The notes beneath the pieces were generated by a model. It saw nothing but the letters and a program-made list of their open reading frames with translations, was not told the origin of the DNA and made no database searches. From contig CAWGVG010000015.1 of NCBI GenBank assembly GCA_963825865.1, positions 64,001-128,000 on the forward strand: a stretch of DNA of 64,000 nt, read 5' to 3'. How positions within the stretch are numbered: position 1 is the first letter of the stretch; every line of letters starts with the position of its first letter. A program made the position numbers and the translations under genes. Below are positions 1-64,000 of the stretch, piece by piece. This DNA is from an uncultured Nitrososphaeraceae archaeon (lineage in GTDB: Archaea > Thermoproteota > Nitrososphaeria > Nitrososphaerales > Nitrososphaeraceae).

Positions 1-838
1 AACTTGATGATTTAGAAATTCTAATTTTTTGGCAGCCTCATTGCTAACAATCCATCTTTCATTATCAATCTGTATTTTGACATATTCAATTTTTGGATTC
101 ACCCAAAGGTTAGTGACACCATAAACAGTTTCCGGCCTCAGGGTTGCTGCTGGAATTATGGACCCATCTTCTAACTCATATTTAATCAGCGTATACTCAT
201 TAAAGTCTGGTTCAACATCGCCAATAGTATCATGCTGGCTAACTGGGTTTTGGTCATTTGGACACCAACCAACTGGATGTGAGCCCTGTACAATCAACCC
301 TTTTTTCAGCAGGGTTCTAAATTGCCATGAAATAAACTTTGAATATACTTTGTCGATGGTAGTAAATTCGCGTCTCCAGTCTATCGAATATCCCATCTCC
401 TTCATGCCAAGTTTGATCTCATTATGAAAATAATTCGCAATTTTAACAGGCTCAACAAAGACTTGCTATGGTATTGTCCGAAACATGATAAATCTTCCGA
501 AAGGTCTCAAATAGTTCTTCATCTCCAGATGCAACTCTACGTGACATCCCAAGAATAGGTGTTCCTGTGTAATGAAAACCCATTGGAAACAATACATTAT
601 AGCCTTTCATTCTCATGTAACGAGCATGAGCATCAGCTAGAGTGTAAGTCCTTCCATGTCCGATATGTTGAGGGGAGTTTGGATAAGGGAAAGCTACTGT
701 TATAAAATATTTTTTTTTGGTAAGATCGGGATCGCTATGGAAAATCTTTTTCTCTTCCCATATTTGACGCCATTTTTCTTCAATTGAATTCCAGCCTATT
801 ATTTTTTTATTGTTAGTGGGATCGGTAGCGCTTGCCAT
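1..838 (-). CDS. leuS: Leucyl-tRNA synthetase, N-terminal part (frameshifted near 450; runs off window start)
   Basis: ORF 452..838 has [23 protein letters not shown] (class I HIGH motif) and [10 protein letters not shown]; continues in another frame with IDWRREFTT and TLRPETVYG. Confidence 0.93.
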
Positions 839-845
839 GTTTCTA

Positions 846-3580
846 TTATCCTCTAATAGTTTTCATAACTAATTCTTCTGCCGAAAGCAAGGCTTCATTT
901 ATTTTGTTCCCAAGCTTGATGCTGCCACCGCCCTGTCCAAATCTATCATCACCTCCTCCTGAACCCCCTAGTTGAACTGAAAGTTGTTTTGCTATATTAC
1001 CAGCCTTAATTTTCTTTCTGGCTTTTTCACCTACAAATACAACCACACGTATTCCATGGCTTTTTGACATCAATGCAACATAGATCAGGGATGGATCAAT
1101 TTCTATACATTTTTCACCTATGGCAATATAATATTCATCATCGAGTTCCTCATCATAAACACTGTAATATTTGATGCCATCGAGTGATAGTTGTTTTGCC
1201 TCATCAGATATTGAGTTTGCTATTGGAAGAGCTATTTTTCGGAGCATCGTTTTAATTTTTTTCTTTACCGCTTCTGTTTCTTCTATACTCTTTTGAAATG
1301 ATTCAACAATCTTTTCCTTGCTTGAACCCAGAGACTGTGCAATAGCAGTAAGCTGATTTTCCTGCTTTTGTATATAGTTTATCGCTGGTTCGCCAGCAAC
1401 AAATTCTAATCTGACTACACCATCTTGGATTCTTTCAGCTTTAGTAATTTTAATGATCCCTATTTCACCAGTCTTGTCGACATGGGTTCCACCGCAGGCT
1501 TCAATATCCCATCCCTCAACATTTACAATTCTGACGTTGTTAGTTGGAACTACACCGCCTTGATATATTCTAAAGGTGTACTTTTGTTCAGCATCACCAC
1601 GATCATATATCTTGATGGTGACCGGCAAATCTTGTCTGATTATATTGTTAGCAGTCTTTTCAATTCTCTCAACCTCTTCTCTATTCAGAGCAGAATGGTG
1701 CGTAACGTCAAGCCTGGCATAGTTTTCTTCTTTAAATGCCGAGTTCTGCCAGACCCACGATCCAAGGTTAAATCTGGCAGATGTATTGAGTACATGGGTA
1801 GCGGTATGATGTTGGGTAATCAAGTTCCGTCGTCGGTCATTTACAATTCCATGTACAGCTTTGCCTTCGGTAAAATTTCTAGTATCATGTAATTTATGAA
1901 CTACAATATGTGCTTGCTTTATAACTTCGAGCACCTTTGTACCATCAAGCTCGCCCGAATCAGGTTCTTGACCACCTCCACGTGGATAAAACGCAGTTTG
2001 ATCTAATATGACATATTTCGCGTCCACTACTTTGAGAACCTTGCTAGTAAATTCACGAATTGAATCATCTTCGTAATATAAAAGCCTTGTAGGTGCAAGA
2101 CCATCTATACCATAAATTGGTTTTTGAGTCTGTGCCGAATTTGGCTTGTATGAAGTTCAGCAAGTTTAGTATAGAATGTAGGTGGGATATTCTCTATAGC
2201 TCCGACTTCCATTAAAAAATCTGGAGTAATGCCATCGGATTCATACATCTTTACAAGATCATCGACCATTATTTTCTTTTTATTACTTTTGATAGAATTA
2301 GCAATTGCATTCATTCTTTCTCTAGACCCTACGTATCTGCTGGATTCAATCTGCAATATCGTCCTGACGTCTTCTCTATGCTCTTCAAGTTCCGGATACA
2401 TCTGCTTCAGATAATCAATATGCATGTCAGCGATATCTTCAAGTTTTACACTCCAACCTAATCTTTCCAAAATTGAAAGTGCCCTTCTTAGAATAACTCT
2501 AAGATTATACCCTCCGCCTATATTTGATGGCAAAGCGCCATCTGAGATCGAAAATAATAAAGTACGAGTATGATCTGCAATAGTGTAAATTGCTTCGTAA
2601 GGAGCGGTAATTTTTTCAAGTCTCTCATCGGATATTTTTAATTCTTTAGCAACCAATGATTTTAATGCTTTGATGTCACCGCGCATATCATCAAGTTTAC
2701 CAGAAGCTTGCTCCAAAGTATTTGGATAGAATATCTGAATTTTCAAGGGTTCCACCAATGTCAACCAATTTACTCACTACTGGACCAAAAGAGCAATCAT
2801 AACTTGTCGGTGTTCCCATTGTAATCCACGAAAATCGCTCAAGTCCTGCTCCCATATCGATAATCTTGTTAGCCATTACATGATAGTTGTTTTGGTTTCC
2901 TTCAAATTCGGTAAAGACAGCATTGCCCAGTTCGAGCCCGCACACAAAATATTCTAGAGAATAACCAAATGCACCTGCTCCCATCCAAACATCTTCTACA
3001 AAAGTAATTTCATCTGATTTTATTCCGAGTCCATTTGTAAGCAACCTATAATCCAACTCAATGCACCTGTCTTTCCAATATCCACCTGGTGCATCTGCGT
3101 TACAGATTTGCCCAATCATACAGAAACCTGTGTAGTGTCTGCCACTCAAGCCTACATTTTCAATGTCATTGAAGCGCAAGCACATTTGTGGAACAAGAAG
3201 GGGATTTGTAGGCAATTCAAAAACTACCTTGTTTTCCATTACTCTTTGAAAGTCGACAATTGATGCAATCGTAAAATACAGATCCTCACGCCATCTGCAT
3301 ACAACAGGATATCGTCTGATTACAGAGTGACCATTTGACTGAAAATACTCTTCTATTTTCTTCCAAGCATTAACGTAATCCAGTCGTTTGTTTGTCGGAG
3401 GTTTACCTATAAAGCTATAATCCTCATGATCTGGACAGAAAATCCTTTCAAACTGCGCCCAAAAGAATTTGCCGCAAGCGCTCATTTCTGTCGCCTAAAA
3501 CCCAGTCTATCAAATAATGATACTTTGTAATATCTATCAGGGTCAGATGAAAAAAGAGCAGCAAGTTCCTTTTTCTCCAA
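846..3580 (-). CDS. alaS: Alanyl-tRNA synthetase (split by indels)
   Basis: Fragments 2697..3485 ([30 protein letters not shown]), 2105..2764 (IADHTRT) and 846..2027 (HHTATH, EACGGTH, GGSGGG DHHA1). Probable TTG start at 3580 ([18 protein letters not shown]). Confidence 0.95.
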
Positions 3581-4077
3581 TGCTTGCTATCCATAACTAG
3601 ATACAATATTAATGCTTTTATCAAGGTTAAAAAATAGAAAAATAAGACTTTGACAAATACTGATCTATAAATTTCTGGTATACTTCTTTTTGAGTAGAAT
3701 TATTGGCATCATCAATAAGTTGTGTGCTATCTCTCTATACTTTCTTTGAGTGTGAATCTTCAGATTTTAATACCTTTAGGAAGTCAATACAATGATGACG
3801 ATGACATAATCTTTTTCTTGTTAATCTTCAATTTCTAAAATCATTTTCCTCTGTTGGTGGAGGAAGGTATGTTTACTATCGAATAGACTGTAATCACTAT
3901 GCATTTGGAACAAGATATAATATTACAATAGATTTAGTTTTGTATACATAGACCAATACCAAAACCTAGTGGTTTATACGTTATTTATTTATAAAAATTG
4001 TTGTTCGAGAGTTCTATATTGAAAGGTTAAATTAACCTCTTCGGTATAAAACTCAAGAATAATTCGGGTCTTTAAAA

Positions 4078-5421
4078 TTGAGCGATATACTACAAGAGGA
4101 AGAGATGGGACAATGGAGAAGGACACATTATTCCTATGAAGTTAACTCAAAACTTAATGATAGGGAAGTAGTAATTATGGGATGGGTTTCAGCTATCCGT
4201 GACCATGGTAATATGCAATTTATCACCATAAGAGACAGATATGGAGATATACAAGTTATTGCAAAGAAAAGTGAATGTTCAGAGCGATTATTTGACCAAA
4301 TACAACAGATAAAAGAACACGCCTCAGTCGCGATTCGGGGAAAGGTTAGATCACAAGAAAAAGCACCTAGCGGTGCAGAGGTCATCCCATTAGAATTGAA
4401 GAGTATTTTCTATAGCCAAAAAAGCAGCTCCATTTATGATTCAAAGTAAAAATCATCTGTTGGTATTGATACGAGATTGGATTTGAGGGCGATAGACCTC
4501 CGCAGAAATTTTCTTAAGAAGTATTTTCCATATTCGTCACACTGCTTTAAATGCAATCAGGGAATTTTTGTACAGAACAAGGATTTATCGAAGTAAATAC
4601 CCCAAAAATGATTGCTACTGCTACAGAAGGAGGTGCCGCATTATTTCCAATATTTTACTACGACAGAGAAGCATTTTTGGCGCAAAGTCCTCAGTTGTAT
4701 AAAGAACAATTGACTATGGCTTTTGAAATGTGTTTGAAATAGGACCAATATTTAGAGCGGAGCCATCACGCACTAATAGACATCTTTCAGAAGCAATATC
4801 TATTGACGTTGAGAAGGCATTTGTAGACTACAACGATATAATGCAACTACTTGAAAAGATGATCGCATATATTATTGATTCGATTAAAGAAAAGAACAAA
4901 AATGAGTTGATTATCTTAATCTTGCAATTCCCAAATATCGAATTGCCGTTCCCAAAATATTCCTATTCTGACTAATAATTAGCAAGTTACAGGAGTACAG
5001 GAGAACGTATTAGATGGGGAGATGATCTTCCACCACAAACAATGAAAAACTTGCAAGACGATAGAACTAATGGATTTTATTTTATTACTGATTGGCCTAC
5101 TTCTATAAAACCCTTTTATGTTAAGACCAAAGTTGAGGGTCGATGAGAGATGTGTGAGTCGTTTGATCTCATGTACGGATCTCTTGAGATATCATCAGGC
5201 AGTACAAGAATAAACAGGAAGGACGAGTTATTGGAAAGAATGAAAAAACAGGGATTAAATACACAGCATTTGACTATCATCTTCGAGTATTTGATTATGG
5301 GGTTCCACCTCATGCTGGATTTGGATTGGGTCTAGAGCGTTTACTTATGGCTATTACACAATGCGACAACATACGTGATGTAACACTATATCCAAGAGAC
5401 ATAGATAGGCTGACACCGTAA
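4078..5421 (+). CDS. aspS: Aspartyl-tRNA synthetase, archaeal, probably non-discriminating (split by indels)
   Basis: RRTHY OB-fold start, [46 protein letters not shown], and C-terminal [10 protein letters not shown]; lies directly upstream of gatCAB. Confidence 0.93.
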
Positions 5422-5453
5422 GAAAGATGAGTATTGATAGAAGTGAATATATC

Positions 5454-5733
5454 ATGGTTTCTAATGACGAAATAATAACATATCTGTGTAGACTTTCACA
5501 GATTAGAATTAACAGATGAAGAGATTATAAGATATGAATCCCAGATTGAAGAAATAATCAGATATTTGGATAAATTGGATAGTGTGATCGTTGGCTGAAA
5601 TGTGAGACCTACTTCATTCAAAGAAAGAATTTTCATGAATTAAGAGAAGACAATGCAGAATCTTTCGAAGGTGATGCCTTGGGAATATCAAGAATAGAAA
5701 GGGCGGTTTTGTTAAAGGACCAATGATGCTTAA
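5454..5733 (+). CDS. gatC: Asp-tRNA(Asn) amidotransferase subunit C (frameshifted, not in ORF track)
   Basis: Manual translation across indels gives MVSNDEI...RLELTDEEIIRYESQIEEIIRYLDKLD...GFVKGP; lies between aspS and gatA. Confidence 0.8.
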
Positions 5734-5737
5734 TAAT

Positions 5738-7189
5738 TTGTCTAAATTATACAATCTCTCTGCAGATGAGGTTAATGCAGGCATTAGGAATCGGGATTTT
5801 ACTGCAGAAGAGTATATTTGCCAGATTCTGGAACGAATAGACAAAATTAATGTGAAAGTTAACGCGTTATATCCACTAGATAGAGAAGGCGCATTAGGAA
5901 ACAGCCCGTTTAATAGATAAAAAAATACATGACAAAGAAAAAAACATTGGGCCACTTGCTGGTGTGGCAATAGGTATTAAAGATAATATATGCACAAAGG
6001 GCTTGAAAACTACTTGTGCTTCAAAAATGCTTGAGGAATATGTTCCACCATATGATGCAACAGTAGTTAGGCGATTGAAAGACAATGGTGCAATTATAAT
6101 TGGGAAATTAAATCTTGATGAGTTTGCAATGGGCTCTAGCACAGAGTTTAGCAGGTACGGACCAACTCGTAATCCATGGAATATAGATTATGTTGCTGGA
6201 GGGTCATCTGGTGGCAGTGCCGCAAGCGTTGCCGCATCAGAAGTGCCAGTGTCATTAGGTTCGGATACAGGCGGATCTAGTTAGATGTCCTGCCAGTTTT
6301 TGTTCGGTAGTAGGTCTAAAACCTACATATGGTAGGTTAGCGGTTTGGACTTATACCATATGCCAATAGTCTAGAGCAGATTGGACCACTGGGCAAAACA
6401 GTATCTGATGTTGTGACGATCATGAATACCATCGCAGGTAGCAGACGAATAACGATCAGACTGTCCAAGCTACGTATAGACGTACCAGATTATATTCTCT
6501 CATCCTAAAAAAAAATTCGTATTGGATTAGTAAAGAATTAGCTGAAGGAGCTGACCCACGAAATTTCAAAATGCATCTATTCGCTATGGATTTATTTTCA
6601 CAGTCAGATTGTAAATGTGAGGAAACATCAATGAATTACATTGAATATGCTCTTGCATCATACTACACAATAGCAATGGCTGAAGCCAGCAGTAATCTTG
6701 CTAGATATGATAATATTCGCTATGGTTTCGATTCTAGCTCCTGACGGTTATGAATGGAATGCATATTTTGCAAAGGTCGAAGCAACTTTGGTGGAGAGGT
6801 TAAAAGGAGAATAATTATTGGATCATATGTTCTTTCATCAGGCATATTATGGAAAATATTACATGAAAGCTCAAAAGATTAGAAATTGTTGAAACAAGAA
6901 ATAACCTCATTATACAAAAAATATGATGTTTTGATAGCACCTACAATGCCTATTTTACCTTTAAATTTGGTGAAAAGATAGATGATCCATTAAAGATGTA
7001 TAGGTTGATGTTGATACGGTAATTGCAAATCTTACTGGTATACCTGCGATATCTATGCCAGCTGGATTTAGCAATGGTCTTCCTATAGGTTTGCAAATAA
7101 TGGCGATGAGTCACAAGAGCAAAATTGTTCGATGCAGCATTCATTGTTTGAGAGTACAGACTAATGTTCAGAGGAGTCCTGAACTATAA
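5738..7189 (+). CDS. gatA: Amidotransferase subunit A (many indels)
   Basis: [38 protein letters not shown] amidase signature; further fragments [10 protein letters not shown] and EVKRRIIIG. Confidence 0.93.
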
Positions 7190-7193
7190 TGTA

Positions 7194-8663
7194 ATGGACA
7201 AGATGAAAGTTCCAAATAAAAATTGGTCTTGAGATTCATTGTCAACTAACACGTCTTCAGAGTAAATTATTTTGTTCATGCCATTGTGATTATCGTGAGT
7301 AAGGAGCCTAACCAGAATATATGTCCAATATGTTGTGGACTTCCAGGAACGCTCCCACTTTTGAATCAAAAAGCAGTAGAATTTGCCAGCATGATATCAT
7401 TTGCTTTAGGTTGTAAAATTCCAAGTAAGATAATATTTTATCGAAAGAATTACTTTTATCTTGATCTTCCGAAAAACTTTCAATTGACCCAATATAATGC
7501 ATACGGAATTACTAGCATTGGAGTGGATGGAAGAGTTAGAGTATGGAGACAAAAAATATGCTAGAATTCGAAGAGTTCAGCTTGAAGAAGACCCAGGAAG
7601 ATTAGTTTATGAAGAAAGTAATATCGATACGAGTTTTTATACGCTAATAGATTACAACAGAGCAGGAGTTTCTCTAGTAGAAATTATTACTGAGCCAGAT
7701 TTTACTGATCCAAGAGATGTTCGCATATTCCTCAATAAAATTACTTCCGCTATCGAACACTTGGGAGTATGCAATATCAAGCTGGAAGGCGCGGTTAGAT
7801 GCGATGCAAACATTTCAGTTGTAGGAGGAAAAAGAGTTGAGATCAAAAATATTGGATCATTTAAGGAAACCGAAAAAGCTCTCAATTATGAGATTACAAG
7901 GCAAAAAGCAATGTCAATACATGAGATAGAAATTAAAGCAGAAACACGACACTGGGATGATTCAAGGAAAGTGACCAAACAGGCCAGGGCAAAAGAGGAA
8001 GAACAGGATTATCGATACTTTCCTGAACCGGATATCCCGACAATGATTTTGGGTAACGAATTTTTATCTTCGCTCAAGGCAAAAATACCAGAGCTTCCTG
8101 ATGAGAGAAAAAGCCGTTTTATTACGGATTATGGACTTTCTGAACATGTGTCTCAGGTTCTAATTGATAACAAAGAACTTGCTGACTTTTTTGAATCTGC
8201 AGTCAAAATTTATTCATCACCAAAGGAAATAGCAAATTGGATCGTTTCTGACCTTATGAGATTCATGGATGTGGATCATCATAAGCATTCAAAAGAAGAA
8301 GGTTCTTTGTTTTCTGAGTTGAAAATAGAAGCAAAACATATTGCGGAACTGGCGAAACTGGTTGATCAGAATACGATAAACAGGAACACTGCAAAAAAGA
8401 TCCTCAACCACATAATAAAAACTGGAGAAATGCCATCACAACTGGTCGAAGAGGCAGATGCTTCCAAGATAGATGACAGGAGAGTTATCTCAGAAACTAT
8501 AGAATCAATCTTTGAGTCTGAAAAATCTGCTGTAAAGGATGCAAGACGAAACCCAAATGCAGCCAATTTTTTGCTTGGTAAGATTATGCAATTAACAAAG
8601 GGAAGAGTAGACCCACAGATTGCACTTGATTTAATAAACAGAAAATTAATTGACACAGACTAA
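7194..8663 (+). CDS. gatB: Amidotransferase subunit B (indels in 5' part)
   Basis: [56 protein letters not shown]. Confidence 0.95.
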
Positions 8664-9918
8664 TCTCCTTTCATTTTTTTGGGTGGTATCATCATCTGCT
8701 CCAAATGTTGTATGACCATAGGCAAGAAAGCACCTACATCTGTTACAATTCCAATGGCTTGGGAAGTTCCTCTATCGAGAAGCTTTGTTACAACTGACTG
8801 ACTTATGTCAACAGCAACGACCTTGACTGTTGCAGGCAACATATTCCCGACAGCAATAGAGTGCAACATTGTAGATAGCATCAAGACCATTTCTGCACCT
8901 TTTAGTAATTGTTTATATTTTCGTTGTGCTTCAACAATATCTGTGACAACATCGGGAATTGGCCCATCATCTCTAACCGAGCCAGCCAATACGAATGGAA
9001 CATTGTTAGTATACATTCATACATCACGCCACTTTTTAGAACTCCTTTTCGAACCATCGCTTTTAAAGATCCAGCCTTAAAAACTTCATTAATTGCCTGC
9101 ATATGATTTCTATGGCCTCTTACCGCGAGCGTACCATCAATTACATGCATTCCTAACGAAGTTCCCATCAACGCATTTTCTATATCATGAACTGCAATGG
9201 CATTGCCAGCCAATAGTCCATGTACATATCCCATTCGAATCAATTTTGCAAGAGATTCTGACGCGCCTGAGTGAACAAGGACTGGTCCCGAAACCACTAA
9301 TATTTTCCCGCCCGCCTCCTTAGTATTATAAATGTCAGTTGCCACCTTTTGAGCAATTTGTTGTGTTGGCCGCTCGCTGGAACTATTGCTGCTCATAAAT
9401 TGAAAAATGTCGACACCTTCTCGTGGACGTTCTTGTGGAATTATCCTCACCCCTTGCTCCCCTACAATTATCATGTCTCCTTTTTTTACATCACGTATCA
9501 TTTTACACTCTGCTTTTTTTTTCTCAATATCTAATACTATACACTTGTCCATCATGATATTTTCTACGTCAATCCATGAACCATCATAATATACCTGTGT
9601 AGCGTTGTTTGTCGTGCTGTAAAAGTTGTCAGGCATCACCATATCTTTCACAGCTGGTTCAATAATGACTTGTCGAATAAATATGGGCTGTGCTCCTTCT
9701 CTATAGACTGATTCTAATAACTGATCCAGCTCTTGCTGGTTTTTGCCTCGAATTAAAAGACGAGCATAACTGGATTCTTTCTTTCTCTTTCCGACATTAA
9801 ATTCGAGAACTTGAAAATCACCTTTTAGATCCATGACTTTGTCAAAGATTCTTGTTAGTATCATAGAATCAATAAGATGGCCCTTTACTTCAATCTCTTG
9901 TTCATATTTTTCTCTCAA
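8660..9918 (-). CDS. TIGR00300-type ornithine cyclodeaminase-like protein (frameshifted)
   Basis: [40 protein letters not shown] and [11 protein letters not shown] across ORFs 8902..9918 and 8660..9016. Confidence 0.8.
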
Positions 9919-9966
9919 TTGCCTCTAAGAACAATTTATTGCCTATTGCTACTACTTAAGCATTAA

Positions 9967-10296
9967 TTATACTGGGAGCGACAGTTTACCAAAGTATTCG
10001 TTCAGACCCTGTTCTGCGATAATTTTAGCAATGATCTCGTTTTTGGTTTCCTCAGTGAACCATTGAGCAATTGATTTTGCTATACCATTTTTATCGCAAA
10101 AAGCTATCAAGTATCTATCAGCTTCCTTAACGAGGGCAAATAAATTCTCTTCTCCTACTGGTTCCCATTTATTGTCCTTATTGTCTTTTAACGCCAGAGC
10201 AGGCATGGCGTGTCCTGTATATCGAGTCAAAAGCTCCTGAGCGGCTTTTACGCGCTTTTCACCTATCTTCAGAGCAGCAAAGTACCTGCATGACAC
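9967..10296 (-). CDS. Hypothetical protein
   Basis: 109-aa ORF tightly packed in a co-directional run with the HD-domain and TIGR00300 genes. Confidence 0.7.
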   Translation of the reverse strand: MSCRYFAALKIGEKRVKAAQELLTRYTGHAMPALALKDNKDNKWEPVGEENLFALVKEADRYLIAFCDKNGIAKSIAQWFTEETKNEIIAKIIAEQGLNEYFGKLSLPV

Positions 10297-10298
10297 TG

Positions 10299-10865
10299 CT
10301 ATATTATTGAAATGGGTTTTAAAGCATTTAGGAGCTCTGTTATAAAGTTAGGTTTATCAATTGATAGATGCTCTACAGCAGAATTGAAAAACCTAGCAAG
10401 TAATTTGTGAGAATAACCTTCCTTTGCATACTGTCTAGCCTGCAATGCCATCTCTAGTTTATCTACTCCATGGACAAAGCGAGCCACATCTGTTTTGTTC
10501 GACATGTATTCTTGCCATATTTTTTTATAATTTAATCGAATATCATAAGGCAAGGAACACAAAATAGAATTCATTGCATTTCTTTCTTCTAATAATTTCC
10601 TCTTTTTAGTAACTTCACCAGGCATGTAATCTCCTATTATAGATTCAGCTAAATCATGAAGAATTACCATTTTCAAAACCCGTTCCGTGTCTAACTCTAG
10701 TAAATCTGACAAAACCATGCTTATTGCACACATAGAATATGTGTGGTCTGCTACAGATTCAGGATTATGGACTTTTACCTTTGAAATCCATCCGGCTCTT
10801 TTTACACGTTTAAGCTGTAAAACGGACTGAAAAAATTGAGTTGGATCTATTTGTTTTTTCACCAT
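10299..10865 (-). CDS. HD-domain phosphohydrolase (HDDC2/YfbR-like)
   Basis: LKRVKRAGW, ESVADHTY, LHDLAESIIGD, DKLEMALQA. Confidence 0.88.
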   Translation of the reverse strand: MVKKQIDPTQFFQSVLQLKRVKRAGWISKVKVHNPESVADHTYSMCAISMVLSDLLELDTERVLKMVILHDLAESIIGDYMPGEVTKKRKLLEERNAMNSILCSLPYDIRLNYKKIWQEYMSNKTDVARFVHGVDKLEMALQARQYAKEGYSHKLLARFFNSAVEHLSIDKPNFITELLNALKPISII

Positions 10866-10960
10866 TTCAGAATGTCATCTTTAGCTAACTCAAATCATCT
10901 GTTTTATTTATCTATGTACCCTTTGAGTTCTTTTAAATAAATTGAATTGACGATAAGGAA

Positions 10961-11122
10961 ATGAAACAGAATTATGAACATTTGACTTTTGGTAGGTATT
11001 GTGCTCAAAGTAAAAGTGTATGCCTTCAAGTTGACTTCAATTTTAGACTTACTGGAAGGCTTGCAACGGATCTTAAGGGACTTGAACCAGATGGTGAAAA
11101 AATATGCAAAAATACTTGTTAG
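10961..11122 (+). CDS. Putative 53-aa Cys-containing microprotein
   Basis: MKQNYEHLTFGRYCAQSKSVCLQVDFNFRLTGRLATDLKGLEPDGEKICKNTC*; TTTAAATA box about 25 nt upstream. Confidence 0.4.
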   Translation: MKQNYEHLTFGRYCAQSKSVCLQVDFNFRLTGRLATDLKGLEPDGEKICKNTC

Positions 11123-11232
11123 GATGGACTTAATTACTCTAAAAACTACAAGTAACACAGCACAGAATCCATAATAATTAATACTGAACCTTACCACATG
11201 CTACTATTACATTTGAAATTATTTTCATATTT

Positions 11233-11811
11233 TTAGGAAGATTTCCATGCTACATCCTCAATCTTAAGACGTTTATTTACCAACCTTGCTCCGACAAAAA
11301 AGAGGTCTGAAAGTCGATTCAGATAAATTAGGATCAGTAAATTTATTCTTTGGCTTTTTGAGAGTGTTACAACAGCAGTTTCAGCTCTTCGAGTAATACT
11401 TCTACTTATATGAAGGAATGAAGATTCAACGCTTCCTCCCGGCAGTATGAAGAAGGAGATTGGGACAAGTTCAGTTTCAAATTCATCAATTGCTGATTCT
11501 AAATATAATACCATCTTTGCCTCGGCACGTGGAGTTTTGTATTGGTTTTTTATAGGGTATCTAGGATCAGCCAAATCAGAGCCAATAGTGAATAGGTCAT
11601 TTTGAATCTTTATGAGAATATCAATGAGATCTGAAAACAGGTTTCTATTCTTTAAATTTAGTAATGAAATAACTAACCCAACATTTGAATTTAATTCATC
11701 TATCAAACCATAAGCAATTATTCTTCGATCATTTTTGGAGATGCGTTTACCACCAATGAGGCCAGTTTCGCCTTTATCTCCAGCTTTAGTATAAATTTTC
11801 ATACAGTACAA
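11233..11811 (-). CDS. PduO-type cob(I)alamin adenosyltransferase
   Basis: MKIYTKAGDKGETGL, AYGLIDELNS, FILPGGS, YLNRLSDLFF. Confidence 0.92.
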   Translation of the reverse strand: MYCMKIYTKAGDKGETGLIGGKRISKNDRRIIAYGLIDELNSNVGLVISLLNLKNRNLFSDLIDILIKIQNDLFTIGSDLADPRYPIKNQYKTPRAEAKMVLYLESAIDEFETELVPISFFILPGGSVESSFLHISRSITRRAETAVVTLSKSQRINLLILIYLNRLSDLFFVGARLVNKRLKIEDVAWKSS

Positions 11812-12286
11812 CGGAAGCTATTGATATAATTAATTTCGTTTATTATGAAAATAGAAACTCATAGCTTGTTAGCTTTTAAAAACTGGATCCACACTACCAT
11901 GCACACCCTTACCTTTTAAAATTTCACTAGCTGATTTTCTATAACAGGAAGCTGAATCTCTATATATAGTATAGCACTTAGTGTAGCACAGCTATCATTA
12001 TAACTAAAAGGTGTAGATAGATTCAACTCAGAAGTTTTTATTATTATTGTATCATATTATTTCATATTAATTACCCAAATTATCATTATAAGTAATTATT
12101 TTATTGATCATCAAACTTCGACACAAAATTTAATAACTAAAGTCAAATGCCAAAATCAACCGCTCGCCTATATTGAGTGATTATACTAACGGATTATAAT
12201 GCTTCATACGTTTGCTAAAAAAAGTATGGAGAAAATTGCTTATTCTACTCCTTCTCTGTACGCGGAGACATCCTTATAAAATGAAT

Positions 12287-12458
12287 TTAGTAGGAATGGA
12301 CATCAGATTTATGCTCCCGTAGAGTATTTCTTCTTCTTGAACCGTTCGTTACATTTTTCGCATTTAAAGGGTCTTTCGAACTCCAAAAGAAAACGTTTTT
12401 TTCTCTCTGCTGGACTTTCAATAATAGAGTCTGATCCGGTTTCCGCCATTTTGTTCAT
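12287..12458 (-). CDS. Small C2H2 zinc-finger protein (one indel)
   Basis: Manual translation MNKMAETGSDSIIESPAERKKRFLLEFERPFKCEKCNERFKKK.(fs).LREHKSDVHSY*, a canonical F-x-C-xx-C-xxx-F...L-xx-H-xxxx-H pattern. Confidence 0.7.
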
Positions 12459-12630
12459 AGTTAGTTATGATAAAAAATGTTTCTATGTTTATTTACCTTA
12501 AGTATGATAATTACATTAAACTTATTCTAATTAGTATACTTGTCAGATAATAGCTAAATTTTCAGTCTACAATTCATTTATCTTCATAAGACAAGATTAT
12601 ATAGGATTTATTCAGCTACGTTAGACACAT

Positions 12631-12726
12631 GCCGTCGTAGCTCAGCCTGGGAGAGCACTCGACCCGATATGTTCGGGAGTGAAGCTGAAGACCGAGCTGT
12701 CGTGAGCTCAAATCTCACCGACGGCA
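12631..12726 (+). tRNA. tRNA-Phe(GAA) with 22-nt intron (12662..12683) at position 30/31
   Basis: Acceptor stem GCCGTCG/CGACGGC, D-arm GCTC/GAGC, T-arm GTGAG/CTCAC; intron removal gives CTCGG-CTGAAGA-CCGAG; BHB central helix CACT/AGTG. Confidence 0.93.
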
Positions 12727-12828
12727 CTTTTGAATTGTATTACAAAACAAAAATTGTTTACAATCAATTCAAACAATTGAAGACAAATTTAAAATAGAGA
12801 AATTTCTATTATGATGATTATTATCAAT

Positions 12829-12987
12829 ATGGTTATGCAGGCCTTACAGCGGATATTTTGTGATCACTCCGAGTCATATTCTTTTAGAAGATACAATGAA
12901 TTTAATTTTGAGGAGTTTGATACATGTTCTAGATGTGGAAAGACTTTGAGACAACTAAGAGGTTTTGATGAGGATATTAGAGGCTAA
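12829..12987 (+). CDS. Small putative zinc-binding protein (CxH...CxxC)
   Basis: MVMQALQRIFCDHSESYSFRRYNEFNFEEFDTCSRCGKTLRQLRGFDEDIRG*; TTTAAAA box upstream at about 12788. Confidence 0.6.
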   Translation: MVMQALQRIFCDHSESYSFRRYNEFNFEEFDTCSRCGKTLRQLRGFDEDIRG

Positions 12988-13067
12988 AGATATAATATGA
13001 TCCGTTAAGTCTTCAGATCCTAATTATTATCTGGTGGGTAGGAGCGGTAATTGCTACTATTGCTCTA

Positions 13068-13298
13068 TTGACTCATCTATATGGACATTATCTCATAATC
13101 GGAATAGTTGGGTGGTCTATAATTATCATGACTACTACACTCATTGTCTATGAGATAAAGAAGATAAAAGAAGAAGATAAAAAGAAATCATCGGCAGAAG
13201 ATAAGATTAAAATAATTTCCTTTCCACCTTGTTCTTCTATAACTACCAACGTCACAGTAGATGTTATTCCTGTATTTTTCTTATTTTACTTGTTATAG
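13068..13298 (+). CDS. Small single-TM membrane protein (3' end uncertain)
   Basis: Hydrophobic LIIGIVGWSIIIMTTTLIVY followed by a charged EIKKIKEEDKKK tail. Confidence 0.4.
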   Translation: MTHLYGHYLIIGIVGWSIIIMTTTLIVYEIKKIKEEDKKKSSAEDKIKIISFPPCSSITTNVTVDVIPVFFLFYLL

Positions 13299-13461
13299 CA
13301 TGATTCAAACTCTCTGTGTTATCTGATTTTACTTTAACAAAGATGTCATGAACACCGTATGTTCCTCGTACCTCTTTTACCTCAGTTAATTTTGCAATCT
13401 CGCTTATAATATTCTCTTCTGATCCTAAAGTGCAGTTAACTAAAATATATGCAGTAGGCAT
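13210..13461 (-). CDS. Stand-alone Lrp/AsnC ligand-binding (RAM) domain protein
   Basis: MPTAYILVNC...GTYGVHDIFVKV...KIRKI, continuing after a 1-nt indel with GITSTVTLVVIEEQGGK; end approximate. Confidence 0.85.
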
Positions 13462-13512
13462 TATATCAGATGTAATAGTAGGTCAGTATTTTAGTCTTTA
13501 CTGTTGGAAGGT

Positions 13513-14123
13513 TCAGTAGAAACGATCAATATTATGATGAGGTTGGTTAATCTGTGCATGTTGTTTTCCGTTTTTGATTACGGTTATCACTGATTTTGCA
13601 CATCGAACTGCTTTATCAGAAGCAAGCAATTTATTATAACCAGATGGAAGGAAAGCAATAATCGCGTCGCCAACATACTTTAATACATAGCCTTCATAGC
13701 TCTGTACTATGTAAGACATATCATATGAAAATGCTCTAAATATGGTAACGGTAACCATTTTATCAACTGGCAAGTACATGCTCATGTTAGTTGAGCCAAC
13801 CAAACGGCATATATGATTACAAGAGGAATATTTGAATTGATGTGATTAAGGAGGAAGTTTTGGCCAGGTTTTAAACTCGACTCATACTGATACTGTCTTT
13901 ATAATGCTTTCCATAGTCTGGCTTGTGTCTGAGCTACAAGTGTTTCCGCATCAACCGCTACCATCAGAGCATTTTTAGAATGATCATCATTACCAACAAT
14001 CATACTTATTATCGATTCAGCATTTTTTCATCATCCAATCTATTTTTCCTGTTTTCATGAAGAGTGTTTTCGTCGGTAATCCCCTCTATAAAGTGCAACT
14101 CATTGTCTATTTTTTATAGTCAT
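13513..14123 (-). pseudogene. Truncated class III adenylate/guanylate cyclase
   Basis: IYA(D)LVGST and GYVLKYVGDAIIAF motifs; in-frame TAA near 13900; similarity appears to stop after VIKNG, so the catalytic C-terminal half is missing. Confidence 0.7.
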
Positions 14124-14595
14124 TCGTATGATTAAAACATCGTTAACTGACGTCAAGGAACCTAATGTTACAATGAATATAAAATAAAATAATAGATAAA
14201 GTTGAGCATCCAAAAATTGAGTAAAAATATAATGCATACTTAAGGATTCCCCTGAAAAATCTCGTGGAAGATGGCTCTTTAGTTGTAATTATCTTTTCAT
14301 TTATGGAAATTTAGTTTTTATTACTTTGTGTTTCATTCCTAATATCCTTAGTGTCGGTGATATGTTTTGATTCCATTAATTTGTCATTATACATTTATTC
14401 ATTCCTTTCCCCCTTCTTGGCCGACTTATGGCACCTGTGAGGATTGTTTCTTCCTCTGCTGTGCCGTCAGTTATAATAGTACTTTGCTTGTTTTTGTGTT
14501 CGTCAAAAACTTCCTTTCCTAGCTATTTGCTTATTTCTTGAATGCAATATAAGCAACCAATATTTATCTAAGGCATAAGAGTAGAGAAGAAAATA

Positions 14596-15465
14596 ATGCG
14601 ATTACCACTTAAAGGGGATGATTATTTTACCAATAATATAAATTCTACTTTTGACAATGTTAAGGATAGACACTTTGAAGCGATAAAACCACAACTTATG
14701 ATGAAGAAAGTTAACGTAATGTTAGGAGATGGTACTGTTAGTCAATCTGATACTTTTGAACCACAGAAAGCTACAGCATTTTATCAACGATTAATTAACT
14801 TTCTCAATGACCAGGGATGGACTACAACAGGTGTCTCAAGATCAAACACTAGTGACTTACACCGTATGTATTGTCAGTTTACACAAGACGTGGGCAAATA
14901 TCATTTACACGGCTATTTTGGAATTCAATTTCATGCTTTGCCATATTACAGAGTGAACAAACGTGTTATTGAGATTCAAAAGGAGTTAGTGGAGGTTGCA
15001 AACAAAGCAACAAAAGCTTTCACTAGTATAGGTACCAGAGGCAATGATATAGTCCAGAAAGAATTAGAAAAAGTTGGCTGCGCCGACATGGGATTTGAAG
15101 AATTATTTACGAAATTATTTGAAGATAAGGAACTATTGGATGATCTAGAAGTAAAAGCACTGACAATAGAAAAGGAATTTCCAGAATACGAAGAAATGCA
15201 CAATAAAAAGATTCAGTTGTTTGCAGAATTAAATGATTTGGTAATTGAAACATACCAGACATCCTTAGTATCAATAGATTACAATAAATTAATGCAAGGA
15301 GAAGAGGGCATAGTCACATATTTTGATATTGAAATTATAAAAAATCAGAAAACAAAGAAAAGGGATTCTTATATCAATGCGGGAATAATAACAAAAGAGT
15401 TGACCAAGCAGATCATTAGCAAGATCAATGAAGTTGCAAAAATATTACAATATGGAGCAATATGA
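14596..15465 (+). CDS. Hypothetical protein
   Basis: Clean 289-aa ORF with an upstream TATA-like box; no family recognised. Confidence 0.75.
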   Translation: MRLPLKGDDYFTNNINSTFDNVKDRHFEAIKPQLMMKKVNVMLGDGTVSQSDTFEPQKATAFYQRLINFLNDQGWTTTGVSRSNTSDLHRMYCQFTQDVGKYHLHGYFGIQFHALPYYRVNKRVIEIQKELVEVANKATKAFTSIGTRGNDIVQKELEKVGCADMGFEELFTKLFEDKELLDDLEVKALTIEKEFPEYEEMHNKKIQLFAELNDLVIETYQTSLVSIDYNKLMQGEEGIVTYFDIEIIKNQKTKKRDSYINAGIITKELTKQIISKINEVAKILQYGAI

Positions 15466-15631
15466 AATACAAAGAATATATATATTCTATATGAATAATA
15501 AATTATTATACGAATTATTATTATAATAAAATTGCATGAGTAGCTCAACAATATCTTCACCTTATTAGCGTTTGTTGTTCTTGCATCTAAAAAACTCCAT
15601 AATTTAACACAAAATTATAATTAAGGCATGA

Positions 15632-16915
15632 ATGGGAATGCATTGTTTGATTCTGATGAATGACGAGAGTATGTGGAACACAGATAAAGCACAGAAATTT
15701 CCAACTATCCAAGATATAGTTAGAGCTAGAGAAATATTATACAAATCTATTAGAAAAACGCCATTACTTAGATCTAATACATTTTCTAAAATTATAGGAA
15801 CCAATATTTACCTAAAACTTGAATCTTTTCAAACAACAGGTTCATTCAAGGTTCGAGGAGCATTTGTTAAAATAAATATGTTATCGGTAGAACAGAGAAA
15901 ACATGGTGTTATTGCTGCATCTGCAGGCAACCACGCACAAGGAGTTGCATATGGAGCATCAAATAAAAACATTCCATGTACAATTGTAATGCCGCAGAAT
16001 GCGTCACCCGCTAAAATAGCGGCTACAAAATCATATGGAGCAAAAGTGGTTCTAAGTGGATCTGATTATGATGAATGTTCGATCGCAGCCCAGGAAATGG
16101 CAAAGGAAGAAGGTCGCGCAATCATTCATGCTTTTGATGATCCCCAGGTAATATCAGGACAGGGAACAATTGGGCTAGAACTGTTGGAAGATCTGCCAGA
16201 CCTTGACCAGATCTATATACCAATAGGAGGTGGAGGGCTTGCAGCAGGTGTTGCAATTGCAATCAAGGCAAAAAAACCCAACGTAAAGATTATTGGTGTA
16301 GAATCTAAGGCTTTTCCATCTATGAAACAATCTCTTGAAAAAGGCTCTTTACAGAATATAAAATCAGGATATACTATTGCAGATGGTATTTCAGTAAAAT
16401 CTCCTGGCAAACTGACATATGAAATAGCTAGCAGATATTTAGATGATGTAACGGTAGTCGATGATTCTTCAATAGTTAAAACCATGTTTTTACTTATGGA
16501 AAGGGGAAAACTAGTCATAGAACCGGCCGGAGCTGCGAGTCTTGCATATTTACTTTCAAATGGCCATGCAAATAAAAACGAAAATGTAGTATCAATACTT
16601 TCAGGCGGAAATGTTGATATGTATCTACTTGGTCAGGTTGTGGCAAAAGGCCTTATGCATATGGGTAGAATGCTCAAAATTTTTATCCAGCTACCAGATA
16701 AGCCAGGAGCATTGAAAACAGTAGTAGATGGTATTGCAGAGCTTAGTGTTAATATTGTCGAAGTTGAACACGATAGATTAAGTTCCAATATCTCTGCTGG
16801 AACTGCAGGTGTCTATCTAAGTCTTGAAATGGAAAATGAAAAACATGCCGAACGATTGATCGAGTTTCTAAAGAGAAAAGGAATACAATTTAGAGTAGTC
16901 AGTAGACCTAGTTAA
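15632..16915 (+). CDS. ilvA: Threonine ammonia-lyase with C-terminal ACT domain
   Basis: TGSFKVRGA, ASAGNHAQGVA, PIGGGGL, SGGNVD, LPDKPGAL. Confidence 0.93.
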   Translation: MGMHCLILMNDESMWNTDKAQKFPTIQDIVRAREILYKSIRKTPLLRSNTFSKIIGTNIYLKLESFQTTGSFKVRGAFVKINMLSVEQRKHGVIAASAGNHAQGVAYGASNKNIPCTIVMPQNASPAKIAATKSYGAKVVLSGSDYDECSIAAQEMAKEEGRAIIHAFDDPQVISGQGTIGLELLEDLPDLDQIYIPIGGGGLAAGVAIAIKAKKPNVKIIGVESKAFPSMKQSLEKGSLQNIKSGYTIADGISVKSPGKLTYEIASRYLDDVTVVDDSSIVKTMFLLMERGKLVIEPAGAASLAYLLSNGHANKNENVVSILSGGNVDMYLLGQVVAKGLMHMGRMLKIFIQLPDKPGALKTVVDGIAELSVNIVEVEHDRLSSNISAGTAGVYLSLEMENEKHAERLIEFLKRKGIQFRVVSRPS

Positions 16916-17624
16916 TATAACTATTCTAACGTGCTGATACTATATAGTAATATTTGAATATGACGCTTTAATCCAATAGAAGGTATGATACTGGACCTGT
17001 TCTTTGGTAATAGACAATTATCTTTTCTATACAATAGAAGGATGAGGCCCAAAGAAAGATACAAGTTCATGGCAAGGTTACCAAGCAATTCAGACGACAG
17101 ACAAATTGGTGAAAACTATATACCAGATTACAATACAATAGTTGCCAAGAATATGAAACCTAAGAATATCAAAACTACAAATCTTAAGGGCGACGATCAC
17201 TATCCGCTTTGAAGAACAAAGGTACTAACCCTCTCCCTTGATATGCAATTACGGCTGATTTTGAGAGATAATCCAAAGCCGGAAACAGTGCCTCTAATTT
17301 TATAGATTGTTATATCTGGCATACAGCTGATGACATCGAATTAAACCGTGAATAAAAAAGATGTGATACGATAATAGTGTCTATATTTAAATTAATGCAG
17401 TCCCTTGCTTTTATTTTAGCTTTGTCTAGTATCTCAGAGCTTAGTGTTTGCCTAGGCTACGGCAACATCTCAATAAGACACAGGACTTCAGCAGATATTT
17501 TATTCATAAAAGATGGAAAACCACAAATTATATTTTCTAATGTCCGAAATGCTCAGCACATTGTTAAACTGGTTAAATCTATACGGAGACTGCAATTACA
17601 AGGACAACAACGGCAGTAGTAGTA

Positions 17625-17876
17625 GTGATGATAGCAAAGAAGTTGTTTATCGTTAAAAAATTAAACAGGAATTCCAATTGGGATTCTTTTAGCCTTTATG
17701 ACGAAAATGGATCGTTTCGTGGAGAGGCTCGATTTGAGACAAAACAGCAAGCTGAGGAATACATAAAGTTGTACAAAGACAGATTTAACAAACGCTTAAC
17801 CGCTGAAGGAAAAACCACAACTAGGCTAAAGCTGCAGGTATTTGAGATAGATAGTAATCACTCTCAGATACAATAG
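17625..17876 (+). CDS. Hypothetical small protein
   Basis: 83-aa ORF with an FETKQQAEEYI motif; plausible composition. Confidence 0.5.
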   Translation: MMIAKKLFIVKKLNRNSNWDSFSLYDENGSFRGEARFETKQQAEEYIKLYKDRFNKRLTAEGKTTTRLKLQVFEIDSNHSQIQ

Positions 17877-17917
17877 TAGTAATAATACTTTCCGCAGCGT
17901 ATTCTTACGATGTGATA

Positions 17918-19324
17918 TTAGTTAGTGTATGTATATTCTCTAAATCCTTTTTTGTCAGAAGTAGTACCACCGATCTTTACTAGGATAAATTCCTTATTAG
18001 CATGTAAATGGGAATCATCAAAATTTCTTTTACTTTCATGCAGTTTCTCGTATTCTTCCATAGAGAGTTTTGTTCGAGATCCGATTTCTTCTTCAAGATT
18101 CATCCGCTTTACAATCTCTTTATATTCAGGTTGTATTACACCGCTAAATACCATGGCGCTGCTACCACTGCCATAAGATCCAAAGCCTATTCTCTTATTC
18201 TCAAGGTAAGTTCCCTTCTTGTATTCAAATTCGAGCAAGCTTCTAAATCCCATGTACATTGAAGCAGTATATAGATTCCCAATCATTGGAGATGCTTCAA
18301 GTGAACTTGCCAGCTTATTTTCAAAAACTTCATTGTAGAAAGAGGTCTGAATAAATGCTCGTCTGAATTTCTCATCAGCTTTTGTAAATTCAGTATCGGC
18401 AAGAATAGATTCTATCGTACCCCTAGGATCTTTTGGTACTGGCTCCTCCATTCCCACTTCTTTTATAATGTCTTTCCAGCGTGGAAGATGTCGCCATTCA
18501 TGTCTTAGCAAGTATGCTAACGCCTTTTCACCCATTTTTCTATAAGGAAGATGAACGCTGAATAAATCTATGTGATCCGTAATGGATTCGTCATCCTTTA
18601 GATTAATCAAACCAGTTCTAATAGCCTTTTCTTTATAACTATCAAATGCCTTTTTCACTTGAATTAAATATAATAGATTAGAATAGTTTCCGTTGACAAG
18701 AGGAGTTTCTTTTCCAAATGGTCTATAAAAGTCATACTCGTTCTTAATAATTGTAGACGCAACTTTTTGATCGAAAGCCAACAGTCTAGGATTTTCTTTA
18801 ATCAGCATCGCAACTGCACCAGCGCCTTGTGTATATTCACCTGATGAACCAATATCATATTTGGCAATATCACTTACAATAACAATAGCGGCTTTACCAT
18901 TATTTTCTTCTGCTCTAATCCAATTTGCGTTATCATAGAGTGCATAAGATCCGCTTACACATGCAAATTTACACTCAATTCCGCCAGCATGTTCAAAAGA
19001 ACTCTCACCATAGACTTGTTCTAACATTCCTATGACAAAAGAATTCATTGCCTTAGATTCGTCAAGGCCAGATTCAGTGGCCACATACATTCTTCCGATA
19101 TCTTGTGGGTGCAAATGGTTTATTTGCATTAATTTCAAACATGCATTTGCAGCCATACATGCTGGATCCTGGTTAGTGTCAACTAAAGCCATCTTTTTAA
19201 TTCCTATGCCAGATTCTAACTTTTGCGGAGCAATTCCTCTTGCTTCAGCAAAATCCTTATAGTCGATATAAAGTTTAGGGACATATATGGCTAGATTGTC
19301 AATCCCTACACGCATTTTACACAA
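17918..19324 (-). CDS. Hydroxymethylglutaryl-CoA synthase
   Basis: ATESGLDESKA, ECKFACVSG (catalytic Cys), GEYTQGAGAVA, GNLYTAS, SYGSGS. Confidence 0.93.
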   Translation of the reverse strand: MCKMRVGIDNLAIYVPKLYIDYKDFAEARGIAPQKLESGIGIKKMALVDTNQDPACMAANACLKLMQINHLHPQDIGRMYVATESGLDESKAMNSFVIGMLEQVYGESSFEHAGGIECKFACVSGSYALYDNANWIRAEENNGKAAIVIVSDIAKYDIGSSGEYTQGAGAVAMLIKENPRLLAFDQKVASTIIKNEYDFYRPFGKETPLVNGNYSNLLYLIQVKKAFDSYKEKAIRTGLINLKDDESITDHIDLFSVHLPYRKMGEKALAYLLRHEWRHLPRWKDIIKEVGMEEPVPKDPRGTIESILADTEFTKADEKFRRAFIQTSFYNEVFENKLASSLEASPMIGNLYTASMYMGFRSLLEFEYKKGTYLENKRIGFGSYGSGSSAMVFSGVIQPEYKEIVKRMNLEEEIGSRTKLSMEEYEKLHESKRNFDDSHLHANKEFILVKIGGTTSDKKGFREYTYTN

Positions 19325-19461
19325 CTATACATACAGCCATTTAAAGGTATTTCTGAATAGAATAGTTGACCCATGGAAATGTACAAATGCCTATCAATAA
19401 ATTATAAAACGGGACTTGTTAAATGAACTAATTTCTCATCTATTTTATTATTTTAATTATT

Positions 19462-20589
19462 TTAATAATACTTTATGGTCTGATATAAGTTATTTCTTTC
19501 CGCAGCTTTAAAGCCAGTCTGTTTAATAGGAGCTATAATTTTATGTGCTGTTAGCTCTGTAGATCTGGCACCTGTAGCGCTTACTACTTCTTCACCGATC
19601 AAAGTACCGCCAAAGTCATCGGCGCCAAAATTTAGTGCCAGCTGAGCCATACCGATTCCATTTGTTAGCCATGAGGACTGTAGATGATCGATTAAACCAT
19701 AATATATTATTCTCGCAATTGCTATCATTTTCAATAGTTGCAATCCTCCAGATGGATATTTTATTAATCCTTCAGATTGCATCTGAGTTTTATTCGGTTC
19801 AAAACTCCATGGAATAAAAGACATAAATCCCCTCGTTTTTTCTTGCAATTGTGCAATTTTCATAATATGTCGTGCTCGTTGTTCTTCACTTTCAACCGTG
19901 CCATACATCATTGTTGCCGAAGACTTTAGGCCAATCTCATGAGCGTATTCCATTATCCGCAGCCACTCGTGACTTTTGATCTTGAGAGGGCTGATCTCTG
20001 CTTTTACATCATCATCAAGAATTTCAGCTCCTGCACCAGGAAGAGAATCCAGTCCTGCTGCTTTTAACCTAGCGAGGACCTCTTTAATACTACTTTTCTC
20101 AATTCTTGCAATCATATCAATTTCAGATGCTGACAGACCATGAATCCCTACTTCAGGGCATTTGGCCTTTATTGCCTTAAAAGCTTCTTCATAATATTCC
20201 ATCTTTAAATTTGGATTGTGTCCCCCCTGAATTAATGCTTGGGTAATACCAAATAGTTCTCTAGATACTAATACACGTTGAACAATTTCCTTCAGAGATA
20301 ATGTATAACCTTCTTTATGTCCAGGCGGGCGGTAGAATGCGCAGAACTTGCAATAAGTAATACAAACGTTAGTATAGTTTAAGATAATGTTATTGACGAA
20401 TGTGGCAGTGTTTCCGTAGAGTCTTTGTCTTAATATACTTCCAACAAGTCCTATGGAGTAGGAATCGTCAGACTTGATAAGCCTTGTGCATTCGTCTAGC
20501 CCAAGACGTCGGCTGTTTAATGCACTATCTAAAATGTCACCAACATCAGATTTACTGATTAAGTCTTTTACCAAGAGGCTATTTTGCAA
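19462..20589 (-). CDS. mqnC: Cyclic dehypoxanthinyl futalosine synthase (radical SAM, CofH-like)
   Basis: NYTNVCITYCKFCAFYR, IQGGHNP, PGAGAEIL, SATMMYG, GADDFGGTL. Confidence 0.85.
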   Translation of the reverse strand: MQNSLLVKDLISKSDVGDILDSALNSRRLGLDECTRLIKSDDSYSIGLVGSILRQRLYGNTATFVNNIILNYTNVCITYCKFCAFYRPPGHKEGYTLSLKEIVQRVLVSRELFGITQALIQGGHNPNLKMEYYEEAFKAIKAKCPEVGIHGLSASEIDMIARIEKSSIKEVLARLKAAGLDSLPGAGAEILDDDVKAEISPLKIKSHEWLRIMEYAHEIGLKSSATMMYGTVESEEQRARHIMKIAQLQEKTRGFMSFIPWSFEPNKTQMQSEGLIKYPSGGLQLLKMIAIARIIYYGLIDHLQSSWLTNGIGMAQLALNFGADDFGGTLIGEEVVSATGARSTELTAHKIIAPIKQTGFKAAERNNLYQTIKYY

Positions 20590-20689
20590 TATTATATAAT
20601 TTTGAACTATTAATGCTATTTATTCTTTGCAACTTTAGAGGATCTGTTAACACATATTTTATATTAACTTCAATCGTAGATCCAATAAT

Positions 20690-21794
20690 TTGCTAAAAAA
20701 TATCTCTGGAGGAACACCAGCATTAGAAAAATCACTCGCAGGCGAGGAATTAACATATCGAGACGGAGTGCAGCTAATAAAAGAAGAGAACCTGTTTTTG
20801 TTAGGCGCTGTTGCTGATAAGATTCGTACAGGATCTTAGAGGAAAAACTGTTACCTTTGTTGTTTCTTATTATTTAAATTATACCAATGTGTGTGTTGCC
20901 AGTTGCCCATTGTGTGCATTCTATAGAAAGGGAAATGAATCTGATGCTTATACTTTAACTACTGAACAGATCTTAACCAGAGCCAGGATCGCAATAAAAC
21001 AAATGGTGGCAACTGAAATTCATATTGTTGGGGGATTTCATCCAAAACTAGGCCTTGATTATTATGAGGATATGATGAAAGCAATAAAGGCTGAGTTTCC
21101 CGACGTCACAATTAAAGCGTTCACTCCTGCAGAAATTTTCTTTATTGCCCGCTTGACTAAAAACTCAGTAAAAGAGGTCTTACTTAGGTTAAAGGGCGCT
21201 GGATTAAATGCTCTTCCTGGTGGTGGAGCTGAGATTTTCGAACCCAAGGCCAGAGATATAATTGTCAGGGGGAAATGTTCTGGTGAAGAGTGGCTTGATA
21301 CTGCTCGTCAGGCACATGATTTAGGATTGAAGAGTAATTGCACAATGCTTTTCGGTCATATCGAAAAACCTGAACACATTATAGATCATATCTTAAAGAT
21401 CAGGGAACTTCAGAAAAAAACAAAGGGCTTTACTACATTTATCCCATTAAAGTTTAGTCTAGACAATACAGAGTTAGAAAAGAAGGGTATGATTACTGGG
21501 GAGAGTCCATCAACATATGATTTGAGAATTATAGCAGTATCGAGATTATTACTAGCAAATATACTAAATAATATCTCGGTATACTGGGTTTCATTAGGTA
21601 AGAAATTGGCTCAGGTCTCATTATCATACGGGGGTAATGATATGGTTGGGACCGCATATTCAGAAGAAATATTCAAGGCTGCCGGTAAAAATACAGCAAC
21701 CTCTGTCGAAGAGCTAGCGAATTTAATAAAAGAAATTAAAAGAGAGCCTGCTCAAAGAGATACGTTCTTCAATATAATTAGAAAGTTTAACTAG
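20690..21794 (+). CDS. mqnE: Aminofutalosine synthase (radical SAM); 5' indel
   Basis: NYTNVCVASCPLCAF, IHIVGG, IKAFTPAEI, PGGGAEIF, NCTMLFGHIE, FIPLKF; TTG start at 20690 inferred. Confidence 0.85.
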
Positions 21795-22386
21795 GATCTT
21801 AATCTTCTTTTTTTATTAATTTAATCCACTGATCAACAGTTTTTAACATCTACTTTGTGACGCTAGGTTTTGTGATAGAAAAGATGACAAGATGATGCAG
21901 ACAACGACATATACCTTTCTTTTCTTCATACTCAACTTTAAATTTTCAATAGCCACTTCCATATTCCTCTAATAATGCTCTTGCATGTGCTTTGATTTAT
22001 CTATAATTCTGATTCGAAAAACTTTACTAATCCACTGTATTAGCACATTAAATTGGTAGCCTCGTTAAATATTTATTTCCACATTTTTCAGCAGTAGTAT
22101 TTAGAAGACATATCTTAGTGTCTAATAAAGTCCTTCGATAGGGAAGAAAAAAGACATCTGAGATACATCCAATGTTCAGTAAGTGGGCTCATCAACGGCA
22201 AAATATAGCTCTAATGATAAAAGCCAAAGCATTATCAGTACCTTTACAGGTATTATTGACGGAATAAATAATGGGGTATGAATAGCGAAAATGGAAGATG
22301 GAAGCAATCCGAGATTACAAAACTTAAGCAACTAATCCGCCTGATCTCCATGTTATCGGGCTCCTAATAGGTCGAAGTTCGCACAG

Positions 22387-23214
22387 CTAAGCGAAATTCA
22401 CCTGGGGAATTGATAGTATTTGTTTCTCCTTTGCCATTGCAAACATTTTCTTGATTGATTTTTCTCCTTCGAGGCCCATATCGATGGTTATATCATTTAC
22501 ATACATTTTTATAAATTTCGTCATCACATCTTTTGGTTGGCCTCTGCTGTATCTCATCGCATAATCAACTGCAGCATCGATATTTCTAAGACCGTATAAA
22601 ATTGAATTCTTAAAAAGGTTGTCTACTCGTCTGATCTGTCCCTGTGTCAATGATTTCCTACTCGCCACATTAATTCCTAATGGCACTGGCAGTCCATCTG
22701 TTTCGGCAGTCCACCAATCTCCCAAATCCAGAACATTGTAAAATTTTGATTTTTGATAGGTAATCTGTGTTTCATGAATCACTAAGCCTGCATCTACTTT
22801 ACCCGTTAGAACCGCGTTTGGAATCTGCTGAAAAGATATCTCTTTCTCTTTAAATTTTCCCAAGGCAAACTTTAATAATAAATTAGCAGATGTCATCTGA
22901 CCTGGAATCGCAATTGTACTCTTTCTTAATTCTGAAAGCGATAATTCCCTCTTCGAAATCACTATTGGTCCGTACTTTAAACCAAAGCTTCCACCACTAC
23001 GCAAAATTATATAATCTTTCAAATAAGCATAGGCATGAGCTGAAATTGCAGTAACGTCAAGTTCATGTCTTAAAGCGAGTTTGTTAAGAGTTTCAATATC
23101 TTCTATGACATGTTTGATTCTAAGGCTCGGACATTTTACTTTTCCAGATGCAATACCATAGAACATAAAAGCATCATCCGCATCCGGAGTATGGCCTAAA
23201 GTTATTTCCATCAT
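22387..23214 (-). CDS. mqnD: 1,4-dihydroxy-6-naphthoate synthase
   Basis: ITLGHTPDADDAFMFY, DIETLN, GLVIHE, LPVPLG, FIKMYVND. Confidence 0.9.
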   Translation of the reverse strand: MMEITLGHTPDADDAFMFYGIASGKVKCPSLRIKHVIEDIETLNKLALRHELDVTAISAHAYAYLKDYIILRSGGSFGLKYGPIVISKRELSLSELRKSTIAIPGQMTSANLLLKFALGKFKEKEISFQQIPNAVLTGKVDAGLVIHETQITYQKSKFYNVLDLGDWWTAETDGLPVPLGINVASRKSLTQGQIRRVDNLFKNSILYGLRNIDAAVDYAMRYSRGQPKDVMTKFIKMYVNDITIDMGLEGEKSIKKMFAMAKEKQILSIPQVNFA

Positions 23215-23687
23215 GTTTATAACAAAAATTATAATCATAAATAAAGTTAAAATCACTAAACTCTTACGTGGTTTTAAAGCATTATTTAGCTGTAATTAAC
23301 TTTATAGTTGAGCAGCTACTGAAAAATATAGCATATCCAATCATCGAATGTTCGGACCAAGCAAGGATATAAAACCTGGTTTGATATTGTATTAGAAAGC
23401 TTCTAAAGTGGAGATATAGTGCCGATGTTAACCAATATATATCGAAAGACAACAGAGTCAACAGAACCTAAATAAGTGCATAGTAAGCTATAATATAGTC
23501 TGCTATGGTTTAATGGTCAATGGCCATTCTTAGATCATTCCTCCAAATTTATGAGTATAATATCATCATACCATCTTAATGTACTGCTCTTCTAAAACTT
23601 CAAGCCGTACAATAATACAATCTTCATTTTAAATGAAAGGCAAGGAACATTTAATAGTCCTCCAGCGAATTTTTTTCGCTTGAACAT

Positions 23688-25890
23688 ATGCCCAAGTTCA
23701 AGTCGACCCAAGATATTTTAAGAATTATTGGTAATAAAGAGCAGATCCGTAATTTTGGCGTCATTGCTCATGTTGATCATGGCAAGACAACTATGAGTGA
23801 TAGTCTTTTAGCTGCATCAGGTATTATTTCGCCTTCAGTTGCAGGTCAGGCCCTTGCACTTGATTCTATGAAGCTTGAACAAAACAGACAAATGACTATT
23901 CGTGGAGCTAATGTTACACTATTTTATGAAAATGAAGGCAAGGAATATGTGATTAATATGATCGACACTCCTGGCCATATCGACTTTACAGGAAGAGTTA
24001 CTCGCGCTCTTAGAGCAATTGATGGTGTAGTCGTTGTTTCTGATTCTGTTGAGGGTATTATGACCCAGACAGAGACTGTAACAAGACAAGCACTCGAAGA
24101 ACGAGTTAGACCGGTTCTATACATTAACAAAATTGATAGGCTGGTAAAAGAACTAAGATTAGATCCACAAGCCATGCAAAAATGGCTTTCAAATATAATT
24201 GCTGAATTTAATCGACTTATTGATATTTATGCTGAACCAGAACTTAAAGAAAAATGGAAAGTTAGTATACAGGGAAATAGTGTTGCATTTGGTTCTGCTA
24301 AGGATAGATGGGGATTTAATTTCAAAGTCGCTCAGAAAAAGGGCGTTAGTTTTAAGGATGTTTATGACGCTTATACTTCAGAAGAGCCTGGTGCTATAAA
24401 ATCACTTGAAGAAAGAGCGCCATTGCACGAGGCCATCCTAGGAATGGTTGTACAACATCACCCTCCACCCCATATCGCTCAGAGATACAGGATCCCCAAA
24501 ATTTGGCCAGGAGACTTGGAATCTGATCTTGGAAAATCGCTTTTAGCCTGTAACGAAAAAGGGCCAGCGGTGATGATGGTTACTACAATTAACGTTGATC
24601 CACAGGCGGGCAGAGTTGCAACTGGCAGGCTTTTCTCTGGTACTATCAAAGATGGTGATGAAGTATACTTAATTGATGCAAAAAGACCAGGAAAGGTTCA
24701 GTCTGTAAATATTTACATGGGCAACACTAGAGAAGTAGTGAGCATGTTACCCACAGGTAATATTCCTGCATTGCTTGGTCTTGATTACGCTGTAGCAGGT
24801 GAAACAATTTCAACTGTAAAAAATATTCCAGCATTTGAATCGATCAAGTATGTTTCAGAGCCTGTAGTTACAATTGCTGTGGAGCCTAAGCATCCAAAAG
24901 ATCTACCTAAACTTGTTGAAGCATTACGCAGAATTACTGTTGAAGATCCAAACCTTATAGTAAAGATTAACGAGGAAACAGGTGAGACTTTAATGGCAGG
25001 AATGGGTGTATTGCACCTTGAGATTGCAACATCACTTTTGCAGGAAGCAGGTCTTGATATTACGACAAGTCAACCCTTAATCAACTATAGAGAAACTATT
25101 CGTACAAAAGCAGGCCCGATCATGAGTAAATCACCGAATAAACATAACAAAATATTTATGCGTGTAGATTTACTTGGCGAAGAAATAATTGGAATGATAA
25201 AAATGGGCCAAATCAAAGAGGATATGGATAAAAAGGAATTGGCAAAGATCCTTCGTGAAAAAGGCTGGAATGCAGATGAAGCAAGAAATGTTGCTGCCAA
25301 TAGATGTTGGCGGCAATATGTTAATTGATGAAACAAAAGGTGTGCAATTTATACAAGAATCAATGGATTCTATAAAGTCAGGCTTTGATGATGTAGTCCA
25401 TTCAGGTCCTCTTGCTCATGAACCTGTAAGAGGTGTTAAGTTTGTCTTACATCACTTTGTTCCACATGAGGATCCAGCTCATAGGGGGTTAGCACAATTA
25501 ATGCCTGCAACTCGAAGATCTATGTTAGGTTCAATGCTGATCGCAGATTCAGTTTTACTTGAACCTATACTTGGCATCGAGATTAAATGTCCACAGGAAC
25601 AAATTGGTACTGTCGCTGGTATACTATCAAGTAAAAGAGGTAAGTTACTCAACGTAGAACAAAAAGGTTTAATTTCGATCATCCAAGGTGAAGTACCGGC
25701 ATCTGAGACATTTGATCTTTCCGAGGTCATGCGTGGGGGAACTGCTGGTAAAGCTATGTGGAATACTTATTTCAAAACATGGCAACCTCTTCCACAATCA
25801 ATATTTAGGAATTTAGTTGGAGAAATAAGAAAGAGAAAAGGTCTAAATCCAGAGCCACCAACTCATGATGAGTTTATCGACAAAGAATAA
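23688..25890 (+). CDS. fusA: Translation elongation factor aEF-2 (one indel near 25310)
   Basis: IAHVDHGKTT, DTPGH, NKID, SPNKHNK, diphthamide motif HEDPAHRG. Confidence 0.97.
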
Positions 25891-26046
25891 ACAGATACAA
25901 CATCTTTATTTTTTAATTATTGACTAAAAGTTGAGCCTATTTCGGGCTTTAGATGAATTTCAACTGTTTGTTTTTCCTTTTGATATCCCCTTTTCTATGT
26001 TATCATAAAGTGAATAAATAAGTATTACAAACAATAACTTATCTGC

Positions 26047-27231
26047 ATGAAACTTGACTTGCCAAGGTACACAGAAAGGTTTGGAGCCATAAGTCTCCAC
26101 GGAGTACAGCGTGTTTACGAATTGGATTCAGGATTTAACGATGATAGGACAAAATCTGAAACTATTCGTAGCGTTGGAAACGATGAGATTTCTGAAATTG
26201 AAAGGAAAATGGCTATTGTTATACCCATTAAAGGAGAGCGTTTGAAATTGCTTGAAGGGGTATTGAGCGGCATTCCTCACGATTGCTTGACAATCATAGT
26301 ATCCAATAGTCCAAGACAGCCTGTCGACAGATACAAATTGGAAAAAGAGGCACTTGAGCAATTTAATCGATTTGTAGGAAAAAATGCATTAATATTGCAT
26401 CAAAAAGATCCGGGATTATCTGATACACTAAAAGAGGTTGGCTACACCAGTATCTTTGGTCCAGAGGATACAGTCAGGAATGGCAAGGCTGAAGGAATGA
26501 TGATTGGAATGCTACTTGCGAAAATGGCCGGCAAAGAATATGTTGGATTTATTGACGCGGACAACTATGTACCTGGAGCAGTCAACGAATATGTAAAAAT
26601 ATTTGCATCAGGAATCGCAATGTCTAATACTCCTTACACGATGGTTCGCATATCATGGATTTACAAACCAAAAGTGTCTGAGAGTGGTCTATATTTCTCA
26701 AAATGGGGGAGAGTATCGGAAGTAACAAATCAATATCTTAATTCATTGATATCCTATTATACTGGCTTTGAGACTGAAATTATGCGTACAGGAAACTCTG
26801 GAGAACACTGTATGTCGATGAAATTAGCAGAGCTTTTGACTTATTCACCAGGCTTTTCGGTAGAAACATATGAAATTGTAAACATACTAGAAGAATTTGG
26901 AGGAATTGTGCCAACGGAAAATCAGGAAGCAATGGACAAAGGAGTTGAAGTAATGCAGGTAGAAACACGTAATCCCCATTTCCATGAAGAAAAGGGCGAT
27001 ATTCACTTAAAGGAGATGTTTAATGGATCGCTTGGTTGTATCTACCATAGTAATATTTGCCCTCCAAGACTAAGAGAAAAAGTCATCGAGGAACTGCATG
27101 AAAGAGGGATACTAGACGGTGGACAAGAACCATGTGTATTACAAAAAATCAATCCCTTCAAGAATATAGATATGCACCAATTTGCAAATATTCTTCATAA
27201 TCGAGCAACAAGTTTTGCTCACTCTGGCTAG
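26047..27231 (+). CDS. mpgS: Mannosyl-3-phosphoglycerate synthase (GT55)
   Basis: TERFGA, LLEGVLSGIPH, VRNGKAEGM, GFIDADNYVPG, KWGRVSE, ETRNPHFHE. Confidence 0.9.
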   Translation: MKLDLPRYTERFGAISLHGVQRVYELDSGFNDDRTKSETIRSVGNDEISEIERKMAIVIPIKGERLKLLEGVLSGIPHDCLTIIVSNSPRQPVDRYKLEKEALEQFNRFVGKNALILHQKDPGLSDTLKEVGYTSIFGPEDTVRNGKAEGMMIGMLLAKMAGKEYVGFIDADNYVPGAVNEYVKIFASGIAMSNTPYTMVRISWIYKPKVSESGLYFSKWGRVSEVTNQYLNSLISYYTGFETEIMRTGNSGEHCMSMKLAELLTYSPGFSVETYEIVNILEEFGGIVPTENQEAMDKGVEVMQVETRNPHFHEEKGDIHLKEMFNGSLGCIYHSNICPPRLREKVIEELHERGILDGGQEPCVLQKINPFKNIDMHQFANILHNRATSFAHSG

Positions 27232-27511
27232 GTAAATGAAGAATATGGTAGCAATTTACTATATAGGCAAAATATTGCTTCTACTCGCTATAAAAACTAA
27301 CATTATGACAGAAATCAGATTAACAGATAGAAAAATCTGCAGTAATTGGCAAAACTAAATTAGCAATAGCAATAATTGTAAAACCTCACTTCATAATGCT
27401 TTTAAGTCATTATGAGCAACTCTATTGTGATCTATTGTGACTGAAGTCGAGCTAGCAGCCTATCATTTAGGATGGGAATTCTAGGCTCTTCAAAAAATTG
27501 GAGATAGTAAA

Positions 27512-29225
27512 ATGTGTGGGATAGCAGGTATTCTGAGTAAGAAAGGTGAAAACGTTGTGCCGCTAATTGAACCTATGCTTTCTTGTATGGTAAATCGCGG
27601 CCCTGACGGAGCGGGGGTAGCGAGCTGATGACTTGGTTATCCTGTCAGACTCCTTCGAAAATTTGAAGTATCATAAACTTTCTGGAAGTAGTGCTCTGGG
27701 GCATTTAAGACTTGCAATAGTAGGCGGTACTTGCGGACAGCAGCCTTTTCGTAGCTGCGATAATAGGCTAACTATAGAACATAATGGTGAGATTTATAAT
27801 TATAAAAAAATTCGAAGAAAATTAGAGAAATATCATAAATTTAAAACTCAAACAGACAGCGAAGTTATTGTCCACTTATTAGAAGAGCATTTTGCTAAAC
27901 GCCACGATTTGCTCTATGCTATCAAAAAGACTGTGGCTGAACTTGATGGTGTTTATGCTATTGTTATCAAGGACGAAGTAACAGGAACCATATCTTTAGT
28001 CAGAGACAAAATAGGCGTAAGGCAGATTTACTATGGCGAAAATAATAGTTTTATCGGCTTTGCATCTGAACGAAAAGCCCTATGGAAAGTGGGAATAAAA
28101 GAACCTACAAAACGCGTGTTGCCAGGACATGCAATAATTATTACATCAAATGGTTTATTGCAAGAATTCAAAGTAGCCAATCCTCCAATACATTCATCGA
28201 AAATAGCGTACAAAACAATGGCTTCTGCTGTTAGTGCATATGAAAAATCCTTACTTGCATCCATGAAGAAACGAACGCAAGATTTCGATAGAGTTGGGAT
28301 AATTTTCTCTGGTGGTATAGACAGTGTAATTATTGCGTGGCTTGCGAAGAAAATGGTACGTGAAGTTACGTGTTACACCGGAGGGGTTAAAGATTCTAGT
28401 GATGTTGCGTTCGCACGACATATAGCTAAGAAACTCAATCTTAAACTAAGGGTTAATGAACTTAGCCAAGATGAGGTCGAACAAATAATTCCCGAGGTTA
28501 TGGATGTGATCGAGGATACAAATGCGGGACAGGTAGAGGTTGCAGTTCCAGTATATGCTGCAATAAAGCTTGCACACGAAGATGGAATTAAAGTAATGTT
28601 CACTGGACAGGGAGCTGACGAGCTTTTTGGAGGATATTCGTGGTATACAAAAGTAGTTGAAAAGGAAGGTTACCAGAAATTGCGCGACCATATGACTGAA
28701 GATTTACTTTTACTATACAGAGAGACTCTTGAAAGAGAAGATAAAATTACAATGGCACATAGTATAGAAATGCGTGAGCCCTTTCTCGACATGAGCGTAA
28801 TCAGAGTTTCGATGCAGATTGCTATGAAGCTAAATGTAAAGTCGGGAGATGACGTCTTTGGTAAACATGTACACAGAAGACTTGCACAGAAACTAGGTAT
28901 TCCCAGAAATATTGCTTATCGTATAAAGGAAGCAGCACAACATGGCTCTGGAATGCATAGTGTGTTTGATGCAATAGCCAGAAAGCATGGATTTGATGAA
29001 ACTACTATTTCAACAAGATATCTCGATATACTTAGCTCCCGCGAAAAAATTGGCAGCTCACAAAGATATGGTTATCTATTTGAAAATGAAAAAATGTGGA
29101 TCGCAGAACCACATGTACAGATGTATCTGGATAGCATTTCAAAAACACTTCCAACGTTCGAACAAAATGTGATGGCAAATCAACCAAAAGAGAAGAAAGG
29201 TTATTCTAAATCACACCACAAGTAG
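27512..29225 (+). CDS. asnB: Asparagine synthase (glutamine-hydrolysing)
   Basis: MCGIAG start at 27512, RGPDG, HLRLAI, HNGEIYN, SGGIDS, GQGADELFGGY; indel near 27625. Confidence 0.92.
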
Positions 29226-29596
29226 AAGATCCTTTGAATTATGCGGTCAAAGAGAAATGACGTGATTATTGAATAAATTCTTAAATGTGAAGTATGGTAA
29301 TTGTTTCCCGTAACGAAAAGTTAACAATGCAAAATAAACAACATTATATATCTGCCAGTCTGCAAACACTCCACCTAGCGTTTGTATGCCACCTACTAAA
29401 GAAGATGCATTGAAAGCAAGAAGCAAGCTTATTGAATCTACTCTATAATAACACTAAAAATTAATCTCGTGTAAATAAAAAGGTAGTACATAATATTGTA
29501 ATGAGAACAAGTTGTTTATATGTCAATTAAATAAAAAATTATTTTGCATAAATTGATGACAAACCTTAATTCTTAGCAAGACCATATTCAGTTATC

Positions 29597-30028
29597 ATGC
29601 CTAACGCCTTTCCAGAAGAAGATGGAGAGTATGTACAAGTAAAAATAAGTTACGTAGGTTTAGTAGATCAGTTGGGGTTAGAAGGTATTGTTGTTCTAAA
29701 GACATTTGATGGAAAAGAATTTCCCATGCGTGCTTTTTCAGGTGAGGTTGCCAGGCACATATCACGGTTTGAGGAAGGTGATAAAAATACTATACCAACA
29801 ATCTACAACCTGGTTGAAGAGATAGCAGTTATGCAAGACTTACTTCTGATTGAAGTTAGAGTTTATCTAAGTGGTTCAGTCCTACGTGCGAATCTATATT
29901 TCAAAAATCGAATGGAATATTTGGTATTAAGAAATTATCGTGCGTCAGATTCGATTGCTTTAGCATCTTATTATGATGTACCGATAAAAGTAAGAAAGAA
30001 TTTATTTGAAGAAGCAATTGAACGATGA
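29597..30028 (+). CDS. Bifunctional nuclease (DUF151)-like protein
   Basis: IVVLK...PTIYNL...RASDSIALA...PIKV pattern. Confidence 0.7.
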   Translation: MPNAFPEEDGEYVQVKISYVGLVDQLGLEGIVVLKTFDGKEFPMRAFSGEVARHISRFEEGDKNTIPTIYNLVEEIAVMQDLLLIEVRVYLSGSVLRANLYFKNRMEYLVLRNYRASDSIALASYYDVPIKVRKNLFEEAIER

Positions 30029-30038
30029 AGTTGATTGG

Positions 30039-31140
30039 TCAAGTCAATATTTCTACAAGCTTTTTTTGTGCTATTGCATTTTTAACTTCCATTGCTATTC
30101 TTCTACCAATACCCATAGTATGGCCATAATAATACTTCGCGTAAGGGCTTGTTGTTGCCATAATGGGATTACCGGGAACCCTAAGTGATACATCGTATAC
30201 CACCAAATCTAGATCTGCTGTAACAATGCTTTGTAACGAAATCGGTCCGATTATCCCAGGAGGATATTCCTTCTTGACTATTGTAGTGAATTTATCGCCC
30301 ATTTCAAATACTTTTTCTAGCATTGATTCACGTATGCTTGCTGGAGTATGGCCCACCTCGATATTATGTATGTCGATATCAATTTCCATTTGCTGCCTAG
30401 CAGGCAATGACGTAGTGAAGTCGTGGAGGTTAGTTTGCAATCTTCTTTCGATTCCAAGGAACTCTGTCTCTCCTGATAGTGGTGAATGGAAAAAGTTTAA
30501 GTTGAAATAAGTTCCAACTACATATTCTTCGATGGTGGAAGAGTTGAGATCTTTTTCATTAATGAGTCCCTGTTGTATCTTTAACTTTGTTTTCCTCTCG
30601 TAATCTTCATACGACGCCACAATTAGAAATGCCCTTTCTAATTTTCGTTTTGCTTCCCGAACTTTAACCACTGCTAGACCGTCAATGTCAGAAGGTTTTT
30701 TGTAAATCCTCGGATGTCTAATGTTTGCCTTCTCAAGGAGATGATACTGATTTCTTGTTGAAGTTCGCTCTTCTGCTCGCAAGAGTTGCCGGTTTCCAAA
30801 GATAGGTATCTCTAGATTGTTTTCGATATTGTCATAGCCCAGATAAGCAGTAAAAGCACGGTGAGCAATCATTATGGTATTTAATTGTCGTAATTTTTTT
30901 TGATTTTCTCTTTTCATGATATCGGAGAACTTATCAAGCAAAATGATTTCATCAGTCAATCGTTTAAATCGCTGATAAGGAATCTCTCTGCCTCTCTGGC
31001 ATATGCAAAGAGTCTTCATATTTTCATCTTTGGCACCATCCATAATCTCTAACGCAGAATGGCTTCCTATCGTACCAATGGTAATACCATCCAGCTCGTA
31101 TTTATTGACAATGCTTGCTACCTGCTGCCTGATTAATCAT
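30039..31140 (-). CDS. purP: PurP-family FAICAR synthetase (ATP-grasp)
   Basis: IGTIGSHSALEIMDGAKDE, IFGNRQLLRAEER, GHTPASIRESMLE, GRRIAMEVK. Confidence 0.88.
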
Positions 31141-31303
31141 TCTTTATACTACGGCCTCACGAATGATTGGAATAAAAAAACGTTTCTATGGAAGATTCTA
31201 TAAATTTTGTTATTGATTCTGGACTATAAAAAATCAGTTGATGAAATAATGGTTAAGTACAATTAGCTACCGTTGAGCGATATTCAAACTATGTAGCGTC
31301 ATA

Positions 31304-31639
31304 TTATTGAACTTTGTTATTGCTCTTGTTAATCTCTGATTCTATCGCCGTTCTAAGATCCTCGTCGTTCTTGTTTGAGTAATCAATTCCTAGTGTATCA
31401 GCTATTGATTCAAGCTTTTCTCTATCGATATTATTTGTTCTATTTTGATTTTTAATTTGTTGAATCTCTCTTTTTGATTCAATTTTAGCCTTTTCAAATT
31501 CTATAGATGCTTTGCCAAAGGATCTGGCAAGCTCTGGGATTTTCTTTACACCAAAAAATAGTGCTGCAATTATTACGACAATAATTATTATCTCAGCCCC
31601 ATTGAGAATACCCATTAGGAGGTTCGTTAACCCGAGCAT
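31304..31639 (-). CDS. tatA: Twin-arginine translocase subunit TatA
   Basis: GAEIIIIVVIIAALFFGVKKIPELARSFGKASIEF. Confidence 0.92.
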   Translation of the reverse strand: MLGLTNLLMGILNGAEIIIIVVIIAALFFGVKKIPELARSFGKASIEFEKAKIESKREIQQIKNQNRTNNIDREKLESIADTLGIDYSNKNDEDLRTAIESEINKSNNKVQ

Positions 31640-31682
31640 TTACAGATGTATATGGGAATATTAACAATTTAAGTGTTGATTT

Positions 31683-32522
31683 TTAATAATAGTATGTGTT
31701 TGTCATTCTCTTTTCTCTTCTCTCAATTGATATCATCCCTATAAGGTATAATGCGATCATGGGTCCTGCAACCAACCACATAGTAACTCCACTACCATCT
31801 GGAGTTATTATAGCACCAAAAATTACCAAAATAAAAGCAGCATATCTAAAGTTTTTTCTCCAGAATCTGGCATTAATTATACCAGTCAATGATATTGCAT
31901 ACATGACGATAGGAAGCTCAAATGCAATTCCAAATCCAAGAAAGAATTGCAGAACGAATGAGATAAAGTCATTGATATTAAGGAAGGTCTCTACGCCAAT
32001 GGCTTGACCATACTTATAGAGAAAATTCAGCGTGAAAGGAATCACTAGAATATAGGAGAAAATTATACCAGTGATGAACAGTGATATCGTGGGAAGAAAT
32101 ACATTAGTTATTCCAATTTTCTTTGTTTGTTTGCCAATTGCAGGAGATATAAAGCCAAATATTTCCTTAACAATGATTGGCATTGAACCTATAATGCCGA
32201 TCAATAGTGAGACATAAACCTGAGCAAAGAAGGCTTGTCCGGGGGCAGTTTGAATCAACTTTACTTCTGATGGAAGTAATGTTTTTTGCATATAAGAGGT
32301 AACATGAATAGCAATATTATTGAATGGGTCTGGATAAGGATAGAATAGTTGCAAGGTGTTGTCATTATTGTTGTCATCATAACTATAACGGAGTACAAAC
32401 GGTTTTATCCCAAAACTCATAGAGAGAATAGTAAGGATTACGACACAAACTATGATGCGAAGGATTCTGGACCGTAGCTCATCAATATGCTCATATATAG
32501 ACATCATTCCTGCTGCTGACAT
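31683..32522 (-). CDS. tatC: Twin-arginine translocase subunit TatC
   Basis: EHIDELRSR, FELPIV, GAIITPDGS; multiple TM helices. Confidence 0.93.
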   Translation of the reverse strand: MSAAGMMSIYEHIDELRSRILRIIVCVVILTILSMSFGIKPFVLRYSYDDNNNDNTLQLFYPYPDPFNNIAIHVTSYMQKTLLPSEVKLIQTAPGQAFFAQVYVSLLIGIIGSMPIIVKEIFGFISPAIGKQTKKIGITNVFLPTISLFITGIIFSYILVIPFTLNFLYKYGQAIGVETFLNINDFISFVLQFFLGFGIAFELPIVMYAISLTGIINARFWRKNFRYAAFILVIFGAIITPDGSGVTMWLVAGPMIALYLIGMISIERREKRMTNTYYY

Positions 32523-32973
32523 GATGTATTGGTAACAAGGAAACCTTGTGTATTTGACAAATATAATTGTGGTGTCGTCTGTACATCCACATGTAACACT
32601 AGCAGATACTCTTCATAGTGGACACTAATTATAGTGGAAGGAAATTTTACATCCACAGTTCATATAACATTTTACATCGCGTACATCGGCGATAATATCA
32701 TTTTCTATAGAAGGAAATCAAGAATCTACAATTTTGAATAAAATAAGATTGAGAATGGAATTCTCCTTGCAATATGATTGATTGGCAGAGCAATTCTATA
32801 CGCTCTCATTGACTGGCAAACTTCAAATTAAAAATACCGTGCAATGCGACTTCTGTAAATCAAACCTAAACACACAATAGATTATCCCCTTGCAATGATA
32901 ATGTAAAATGCAACTTTTATCATGCTATTCTCACATTGTGCTTACATACGGCTTGGAGGGAATTTATTCCTGA

Positions 32974-34370
32974 CTATTTGTTAATGACATAAAAGTCATA
33001 AACTGGGATTGTTTTGGTTTTACTAGTCCTCTTCCTAGTGTAGTATTCAATTATTGCCCAAAATGCTGGAAATGTTTCAACTAGTCCGATCACGACACAT
33101 AACACGAGAGTTTGCAAATGAAATAAGATTCTTTTTGGCCAATTAATCTTTGAATATTGTAGATTCAAGAATAATCCTATCTGATACGATAATAACCACA
33201 TAATGGATGTGAATAGCGAGCATTAAACCAACACCGATATCAATAGGACTACCATTTGTTAATGTATATATCATTGATTCAGGAGAAAATAAACTCAATA
33301 ATTTGTCAAACCATGGCATTACATTAAAATTAATTGTTTGATTAATTTCGCTGATTGATGTTGACAATAATAGCAGTTTTGGAACCTGGGTATGGATGTA
33401 AAGAATTGTAGAAGTGACACCTGATACGAAACCCAAAAAATATGTTACCAGTTTGAACATCATCTTAAACTTATGTATCAACGGAAATTTGTCTATGTTT
33501 TGCAGACTTCCAAGAACCCATCTACGTCTTTGCATAAAGTGATCCTTGATATTGAGTGGAGGCTGCTCAAGCAGTACTCCTCCGTGCCATCCTAGAGATT
33601 TTGAGCCGTATTTCTCATAAACTTTATAACCGAAAATTTGGTCTTCAGCAAGAGTTGGTCCAAAATTCCAGCCAATAGAATCTTCAATGTCTGATCTGAT
33701 TAGTAAATTACTTCCATGCATGTGCAAAGGAGGCGGGTTAGTCATTTGCGAAACGCAATCATAACATGTAAAAGGTCTCACAGACTCGGCAATTGCTGTT
33801 AGCCGATTTGCTGATTCAAACTTTAAAGGATAGAATATTGGACCTTCAGTCTGCAATCGCATTACCTTCTCTAATAAATTTAAGAAGTGAAAGAATCGTT
33901 TGGCTTGTTACATAACTTTCGTCATCCATGTGAAAAATCCAGTATTTTTGGCTTTCTTTACCAATTTTACGCCTATATTCTACAGCATATTGCAAAGCTC
34001 GTCCTTTCTTTATTGCATACGTTTTGTATTTTTTATCAACTATAACCACTTCACAATTATCACTACCAGTTAAGGTTGTAATATCTTGTGGATCGTCACT
34101 AACGACAGAAATTTGGTAATTACTATAGTTTATTTTAAGGCATGAAGATACTATTGAATTGATTCCTCGTTTTACAACAGGGGTCATGGTTGCAGAACGA
34201 GTGGTTATTTGAAAGATAATTACGGGGTCATTGTGAATCCGTCTAAGATCCTTTTCAACAAATATATTTCTATTTTTTAACAGCCTTATTAGTGTCAGGA
34301 ACGCCACTGGAATAGAGGAGAACCAGAAAGATGTGATCATAACTAGTACAATATTCTCCAACAACAACAA
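32974..34370 (-). CDS. Membrane GT2 glycosyltransferase, egghead-like (three fragments)
   Basis: FQITTR, KKGRALQYA, FHMDDES, HGSNLLIR, AEDQIFG, QRRRW and C-terminal TM segments. Confidence 0.8.
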
Positions 34371-34947
34371 CTTTTACAGAAGAGGATGTTCTTTAATACC
34401 AACTCATTCTAGAAACTTCTCGTTTTTGATTTAGTTTCTCCTAGAATTACATAACTAGAAATAATATGAAAATATTTTGATTATCTTATATATATGAATC
34501 ATAAATAGAATATTCTAATTTCTAGAAAGATATATAATTCTTCATTTCCACATTATTTATAATGGCATGAAACATTGTGTGAACGGAGCTATATTTCCAG
34601 TTTTACAATTATGCCAAGAATCCATAAAACAGCCATTGAGTTCAACTCAAATAACAATTATTGCCAAGTATGCAGGAATATAAAGGCGTCTATGCACACA
34701 TATAAAGTGCAAGAAGGTGATTCGTGTGCTGAAACTATAATGAAGTACGGCTAAAGAATGTAAAACACATGCGAACCCTGGTATCTCTAAGTCTATGAAG
34801 TTAACGGCATTTAAGGAAATATATGAAGCCATAAGAATAGAATAGTAGTTCTACTTACGAAGAATCTTAGAATATCATAGACAGACATTTGTTCATGTGG
34901 TATAGATTCTGTTCGATAGGGTTTTGTAATAGGGTCTTGTTCCCTAA

Positions 34948-35814
34948 GAGCCTATCCCAAAACTATCCTCCTGTAGACAATAATACAGCAAGCTAAACAT
35001 ACAAGTGCCAGATAGTTTTTCTGATTTCTTTTGGTACCTTACTAATAACTTTCTGAATCTGTTGTGCCACGAATTGGTTCTTTCTACAACCCATCTCTTC
35101 GTTGCATACTCTATCAATTCTTTCTCCACACCTCTGTGACGGATATGTGGCATGTATCTTCTTTTGGTAGATTCCCTTTCTATTTCTGGATAATCATATC
35201 CTTTGTCCAGACATAGGTTCTGTTTATTTAACGGTCTTTTAACCACTGTTCTATCCGTGTTTTCTGTTCGGGCTTCATATCGTGAGTATTGGGAGCTGTA
35301 ATGACAACAGATAACGGAACGCCGTATTGGTCTGTTAATATGTGACGCTTTGTCCCTATCTTACCTCTGTCTGTAGGGTTTGAACCTGTCAGGTCCCCCC
35401 TAAAGGTGCCTTCACAGATAGGCTATCAAGCGATTGCCACGTCCATCTAATACCTTTGATATCGTCATAAACTTCCAGTAGTCTTACCCACAATTTTTGA
35501 AATATTTTAGATACTGTCCATTGTTGAAATCTTCTATGGCAGGTAGAACCAGAACCATATTCTTTTGGAAGCATTTTCCATTGGCACCCAGTTCTTAAAA
35601 TATATAGAATGCCATCCAGAACTTTTCTAAATGAAATAACAGGACGTCCTGTGGTATTATTTGCTTTCTCAGTTGGAAGTATTATCTTAATTTCATCCCA
35701 TAATTCATCTGGAATTTTTCTAATTGATGGAAGATGTTTGATTGGTCTATAAGGCACATCTATAGAAAGAATCCTTCAAGCTATATGTCTATCTGCCATT
35801 TTTGGGATAGGCTC
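34948..35814 (-). mobile_element. IS5-family insertion sequence, 867 bp
   Basis: Perfect 15-bp TIR GAGCCTATCCCAAAA (34948..34962 and 35800..35814); TAA direct repeat on both flanks. Confidence 0.93.
34952..35757 (-). CDS. IS5-family DDE transposase (split ORF)
   Basis: GILYILRTGCQWKMLP, STCHRRFQQW, SLDS, NPTDRGKIGTKRH, LDKGYD, RWVVERTNSW; the corrected stop codon lies inside the TIR. Confidence 0.9.
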
Positions 35815-35913
35815 TAAGTAACTTGTAAAGTGTCAACGAGATAACAATAGTGGGAATTCATCATAACAGAGAATAAAAAATACCAACAGACAGTACAACT
35901 GACTCGGTGGCTG

Positions 35914-36707
35914 CTAATTGTTTTTATTTGGTAGATACTGGTTAAGGTTAATCATATATTCACCTGATACTCCAAGTTTGTTCTCGAACAATCTTATGAT
36001 ATGCTGAAGCATTCTAGATGAACCAACCATTGCTTCAATTTTTTCCTTTTCTGAAACTGCATTGGTCTCTATTACTATGTAGTCACATACTATCTTCAAG
36101 TTGACCTGAAATGAATTGTTATAACCATCATCCTCATTGATCCATTGTAACATGTATCCTGTCTCCCCCTCGATTCATACCAACCCATCTGAGCTTATTG
36201 AACCATTTTCCCGATTAAACCGGTTATTAATTCATTAACTTTTACATTCACAGGAATGTAGGTTTGAAGTAATTGTATGCACTCATTTCTTTCCCTTGTT
36301 TTAGATAAATTGAAACCACTTTTAGATAGCAGCAATATTGCATTTTTGGTCAGTTTGTAACCCATACTAGTTCTATCTATCAACCCTAGACCTTGTAGTC
36401 GGTTCAAGGCCCTTGCAAGGCTTTGCTGATGAATATTCAATTTGCGCATTAAGCCTCTGAAGGAATAATAATTCGATCCAATTTCTCGATTTAACAATGA
36501 GAGAATTTTACTATCATTTATGCGAAAATCTCTAACAGATAACGAAGAATCATCAATTCTTTCCCTTTCAATTAATACCTGGGTAGTAGTATTCTCAGAG
36601 AGCATTTGCTTTTCAATTCCTTTTACAGTATCAGTGTCTTCTCCCGTTCCAGAATTAACATTTTCATTTTTAGACATGTTAACTTCTACTGGGGTACTCT
36701 TCAGCAA
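35914..36707 (-). CDS. Winged-helix transcription regulator (frameshifted)
   Basis: YSFRGLMRKLNIHQQSLARALNRLQGLGLIDRT wHTH; continues into ORF 35914..36153. Confidence 0.72.
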
Positions 36708-37140
36708 CTATCCGTTACTACTATCAATCTTGCAAAATATAAATTGTAAAGTAACATTTTGGTAAGTAGGTAAGCCAAAAACAACTATAGATAGCAGTAT
36801 AGTTTAAAGAACTTTTATGGTGGTTGCCATCATTTAGAAAGTTGCCTTTCTTGTAGCGAATACGTCATAATGTGGAGCCCTATATTCAGAATACGTTGAC
36901 CCGTTTCATACTTCGTAACTTTTATTAAACAATACCTTATTCAATTAGATACATTAATTTCTATTAGTGCGTTTATTAGCAATTAGAGCTGCAAGCTTAT
37001 AACTAGAAGATACATCCTTGTAATGCTCCTATTGTGTATACGTAATGTATGATATTTTCGTACTATCGATATTAGTGCTATTTTTTGTATGGACATTATA
37101 CATAAGCCACGAATTTAAAGTGGTTTGAAATTCGAGTTAT

Positions 37141-38058
37141 CTAATTAATAGGTGTTAACCATTTTATGCTGAACTTCTGATCCTTGCCATGGACTACAGC
37201 TTCGAAAAATGTTTTGAGCTGTTTTGTAATCATACCTGCTTTTCCATCACCAATTAGTCTATTATCAATTTCAGCAACTGGTTTCAATTGGGCGGCGGTT
37301 CCAGTTAAAAATAATTCATCAGCAATGTACAATTCATCCCTTGAAATATCACGGATCTCGCAAGGAATATTATGCTCTTTTGCTAAGGTTATTATACTGT
37401 CTCGTGTAACACCATTGAGAGCTCCAGATGATACTGGTGGGGTAATCAAAGTACCATCTTTCACAATAAAGACATTTTCTGCACTGGCTTCTACAACAAA
37501 GCCGTTTGCATTAAGCATAATTGCCTCATCAAATCCTGCTTTTAGTGCTTCAACTCTGGCTAACGCAGAATTAGCGTAATTTGCTGTTGCTTTAGCATGA
37601 ATGGGCATTGACCTACCATCAATTCTTGTCCAAGCAGAAACCATAAGCCGTGCGCCCTTTCTTGCATTATTTCCCTTTAGATATTCATCCCACTTCCAAA
37701 CAGCGATTGCCACAGAAACCTTATTGGGTAGAGGATTGACACCCATTTTGCCATAACCATAATACGCGATCGGACGTATATAGCATTCCTCTATTTTATT
37801 TGCCTTGATAGTATCAATTACTGCCTTTTGCAATTGTTCTTTGGAATATCTAAGTTCCATGAAATAGATCTTACCACTGTCTATCAATCGCTGGATGTGA
37901 TCCGACAAACGAAAAACTGCCTGACCACTTACGGTTTTATAACAGCGAATTCCTTCAAATACGCCTGTTCCATAGTGTAAACCATGTGTAAGAATATGGA
38001 TCCTTGCCTCGTCCCATTTTACAAGAGATCCATCTATCCATATTCTCCCTTCAGTCAT
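37141..38058 (-). CDS. ilvE: Branched-chain amino acid aminotransferase
   Basis: HGLHYGTGVFEG, AKATANY, GFDEAIML, LNGVTR, ELFLTGTAA. Confidence 0.95.
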   Translation of the reverse strand: MTEGRIWIDGSLVKWDEARIHILTHGLHYGTGVFEGIRCYKTVSGQAVFRLSDHIQRLIDSGKIYFMELRYSKEQLQKAVIDTIKANKIEECYIRPIAYYGYGKMGVNPLPNKVSVAIAVWKWDEYLKGNNARKGARLMVSAWTRIDGRSMPIHAKATANYANSALARVEALKAGFDEAIMLNANGFVVEASAENVFIVKDGTLITPPVSSGALNGVTRDSIITLAKEHNIPCEIRDISRDELYIADELFLTGTAAQLKPVAEIDNRLIGDGKAGMITKQLKTFFEAVVHGKDQKFSIKWLTPIN

Positions 38059-39488
38059 ATATTATCTTATTACTGTCATGAATTTTACTTCGTTTAGCAT
38101 GAATTGCCTTTATTGCGTCTCCTACATTGGTGCCCTTATCTTCCACGACTATCAAAATTCGTGACGTCTCTTCTTGGGCATCTAGGTTCAAGATGTTAAT
38201 ATCATGTTCCCCAACCGTACTACTAGCGGTGGATGCGATTTTTGGCATGCGCCACATCTGGTCACCAATTAAAGTAACAACCCCTCTTCCATATACAATT
38301 TCTGCCTTTGGATAATATGCTTTAAAATGACGTTCATGCCTTCTAACGTAATCTGCATCAAGGAAAAGTAATCTTGTTATTTCGATATCATCCTTCCTGA
38401 AAGGAGATAATTTTACAAAATCGTAATACTGTTTATCTTTTTCAATTGATGCTATTAGATATGATGCTGCAATGCTTTCCATTCTTACAATTGCACAATT
38501 CTTCTTTCCAGTAACAATCTTTATCAATTTGTTATCTTCTATAGGAGGGTTTTTCTGAATTATTGTAATATTGGCCGGATTTTTAATGTTAGTAATAATC
38601 ATTGGAATGTCCAGATTGTTATCATCGATCTCCTTTATAGCTATAGGATCAAGAATCTTCATCCCGAACATACCCGCTAGCTTTGCTTCGTTGTAGGATA
38701 GATATTTTATATATTCGAGGTCATCATTTACAATCTTGGGGTCAGCGCTTAATACACCGCTATCTTTTTCAAAATCCACTTTTGCATCAAAATGACTTTG
38801 TAACAGTATTGCGATGTCCGTTGCTGTCCTATCTGACCCTCCACGTTCATATGTTGTTTCAAGTCCATCAATACTTTTACCGATAAAACCTCCTATTGAT
38901 ACAACTTCATTGTGGTTTACTAGATCAATTAGGTAGCTGTTGTTTTGTTTTGATTCTTCGACCATAAAGGTGGCAGCCTCAAAATTATCGTCGGTAATTA
39001 TTGGCCATTTTTCGATATCAACGTGATCGGATTTAATACCATAGCTGCGCATTACGTAGTCCATCAGATAAGACATTGTAACTTCTCCACTGTATGCGAG
39101 CGTTCTAGACCTTATTACATCTACAAAACGCTTGTTCTCTGCGGCCTGTTTTAATGATATTATTACCTGACGATAGAACTTATCAAGATTTTCCAAAAAA
39201 TTGTCACGGAATTTTTCAGAAACGTGATCAGGCAGCAATTCTTTCATAAACTTCGCGTAAAACCTCAATCTCGATGGGATTAGAAGAGGCATAACTTCTT
39301 CCAACTTTCATGGCAACATCAGTCATAGATTTTGCCTTTTCTTCATAAATAATAAGCGGAGCAGAGAAAACTGAAATAACCTTGGTCTTCTTACTTATTT
39401 GCTTTATCCTATCAATAATTTTTGGAATGAAAACACCATCTACTCCGATGGTACTGCCGCCAAATTTAGCCACTGTAACAGGAATCAA
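38051..39488 (-). CDS. Aspartate kinase (indel near 39240)
   Basis: VAKFGGS, ERGGSDRTA, VLSADPK, LSYNEA, ACT-like C-terminus. Confidence 0.88.
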
Positions 39489-39937
39489 TTATTTGGATCG
39501 CTTTAGATGTTACTGATTATTCCCTATATTAAATATTCAAAATAGTCTAACCAAGACATTCTTTAGTCGATAGCAATGCCTGTCTCTTGTGTTCTTTTGT
39601 CTTTTACTGACTTTTTCTCTTCAATATCCAGACTTAGCACCGTCATTTTTAATTGAATGTAGTAGTGTCTCGGGTCATTGAATATATTTTGAGTATCCTA
39701 TAACTTATTTGTCTTATTAAGAGTCAAGAAGAATGTGATATACTAATCGGACTGATATGTGACTTAGACATAGAATATTAACGATATCTGTTATATAACA
39801 CAATGTTAGAGCGACAGAAGTCATAGAAGGTTGAACATTTCAATATATATACAACAATTTTGCAGAACAGTTTCTGGCTCTTTGCATATGTATGTATATA
39901 ATCATCTCTCCTTTCAATGTAATGAAGAATAATATCT

Positions 39938-40816
39938 TTATTCAGCTGATAGATCCCAGTAATTTGCGTCCTTAAATTCTTCTTTAGGTTTGCCCAAAGA
40001 CTTCCATTCTCTAAATGATTTTGAATATAATTTCACATTTTTTACTCCTGCTAATTTTAGTGCATAATATGCCAGGCCAGATAATGTTCCAACACTACCA
40101 CAATATGTGATAATTTCAGAGTCAGTTGAAATTCCTCTATTTTCAATAAACCTCTTTACTTCTTCTGCCTTGCGCAATATACTGCCATTGGATCCAATCA
40201 TAGTGTATGGGATATTTTTGGCACCAGGAATGTGCTCAGTCAGGAAGTTGAGCCGTTCTCTAGCATCTATCAATATTTTATTAGGGTGCTCCTTTGCGCT
40301 CTCAACATAAGCCGCATCTGCATGAATATTGTGATTCACATTCAATGAATGTTTTGACTTGGTAAAAGTATTGATTTTCTTTTCAGTTTCTAGTCCTAGA
40401 TTCTTCCAATGACTAAATGTCATTTCGAGTAATGCAGTATTTGTATGACCAACATATTGAAAAGTCCATGCAACTCGAGCAGCAAGTGCGCCAAATGTGT
40501 CGTCATATATCACTACAGGCATTTTATCGACTATACTCAAGTCCTGCAAAATATCTATGATCCCTGCAGGCGTCTCTTCCTCTAATAACTGTGCAAGTGG
40601 TAGTGAAACTGCAGTTGGAATGTGTTCTTGTTGGTAATCTTCTACTTTACGGACATCAACTACTCGGACCGCCTTTTTTCGAATCAATGTTCGTAAGGAA
40701 TCAGCATCACAAATGACAGGAAGATTAAAGTGGTTATCAGTATTGTTGTTGTTATTGTCATTTTCGCCATTACTTTCATTTCTTTTTGTTTTTGAAATAT
40801 TTTTCAAGCTGCACAT
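39938..40816 (-). CDS. Tandem-domain rhodanese / sulfurtransferase
   Basis: DVR...HIPTA, DAR...HIPGA, ITYCGS active-site Cys. Confidence 0.9.
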   Translation of the reverse strand: MCSLKNISKTKRNESNGENDNNNNNTDNHFNLPVICDADSLRTLIRKKAVRVVDVRKVEDYQQEHIPTAVSLPLAQLLEEETPAGIIDILQDLSIVDKMPVVIYDDTFGALAARVAWTFQYVGHTNTALLEMTFSHWKNLGLETEKKINTFTKSKHSLNVNHNIHADAAYVESAKEHPNKILIDARERLNFLTEHIPGAKNIPYTMIGSNGSILRKAEEVKRFIENRGISTDSEIITYCGSVGTLSGLAYYALKLAGVKNVKLYSKSFREWKSLGKPKEEFKDANYWDLSAE

Positions 40817-42642
40817 TCTCCTCTGGCAGTCTTTGCACTAAATTTCATATCATTGCCATAATCTCTATATAATTCTGGATCTTCTTCCATTGAAGGCAAT
40901 TGCGTAACAGGAAAGAGTTTTGCTTTCATATTTTCAATGTTCTTTACACTGCCTGTTCCATCTCCACTTACAATTTTATTGATCCACTGGTTCAATGTTT
41001 CAGCACTAGATCTCTCTTGTTTGTATAATTCAATTATCGTCAGAATTGTACCGATGACCCGCTTTGCTGGTATTCGCATTATTGTCTTCCCTAATTCCCC
41101 CTGTTCCCCTGCGCTTCCGCCAAATAGCATTGTATAGGTTGGAGCCATCGCTGTTCCAATCCTTGATGCACCTCCAAAGAATCCGATCGTGGCAATTTCA
41201 TGCTGTCCACACGAGTTAGGGCATCCGCTGATCTTGATTGTTGAATCCCTCAGACTATCGTCAGTATCAAGTCCTAATTGCAAGAACTTTAGTTGTACTT
41301 CTTTTGCCAGTCTGTGAGAGTTTGTAATTGCTAGATTACAGGAGGTAGTCCCAGAACATCCAACTGCTGATGCAATTGTTAATGCTCCGGGATTTGCTAA
41401 ACCAATTGATGCTAGCCTGTTATAAAAATCACGCAAATCATTGTTACCTATATACCGGATTGCAAAGTTCTGCTGTGGTGTATTTCTCGCAGTACATTCT
41501 TCAGAGAAGTCACGGATCGTTCTTGCTAATACTCGGAGTTGGTTTGCTGTAATATCGCCTGCTCCCAACGTCACAAATACAGTAAAATAGCCCTGCTGTT
41601 TTTGTGGAACGACATTTGTATGTAACCATCTTTCATATGCTGGGCTATCTACAGTAACTTGTTCATCTAGCATCTGTAGTTTGGTTATGGTATGCATTGT
41701 CTTTGGTAACTCTCTAACTCCTTCTTCTACCTTAACGTCAAAAAGTTTCGCTGTAGAGACAGCAGTAGTCATTTCTACTATAGAGCGCTCTTTGAGTACC
41801 ATCTTTTGGAATTTATCCCAGCCTATTTCGTGAACTAAATAGCGCATTCTGTTCCTAGCCATATTTTCACGGTTGCCATGTCTATCAAATAGCCTAATAG
41901 TGGCCATGCTCGTTGGGAGGAGTTTGTCCTGCGGTGTAAAATCCTCTAATAGATGACCTATAAATGATGCTGCACCTAGACCGCCGCCGAGGTAGATCTT
42001 AAATCCTCTTACCCCATCTTTTATTACAGGTATTAAACCAATATCTGCAATTCTTACCAGCCCGTGTTTAACACAACAGGCAAAATTAACCTTGAACTTA
42101 CGTGGAAGGTTCTGACATATCGGATTTCTTATAAAGAAACGTGCAATTGCCTTAGCATATGGAGTAGCGTCAAACTCCTCATCTGGACAGACGCCAGCAA
42201 AATGACTACACATCACATTTCTAACGGTATTGCCACAAGCTTCTCTTGTAGTAAGACCTACTTCAACAAGACCTCTCATCACTTCGCTAACATCTTCTAG
42301 TTGTACCCAGTGAAGCTGAATGTTCTGACGAGTAGAGACGTGGGCAGAACCGATGGAGAAGGCCTCCGATAAACTCGCAATCTTTTCAATCTGCGTGGGA
42401 GTAATTTCTCCACTCGGGACTTTAATTCTAACCATGCTATAATTCATCTGTAGCCTGGAACCATAGGCACCATGTTGCAATCTAAAACGACGAAACTCGT
42501 CTTCAGAAACCTTACCCTGTCTGAAAAGTTTAGTTTTTTGAGCAAAAACTTCGGTTTCCTCTTCCCTACCCCATTTAGGATTAGGTTCTGGAATTGCAAC
42601 GCTATTATGTTTAGAATTAACATCGATGCTAATCTTCTTCAA
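40804..42642 (-). CDS. Ferredoxin-dependent sulfite/nitrite reductase (siroheme, 4Fe-4S)
   Basis: STRQNIQLH, EACGNTVRN, LPRKFK, CSGTTSC, ISGCPNSCGQH. Confidence 0.92.
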   Translation of the reverse strand: MKKISIDVNSKHNSVAIPEPNPKWGREEETEVFAQKTKLFRQGKVSEDEFRRFRLQHGAYGSRLQMNYSMVRIKVPSGEITPTQIEKIASLSEAFSIGSAHVSTRQNIQLHWVQLEDVSEVMRGLVEVGLTTREACGNTVRNVMCSHFAGVCPDEEFDATPYAKAIARFFIRNPICQNLPRKFKVNFACCVKHGLVRIADIGLIPVIKDGVRGFKIYLGGGLGAASFIGHLLEDFTPQDKLLPTSMATIRLFDRHGNRENMARNRMRYLVHEIGWDKFQKMVLKERSIVEMTTAVSTAKLFDVKVEEGVRELPKTMHTITKLQMLDEQVTVDSPAYERWLHTNVVPQKQQGYFTVFVTLGAGDITANQLRVLARTIRDFSEECTARNTPQQNFAIRYIGNNDLRDFYNRLASIGLANPGALTIASAVGCSGTTSCNLAITNSHRLAKEVQLKFLQLGLDTDDSLRDSTIKISGCPNSCGQHEIATIGFFGGASRIGTAMAPTYTMLFGGSAGEQGELGKTIMRIPAKRVIGTILTIIELYKQERSSAETLNQWINKIVSGDGTGSVKNIENMKAKLFPVTQLPSMEEDPELYRDYGNDMKFSAKTARGECAA

Positions 42643-42951
42643 TGTGATTTATGTTAGAACACAAAATCATATATCTTTTGTGGAAGAGGATCATTGAAGC
42701 CAGAATATAGTAGACTAATTAGCGCCTAAAATAGTAGTAATCTAATAAATATAGGAAATTATCCTGACTAATCTCAAAATTATAGATCAAACGTTAAGAA
42801 AACAACTTTTTATATTATTGACGTCTTTCTTTTCTGAACATACTGTTTTCTTTAAAGCGAAAATGGAAAATATATAAAGTTATCCAGTAAAATGCTACTT
42901 TCCACTACAGTCGTAATACTTTACAGCGGATTATTATAGAAATATATCACA

Positions 42952-43494
42952 TCAGCTGTAACTTGTTGTTTCCTTAACCACCATCTTGCCTTTTGGCATA
43001 GGAATAATTTTGAGTTTTGCCCCTTTAAAATCCTTCTTCAATTGTTTACCTTTAAAAACTCTATCAAGAAATATTGCTAATGCAGCAATTTCTGAATGTG
43101 GCTGATTTCCGATTGCTAGATTATAGTCAGCAAGTTCATACATTTCTCTTGGAACCTTTTCTGCACCAATCACTACAAGAACTTTATTCTCTTTTTGTAG
43201 ATCACCTATTGCATTCTCTATATTGATACCATACATTGTTAAATGGACAACTTTTCCACAATCTTTCTTCCAGTCCTTGACCATCTTTTTCCAGTCTTCA
43301 ATAATTTCAATTCCAAAATCAGAGCCTCCTCCCCATCTTTTAACAACCTGTTCTAGGGTTTCTTTTATGGAGTTGTCTACTTCTGTCATGTAAATTTTAT
43401 CGCTTCCAAATGCTCTAGAGACTAGGACTGCGTGTGAAGTTATGCGATCGTCCCGCACCAATCGATGTCCTATTCTAAGAACTGATACCTTCAT
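42952..43494 (-). CDS. trm56: tRNA (cytidine-56-2'-O)-methyltransferase
   Basis: LRIGHRLVRDDRITSH, VHLTMYG, GAEKVP, NQPHSEIAAL. Confidence 0.93.
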   Translation of the reverse strand: MKVSVLRIGHRLVRDDRITSHAVLVSRAFGSDKIYMTEVDNSIKETLEQVVKRWGGGSDFGIEIIEDWKKMVKDWKKDCGKVVHLTMYGINIENAIGDLQKENKVLVVIGAEKVPREMYELADYNLAIGNQPHSEIAALAIFLDRVFKGKQLKKDFKGAKLKIIPMPKGKMVVKETTSYS

Positions 43495-44614
43495 TAAACT
43501 CCTCCTCCTCTTGCTGATCATAAGGGATTCTGCTTTCTTCCTCATTAGGAAAAACTAGCAATGACATTAAATTTTCTAATTTATCAATGTTAAATCCCGT
43601 CTTTGCAGACACTGGCATAATGCGTTTTGAGTCAAGGATATCCAGATAAGCGGATTTATCATATGCATCTTCGATTCTAGTCAAGTCTACCTTGTTCAGC
43701 ACATAGACTACTTTAGTCATTGGCACTCCAAGCTCGTTCATCACATGCATGGAGCTGTCAAGTTTTCTTCCAACTTCTTCTATTGTCTGGCTTATATCAA
43801 GTACAAGCAAAATAAGATCAGAATAAATTAATTCATGAAGTGTAGATTTAAAAGCATCAACCATATATGCTGGTAGTTTGCTTATGAAACCTACAGTGTC
43901 TGAAACTAGAACTTTGCCCCGATTAAAATTAACTGCCCTGGTGGACGTTGACAAAGTCGTAAATATTCCATCTCCTGCATTTTTCGATTCTCCTGTCAAA
44001 GTATTGAATAAGGTTGTTTTGCCTGCAGAGGTATATCCAGCAAGTGAGATTGTAGGCAGACCAGCTTTTGACCGTTGAATTCTATAAAGCTTTCTTCTTA
44101 TTTCTTCTTTTTCCAATTTTTTCTTTATAACAGACGCACGTTTTTTAATATCAAGGTAATAGACATCAGCATCATATTTGCCCATGCCAAAAAATCCTGG
44201 CTGCTCACCCGTCTTCGCAAGTCTAACTTTTTCTCGAGCTCTGATCATATCGTATCGTAGCTGTGCGAGTTTGATCTGATATCTCGATTCTGCAGTGCTT
44301 GCTCTTCGTTCGAAAATCTCTAATATTAAACGTTCTCTATCAAGAATTTCAATCTTACATAGACTTGCTAAATTATACTGCTGACTTGGCTTTAACACCT
44401 CATCAAAAATGATTACTTGAGGTTGTAATTGTTCGACTAGTTCTTTTACCTCTTCTGCCTTTCCACTTCCAATGCCATATCTTGATCTTGTAATATGATG
44501 CTGGCTCACTATTGTTTCAACAGAGTACCCTGCTGTGTCAGCTAGGGAAGTTGCTTCTTTCACTGCTCCTTGGGATGGATATGTGATCAGGATAGCCTTC
44601 CTTGAATTTAACAT
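43475..44614 (-). CDS. hflX: GTPase HflX
   Basis: DRERLILEIF, GYTSAGKTT, FTTLST, DTVGF, NKVD, SAKTG. Confidence 0.93.
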   Translation of the reverse strand: MLNSRKAILITYPSQGAVKEATSLADTAGYSVETIVSQHHITRSRYGIGSGKAEEVKELVEQLQPQVIIFDEVLKPSQQYNLASLCKIEILDRERLILEIFERRASTAESRYQIKLAQLRYDMIRAREKVRLAKTGEQPGFFGMGKYDADVYYLDIKKRASVIKKKLEKEEIRRKLYRIQRSKAGLPTISLAGYTSAGKTTLFNTLTGESKNAGDGIFTTLSTSTRAVNFNRGKVLVSDTVGFISKLPAYMVDAFKSTLHELIYSDLILLVLDISQTIEEVGRKLDSSMHVMNELGVPMTKVVYVLNKVDLTRIEDAYDKSAYLDILDSKRIMPVSAKTGFNIDKLENLMSLLVFPNEEESRIPYDQQEEEEFNEGISS

Positions 44615-44617
44615 CTA

Positions 44618-45031
44618 TCATTCCTCTTCTCCAATACTTACATACAATTTAATTCCCAAGAATCTTTCCAACTTTTTAGCAAGTATTTCATCAGGTTTCA
44701 AGGCTCCTGTTTCAAATTTTCTCAATAGTGTTGACTTTTCATTCATCCGCGTTCCCAGTTGCTCATGCGTCAGACCTTTTTTCATTCGTGCTTCCCTAAT
44801 AATTTTTGCAAAGTCAGGGCTAAGTATTGTATCATCTATCATTTGAATTTTGGTATTAGTTTTTTTTGAGGTAGGCAAAAGGGTAGTTTTTCTTTTAGGA
44901 GTTCCAGCTGAGACGTATGGTTTTCCACGTTTCGAACACGATATACAGACGTTAAATATTGTGCCATCAATCAAGACTGTTTTTTTTCCCTCAATTACCT
45001 GACGTCCACACAGCTCACAAAATAGCGACAT
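44618..45031 (-). CDS. mbf1: Archaeal multiprotein bridging factor aMBF1
   Basis: N-terminal CELCG...CISC Zn ribbon plus HTH (IREARMKKGLTHEQLG). Confidence 0.9.
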   Translation of the reverse strand: MSLFCELCGRQVIEGKKTVLIDGTIFNVCISCSKRGKPYVSAGTPKRKTTLLPTSKKTNTKIQMIDDTILSPDFAKIIREARMKKGLTHEQLGTRMNEKSTLLRKFETGALKPDEILAKKLERFLGIKLYVSIGEEE

Positions 45032-45500
45032 TCAAAGTCTTTTTGCTTAATCTAGATTTAGTCTTTTCCCAATGTTCTCTGAAGAACTTATCGCTATAAC
45101 TTAATATTACTATCTCTAATTGCCTTGATTCATGTGCACTTAGCTTGATATATATATATATTTATATTTATATATATCATGAATCACCGATATTATGGGC
45201 TTTTTTATTGCTATATCGGTAGATTATAGCAATAGGAGTTTTTATCCAAAGATTGCTTCTTGAGTGCAAAAAGTATAAGTATATGCTTTATGGCTTCTCC
45301 GGTCAACTCCTTTTCCTCTTTTGCCTTAGAAAAGAATTTGCCCTACTTCATAACGACTGTATGCTCACTCTATTTTAGCAGCTGTGCCAAAAAAAACCTT
45401 ATTTATACTGGGATTGTCGATGGTTCCTCATTTAATTAAAGCTTTTTAATTTATCATAAACAGCATATAAATCCAGATAAATTTATGTGAGTATTTTCAG

Positions 45501-45992
45501 TTGTTATCCGTAGTGAAACCATTACCTTTGAACCCAAAAGAGAAAATATGCTATCATATTGACGCTGTTTTTGGAATGGGCGTCTCAGATGGTCTTTCAG
45601 AAAATCTCCAATTTCAGTATTCAAGACGAACTGGACGGATCAAAAATTTCAGTATTGGAAATCAGTTATTCGCGACACTGCGAACTGACGGTGGACTTGC
45701 TTTAACAATATTTGGTGCAAAAGAATTATTCAAGAATAGACGTTTTAAAGAGAATTGTATCATTCCATCTGATGAAGCTGTGCCATTTATTAGTGTTGGT
45801 AAATCCGTATTTTGTAAGTATGTAGAATGGTGTGGCTCAAATGTAAAAGTTGGATCCGACGTCGCAATCATTGACAAAAATGACATGATTATAGCAATAG
45901 GCAGGGCCCTATTTGGATCTGATCTCATGAGAAAGTGTCATAATGGCGTTGCTGTGAAGATTAGAGAAGGAATAAAAAGTAGGATAAAATAG
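45501..45992 (+). CDS. PUA-domain RNA-binding protein
   Basis: SRRTGRIK, ATLRTDG, GKSVFCKYV, GVAVKIREG. Confidence 0.85.
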   Translation: MLSVVKPLPLNPKEKICYHIDAVFGMGVSDGLSENLQFQYSRRTGRIKNFSIGNQLFATLRTDGGLALTIFGAKELFKNRRFKENCIIPSDEAVPFISVGKSVFCKYVEWCGSNVKVGSDVAIIDKNDMIIAIGRALFGSDLMRKCHNGVAVKIREGIKSRIK

Positions 45993-46004
45993 ATAATAAT
46001 TGGT

Positions 46005-46343
46005 ATGATGCGTGGGGGCAATCGGGATATGAGGCGCATGTTGGATAAGATGGGACTTGATATGAAAGACCTTGGCACTATTGAAGAAGTAGTTATCAGA
46101 ACTGAGACCAAGGAGCTTTATATCACAAAGCCTCAAGTAATAGAAATGAAAGGGAAAGATAGTACCATTTTTCAAGTTGTCGCAACGGATATCGAAGAGA
46201 AGCAAAGAGATATTCCTATGTTTAAGGAAGAAGATATTATCCTTGTCATGCAACAGGCAAATGTTTCAAAAGAAAAGGCAATTCACGCATTAACGGATAC
46301 AAAAGGAGATATGGCTCAGGCAATTTTGAGTCTTACACCATAG
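46005..46343 (+). CDS. nac: Nascent polypeptide-associated complex protein
   Basis: MRRMLDKMG, EEVVI, EEDIILVMQQANVS...GDMAQAIL. Confidence 0.93.
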   Translation: MMRGGNRDMRRMLDKMGLDMKDLGTIEEVVIRTETKELYITKPQVIEMKGKDSTIFQVVATDIEEKQRDIPMFKEEDIILVMQQANVSKEKAIHALTDTKGDMAQAILSLTP

Positions 46344-46969
46344 AAATGCATTGACATTCATAAAATCAATTATTTATAGTTAACAATTTTTGTGCTTAGA
46401 GCCCTCATTGCAAACCAAGTTTCTTTCCTACAAATTTGTATTTGACGTCTTGAAATCCACGATATCCTTATCTATCCAAAATGAACAGTTGTCATCTGTC
46501 ATAAAGCGGAGGTTGTTGTTGTAATAAATAGATGTAAAGTTTTGGATTATTCCAAGCATGGATAAAGCGAGAGAAGATCTATTAATGTTCAAGAGGCGAA
46601 CTATGGACGAGGCTTAAAGTTTGGTCCTATATTTTAAAGAATAAGATTTTATTACAGATCCAAATTGGCATTATATAATCCTATGAATAATGGCAAATCT
46701 AATTTCCCTCTATCTAAGGATGAATGGCAAGTAGGTACTAGACTCTCTTAGTAACACAGTTTTCAATGAGGAGCTTACAGATGAAGCAAGGAAAAATGCT
46801 AAAGAATTATTTTTAAAGTTACAAAAAGAGCTTCTGAGAATATAAATCATAACCAATTATAGGTAAGTGTCGACTTTATACAGTCACGGTAGATAATTAT
46901 TTTACCTTCTATGATTCTAAACGAGTGGAGGATGTTTCTGGTAGTTGATTTAGTCAACGAGGCTTGTTG

Positions 46970-47416
46970 TCAGGAAAGATCTATTGCAAAGCGTAATGAC
47001 CTATACCTGTTATAATCATCTAACAAGATCTTTGCAAGCTGTCTCATAATATCTGTAGCACTCAGCAATCCTACAATTCTATTATCTGCTTCTAGAACTG
47101 CAAGTTGTTTGATCTTATTTTTCGTCATTATCCTTGAGGCAGTGTCTATTGAATCAAATGACATTATTGTTATTAGAGGAGAAGACATGATTTCTTCTAC
47201 TTTGATTCTACTTGCGGCAATGTTCTTTAGACATACACGCTTGATCATGTCACTTTTGGTAATAATGCCAACATGGTGTCCTTTTTTATCTATTACAATT
47301 ACCGAGCATACTTTCTTCTTCATCATAAGGTTGGCAACATCCTGAGCATTCTTACCTGAATCTGCAGATATTGTACTAGTTTCCTTCTCTGAGAGTACCT
47401 CGCTGACGGAGCTCAT
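46970..47416 (-). CDS. CBS-domain pair protein
   Basis: VGIITKSD, IMSSPLITI, IVGLLSATD. Confidence 0.88.
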   Translation of the reverse strand: MSSVSEVLSEKETSTISADSGKNAQDVANLMMKKKVCSVIVIDKKGHHVGIITKSDMIKRVCLKNIAASRIKVEEIMSSPLITIMSFDSIDTASRIMTKNKIKQLAVLEADNRIVGLLSATDIMRQLAKILLDDYNRYRSLRFAIDLS

Positions 47417-47949
47417 GTTTAGTTTACTGGTATGTTCTTTTTTTAGGTTATGCAGAATAACTTCATCTAGGAATCATAAACAGTAGTAGTAAGCTACATT
47501 CTAAAGTTCATATACAGAATATTATTGTATTAAACGCCTACTGATATAGATTTTTATGTCTTTTTTCACTATAGATTCATCTTATTTTCTTGAGCATTTG
47601 AAAGCGTAACCCTGAATCTTTTAGCGCTATTCTCTAAATCGAGAAATCGAATTTCTAATCTCAACTGTTGTCGCACACGAAGATGCGCATCTTGTTGGTT
47701 TAGAAGGCTAGTAAGATCACATCGATCATTTCTTCAACTGTCATTGATCCAGGTCGCCATTTACTGAGGATTAGTGAATGGACTTTATACGTCATCTATC
47801 CATAGTCATATTATATTCTATTATTGCTGGTTGATAACACACAGCATGAAGATCCATATATCCATTTTTGAATTATTTCGAACTTAAATATTAGTTCTTT
47901 CAGGTATGCAATAACTTAAATCACATTGTGAGGAATAGATATATTAATA

Positions 47950-48057
47950 ATGACAAACGAAGCAGAGAGAGAAGAGTTTAAAGACGAAACTCATGATCTA
48001 GAAGATGAAGAACAAGACGAATTGGAAGAAAGTGAGGATCGTGACGATGAAGAATAA
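47950..48057 (+). CDS. Putative 35-aa highly acidic micropeptide
   Basis: MTNEAEREEFKDETHDLEDEEQDELEESEDRDDEE*; TTAAAT box about 30 nt upstream. Confidence 0.5.
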   Translation: MTNEAEREEFKDETHDLEDEEQDELEESEDRDDEE

Positions 48058-48823
48058 TGGAATTATAACAAAACCCTTTGCTAACCAAGTATATGTAAAC
48101 TAAAAATTTTAAAATATTTTAGTTTTTAGTCTACCAGGCTATACGGGGACACGAAAGAACAGTTCAAGAGGACATAGATTCTGAAGCAATTTTATGAAAG
48201 TTTTTTATTTTCCACACACTACTGCAAAGTGGTGTGAAAAGAAAGAGACTAAACCTTTTTGCTCAGTTTAGTTTTAATAATATGCAGTTGGATGACCTTT
48301 TCGCCTAAAACCCTTTCAAATTATACATTATATCATATCAAAAGATCACAATAATATATATTCGGGGATGACTTTATGCAATCGCTCAATAAACAGAAAG
48401 GTTTAACAAGCCAATAATTACATTATTTGACCTGCAAGATAGAAAAGTCTGATAAAAGTACTACACAGCTAACGATGAATATGGAAATAGAATAACACAT
48501 AAAGATTTCCAAACTATTTGCACGGTGATGCATGTATGTAGTTATATCAAAGTTTTTAACAAATTGACATCTATACCTACAATCAATTTTTCTCTGACAT
48601 TACAAAAGCAACAGAAGTAAATAGGGCCTGTTTTTATCTACAACTACAACATTTGACGTGGGACGGTTGTTGCCTAATTTGATATCGCATATGGTGTCAC
48701 CTTTATTCCCAGTTTGTTTGCACATTGTAGTCTGTTAAGGACTTCTAGGTTCCAGCCTATTGATTTAATTAATCCAAATCTTTTCTGATTGTTATATAAT
48801 CTACATTGCAAATTCACGTTGGT

Positions 48824-49369
48824 CTAACCATAGCCTACGTATCTATTCCTTAAATTATCACGCAATTTTAGAGATAGTTTTTCAGCAACTTGTTTTTGAT
48901 ATTCATTAGAATTTACAGTATTCCTCTCAGTAAATACAAACGGTCCATAGGCATAATTCCTACCGTTTACTGGCGTTACAGTTTCAAGCGAACCAAGCAC
49001 TGAATATAGATAATTATTAACGTCTGATTCCCTAACAGCATTCATTTGGTGTTCTTCAGTTAGCTTCTTGAGAATATCCATTATTATAAGTGGTTCGAGT
49101 TTTCTATATCCAAATGGGAGAGAAGTATTGCTGATCTTCCTTTCTATTTTTGTAGAATCTAAGTCAACCTTTGTTCCGACTACTAATGGTAATGGTTTGT
49201 AGATTGAGTCTATTTTGAGTTGCCATACTTCATCAGTGGTTGAAACTGTGGCATCAAAGAATCCATGCTTCAAAGAAGTTGTCGAGATGACAAAGTTCCA
49301 GTTTTTTGGATTTGAGCAATATTTTTCAAAAAGATATTTTGCGATTGCTTTATTTTCTAGAATCTCCAT
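48824..49369 (-). CDS. Hypothetical protein
   Basis: Clean 181-aa ORF; no family recognised. Confidence 0.7.
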   Translation of the reverse strand: MEILENKAIAKYLFEKYCSNPKNWNFVISTTSLKHGFFDATVSTTDEVWQLKIDSIYKPLPLVVGTKVDLDSTKIERKISNTSLPFGYRKLEPLIIMDILKKLTEEHQMNAVRESDVNNYLYSVLGSLETVTPVNGRNYAYGPFVFTERNTVNSNEYQKQVAEKLSLKLRDNLRNRYVGYG

Positions 49370-50468
49370 GTGGAACGAAAAGTATTAGGAATTGGCTAAT
49401 ATGAGAGTTGCGTAAACAAAACTGCGAATAGATTGAGTAATAAAGACTATTTTTGAAATACAACGTTAAATGGCTTCGGCTTGACTATGATTCTCCACTA
49501 TTATAGATTAGTGAAACGAGAAGTTTGAGCTTTCTTACCAAAGTCAGGTTTTCTTCCCAGCAGCGGTTCGATACTCATTAGTTTCATATAGACACCATAC
49601 ATACATACATTCATACATTCCCAGTATAAATTTTCTAAACCCAATTGTAAACTTCGGTTGAATGATAGGTACTATACTTCAAACAAATGAGCATATTTGA
49701 TGTAAATAGAAATATAAGCAATTTCTTAGCTCGGGCTAGTTCTGTCAATGACGTGACTAGAGAACAAATCGTATTTTTCTAACATTGAATGTCCCGTATC
49801 ACTCTTATGATTGTCAACATCTGAATAAAAAATAAAATCAGATTTACATTCATAACAGATCCACATCATTTTCAAATCATCTGGGTGCATAGGGAATTTA
49901 TTTATTGTGTGTATGCAATTTAAGAGGTAAGTAATTATGTAATATTTCTTTTGATAGGTATAACAAAAAAGTCTATGTATTTAGATAATTTGTCAACTTT
50001 CTTTAAGGTGATGGTTATGGTTGGTATTACAGGCTAAACATGCGCTGTCTTAACCATTTCTTTTAACGCATAGAGTGATTATTTGGCCTATATATAACAG
50101 CACTACATAGTTTCTAGCACATGGACTATGCTTTAAGTATTTCATCGTTTAGTCTCTTTTAAGGCAATGAAATTGGCTGTTTTTTAATGGATATACAAAA
50201 AATAATTAAATTTGAGTATGCGTAAGGCTTTACCCTTAAGAATTTTGTCGTAATTCCTCCATTATGCAATGGTTAGTCAAGTTAGAGGACGATTTGTAGA
50301 ATTACAATATCCTATCAAGTCTAGGTCTAATAAATAACTAGTGCTTATAAAAATGGGAAATTCATTTTTTATGTCTGAGTTAGATAAACCAGTTCAGTCA
50401 GGAACGGTTCTGAACATAATTATAAAATATATTAATAATTTCCTTAATAAACAGGTAGGGAATTTAAG

Positions 50469-51245
50469 TTGAAGGCAATATTGTTAGCAGGAGGGCGTGG
50501 TACCAGGGCGAAACCCTTTACAGAGTATTTTCCCAAGGCTATGTTTCCATTAAACGGAAGGCCTATGATAGATTACATTGTAAGATACCTAGCGCAGTTT
50601 TCCCAAATTAATGAAATAATCATAGTATGTGATTTCGATAATTTTGGCAAACAGATAATTAATTATTTTGAAGGAAAAGGATCTATAGTGGGGAAATCTA
50701 TAACCTTTGTTGAAGATAAAAATAGCGGAACTGGGGGTTCGTTATTACGGGTTGAAAAATACGTTGGACAAGACGAATGCTTCTTGGTATGGTTTGCAGA
50801 CAACCTCTGCGCCCTGCACATAGAACATATGATACACCAGTATCATCAGGCAAATGCGGAAAGCGGAGGAATTACCGGAATGATTGTAGTTCGAAAGCGA
50901 AGACGTGAGGAAACAGCTCGGGTTATATTAGATGAGTCTCAAATCAAAGAGTTTTCGGAAAAACACGTGGTAAATCTCGAAAAACCAGAAGCACTTGGTA
51001 TCTATTTATTTAGTAAAAGAATTTTTGAATATCTACAAAAGAGATTAAATGAAGGATCCGATAGCTTTGATTTATCTTATCATATATTAAATCAAATCAC
51101 AAGTATAGACAAATTGTTTTCATATGACATTGGTGAAAACGTAGAGTGGATAGACGCAGAGTCGCCTGCTTATACTGATAGAAATAAAGATATAATAGAA
51201 AGAATTTTGTTACAAATGCGCTCTGTTATTGGCGATGTGAATTAA
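50469..51245 (+). CDS. Sugar-phosphate nucleotidyltransferase (NTP_transferase)
   Basis: MKAILLAGGRGTR.KP.T...PKAM, GTGGSL, FSEK. Confidence 0.88.
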   Translation: MKAILLAGGRGTRAKPFTEYFPKAMFPLNGRPMIDYIVRYLAQFSQINEIIIVCDFDNFGKQIINYFEGKGSIVGKSITFVEDKNSGTGGSLLRVEKYVGQDECFLVWFADNLCALHIEHMIHQYHQANAESGGITGMIVVRKRRREETARVILDESQIKEFSEKHVVNLEKPEALGIYLFSKRIFEYLQKRLNEGSDSFDLSYHILNQITSIDKLFSYDIGENVEWIDAESPAYTDRNKDIIERILLQMRSVIGDVN

Positions 51246-51346
51246 GCATCTTATGCTGAAAGATGACTATCGAAATATATAGAATATAATAGGTGCCTGT
51301 CTGACGAATATCATATTAACATCATGATCTGCAGAAGAAAAACTTA

Positions 51347-51715
51347 TTAATTCAGATTGTCAAGACATTGTAAAAGCAGGCTACGATTGCTTTTCAAAAT
51401 TCGTCGGATAAATTTATCCAACGTAAAGATGTGTTGTTTTTGAAAATTAGTCGGAAGAAAACCACCATGAGAAAAGACCTGAACAACAACATGTTTCTCG
51501 CTCATTGTAGCGACTTCTTCTTCCAAGGCATCCTCACTTTCCTCAATAATATTCCTGTACAATATAAAGGGTCTATCTTTTCGACTGCTAATGATGGATG
51601 CTTTTCTAAGTTTATCTCTGAATTTTTCTATTAACCACTCTTCGACAATTTTTTCCTGGTTTTCATTCTCTGATTCCTCTTGTTTTTGGATACCTGCATG
51701 CTGCTTATTAGCCAA
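51347..51715 (-). CDS. Hypothetical protein
   Basis: 122-aa ORF with an upstream TATA-like box. Confidence 0.6.
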   Translation of the reverse strand: MANKQHAGIQKQEESENENQEKIVEEWLIEKFRDKLRKASIISSRKDRPFILYRNIIEESEDALEEEVATMSEKHVVVQVFSHGGFLPTNFQKQHIFTLDKFIRRILKSNRSLLLQCLDNLN

Positions 51716-52419
51716 GCCTAATAATTATCTAGATAGTTTGTAAATAAATACCTATGAGAATAAGTATTGACACAACAATTGCTTTGTACTACATAGCCAA
51801 GCAAAGTCTGACTTTTCTAGTTTAGTAAGTAAAGGCACATATATAACCCTATCGTTGTGAAAAATTTCTTAACTTTTCGTTGAATAATATTAAGCACATA
51901 CGCAGAGATGAAGGTGAGTGTAACTTAAGCTTCAAATTCTATTAACATACATGCATGGATTAGTCGTGGCATAAATGATAACGACCAAATACAGTACTGT
52001 ATATGGGTAGCTAATAGCATCTACGTGGGTATGCTTTATCTACTAAGGAGTATAACAAGTTTAGATCATCGTCTGCCTGGGACAATTCTTTTTCTTCTTT
52101 AATAAGAATATTATTTTATGTATCGAAGATACCAACGTAGAATAATTAAGTATAGAGTGTCGAAACCAACTTTCCGCATAATCACGAAATCGATAATAAA
52201 AGAAGATGTGACAGATACCACATGCTTTGTTATGAAACATTCCAATTAGGTAGCAGAGAAAGAGCTCTGTACATCTTGACATAGATGTACTATAAAAATT
52301 TGTGATACAGCATATTGGACATAATGTCCACCGCTATTACTGATATACTATTAACTGCCAACAAATGGATCTCCAATTTGTTCAAGGAAGGACTAACAGG
52401 TAATCCAAGGTTCAACCAT

Positions 52420-52792
52420 TTAAATGCTATATATATATTCGATAGGTGAAATGACTATTATTCCCGCATTTGTTTTACCTGTCGTTGCTGATTCTCTTAT
52501 GGCGGCTACTGCGTCTTCAACCTTATTCTCATCTACTATAGTCACTACAGTACAGTCTAGTCGAATACGGCATTTTTATAGTTCCTGTACCCCTACCTGA
52601 TCTCACTATTTCTTTCTCACCTTTACCCATACCTTTAGATTCATAGAACGTTACCTGTAAGTTTAAAGCTTCTAAAGCGGATAATACTGAATCCGCTTTT
52701 TCAGCTACTATATATGCCTCAACCCTCTTCTTTCCTATATATTTTTTGTCGGTTTTCTTTTCTTCTTTTTCGATAAGAGTACTACTACTCAT
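52420..52792 (-). CDS. P-II family nitrogen regulatory protein (indel near 52550)
   Basis: KRVEAYI, KGMGKG, then DENKVEDAVAAIRESATTGKTNAGIIVISPIE in the shifted frame. Confidence 0.82.
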
Positions 52793-53196
52793 TTAATATC
52801 ACGTTATTTATATAAATAAACATAAAACACACGATTATATGTGTATCTAGAGGAACTGAGACTGGCCTTAGTTATAGTCAGGGTGATTAATATTCCTATT
52901 AGCTTTCGGCAAAATTGTCTATAAAGTTGCTCTGCTTAAGCAGCCTCGATTTACTATAAAGTCATGAGCAGGAATTTGGACTTGTGGCCGCTTTGTTATG
53001 GCTGTCAAACGAATGCAGGTGGTTAATATCGATCACGCAAAGGAATATGTGTAGAGAGAGAATAAACCTCAAGAGAGAGGCTCATGCTCAAGACTCATCA
53101 TGATATTGGAATCGGCTAGGGTCCACTGAAACTACAAAATACATATAATGCCAACTACATGACAAGAAATGGATAATCAAATAGGGAACGGAGCTA

Positions 53197-53706
53197 TTAC
53201 CTAACATCCAAAGTAATTTGTTCGCCATCTTTCAAGATAAGATTTCTAAAGTCAGATATTGGTTCACTGCCATTAACAGTTGCTTTCACTGTTTTACCGC
53301 TGAGGTTTAATCCTCCCCAAATATTCAGAAACTCGCCTAATGTGTAAGTTCTGTTTGCATTAGATTCTACATGAATGGTACCGCTGTCATCATGCGTATG
53401 TAGTGGTGCCAATCCTTGCAGGCCATATCGACCTAATGAATGGTCTATATATAATGGTGCGTCTATACCTATGTTTTTTGGAACAATAAGTCTGGCACCA
53501 TCAGCCGTAACATTAAGGTGTTGGTGAAGGTGCAATACCATTTTACTTCCTAATGTACTACTTTGAGCTCCTAGAATAAAAAGTGCTCCTAATGCTATAG
53601 CTATCGCTGCTATGATGGGAATGTAAATCTTCATGTATTTATTTCTTTTACGGCGGGCAACTGCAAAGTAACTGTCATCTCTCTTTTCAGTTCTCTTATC
53701 TTTCAT
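53197..53706 (-). CDS. Membrane-anchored hypothetical protein with HxH...HTHD motif
   Basis: N-terminal TM; LHLHQHL, PLHTHDDSGTIHVES, YTLGEFLNIWG. Confidence 0.8.
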   Translation of the reverse strand: MKDKRTEKRDDSYFAVARRKRNKYMKIYIPIIAAIAIALGALFILGAQSSTLGSKMVLHLHQHLNVTADGARLIVPKNIGIDAPLYIDHSLGRYGLQGLAPLHTHDDSGTIHVESNANRTYTLGEFLNIWGGLNLSGKTVKATVNGSEPISDFRNLILKDGEQITLDVR

Positions 53707-54064
53707 AGCTCATCGCTCAGATGATTAAAGAGAGCTATATTAATTCGTAGTATCTTACATTCATAAAAATATTCTTTTTTAATTTATCTAATAGATTATT
53801 AACGAGGCTTCACAATTACCAAAGGTTTTGGTATTATGAAACTTGGAATATAAGCGGAAATAAGTGAGATATTGCATAAGTTATTCATTATATTTGGTAG
53901 ACGGTAGACGAAATTTTTGTTGAATAACGTTGCATACAATCTGCATAGTGGTTATTTATATTTCAGATTTCTTTAATCAATGTACTTTGGAGAAGCCCTC
54001 CTAGGCTTTCTGACAATCATTTTACACACCCCTCTTTTTATTCTGCTTAACTGGTTGCATTGCC

Positions 54065-54202
54065 ATGGAAGGATATTGCGTTAAATGCAAATCAAAAAGG
54101 TCAATGAATGATGAGAAAAAGGTCACAATGAAAAATGGAAAACCTGCGACTCAAGGAATTTGTTCTGTATGTGGAACAAAGATGTTCAAAATAGGCAAAT
54201 GA
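54065..54202 (+). CDS. DUF5679-type small zinc-ribbon protein, 45 aa
   Basis: MEGYCVKCKSKRSMNDEKKVTMKNGKPATQGICSVCGTKMFKIGK*. Confidence 0.85.
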   Translation: MEGYCVKCKSKRSMNDEKKVTMKNGKPATQGICSVCGTKMFKIGK

Positions 54203-54301
54203 TCTTTCCGCTGATACCTTCTCTTTTTTAAGTGTTGTTGTCTTATCCGGTATTTTGCTTAACGTCAAGGCATAATACCTTTAGTTGCTTCGTTAGATCA
54301 G

Positions 54302-55270
54302 TTGATAACGATCCAGAATCTTGTCAAACGATATGAGAACTTGACTGCCGTCGACGGAGTGCATCTTGATATACATGAAAATGAGATATTCGGTCTTCTA
54401 GGTTCAAATGGTGCAGGCAAGACTACCATCATCCATATGCTTGCAACTCTGCTTAAGCCTACATCTGGAACTGCTACTGTGAATGGTTATGACATCATAA
54501 AGGAGTCTGCCAAAGTAAGGGCCAGCATAGGTATTGTATTTCAAGCTCCAAGCAGTGATGATATGCTCACAGGATACGAAAATCTAAAGATTAATTCATT
54601 GCTGTATGGCATACCTCGACATCTTAGAGAAAACAGGATAGATTGGGTACTCGATCTTGTTGGACTCACCGAGAGAAAGGACGATCAGGTAAAGAAATAT
54701 TCTGGTGGAATGCGTAGACGATTGGAAATTGCAAGGGGCCTTATTCACAAGCCAAAAGTGATTTTCCTTGACGAGCCAACATTAGGCCTTGATCCAAGTA
54801 GCAGAGAGTCAATGTGGAGATATATACAAAGAGTGGCAAAAGAGGAAAAGATTACCATCATATTGACAACACATTATATGGAGGAGGCAGACAAACTCTG
54901 TGATAGAATTGGCATTATAGATAAGGGTAAAATAATTGCACTAGATACACCATCAAAACTAAAAGCAAGGATTGGAGGCGACATTATAAAGCTCAAAGCA
55001 AAACAAAATAATATTCTAAGTATCGAAATCCTAAAGCATTTTACCTTTGTACGTAAAATTGAGGATATGAATGATGAGAGGCTACTCATTTTATCAGTGG
55101 ACAATGCAAGTTACAATCTTCCGATAATTTTAAAACAGATTGATGTCGAATCAGTGGAGGTTACAAGCCGTACGTTAAATGACGTTTTCCTCCATTTTAC
55201 GGGTCGAAATATCAGAGAGCAACCAGAAGGCGGTTTTATGGAAAGATATGCCCTATATAATAAGCGGTAG
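54302..55270 (+). CDS. ABC-2 (DrrA-like) exporter ATP-binding subunit
   Basis: GSNGAGKTT, YSGGMRRR, LDEPT, TTHYMEEA. Confidence 0.93.
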   Translation: MITIQNLVKRYENLTAVDGVHLDIHENEIFGLLGSNGAGKTTIIHMLATLLKPTSGTATVNGYDIIKESAKVRASIGIVFQAPSSDDMLTGYENLKINSLLYGIPRHLRENRIDWVLDLVGLTERKDDQVKKYSGGMRRRLEIARGLIHKPKVIFLDEPTLGLDPSSRESMWRYIQRVAKEEKITIILTTHYMEEADKLCDRIGIIDKGKIIALDTPSKLKARIGGDIIKLKAKQNNILSIEILKHFTFVRKIEDMNDERLLILSVDNASYNLPIILKQIDVESVEVTSRTLNDVFLHFTGRNIREQPEGGFMERYALYNKR

Positions 55271-55304
55271 AAGTATTAACCACAGTATTCGCGTGGAAGG
55301 ACTA

Positions 55305-56048
55305 ATGAGCAAAGTGTATGCTATTTGGCTTCGCGAATTCAAAGTATTCTTAAGGGAGAGGAGCAGGCTGATAGCATCCACATTCACGCCGCTATTGTGG
55401 CTCTTCGTTATTGGCTCAGGCTTTGGTCAGACTACTACTCACACTAGTATTGATTATCAAAAGTTCATTTTTCCTGGTATAGTCACTATGTCAGTCATAT
55501 TTTCATCTGTATTTTATGGCTCATATATAATCTGGGACAAAAAATTTGATTTTCTAAAAAGTGTGATGGTTGCACCAGTTAACAGGGGCACCATTTTTGT
55601 TGGTAAAACGTTTGGAGGGATGACTAATTCACTCGTTCAGGCTTCTATACTCCTGGCAGTCGGGGCAGCCATAGGTGTTCAGTTTACTATATTGTCTATA
55701 ATTCAAAGCGTAGTGGTTGTTCTGCTTCTGTCTTTTGCACTAACCTCTCTTGGACTTGCTCTTGGTAGCTATGTGCAGAGTCTAGAAGGATTTCAGATGA
55801 TAGTCAGCTTTGTAGTCTTTCCTCTTTTCTTCCTTAGCAGTGCACTCTTTCCGCTAGATCATCTGCCAACATGGCTTTCAGTTTTAACAAATACAGATCC
55901 TGCCACATACGCTGTAGACGCACTCAGAAACACAATGCTCGGAATAGGAAACAAATCATTCGAAATAGATGTTGTAGTCCTAGTAGCATTTACAACAGTT
56001 CTCGGCGCATTCGGAGCTTATTCATTTGGAAGGATGAAGGCAGTATGA
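55305..56048 (+). CDS. ABC-2 exporter permease
   Basis: IWLRE, FIFPG, PLFFLSSALFP, PATYAVDALR; multiple TM segments. Confidence 0.92.
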   Translation: MSKVYAIWLREFKVFLRERSRLIASTFTPLLWLFVIGSGFGQTTTHTSIDYQKFIFPGIVTMSVIFSSVFYGSYIIWDKKFDFLKSVMVAPVNRGTIFVGKTFGGMTNSLVQASILLAVGAAIGVQFTILSIIQSVVVVLLLSFALTSLGLALGSYVQSLEGFQMIVSFVVFPLFFLSSALFPLDHLPTWLSVLTNTDPATYAVDALRNTMLGIGNKSFEIDVVVLVAFTTVLGAFGAYSFGRMKAV

Positions 56049-56120
56049 ACGCTATGATCTCACTTTTTCTATGGCAATCACTGTACATTTAAAAGAGGTT
56101 ATTCCAATTTCACTTTAATT

Positions 56121-56214
56121 GGGGCTATCGTCTAGCTTGGTCTAGGATACCATCTCTTATAGAGGTACAGGCCTGGGGCGCTGGCGGTCGTGGGTTCAAA
56201 TCCCACTGGCCCCA
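56121..56214 (+). tRNA. tRNA-Pro(GGG) with 18-nt intron (56153..56170) at position 29/30
   Basis: Acceptor stem GGGGCTA/TGGCCCC, T-arm GTGGG-TTCAAAT-CCCAC; intron removal gives CCAGC-CTGGGGC-GCTGG. Confidence 0.93.
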
Positions 56215-56273
56215 ATGTGATATTAGTTCTCTAATTGGATTCACTCGAACAGAAAAAAAGTGAAATTAAATAG

Positions 56274-57543
56274 ATGCAAATTGAACAAGGAGAAGGAGAA
56301 CAACAAGAACCAATTGAGGAGGAATCCAATGCATATTCGCTATTTGTATATGCCGTGAGATCACAAATTACAAGGGATTATTATCTGAGACGGTTACGAA
56401 TTTTCTTTAATGATATTAATTTACTTCCTGATGGAGCAATGGAAGAAAGGTGTAATCTGTTTGCTGCAAAGGGATAAAAGATCCAAATTGGGCTTTTCAT
56501 TGCATTGTAAAATTCTTGCAGTTTCAAAGGGAAAGAGTTGAAAAAGAAGAGATTACAGGAGCAACTCTCCGTAACTTTGTAAAAGCTATAAAATTATTCT
56601 GTGAAATGTCTGATATTCCAGTTACATGGAAAAAGATCAGTCGTGGATTACCTAAAATTAGAAGATATGCTGATGATCGCTCACCAACCATACAAGAAAT
56701 TCAGAAAATTTGTGAATATCCTGATAGGAGAATAAAAGGAATAGTGTACACTATGTCATCTACTGGAATCAGGCTTGGCGCATGGGATTACTTACGCTGG
56801 AGACATATAGTGCCAATCAAAAGAGAAGGAAAAATTGTAGCCGCAAAGGTAGTTGTTTATGCTGGAGATGATGAAGAGTATTTTTCATTCATAACTCCTG
56901 AAGCATATTGTGAATTGGAAAAATGGATAGAATATCGTCAGGAATCCGGGGAAAAGGTAGATGTCAATAGCTGGGTAATGAGGCAATTATGGAATACTAA
57001 ACAAGGCCACTACCATCATGGAACAATAAAGGATGCTACTAAACTCAAATCTTCGGGGGTCAAAAGATTAATCGAAGATGCATTATGGACACAAGGAATT
57101 AGAAAGAAATCAAATCTAAAAAGAAACAGATATGAGTTTCAAACAGATCATGGGTTAAGAAAATGGTTTAAAACTCGTTGCGAAATAGCTGGAATGAAAA
57201 GCATAAATATAGAAAAATTGATGGGTCATTCAGTAGGTATATCCGATTCTTACTATAGAGCTACAGAGAATGAACTTTTAGATGATTATTTGAAAGCAGT
57301 TCCTCTACTTACAATAAGCAGCGAGAACAGGCTTCATATACAGATGAAAGAAGTGGTCGAACAATCAAGAAATAACGATGCCAGCATCAAATCTGAATTA
57401 TACGAAAAAGGACAAGCGATTGCTAATTTGACAGAAAGAGACTCATTAACACTGACGCAATAGCTTCTCTATCAGATCAGGTAATGAAACTTATCAAGGA
57501 GATCGAGGTCTTAAAGAGGAACAGAACTAGTGATACAACTTAA
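56274..57543 (+). CDS. Tyrosine recombinase/integrase (indels near 56470 and 57445)
   Basis: STGIRLG (R), HGLRKWF (HxxR), LMGHS (H), DSYY (Y); coiled-coil tail. Confidence 0.9.
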
Positions 57544-57569
57544 TTCAAAATAAAAAGAAAATTCTTCTA

Positions 57570-57929
57570 TTATCTGTTCAAAGCCGTCCTAACTTCAGGG
57601 AGAGCCAAAGCAAATCCGACATGAATACAATCAAAAGTATCTTCAGAAATACATTTTAAGTTCCTATTTCTTACCTGAACTTCTATCAGTCTTTCATTCT
57701 TTCTCATATCTTTTAATATAACTGTGTCATCATTGAGGCCAACCAACGAGATAAACTGTGCTTCTCTAAGCATTCTACGTCGCTCAAGTTCTATTAGTGC
57801 CGATTCTGAAACGAATGCCAAAAGATAAGTTTGGATGCTTTGCTTTTTCAATGTTATACTTACGTTCTAGTTCTGAGAGCGATTTACCACTTACTGTAAT
57901 AGTCTTTTGTCCTGGTTTTGGCACTACAT
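57570..57929 (-). CDS. RHH-like DNA-binding protein with C-x7-C-x-H tail
   Basis: Merging the two copies gives MSVPKPGQKTITVS...SFAAFVSESALIEL...LKCISEDTFDCIHVGFALALPEV. Confidence 0.65.
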
Positions 57930-58628
57930 GATATGACCTTCTGATATTAATAAATATAACAGCTAATCCAAGTGCGTAACGGTTATTAGCCGTGCCATAG
58001 ATAAAAATATGTGAGCAGAGGCTACAAGACGGTCAGAGCAGAAAGAAGATAGATTGGAAAAAACAAGTGATGCCTGCAGTAAAAGAAAGGTGCAAGCTTC
58101 AATTCACGTGGAATAATACCTACACTGAGGGCAATGTTTTATGCACTTGTTTCTCGCGGAGTGATACCTAATGATCATCATTGAGGCCAACCAACGAGAT
58201 AAACTGTGCTTCTCTAAGCATTCTACGTCGCTCAAGTTCTATTAGTGCCGATTCTGAAACGAATGCTGCAAAAGATAAGTTTGGATGCTTTGCTTTTTCA
58301 ATGTTATACTTACGTTCTAGTTCTGAGAGCGATTTACCACTTACTGTAATAGTCTTTTGTCCTGGTTTTGGCACTGACATGATATGACCTTCTGATATTA
58401 ATAAATATAACAGCTAATCCAAGTGCGTAACGGTTATTAGCCGTGCCATAGATAAAAATATGTGCAGCAGAGGCTACAAGACGGTCAGAGCAGAAAGAAG
58501 ATAGATTGGAAAAAACAAGTGATGCCTGCAGTAAAAGAAAGGCTGCAAGACTTCAATTCACGTGGAATAATACCTACACTGAGGGCAATGTTTTATGCAC
58601 TTGTTTCTCGCGGAGTGATACCTAATGA
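57727..58628. repeat. Direct tandem duplication of about 450 bp (57727..58174 and 58175..58628)
   Basis: Both copies run TCATCATTGAGGCC...GTGATACCTAATGA and differ only by 6 nt of small deletions in copy 1. Confidence 0.95.
58381..58461. promoter_or_regulatory. Divergent promoter/operator between the RHH-like gene and the Toprim gene
   Basis: AT-rich TATA-like tract; TAACgGTTA palindrome (58428..58436) framed by GCTAAT/ATTAGC. Confidence 0.4.
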
Positions 58629-59427
58629 TCAAAAGAAATATCAATACCTGAGCGAGTTTACGGCTAGAGCGAGAGAGAATGGAGAACTACCAATAAATTG
58701 TTTTGCAGACCAAAGCAGAAGAGTAGTACAAGATTTTAACGATATCTATCAATCTCCTGAAAAGTACGTAGATAGAGCTATACAATACTTACAAGATGCA
58801 CCAAATGATTATCTTAACACTATACCTAGATGGCATGAACAACCAGAGTATGTAGAAGTCTGGGTGGAAAAAGACGCTCTCGCAGGCACTTTAAAATCCA
58901 TACTTGGAGATAGACAAATTAGGATTGTGCCTAATAGAGGATTTAGTAGTGTAGCGTTTAGTCACGATAATATTAAAAGGCTAAAGGATTTTCAATACCA
59001 AGGGAAAAGTATTCACATTCTTTACTTTGGTGATTTGGATCCATCTGGGGAAGTCATAGATGAGGTTATTTATAAGAAATTAAGACAATATGGAATATAC
59101 GGAGTTGATTTTAAACGTATAGCAGTAACAGAAGAACAAACAAGGCAGTTCAATTTGCCACATAACCCTGATCCGGAGACCTTGAGCAAGCTAAAAAAGG
59201 ACAGCAGAGCAAAATCCTTCATGAGGAGACATAATGGTGAGCTTTTTCAAATCGAAGTTGATGCGTTACAGGCATATGGCCCTGATGAATTTAAAAGTCT
59301 AGTACAACAGTCTGTGGACAAATACTTTGACCAAGATATTTACAAGGAAGCACTGTCTAATCCGCTACATTCTGAAGAAGGTGAAGTCGCTTTTAAAGAA
59401 TTTAAAATAGAATATGCTTGTCTTTAG
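58462..59427 (+). CDS. Stand-alone Topo VI-A/Spo11-like (Mini-A-type) protein
   Basis: TLRAMFY wHTH motif, VEVWVEKDAL (Toprim E), RGFSS, YFGDLDPSG (DxD), EVDAL. Confidence 0.75.
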   Translation: MQQRLQDGQSRKKIDWKKQVMPAVKERLQDFNSRGIIPTLRAMFYALVSRGVIPNDQKKYQYLSEFTARARENGELPINCFADQSRRVVQDFNDIYQSPEKYVDRAIQYLQDAPNDYLNTIPRWHEQPEYVEVWVEKDALAGTLKSILGDRQIRIVPNRGFSSVAFSHDNIKRLKDFQYQGKSIHILYFGDLDPSGEVIDEVIYKKLRQYGIYGVDFKRIAVTEEQTRQFNLPHNPDPETLSKLKKDSRAKSFMRRHNGELFQIEVDALQAYGPDEFKSLVQQSVDKYFDQDIYKEALSNPLHSEEGEVAFKEFKIEYACL

Positions 59428-59579
59428 CTTGTTTATAATAGACTAGTTACTGCGATCGTTTTAGTAATCCTGACTGACTAGTGCCGTTATTATTTTTCTT
59501 CTCTAGAATATGTATAATTTAGTCGAGTCATAGCTTGCAATAGTTCTCTTAGGCAAACCGTAGTTATTGATTATACTGT

Positions 59580-59753
59580 ATGGAAAATAATACCAACAAT
59601 AAAGAAGTCACCAAAACCTGGGTTAGTGGACAAAATTCTTGCACACTTGTTATCCCTCGATCGGTGGCCAAGGAATACGGCTTAGACTCGCCTTCGCACG
59701 TAGTAGTAGAGAGGATTCCACAAGGGATCCTGATCAGAAAGCTGGAAGTCTAG
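59580..59753 (+). CDS. AbrB/MazE/SpoVT-family DNA-binding protein, 57 aa (not in ORF track)
   Basis: MENNTNNKEVTKTWVSGQNSCTLVIPRSVAKEYGLDSPSHVVVERIPQGILIRKLEV*. Confidence 0.8.
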   Translation: MENNTNNKEVTKTWVSGQNSCTLVIPRSVAKEYGLDSPSHVVVERIPQGILIRKLEV

Positions 59754-59782
59754 AGTAAGGATTAGAGGAGAGAAAAAAAGAG

Positions 59783-62700
59783 ATGATATCTGATAATTTA
59801 CTATCCCACGATGATAATAAAGTTATCCCACATCTAATATTGACCGAGTATCACAGAATGGGTTTTAAGCTAGTACCTCTCGGAGAGGACTCTAAAACCC
59901 CGACCATCAGCTCTACTAATGACATTTACAACGATCCTAATTATTGGACAGAAGAAAAGCTGATCAAAGAGTATTCTAGATTTTCAAATATTGCTACTAC
60001 ATTTGGCATAACTTACACTTCAGAAGGCGAAGCAAACGAGAATAAAAAAGTGTACCTCCACTGCCTGGATATTGATAGTGATAATGTTCTAGCTATTTTA
60101 TTTGACTTCTTAGAGGAGCTGAAATCCAAAACATTTGTAACTAAAACTAAGAAGGATTGCGGTTACCATATTTACTGGTTAAGTCACTCGCAACATACAT
60201 CAATTGGAGCTCGCAGATGCAAACTTGGTTATGAGTTTGAAATCAAGAGTGATAATTCGCTTGGACTTTGTACATTGCCACCCAGCATACACAGGGACGA
60301 TCCTACATTTAGGTATAGAAGTATAGGACTGGATTGTAAAATAACTATTGATGATGGGTTATACCACAAACTGGTAGGTATGCTTTATGATAGGTGTCTC
60401 AAGTCCCAGAACGCCAATGTGATAAAAGATAATCAAAAAGGATTCTAATTTAGCAGGTGTAGATAAAATAACAAAAAGTGAGACTCTTTCTACCGCTACT
60501 TTTAGATCCCTAGATGAACATGCTATAGAACAAGCGGCAGATGCACTTAGGATCAGTTATCAAAGAGGTCATAGAAATTCTATAATTTTTGGTCTTGGTG
60601 GATTATTATTCAAGTCCAGTGTTTCTCTACAAAGTGCACATGATCTGGTTGCCAGGCTATGTGATCATACTAAAGATGAAGAAAAGAGTAGCAGACTGGA
60701 AGTTTTAAACAGCACATACATGAAGGGTTTAAACGGCGATGACGTTAAAGGCACTGCTCAGCTTCTCGATATATTTACTACATTAAATGGAGGAGATAAA
60801 AATTCTGCAAGACAGTTTTTGAAAGATATCTGTCAGGTTCTAGGTGTGAACGGAAGCATTAGCAATAATGATGAATCTAGTGCACCAACGCCTACTACAA
60901 CTCAAACTCTGATACAACTAGCCAAAGAAAACACCTTATTATTTTTCAAAGATCAATTTGATATCACCTATGCCAAAGTTAAGGTACATCAACATTCTGA
61001 GGTAATAGCACTTGCCAGTTCCAAATTCGAATATCTACTAAGTAAACTCTATTTTGAACATACAAGAGGTGAGGTGGCAGGTCAAGAATCATTAAACAAT
61101 GCTATACGTGTGCTAATTTCACAGACTTTGTTTGACAGTCCAACAGTAACCTTAAACCTAAGGGTTGCATGGGGATGTGAACTGCAAAGTAAAGATTGGG
61201 AAATTTATTACGATCTAGCAGACCCTCTGTGGAGTTGTATTAAGATAACTCAGCAAGATTGGGAAATCATACAAGACCCTCCAGTATTATTTATCCGGTT
61301 TAATCAAAAAGCGCAGATTGAACCTGAGAGAAACTATCCTATTGACATATTTGATAAGTATCTTGATTTAATGCACATAAACAACCCAGACCACAGACTG
61401 TTAATCAAAGTCTGGACTATTGCAGCATTTATTCCAGATATCCCACATCCAATAAGTATTCCATACGGTGAAAAGGGAAGTGTAAAGACCACATACTGCA
61501 AATTCCAAAAAAGGTTAATCGATCCTGACAAAATAGAGCTTCTTACTGTTCCTCAAGAGAAAAGCGAATTTGTGCAACAGCAATATCACAACTACCTTAC
61601 TGTCTACGATAATATCAAAACCGTTCCATATTGGTTTTCTGACGAAGTTTGCAAAGCAATAACGGGAATTGGAAGTAGCAAGAGAAGACTTTACACTGAT
61701 GACGATGATGTGATCTACAGTTACAAACGCCTTCTCATAATAAATGGCATCAATAATAGTCTAACTGAGCCTGATGCCTTAGATCGCAGTATCCTCAAAG
61801 AGTTCGAACGAATAACTGACGATCAGAGAAAGGAAGAGTCCAAGGTAGAGGCTGAATTTGAAGAAATGAAGCCAAAACTTTTAGGATATATATTTGACGT
61901 TTTAGTAAAATCCCTACGAATCAAGCCTAGATAGAATTACGTAACTTGCCCAGGATGGCCGATTTTGCAGTTTGGGGAGAAGCCATTGCAAGGGCCATAG
62001 GCTATAAGCCAATGGAGTTTATTGAGGCATACTATCGAAATATAGGTAGGCAAAATGTAGAAGCAATAGAATCAAATCCGTTAGCTCAGACATTAGATAA
62101 GTTTGTAGATAGCTGGTACAAAGAAGGACAGGAAGCTTGCTGGCAAAGTCCTACTTCTAAGGTTTTAGAAAAGCTAAACAAGACAGCCCAGGCGTATGGT
62201 ATAGACACAAGCAGTAAATTATGGCCTAAAGCCGCCAATTCCTTAACAAAGAGGCTAAGGCCTATACTATCAAACCTAAGGGAGGGTCTAGGAATCCATG
62301 TTGTCATCAGCAGAAACTCTACTGGCAAAAACAAAAACACTTCAACCATAAGAATACTGAAAAAACCTCCACTACCTCCACCATCTCCACCAGACCAAAA
62401 CAAGCACAAAATTATAATGAAAATGGTGGAGGTATATTGAGTAGTGGACATACATACCTCCACTCAACAGCATATATCTCCACTAGAAGATATCCAAAAT
62501 CGTGCTCAAAACACAGAAAGTGGAGATAGTGGACATAGTGGAGGTATTATTCCTACCTTAGAGGAGCAGAACCATCTAGACATCGCTGTCAACGATATTC
62601 TGAAAAAGTATGTTGCATTTGACCTCGAATGGACAACATCTTCAGAAGAATCTGCTTCCACAGGATTTGCAACCACATACTCAATAGGAACAAAGATCAC

Positions 62701-64000
62701 AGCAGCTGCTTTTGTAGACAATGAAGGGAAAAGCAAAGTCCTACACGTATCAGACTATTCTAATTCCGACAATCCTGAACATGAACTCTTAGTAGATGTT
62801 AATAAAGAGCTGTTAAAGTATGACTATTCACTTGGATGGTATTCTACTGGTGTTGCTATTTATCATGAAGACACTCAAGAGTACCTTGATGGTGTTGACT
62901 CGGATCTTGCTTATTGCATAACAGGTGTTTAGCAAATGGTGTTGATTCTGTAATTGATTTTAATAGCGCAGGTATTCCATACATAAGGGGTCAAAAACAC
63001 ATTGACCTGCATTCTGTATTTGGCAAACCAATGGTACAGACTACAATCTTTAAGAATGCTTACAGAACCCTCAAACTTGAGGAAGTATCCAAAGCTGTAT
63101 TAGGAGACGGTAGTGTTGAAACAGGTGAAGGAAAATACAAAGGGCTAACAGGTAAAGACATTCATACTCTTTCAGTTGAAGAACAAAGGAAGTATGTTCT
63201 AAGAGATGCAGAGCTAGTAATACAACTTTCAAAGCATAACAATGGTGAAGTCCTTGATGCTATGAAATCTATCTCGGAAATAACTGGACTGGATTTTGAA
63301 AGAGTCTGTGGAACTGGCATATCTACATGGTGGGGAGCTATTTTTGATAATATGATGTCTAATGGAGAACACGAATCACCAGCCTTATCATTAACAAAAA
63401 GAAACAAGAACTAACAGATCTAGAGTATAGAGGTGGAATAGTCCTTCAACCAAAGAGGGGACTTTACCATAATCTCATTGTTGTTGATGTTGCGAGTTTG
63501 TACCCTTCAATGGCAATACTTCACAATATATCATTTGACACAATTAACTGTGAATGTTGTAAAGATAGTAATCTTGACTTGAAGACAAACAAAGACATTA
63601 CAAAAGATTGTAGAATAGAAAAAGAATAGAATGGATATGTAAATTAAAAGAAGGTGCGTTTCCAAAGAAATTAAAAGTATTCAAAGAAGAGAGACTACAA
63701 CAAAAGAGACTAGGAAATCAAGTAAAGCAACTAGCTTTAAAAATTCTAATTAATGGCGGGTATGGAGTCTTTGGAAGTCAATATTTCAAGTATTATGATC
63801 CAAGAGTAGCAGAACTAATCACAGCTTATGGTAGACATACACTTTCAAAAATGCAATCAATTGCCAAAGACATAGGCTTTGAAATAGTATATGGAGATAC
63901 TGATTCCCTTATTCCTTCGCTATAACAATAATAATGCAGTATTTATCTCTGAAGGCATGAAAAAATCGTTTCAAGAGTTCAAGAAGAATGTAGCAAACAA
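59783..64000 (+). CDS. Putative single fusion replicase: Prim-Pol AEP + PriCT + SF3-like helicase + proofreading exonuclease + family B DNA polymerase (split by indels; runs off window end)
   Basis: AEP LDIDS, GYHIY, LPPSIH; PriCT GHRNSIIFGL; Walker A GEKGSVKT, YDN, INGIN, DALDR; exonuclease FDLEW and YVLRDA; PolB YRGG, DVASLYPS, KILINGGYG, YGDTDS. Confidence 0.75.
62365..62545. repeat. Mirror-symmetric array of ten 9-bp repeats (iteron-like; candidate origin)
   Basis: A(C/T)(C/G)TCCAC(T/C) forward at 62365, 62374, 62383, 62456, 62476; reverse at 62425, 62443, 62519, 62528, 62537. Confidence 0.85.

Follow-up and report, generated by a model that had tools for sequence, protein, structure and literature searches.

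The window analysed here is a stretch of 64,000 nucleotides from an uncultured Nitrososphaeraceae archaeon, and its right end lies within a long replicase gene that occupies positions 59783-64000 and continues for ~650 nt past the window end (to ~64650). Ahead of this gene lie a tRNA gene, a recombinase gene, a tandem repeat and two further ORFs, and a conserved ORF follows it. The features are as follows, the tRNA having been located with ARAGORN at positions 3121-3216 of L033, whose base 1 is window position 53000.

56120..56215, + strand: tRNA-Ile (anticodon TAT), 96 nt, directly 5' of the recombinase gene
56274..57463, + strand: tyrosine recombinase gene, in two frames (56274-56477 and 56516-57463)
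57727..58631: tandem duplication of ~450 bp (repeat families D12, D15-D18)
58462..59427, + strand: 321-aa ORF, weakly Toprim-like (Pfam Toprim, E 0.0068, 17 bits, under the cut-off)
59580..59753, + strand: predicted 57-aa AbrB/MazE-like small DNA-binding protein (Pfam MazE_antitoxin, E 0.0021, under the cut-off)
59783..60445, + strand: replicase module 1, AEP Prim-Pol (PF09250), with DID at 60068-60076 and PPSIH; 76% identity to P0009 residues 1-219
60516..60842, + strand: module 2, six-helix domain behind the AEP (AF2 model)
60930..61931, + strand: module 3, D5-like SF3 helicase core (Foldseek), with Walker A GEKGSVKT at 61467-61490, YDN, NGIN and DR
61931..62350, + strand: module 4, helical C-terminal domain of the helicase (AF2 model)
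62353..62560, + strand: linker from helicase to exonuclease, with an iteron array and the TGA at 62438-62440
62561..63411, + strand: module 5, 3'-5' exonuclease, with ExoI FDLEW at 62618-62632, DSDL and ExoIII YVLRD
63420..64000 and on to ~64650, + strand: module 6, PolB (PF00136), with motif A DVASLYPS at 63486-63509, motif B KILINGGYG at 63740-63766 and motif C YGDTDS at 63890-63907
64653-64970, 3' of the replicase: conserved ~106-aa ORF, kept in L018/L035 (one contig), L019, L021, L022, L034 and L036

A preliminary description of this DNA, made from the letters alone, took the locus for an element mobilised by a tyrosine integrase. The recombinase gene and the tRNA-Ile upstream of the replicase agree with this, and the tRNA is the likely integration target, but the recombinase falls under the Pfam cut-off for Phage_integrase (E 1.6e-4, 21.9 bits against 27.1). 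Because neither an att repeat nor a right border was found in the searched contig stretch, including the 3' part of the tRNA, where the noisy assembly may hide repeats, we infer integration and mobilisation by the recombinase. A recombinase homologue of 55% identity lies 5' of a subfamily-2 replicase in L020. The tandem repeat has 0 substitutions in 445 matched bases, its copies differing by small indels alone (spacing 448 to 454), and it doubles a small minus-strand ORF (57570-57851, 58168-58380) as well as the beginning of the 321-aa ORF; it either arose very recently or is an artefact of the assembly. The 321-aa ORF had no sequence match in the PDB, and the Pfam matches of the ORFs scanned between 56274 and 64970 include no Cas1. 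The 57-aa AbrB/MazE-like gene was found by tblastn 5' of the replicase in 7 of 18 searched loci (L016, L018, L019, L035, L036, L037, L042), and therefore in six distinct places, L018 and L035 being one contig.

As assembled, the replicase gene is split into the stop-to-stop frames 59783-60445, 60426-61931 and 61931-62437, the last followed by the TGA 62438-62440, and then 62441-62929, 62899-63411, 63363-63626 and 63614-63922. Both the frames and the motif positions had been read correctly at the outset. The gene is collinear with all 1601 residues of the intact public protein P0009 (74% identity; the PolB module reaches residue 1576), and ~13 small indels in 4.9 kb have to be corrected to bring it into frame. 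A frameshift-aware protein-to-DNA alignment was made with three intact guides (P0009, P0007 and P0011); with P0009 it passed through 13 frame events, nine within the window and four past its end, and 0 in-frame stops:

~60443: +1, at TT right behind the A5 run
61930: -1, ahead of IELRNLPRMADF
62403 and ~62455: -1 and +1, jointly skipping the TGA at 62438
62913: -1, within DSDLA.LHNRC
~63391: +2 or -1
63627: +2
63908: +1
~63951: +2
64184, 64245, 64438 and 64593: events past the window end

Some of these junctions had been proposed before the guides were applied, among them an extra A in the A5 run, which corresponds to the +1 event at ~60443 (placement in A5 or in TT fits), and single-nucleotide breaks ahead of IELRNLPRMADF and in DSDLA(L)LHNRC, which the guided alignment puts at 61930 and 62913.

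The claim that these pieces form a single primase-helicase-exonuclease-PolB gene is borne out by relatives, since intact single ORFs of the same order (1467-1709 aa) occur in related Nitrososphaeraceae MAGs. Of 56 homologue matches, 23 are collinear and 1467-1707 aa long, and an unbroken 1709-aa ORF with Prim-Pol and DNA_pol_B was found in G136. One could instead read the locus as two genes, a primase-helicase closed by the TGA at 62438 and an independent exonuclease-PolB that starts after it, with the repeats of the linker as an ordinary intergenic origin. The TGA is indeed in frame with the ORFs on either side, iteron arrays are as a rule non-coding, and short stand-alone PolBs of 650-750 aa that begin at ExoI were also found; moreover, in two relatives (L046, L112) most of the array lies past the helicase stop. 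However, the linker is open in 22 of 22 aligned full-length homologues and in the G136 ORF, it is also open and without a stop in a paralogue on C21, and all three guides leave the TGA frame (-1 at 62403, +1 at 62446-62455) along a conserved GGG..ST.Q..SP path. We consider a two-gene arrangement highly improbable.

Noise in the assembly, rather than decay, most likely accounts for the frame breaks of this single gene. Host essential genes suffer in the same way: EF-2 in the window (1 indel), EF-1alpha (7 in 1.3 kb) and an aIF5B-like GTPase (2) together hold 10 indels in ~5.3 kb, class-I aaRS genes of the assembly are also split, and the replicase rate falls inside the range of 0.45 to 5.4 indels per kb seen in essential genes. 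No accurate reads of the same organism were found, the best run containing just 10% of sampled words, and for this reason we infer the intactness of the window copy. Were the indels true mutations in a decaying integrated element, the window copy would be a dead pseudogene, a reading that can point to several breaks outside homopolymers, to three that are 2-nt events, to the recombinase gene likewise split over two frames, and to a closely related contig from a soil run, of ~98% identity over 63450-63772, that lacks the 2-nt insertion at 63630 and whose frame is open there. The genome also holds truncated replicase remnants (C3, C12, C57, C52) as well as the worse copy on C21, which requires 25-32 frameshifts plus stops for alignment, and for these reasons some replicase copies have likely decayed. 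Set against death of the window copy are the comparable breakage of essential genes, the stop-free path once the frame is followed, the prevalence of insertions in replicase and host genes alike, and the residues themselves. An alignment (A1) of 22 of the 23 collinear homologues has a mean column identity of 56% and no variation in DxD, Walker A, ExoI-III or the polymerase motifs A, B and C. The window copy matches 227 of 229 family-invariant residues; of the two exceptions, one coincides with an indel and one is a change from Leu to Ile. Decay of the window copy is possible; that it is a dead pseudogene seems to us quite unlikely.

From the N-terminus, the protein consists of a Prim-Pol AEP, a helical domain, a D5-like SF3 helicase, a linker, an exonuclease and a PolB. 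While 7 of the 10 fragments matched no Pfam family, Prim-Pol (PF09250) was found on 59783-60445 (E 1.7e-6, 29 bits against a cut-off of 22.8), scoring 58.4 bits in the G136 homologue, and DNA_pol_B (PF00136) on 63363-63626 (E 6.6e-15) and 63614-63922 (E 3.6e-12). The catalytic motifs, described early on as looking intact, are so in all three modules. Among 22 sequences the Prim-Pol residues D95/D97 and H169 are invariant and H128 is nearly so; helicase residues G561, E562, K567, T569, D608, N656 and R667 and exonuclease residues D948/E950, D1026/D1028 and Y1125/D1129 (A1 numbering) are likewise invariant, and the window copy retains all of these together with polymerase residues D1221 (motif A), K1304 (motif B) and D1356/D1358 (motif C).

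Structural models refine this picture for the middle of the protein. A PriCT-like domain had been named behind the AEP, a label with 0 profile matches; the AF2 model of 60426-61931 has six helices there (residues 31-139, pLDDT mostly 81-92). The SF3 label stands by fold but not by sequence search: Foldseek matched the AF2 model of the helicase (pLDDT 81.1) to ASFV PrimPol, MPXV E5, vaccinia D5, the NrS-1 C-terminal region and the SaPI5 primase-helicase at E 2e-8 to 8e-7 and probability 1.00, with TM scores of just 0.34-0.57, whereas the region has 0 Pfam families at E <= 10 and PDB sequence searches gave nothing past generic P-loops. Its Walker A and B motifs, motif C Asn and Arg finger are in SF3 order, the residue roles being assigned by pattern, and tblastn gave a match to the helicase/primase of Microbacterium phage Zeta1847 (E 2e-19). 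Module 4, modelled as five helices (pLDDT 84.5), had 0 matches at E <= 0.001 in a fold search of the PDB, where the weak best ones include winged-helix proteins; it is a candidate origin-binding domain.

The polymerase module belongs to family B: it exceeds the gathering score of the profile and has ExoI-III as well as the three polymerase motifs A, B and C. It is nearest to Saccharolobus solfataricus PolB1 (Dpo1, 1s5j; E 4.2e-39 with a single sequence, 3.4e-67 with a profile). It shares with archaeal PolB1 all of these motifs, and the exonuclease module aligns to the exonuclease region of the Sso enzyme. As had been noticed, the N-terminal domain is missing, alignments beginning at residue 218-317 of 1s5j and at position 228-408 of the NCBIfam PolB1 profiles. 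The module differs from PolB1 further in an invariant CxCC...C cluster between motifs A and B and in its fusion to a primase-helicase. An assignment as the cellular PolB1 equivalog (NCBIfam PRK05761) was rejected, with 198-217 bits against cut-offs of 780-1289 and the N-terminal domain absent.

An all-in-one replicase is not a wholly new idea, and the suggestion that the architecture might be unreported does not hold at that level, because a helicase-primase-PolB fusion has been published for Lactococcus phage 1706. An SF3 helicase, an AEP primase and a PolB are described in a single polypeptide of Lactococcus and Rhodococcus phages (Kazlauskas et al. 2016), the group being named HelPrimPolB (Kazlauskas et al. 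2020), with a PolB of an epsilon-N-like clade that has a deviant motif C and KxY (Kazlauskas et al. 2016 and 2020). The archaeal replicase resembles this precedent as an all-in-one enzyme. Yet gp55 of phage 1706, a tailed-phage protein, runs in the order helicase, primase, PolB, with its P-loop (DUF5906) at residues 181-292 and PolB C-terminal, whereas the archaeal replicase runs primase, helicase, PolB, belongs to a putative small integrative element, and has the motifs YGDTDS and KKHY and a PolB nearest to archaeal PolB1. BLASTP against gp55 matched 213 palm residues at 25% identity (E 2e-5) and gave nothing else significant, and the proteins are not collinear. HelPrimPolB membership was rejected on domain order and this comparison; judged by the arrangement of its domains and by its PolB, which is B1-like where theirs is epsilon-like, the archaeal family is a fusion separate from that of the phages.

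The linker between helicase and PolB contains an inverted-iteron array that the preliminary description had overlooked. Within 62353..62560 the motif ATMTCCACY occurs ~10 times, on both strands and arranged as >>> << >> <<<, together with two AAAWTCRYGCTCAAAA-like boxes. This layout recurs in C21, G136, G008 and L037, with variant iterons in L036 and subfamily 2. In a scan of 4.98 Mb, just nine clusters had at least 8 motifs per 350 nt; seven of these share one mixed architecture, and they comprise two replicase linkers and five non-coding units. The solitary non-coding units are 290 bp long, and one such unit has an ssDNA folding z of -5.49; hairpins in the G136 linker are only modestly better than those of shuffles (z -2.29, 3 of 200).

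Could the array be a mere low-complexity Pro/Gly linker in a real fused gene, with the solitary units as leftovers of decayed genes that have no role in cis? Codons for Pro (CCN) and Gly (GGN) are each other's reverse complement, so coding repeats rich in these residues could account for some of the inverted-repeat appearance. In some linkers mononucleotide shuffles reach similar 7-mer counts, one solitary unit (C15:134075-134377) is followed 140 nt on by a 150-nt remnant of the small downstream ORF, and P0036 is a deletion form in which the linker is joined directly to the PolB C-terminus. On the other hand, the one motif is translated in several reading frames (SPP, IST, GGD), and it is lineage-specific with forward and reverse copies changed in concert (CTTCAC in 8 of 8 copies in L036, ATATCGCCTG in subfamily 2). 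Third-position identity is 0.57-0.93 in iteron columns against 0.33-0.65 in the remaining gene, and is higher in the iteron columns in 12 of 12 comparisons, with columns set by a third sequence and kin that are not independent. Four solitary units have sharp common ends and unrelated flanks, and unfused relatives have such arrays at or shortly past the 3' end of their helicase gene, in non-coding DNA where they follow it. A linker devoid of any role in cis is rather unlikely in our judgement. With its repeats, replicon specificity and apparent constraint at the DNA level, the array has the features of an iteron-type origin; it is a putative origin or operator inside an ORF, and probably the element's replication origin.

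In phage lambda, ori-lambda encodes an inter-domain linker. As is proposed for the present array, iterons bound by the initiator lie inside the initiator gene itself, there the O gene; the proteins are unrelated, and lambda O recruits the host helicase and polymerase, whereas here all would be in one protein. Another parallel, by layout, is plasmid pRN1, whose module consists of the orf56 repressor, the ORF904 prim-pol/SF3 helicase and a stem-loop origin within 166 bp downstream of orf904 (Berkner et al. 2014). Shared with it are an upstream gene for a small DNA-binding protein, an N-terminal Prim-Pol AEP followed by an SF3 helicase in a single protein, and a stem-loop-capable, origin-like structure on the 3' side of the helicase. 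Unlike pRN1, the present element has a proofreading PolB fused behind the helicase, an origin-like array that is translated as a linker, inverted iterons in place of one 100-nt stem-loop, and a position beside a tRNA gene with a recombinase. Casposons and pipolins are self-synthesising elements that likewise integrate and encode a family-B polymerase of their own, but they are described as having Cas1 with a protein-primed or family-2 PolB and a primer-independent PolB, respectively, in contrast to the tyrosine recombinase, AEP primase and B1-like PolB with canonical motif C found here; the sections of the same survey used here mention primpol-S3H fusions and PolB genes in thaumarchaeal elements and describe no triple fusion (Krupovic et al. 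2019).

Taken as a whole, the locus is best explained, with a probability of roughly 0.8, as the ~1600-codon replicase gene of a small Nitrososphaeraceae integrative element, broken by assembly errors and carrying an origin-like array as a linker. The polypeptide would consist of an AEP, a helical domain, an SF3 helicase with a helical C-terminal domain, a low-complexity linker of ~80 residues, an exonuclease and a B1-like PolB. Its replication module would follow the pRN1 layout of a small DNA-binding protein gene, a primase-helicase gene and an origin 3' of the helicase, onto which the PolB was joined behind the origin; because of that junction, the inverted-iteron array would now be translated between domains. 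The replicase may bind the iterons of its own gene, assemble as a hexameric helicase and melt the hairpin-capable iteron region, after which the AEP domain would prime and the tethered PolB extend and proofread. A broader scenario, to which we give somewhat less than an even chance, is that a PolB gene was fused to a pRN1-like primase-helicase by read-through of the intervening origin, the iterons having since come under constraint in two capacities, as sites in the DNA and as a flexible tether. The solitary hairpin units of 290 bp might then be origin-only satellites, either non-autonomous replicons or MITE-like passengers, served by the replicase in trans. In other elements the same short PolB module would have been fused to MCM helicases too, and joining a helicase to a polymerase may then be a recurrent route by which small archaeal elements gain independence from the host replisome.

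Small plasmids and integrated elements normally supply an initiator or a primase-helicase only and rely on the host for a polymerase. In this case a single protein is predicted to prime, unwind, synthesise and proofread, and it belongs to an element below ~10 kb in soil ammonia oxidisers. Because essential genes in this assembly are broken at up to 5 indels per kb, its apparent pseudogenes should not be trusted as such. The replicase is a candidate enzyme for primer-free, proofreading DNA amplification. We know of no genetic tools for soil ammonia oxidisers, and if the linker is an origin, a minimal replicon for a Nitrososphaera vector would amount to three genes and one intragenic cis site. 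In that event, the linker would also offer a clean case of selection acting at the DNA and protein levels on the same bases.

The pieces of the replicase gene named in the preliminary description are seen in the plus-strand stop-to-stop frames and ORF lists of the window. In Pfam, 59783-60445 scores as Prim-Pol, 63363-63626 and 63614-63922 both score as DNA_pol_B, and the other seven fragments return nothing. A tblastn search with 57 proteins shows that entire proteins of ~1600 aa run collinear with the region. One of these, P0009 (1601 aa), is matched over residues 1-1576 in eight pieces that change frame along 59783-64582, and the gene therefore extends ~650 nt beyond the window end. A purpose-written frameshift-aware protein-to-DNA aligner, guided by P0009 and two further homologues, P0007 and P0011, joins the fragments through indels into one frame, as had been proposed. 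With P0009 as guide, 1178 of 1601 residues are identical and the path requires 13 frame events (nine insertions and four deletions) and passes no in-frame stop; P0007 gives 14 events and P0011 gives 13, the majority falling on or close to the positions found with P0009. The TGA at 62438, which had been flagged as a possible break between two separate genes, is bypassed, since its frame is left by -1 at 62403 and re-entered by +1 at 62446-62455.

Single proteins containing Prim-Pol, helicase, and PolB, which the preliminary description proposed seeking in relatives, do occur. A six-frame search of 151 family genomes with the helicase piece as query gave matches in 62, a tally that includes the source genome and an unpublished genome with one weak match, which underlies none of the specific claims. 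One match, in a genome of the same GTDB family (G136), lies in an open frame of 1719 codons with an ORF of 1709 aa. Pfam detects Prim-Pol in this ORF at E 1.5e-15, along with DNA_pol_B at E 7.8e-38. Searched against a collection of 5.8 billion proteins, this ORF returned 56, of which 23 are 1467-1707 aa long with E = 0 and come from JGI, ENA, NCBI, and Logan; those with names bear no more than 'DNA polymerase ...', and two of the NCBI entries are named as coming from Nitrososphaera or Nitrososphaeraceae MAGs. Seven further proteins (1270-1427 aa, 37-40% identity, ~70% coverage) form a second subfamily (subfamily 2), in which helicase, linker, and PolB are present and a recognized AEP is absent. 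Across 22 aligned full-length homologues, column identity averages 56% and 229 columns are invariant, including the AEP DxD, the P-loop, ExoI and ExoIII, and all three of motifs A, B, and C. With these collinear proteins and intact single ORFs, the original observation is confirmed and its main inference supported: the fused replicase gene is real. The N-terminal AEP part exists in several unlike versions while the remainder of the protein is conserved; the primase module has evidently been swapped. Among the best 80 of 590 loci in species-representative genomes, six span helicase and PolB, all in Nitrososphaeraceae, Nitrososphaera, or Nitrosocosmicus MAGs; in the same 80, the helicase core alone is found in many bacterial and archaeal MAGs. 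One 1005-aa protein, P0036, is a natural deletion form, a PolB-less derivative in which the linker is joined straight to the last ~30 PolB residues.

The frame events in the window copy could reflect decay of the gene or errors in the assembly, which comprises 4.98 Mb in 62 contigs at 81.8% completeness, with the window at C15:64001-128000, and represents a soil-type ammonia-oxidizing archaeon of the Nitrososphaeraceae. The assembly is noisy: essential host genes are frameshifted too. EF-2 (window 23688-25890) is split into two ORFs by a single 1-nt insertion, at 25299, relative to a 91%-identical intact relative; EF-1alpha (contig C27, 116500-120000) has seven indels in 1.3 kb; an aIF5B-like GTPase (C26, 142500-147000) has two; and class-I aminoacyl-tRNA synthetase genes are split as well. 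The first three together contain 10 indels in ~5.3 kb, with local rates of 0.45-5.4 per kb, and the replicase has ~2.7 per kb; insertions outnumber deletions in the replicase and in host genes alike. Of the 229 residues invariant in the alignment, the window copy retains 227; one of the two changes falls on the indel at 63627 and the other is Leu to Ile. Copies of a tandem ~450-bp repeat at 57727-58631 likewise differ from each other by indels alone. In a soil-run contig that is ~98% identical over 63450-63772, the 2-nt insertion at 63630 is missing and the frame stays open. Among sequencing runs searched, none contained above 10% of the sampled words, and the reads of four runs gave scattered contigs only, with 63627-63631 the sole junction bridged. 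We conclude that most or all of the replicase breaks are probably assembly errors and that the cell probably carries an intact version of the window copy. Any apparent pseudogene in this genome has to be judged in light of its frameshifted essential genes.

Other copies in the genome differ in state. A paralogue on contig C21, at 76% nucleotide identity, requires 25-32 frame events plus stops; a third helicase-to-PolB copy lies at C7:23769-27591, and truncated PolB remnants lie at C3:201037-202596 and on C12, C52, and C57. Some of these copies are likely dead, and the replicase family has colonized this genome repeatedly.

Features around the replicase gene (window coordinates)
56120-56215: tRNA-Ile, upstream of the replicase gene and adjoining the recombinase gene
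56274-57463: tyrosine recombinase gene, directly downstream of tRNA-Ile
directly upstream of the replicase gene: AbrB/MazE-like ORF of 57 aa, conserved in several loci
64653-64970, beyond the window end (8463-8819 in the relative's locus L018): small ORF of ~106 aa (106-118 aa), directly downstream of the replicase gene and conserved in several loci

An att site was sought downstream as a second copy of the 3' portion of tRNA-Ile; exact and short-BLAST searches gave chance 10- to 12-mers only and define no right border for the element. Genes for NHL/PKD-repeat surface proteins lie on the opposite strand beyond ~65000. Pfam assigns no family to the small downstream ORF, for which Atlas offers unnamed viral clusters and a weak lead to Phi29 SSB (17% share, 0.90). 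Farther upstream, a 321-aa ORF (58462-59427) has a sub-threshold Toprim signal in Pfam, an EK...GDLDPSG pattern, and no match in a PDB search; it is a possible small Topo VI-A/Spo11-like Toprim protein of the type carried by mobile elements. Its 5' end and a small minus-strand ORF are doubled by a ~450-bp tandem duplication (57727-58631; 445 matched bases, no substitutions, four to six small indels), which is either an assembly artifact or a very recent event.

For the central 502-aa frame of the replicase, Pfam (E <= 10), phmmer against the PDB, and a PDB profile search returned generic P-loops at most. An AF2 model from a 16-row alignment (pLDDT 81.1) has a helical domain followed by an alpha/beta ATPase, and Foldseek matches it to ASFV PrimPol, MPXV E5, vaccinia D5, the NrS-1 C-terminal region, and the SaPI5 primase-helicase (E 2e-8 to 8e-7). 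By fold, this frame is therefore an SF3 helicase of the D5-like type. A further 140 residues (61931-62350) follow it and are modeled as five helices (pLDDT 84.5); a winged-helix identity was considered and rejected, as no PDB fold match reached E 0.001.

By best matches, on which its clade placement rests, the PolB module is nearest to Sso PolB1 (1s5j; E 4.2e-39 with a single sequence, 3.4e-67 with a profile), followed by euryarchaeal B3-type enzymes (~1e-34) and E. coli Pol II (1e-19). Its alignments begin at 1s5j chain residue 218-317, and hits to NCBIfam PolB1 profiles score ~200 bits and start at profile position 228-408; the N-terminal domain is absent, as first noted. A CxCC...C cluster between PolB motifs A and B (P0009 residues 1242, 1244, 1245, and 1270; window ~63549-63650) is invariant in all 22 aligned members and may be a metal-binding insertion. 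Related short PolBs also stand alone, as proteins of 650-750 aa that start at ExoI, or are fused to MCM helicases. The fused proteins P0131 (1651 aa) and P0158 (1665 aa), both from the representative library, match DNA_pol_B together with MCM_lid and either MCM_OB or MCM, and are a second type of helicase-polymerase fusion. In another protein, P0117 (1530 aa), a different P-loop region is joined to PolB.

With respect to published systems, Kazlauskas et al. 2016 report an SF3 helicase, an AEP primase, and a PolB combined in a single polypeptide of Lactococcus and Rhodococcus phages, and Kazlauskas et al. 2020 name this group HelPrimPolB and class it as a divergent member of the epsilon-N-like clade. 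In gp55 of Lactococcus phage 1706, a DUF5906 P-loop lies at residues 181-292, and the sole significant match between gp55 and P0009 is 25% identity over 213 palm residues; the two are not collinear, and the archaeal family is therefore an independent fusion. Krupovic et al. 2019, in the part available, describe thaumarchaeal integrated elements with primpol-S3H fusions and separate PolB genes, and the triple fusion is not among them there. The replicase architecture is a variant, itself new, of an already published all-in-one kind of fusion.

The linker between helicase and exonuclease (62353-62560) carries a further feature, one that the preliminary description had missed. In a search of the source genome itself, two sites in the linker matched short segments of several other contigs, and the matched stretches are non-coding and rich in the iteron ATMTCCACY on both strands. 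The strict pattern has seven matches in the window against 1.71 expected, a count reached by 1 of 100 shuffles; a looser core, [AC]TCCAC, with cluster counting is more telling. This core occurs at 0.68 per kb genome-wide, and nine clusters of at least eight per 350 nt exist in 4.98 Mb, seven of which share a mixed forward/reverse architecture: the C15 (window) and C21 replicase linkers and five solitary units. The maximum 7-mer count of the linkers against mononucleotide shuffles is weak evidence alone. In the linker, three forward iterons (9 nt apart) are followed by two reverse, two forward, and three reverse, with a AAAWTCRYGCTCAAAA-like box once per half, and this order is the same in the window, C21, G136, another genome (G008), and the locus L037. 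Subfamily 2 carries ATATCGCCTG at the corresponding place.

The array is at the same time coding, with iterons translated in differing frames as SPP, IST, GGD, and SGG. In the locus L036, CTTCAC replaces CTCCAC in all eight copies on both strands, changing SPP to SSP and GGD to GED. Third-codon-position identity is 0.57-0.93 in iteron columns versus 0.33-0.65 in the rest of the gene, and is higher in iteron columns in all 12 comparisons, made among kin that are not independent; the columns were set by a third sequence, replacing a circular definition by the compared pair. As single-stranded DNA, the G136 linker folds at -26.6 kcal/mol (z -2.29, 3 of 200 shuffles).

Solitary units sharing the mixed iteron architecture
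C15:134075-134377 (window 70075-70377, past the window end): solitary unit
C15:144669-144946: solitary unit
C21:44277-44581: solitary unit
C53:27392-27691: solitary unit
C55:29183-29381: solitary unit, truncated

These units are non-coding and alignable over ~290 bp, with sharp ends, mostly unrelated flanks, imperfect 27-bp terminal inverted repeats, and inner iterons identical to those of the replicase linkers. The C53 unit folds as single-stranded DNA at -39.5 kcal/mol (z -5.49, 0 of 200 shuffles), a strong hairpin potential. Possible identities for the units are origin-only satellites or MITE-like elements.

Unfused primase-helicase relatives have their own both-strand repeats at the gene 3' end, inside the ORF in three loci (L040, L016, and L051) and mostly past the stop in two (L046 and L112). 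In L040, a Nitrososphaeraceae MAG locus whose primase-helicase (966 aa) is unfused, translation also runs through the iteron array, which joins the helicase to a ~75-residue tail rich in Cys and His (4747-4930 and 4931-5153). Since this array is translated without PolB, the use of an origin as a linker would not be confined to PolB fusions.

The linker array thus bears the marks of a replicon-specific cis site, and we read it as a putative origin or origin-operator; the five-helix domain that precedes it is, as a guess, a candidate iteron-binding domain. Literature searches, supplements aside, returned no account of a Prim-Pol/SF3/PolB fusion in Thaumarchaeota, nor of an origin placed within a linker of this kind; entries for these proteins may exist in the Krupovic et al. 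2019 annotation file and in Tables S5/S6 of Kazlauskas et al. 2020. The minimal replicon of pRN1 (Berkner et al. 2014) comprises orf56 and orf904 together with a stem-loop that lies no more than 166 bp downstream of orf904, the same layout as in the replicase module here but without PolB. According to a review, ori-lambda sits inside the O gene, much as the candidate origin here sits inside the replicase gene. Within the case, the reading of the linker as an origin is of greatest interest and lends itself best to testing.

Follow-up and report, generated by a model that had tools for sequence, protein, structure and literature searches.

Why does an archaeal replicase gene carry a dense cluster of short repeats, written in both orientations, between the segments encoding its helicase and its DNA polymerase? 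We addressed this question for a locus in a 64,000-nt stretch of DNA, hereafter the window (GCA_963825865.1, contig CAWGVG010000015.1, positions 64,001-128,000), from an uncultured soil Nitrososphaeraceae archaeon. The locus belongs to an element integrated beside a tRNA gene. Its left end (56120-57463, + strand) likely consists of tRNA-Ile(TAT) (56120-56215) and a tyrosine-recombinase-like integrase ORF (56516-57463); a search for attR with the tRNA-Ile end returned only 12-15-nt matches, which is chance level. Further along the same strand, the gene order is PrimPol, D5-SaPI-type helicase, winged-helix (wH) domain, repeat array and family B DNA polymerase (PolB). The PrimPol domain ORF (59783-60448) uses a different frame from that of the helicase, with which it shares 22 nt. 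It is followed by the helicase N-terminal part and P-loop core (60426-61934, core at 61176-61931) and by the C-terminal wH domain (61946-62364; PRMADF ... WPKAANSLTKRLRPILSNLREG ... TSTIRILKK). The PolB part, from the exonuclease motif VAFDLEW onward (62580-64000), is spread over several frames and extends past the window end to about 64582. The wH-coding region stops where the first repeat begins (62364/62365), and the wH domain is our candidate for binding the repeats, which we refer to as iterons.

The degenerate 9-mer AYSTCCACY occurs 17 times in the 64-kb window compared with 2.35 expected matches (sd 1.41, largest 7), and none of 100 shuffled windows reached this number. Ten of the 17 matches fall within 181 nt (62365-62545), all of them at the places and on the strands given in a first-pass annotation of this DNA, in the order >>><<>><<< and with spacers of 0, 0, 33, 9, 4, 11, 34, 0 and 0 nt. 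The outer-left triplet ACCTCCACT ACCTCCACC ATCTCCACC (62365-62391, + strand) has a period of 9 and is followed by a 33-nt long spacer (62392-62424, 61% A on the + strand). Next comes the inner-left pair GGTGGAGGT and AGTGGACAT (62425-62451, - strand, given in + strand letters), separated by 9 nt, the 4-nt array centre (62452-62455), and the inner-right pair ACCTCCACT and ATCTCCACT (62456-62484, + strand), separated by 11 nt. A second long spacer of 34 nt (62485-62518, + strand), encoding QNRAQN, leads to the outer-right triplet AGTGGAGAT AGTGGACAT AGTGGAGGT (62519-62545, - strand, again in + strand letters). Using TRF, two period-9 tandem arrays were detected at 62365-62392 and 62515-62543. 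The peptides PPLPPPSPP and SGDSGHSGG were correctly recognized in the annotation as the left and right outer triplets read in the frame of the gene, and iteron positions 1, 4 and 7 are third codon positions in both orientations. The arms of the array comprise 29 nt and are 86% complementary.

The two long spacers had been described as resembling each other, and each indeed carries a conserved box, CGTGCTCAAA, that is common to the thaumarchaeal members of the family. Box 2 is the conserved AAAATCGTGCTCAAAA (62496-62511), while box 1 is degraded (AAAA-CAAGCACAAAA, 62397-62411) and one base short compared with a paralog on contig C21 of the same genome. As both boxes have the same, direct orientation, the mirror symmetry proposed for the array holds for the 9-mers and is limited to them. 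The CGTGCTCAAA box may be the site of an auxiliary factor or a priming site. Beyond the Nitrososphaerales members, few matches to box TCGTGCTCA were found, possibly by chance. The AT content of the long spacers is 76% and 65% compared with 64% for the window, and at least 19% of 33-nt windows are equally AT-rich. The spacers are A-rich on one strand and no clearly AT-rich unwinding element is seen at the array, which counts against an origin.

An in-frame TGA (62438-62440) lies within the 9-nt spacer of the inner-left pair. It had been suggested that adding one base to the 33-nt spacer and two to the 9-nt spacer would both restore a spacing of 34/11/4/11/34 and remove this stop. The arithmetic is correct in that the TGA would disappear, but the C21 paralog, whose frame is open, has spacers of 34/9/3/11/34 and points to another pair of indels, so that the suggested spacing is not supported. 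Judged by homology to this paralog, one base is missing from the first long spacer of the window array and one has been added to the centre, which is one base longer than its counterpart; the 9-nt spacer has not lost two. An alternative genetic code for the TGA was rejected, as the segment holding this stop is shifted relative to the paralog and the gene shifts frame elsewhere as well. Besides this stop at 62438, the window replicase contains at least six further frame breaks, at about 61930, 62911, 63400, 63625, 64200-64250 and 64440. With its frame broken this many times, the window copy is either a decayed relic or mis-assembled, and it could fire only if the breaks stem from the assembly or if a replicase is supplied in trans. 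One 151-nt read contig of depth 2 has an extra T after 62909; the array centre (62401-62519) falls outside the coverage of the read-derived contigs at the locus. Among the listed read sets sharing words with the window, the share was 0.14 at most and none was RNA. The helicase-PolB fusion itself, postulated from the window alone, is real in intact relatives such as L043, where PrimPol, helicase and PolB form a single 1719-aa ORF (Prim-Pol 89-278, DNA_pol_B 1295-1614).

We searched for comparable arrays in relatives of the replicase. A scan of genome contigs with a single protein as query returned no relative and our first alignment (A1) was too divergent for pattern building, so a core alignment (A2) served for the scan. 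The scan of species genomes yielded 197 relatives, and metagenome contigs gave at least 371. As a strict criterion for an array, we required five or more occurrences of one exact 7-mer, with two or more on each strand, within 250 nt; the start of this window had to lie +330 to +520 past the helicase core. In the genome collection, 26 of 73 loci passed (background: 17 of 22,680 windows), and in 25 of these 26 the in-gene array window scored better than every other window of the locus. For metagenome contigs, 28 of 67 loci passed (background: 2 of 11,175 windows), with the array being the top window in all 28. The remaining 47 genome loci (of 73) and 39 metagenome loci (of 67) failed the criterion, which counts against an origin; many members from CPR bacteria have only 3-4 copies or none. 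Hosts of the family include Nitrososphaerales, DPANN archaea, Acidobacteriota, Chloroflexota, Aquificota and Bacillota, and the repeat words include TCTCCAC, TCTCCAG, TCGCCTG, ATCGTTC, GACGATA, GACGGTA, AGCGTTA and GCGTCAC. An outer triplet, a spacer of ~34-37 nt, inner pairs, another spacer of ~34-37 nt and a second triplet recur in L049, L018, L090, L094 and L118. Homologous genes thus hold an array at the same offset and with the same geometry, built from different words. The reading put forward in the first-pass annotation, an origin to which the replicase itself binds, therefore withstands the refutation proposed there, namely that homologous genes would show no comparable symmetric repeat. 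The genome from which the window originates alone harbors four paralogous elements with four different words. In 18 of 24 cases the array forms part of the ORF and is read as protein, which in intact relatives is a disordered linker. In the free 12-kb archaeal plasmid pH6Ac from Methanothrix, the top repeat cluster (CGCCTCC, eight copies on both strands) is located within the homologous ORF, right behind the matched domain. Two Methylobacterium plasmids showed no array at the expected place.

To what kind of protein does the array belong? The helicase part has no sequence match in Pfam, NCBIfam, PHROG or the PDB at the thresholds used, and its relation to D5, SaPI PriRep and Cch-like SF3 helicases is visible in the fold only. 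We used a predicted model of the 966-aa relative L049 (pLDDT 82.6). Its wH is predicted with confidence, the recognition helix spanning residues 525-543 and the wing residues 545-570. The array-encoded residues 583-658 come after the wH and have pLDDT values below 50, as for a disordered linker. Foldseek matched this model to 5dgk, 7ola and 8iqi with E values of about 1e-8. The best fold match, extending over model residues 82-563, was the SaPI5 primase-helicase (7ola_C; VIA, Z 19.9, rmsd 5.2, 377 residues), followed by D5/E5 (Z about 17), PriRep1 with dsDNA (7pds, Z 14.0) and SCCmec Cch (5dgk, Z 13.4). The P-loop of the family, GEKGSxK[ST]T, in which G and K are invariant in alignments A2 and A3, deviates from the canonical GxxxxGK[ST]. 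The first-pass annotation had further suggested checking whether the repeat word co-varies with the C-terminal domain of the helicase. Repeat words do follow the helicase/wH tree, a pattern that is inseparable from shared descent, which alone could also produce it. For specificity residues in the recognition helix, the alignment shows no clear rule, which again counts against an origin.

Taken as a whole, the array is most likely the replication start of the element, written into a protein-coding linker, and it is probably an iteron origin bound by the winged helix of the replicase itself. For binding, loading and firing we rely on analogy with known initiators. The array would be the cis-acting origin of an integrated plasmid-like element and be translated as a disordered linker. 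The wH domains of replicase subunits would bind the 9-mers, similar to SaPI Rep and SCCmec Cch2, and a pair of helicase rings facing each other head to head would be loaded by the two mirror-image halves. Opening would then take place in the A-rich 33-34-nt spacers, at the cruciform-prone centre or in both, with PrimPol providing the primer and the fused PolB extending it.

SaPI/PICI PriRep and SCCmec Cch/Cch2 are the closest systems by fold to the helicase and C-terminal domain described here. As outlined in PMC7581432, the C-terminal domains of SaPI Rep and Cch2 bind iterons directly 3' of the helicase gene, and self-loading initiator helicases of the SaPI type apparently place two hexamers at the repeats (PMC7581432; bioRxiv 10.64898/2026.10.17.759575). 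Our family differs in that sequence identity to these proteins is only about 11-12%, in that the array is usually located in the ORF, ahead of either a Zn-finger tail or a complete PolB, and in its hosts, which are archaea and many bacterial phyla; it is known from sequence and models. In case of phage lambda, ori-lambda lies within gene O (bases 39034-39160) and contains four 18-bp iterons and a 38-bp AT-rich stretch, as described in PMC3349717. The likeness consists in an iteron origin within the coding sequence of an initiator, which in lambda is bound by that very initiator. However, the lambda iterons do not form a mirror array but lie on one side of the AT-rich region. The proteins have no relationship to each other, and lambda O is not a helicase and recruits host DnaB. 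SV40 large T and papillomavirus E1 assemble two SF3 hexamers on inverted-repeat sites flanked by meltable DNA. Helicases of this type recognize their cognate origins, as stated in PMC7581432. Unlike in our family, these proteins carry the origin-binding domain on the N-terminal side of the helicase, and their origin lies outside the helicase gene. The domain content of L043 resembles that of the 'HelPrimPolB' group of Kazlauskas et al. 2020, in which a single protein combines PolB with an SF3 helicase and PrimPol (PMC7544198). The passages on this group in PMC7544198 mention no origin or repeats.

A different explanation would be that the repeats are a by-product, either of protein-level selection for a Pro/Ser and Gly/Asp low-complexity linker or of a MITE-like insertion. 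This would fit the disordered linker encoded by the array, the recurrence of S-P and G-D dipeptides across elements, and the reading frame, as 20 of 24 arrays lack stops in the frame of the gene, whereas the two alternative frames are free of stops in only 5 and 2 arrays. Protein selection cannot, however, explain that an element uses the same DNA word on both strands and that both change together between elements, including non-synonymous changes (for ATCGTTC, P to F and G to N), and arrays outside an ORF (L033, L034 and L113) would be left unexplained. In a few relatives the array is located just past the stop codon. Within one element, forward and reverse copies consist of one word but encode different peptides (ISP/GD, ESF/ND), which, together with the arrays outside ORFs and the four words of the four paralogous elements in this genome, indicates selection on the DNA and not on the peptide alone, as the first-pass annotation had surmised. 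Free-standing copies of the array do resemble MITEs in being discrete units with inverted ends, but insertion cannot account for arrays at the same offset, each with its own words, in homologs of ~40% identity from different phyla. A MITE was rejected for the in-gene array as homologs down to about 40% identity hold it at the same site, and no target-site duplication was seen when the flanks were compared by eye. We therefore consider a by-product highly improbable. It is also conceivable, if quite improbable, that a large hairpin or cruciform matters instead of the iterons, acting as a pRN1-like structural origin or as an mRNA structure that tunes helicase-PolB translation. Folded as a single strand, the window array forms a nested hairpin of -31.5 kcal/mol (z -5.65) and the L049 array reaches -36.9 kcal/mol (z -7.43); in neither case did any of 200 shuffles fold as well. 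The pRN1 protein ORF904 has, by description, the same PrimPol, SF3 helicase and wH domain order, and the window array folds like the pRN1 element into a stable stem-loop 3' of the wH-coding end. As reported in PMC4234260, the pRN1 stem-loop (~100 nt, 54 bp downstream of the gene) is essential and its sequence is not conserved between plasmids; the element is intergenic and described there as a structure without iterons. A stem requires complementary arms, but neither three tandem words per arm nor reuse of the word in inner pairs, and no Rfam family matches the array. Since structure and iteron recognition are compatible, the hairpin is partly a sub-case of an origin in any event.

More serious, though still unlikely in our estimate, is the possibility that the replicase or another protein of the element binds the repeats for control, be it as an autoregulatory roadblock, for copy control by titration or handcuffing, or as a partition site. 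The same genome contains five free-standing arrays (C15:134093, C15:144675, C21:44289, C53:27421 and C55:29186), units of ~260-300 bp with the same word as the window and away from any replicase gene. The array unit can thus exist without an adjacent replicase, which counts against an origin. Plasmids are known to carry control iterons such as P1 incA and F incC, which these orphan arrays resemble. The lack of a clearly AT-rich unwinding element also favors control, as does a second, intergenic direct-repeat cluster in pH6Ac (812-1007), which could be the true origin of that plasmid instead. Against control stands the fixed place behind a DNA-binding domain, which is where the SaPI and SCCmec origins lie according to PMC7581432. 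Further, no repeat cluster within about +/-5 kb outranks the one inside the gene in 25 of the 26 positive genome loci and in all 28 positive metagenome loci, leaving no better origin candidate nearby. In four other genomes, a search with a two-iteron pattern gave tandem matches at the replicase arrays and scattered single matches with one mismatch, with no orphan-type array, and no partition genes were seen beside the array.

If the array is an origin, its location inside the replicase frame might itself be an adaptation, with co-translational cis-loading of the replicase and with orphan arrays as hitch-hikers or decoys, although we regard this as doubtful. The wH would be the last domain folded before the ribosome crosses the iteron linker, so that a nascent replicase would be delivered onto its own DNA copy, which presupposes coupled transcription and translation. 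Recombination could then never part the replicase from its origin, and the five orphan arrays of ~280 bp would be stand-alone origins, either hitch-hikers or decoys, by which this replicase is exploited or titrated.

To our knowledge, hardly any archaeal plasmid or integrated element has an identified origin, and we know of no replicating vectors for ammonia-oxidising archaea. The arrays suggest a positional rule, namely that an origin would lie some 400-500 nt past the helicase core, directly behind the wH, which predicts a candidate origin and a specificity word for a helicase family without Pfam, NCBIfam or PHROG entry. The natural pairs of replicase and word offer material for studying iteron reading by wH domains and self-loading of SF3 helicases. 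A candidate complete origin that is translated as a disordered linker would further represent two codes overlapping in one stretch of DNA. Among viral contigs the scan yielded one relative only, and the phage records contained a single one as well, from a Microbacterium phage with 25% identity.

A pattern scan of the window placed ten copies of the 9-mer AYSTCCACY within 62365-62545, directly after the winged-helix coding region of the replicase gene, with the positions and strands reported by the first-pass annotation. The window contains 17 matches in total compared with 2.35 expected (sd 1.41), a number reached in none of 100 shuffles. In a whole-genome scan, the array reads >>><<>><<< with spacers of 0, 0, 33, 9, 4, 11, 34, 0 and 0 nt, and Tandem Repeats Finder detected two period-9 arrays, one at each array end. 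The two outer arms span 29 nt each, with 86% complementarity. Read in the gene frame, the outer triplets encode PPLPPPSPP and SGDSGHSGG, and by their coordinates iteron positions 1, 4 and 7 coincide with third codon positions whichever way the iteron points. The long spacers had been noted to resemble each other, and a common box was indeed found in both, AAAA-CAAGCACAAAA (62397-62411) and AAAATCGTGCTCAAAA (62496-62511). As the two boxes keep the same orientation, the mirror symmetry proposed for the array holds for the 9-mers but not for the long spacers. Based on comparison with relatives and on the predicted fold of the replicase, we consider it likely that the array represents an intragenic iteron origin.

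The first-pass annotation had further proposed a sequence repair, adding 1 nt to the 33-nt spacer and 2 nt to the 9-nt spacer. A paralog on contig C21 of the same assembly is 74-76% identical to the window gene and itself broken, yet it retains an open frame throughout the array, which has spacers of 34, 9, 3, 11 and 34 nt and reads ISPLPPPSPPDQNHAQNQGKSGGDILDSGDNISTQQQIPPPENGQNHAQKTESGGSGHSGG. In the alignment of both arrays, the window is missing one base in box 1 and its central spacer is longer by one base, with the TGA at 62438-62440 sitting in the shifted stretch between these indels. The first addition fits the C21 paralog while the second disagrees with it and, judged by this alignment, is wrong. 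A perfectly symmetric array does exist in the relative L049 (34/6/-1/6/34, counted with a 12-mer). Public sequencing runs covered small parts of the stretch, with 62401-62519 outside their coverage. In one soil run, a 151-nt contig of depth 2 carries an additional T behind 62909; this insertion would fuse the PolB ORFs at 62444-62932 and 62914-63414 into a single frame. Compared with the nearest intact relative, L043, which encodes one ORF of 1719 aa (Prim-Pol 89-278, DNA_pol_B 1295-1614), the window gene changes frame near 61930, 62911, 63400, 63625, 64200-64250 and 64440. Frame breaks occur widely in this assembly: ORFs of at least 200 aa make up 34-42% of four large contigs (C3, C15, C21 and C26) and 51% of the window, compared with 65% in 15 loci of relatives. 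This results from either indel errors of the assembly or genome decay. PKD/NHL-repeat genes at 11632-14192 of L001, a stretch of C15, are another example of such frames.

In genomes of the same family, the helicase is matched by intact ORFs of 870-1401 aa. At nine of 11 fetched loci, copies of a single 7-mer cluster on the two strands, inside or just after the helicase ORF, each locus having its own word. Scanning a species-genome collection with a helicase-core alignment yielded 197 relatives, the best 80 of which include Nitrososphaerales, DPANN archaea, CPR bacteria, Acidobacteriota, Chloroflexota, Aquificota, Bacillota and others. We called an array wherever a 250-nt window, with its start at +330 to +520 past the helicase core match, contained an exact 7-mer at least 5 times with at least 2 copies per strand, and counted loci with at least 750 nt downstream. 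The comparable arrays in homologous genes whose presence the first-pass annotation had proposed to check were found at the same offset in 26 of 73 loci from species genomes (top window of the locus in 25 of the 26; background 17 of 22,680 windows) and in 28 of 67 loci from metagenome contigs (top window in all 28; background 2 of 11,175). The remaining 47 and 39 loci had no array by this definition, several of them carrying just 3-4 word copies at that place. A layout in which inner inverted pairs are flanked on each side by a 34-37-nt spacer and then by three outer copies is seen repeatedly, in loci L049, L018, L090 (a DPANN archaeon), L094 and L118. Further, three decayed replicase paralogs in the genome of the window have arrays at the same place in the gene (G000:C7:25500-26200, C6:57900-58700 and C5:72300-73100), built from the words TATCGACT, TATCGTCCG and ATCGTTCGA and sharing a CGTGCTCAAA-type box.

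The spacer box AAAATCGTGCTCAAA, read as QNRAQN, is retained by elements whose iterons differ; both long spacers contain it, and the two copies point the same way. A search for AATCGTGCTCAAA with at most 3 mismatches gave 26 matches within the target zones, against about 7 expected (background 0.30 per kb); these matches belong to 19 of 73 loci, and 22 of them lie on the gene strand. The box is mostly found in Nitrososphaerales members, across many iteron words, and also in free-standing arrays.

Translation through the array is the rule: the helicase frame is free of stops in 20 of 24 arrays, the two alternative frames in 5 and 2, and the ORF continues through the array in 18 of 24. Downstream follows either a conserved C2H2-like tail (~960-aa form) or PolB (1382-1719-aa form). 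In the ~960-aa PrimPol-helicase forms (L032, L040, L041 and L042; columns 1150-1216 of a wide, divergent protein alignment), the tail reads CxxC...H...H with a GLKPQGKSWEI-like end; in PolB forms the polymerase takes its place. The earlier proposal that selection acts on the DNA is borne out by three observations. Within one element, the forward and reverse copies have the same word yet encode different peptides. Between elements, both sets shift together, synonymously (TCT CCA / TCG CCT for S-P, GGA GAT / GGC GAT for G-D) as well as non-synonymously (the ATCGTTC type turns S-P into S-F and G-D into N-D). Finally, the array lies outside the ORF in L033, L034 and L113.

An AlphaFold2 model of L049 from the helicase to the end, based on 69 sequences (mean pLDDT 82.6, pTM 0.77), is folded from 81 to 570 and ends in a predicted winged helix, with helices at 498-511 and 525-543 (the WPK..N.L.RRLN stretch) and a wing at 545-570. 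The first iteron begins at about codon 571, and residues 583-658 have pLDDT values below 50. The best Foldseek matches were SCCmec Cch, the SaPI5 primase-helicase and ASFV and poxvirus primase-helicases (E about 1e-8). In VIA-align, the SaPI5 primase-helicase came out on top, with 377 residues aligned (model 82-563) at Z 19.9 and rmsd 5.2, followed by D5/E5 (Z ~17), PriRep1 with dsDNA (14.0), NrS-1 (13.6) and Cch (13.4). We infer that the winged-helix domains of the replicase would bind the 9-mers and that two helicase rings may be loaded head to head by the two mirror halves; melting would occur in the spacers or at the cruciform-prone centre, with PrimPol priming and PolB extending.

Known systems offer partial parallels, as far as the consulted parts of the sources go. 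The C-terminal domain of Cch2 (SCCmec) binds direct repeats downstream of its own operon (PMC7581432), and ori-lambda lies within gene O of phage lambda (PMC3349717). In single-strand folding, the arrays form nested hairpins (z -5.65 for the window, -7.43 for L049), which links them to the stem-loop origin 3' of orf904 in pRN1 (PMC4234260). The 12-kb free plasmid pH6Ac of Methanothrix harundinacea (L123) has two clusters: an inverted array at 4331-4595 within the ORF of a PrimPol-helicase homolog (CGCCTCC 8 times, purine-rich centre) and a separate intergenic direct-repeat cluster at 812-1007, upstream of the gene. This second cluster, and the lack of a clear AT-rich element at the window array, weaken the picture of a classical origin. 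In the sections consulted, Krupovic et al. 2019 (PMC6563490) describe thaumarchaeal integrated elements with primpol-S3H and PolB genes, the term "iteron" appearing nowhere outside the references, Kazlauskas et al. 2018 (PMC5862659) assign origin recognition, as a prediction, to C-terminal WH domains, leaving the sites unnamed, and Kazlauskas et al. 2020 (PMC7544198) name the HelPrimPolB group. We found no description of in-frame iteron arrays in such replicase genes in the main texts of a partially covered literature.

The window corresponds to G000:C15:64001-128000. Upstream of the array, tRNA-Ile(TAT) at 56120-56215 (96 nt, intron-sized) and an integrase-like ORF behind it (together 56120-57463) probably mark the element's left end; a search downstream of this region gave no convincing attR repeat. 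Small ORFs (one weakly MazE/AbrB-like), a weak Toprim-like ORF, a Prim-Pol ORF (Pfam E 1.7e-6) and ORFs of 404 and 164 aa without a family in Pfam, NCBIfam or PHROG follow, and the family B polymerase comes after the array. A ~190-nt segment directly after the PolB end is repeated with 77-80% identity at C15:128798-128982, C15:134471-134655, C21:38917-39063, C62:34036-34207, C53:35084-35276 and C3:200650-200766, one copy adjoining a free-standing array.

The genome contains seven >>>...<<< arrays, two in the C15 and C21 replicase genes and five elsewhere, at C15:134093-134365 (L001 16093-16365), C15:144675-144930 (L019 6675-6930), C21:44289-44563 (L018 14289-14563), C53:27421-27669 and C55:29186-29387. 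No replicase remnant was seen beside these five. They form units of ~260-300 bp with discrete ends, are 72-83% alike and homologous to the in-gene arrays, including ~17 nt of left and ~19 nt of right flank, and contain two additional iterons in an extra centre of ~65 nt. C15 and C21 each have one ~7.7 kb downstream of the in-gene array. Partial copies lie at C52:29035-29155, C59:1825-1891 and C27:91237-91315. When four related genomes were searched with a pattern of two iterons, no array of the free-standing type was returned, only tandem matches at replicase arrays and scattered single one-mismatch matches. Six widely spaced iteron matches on C14, which share one strand, look like a different thing from the >>>...<<< arrays. 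A ~165-nt repeat family (74-84% identity), present at C55:29833-29984 and more than 60 other places on most contigs, resembles a MITE and has no relation to the iteron array.
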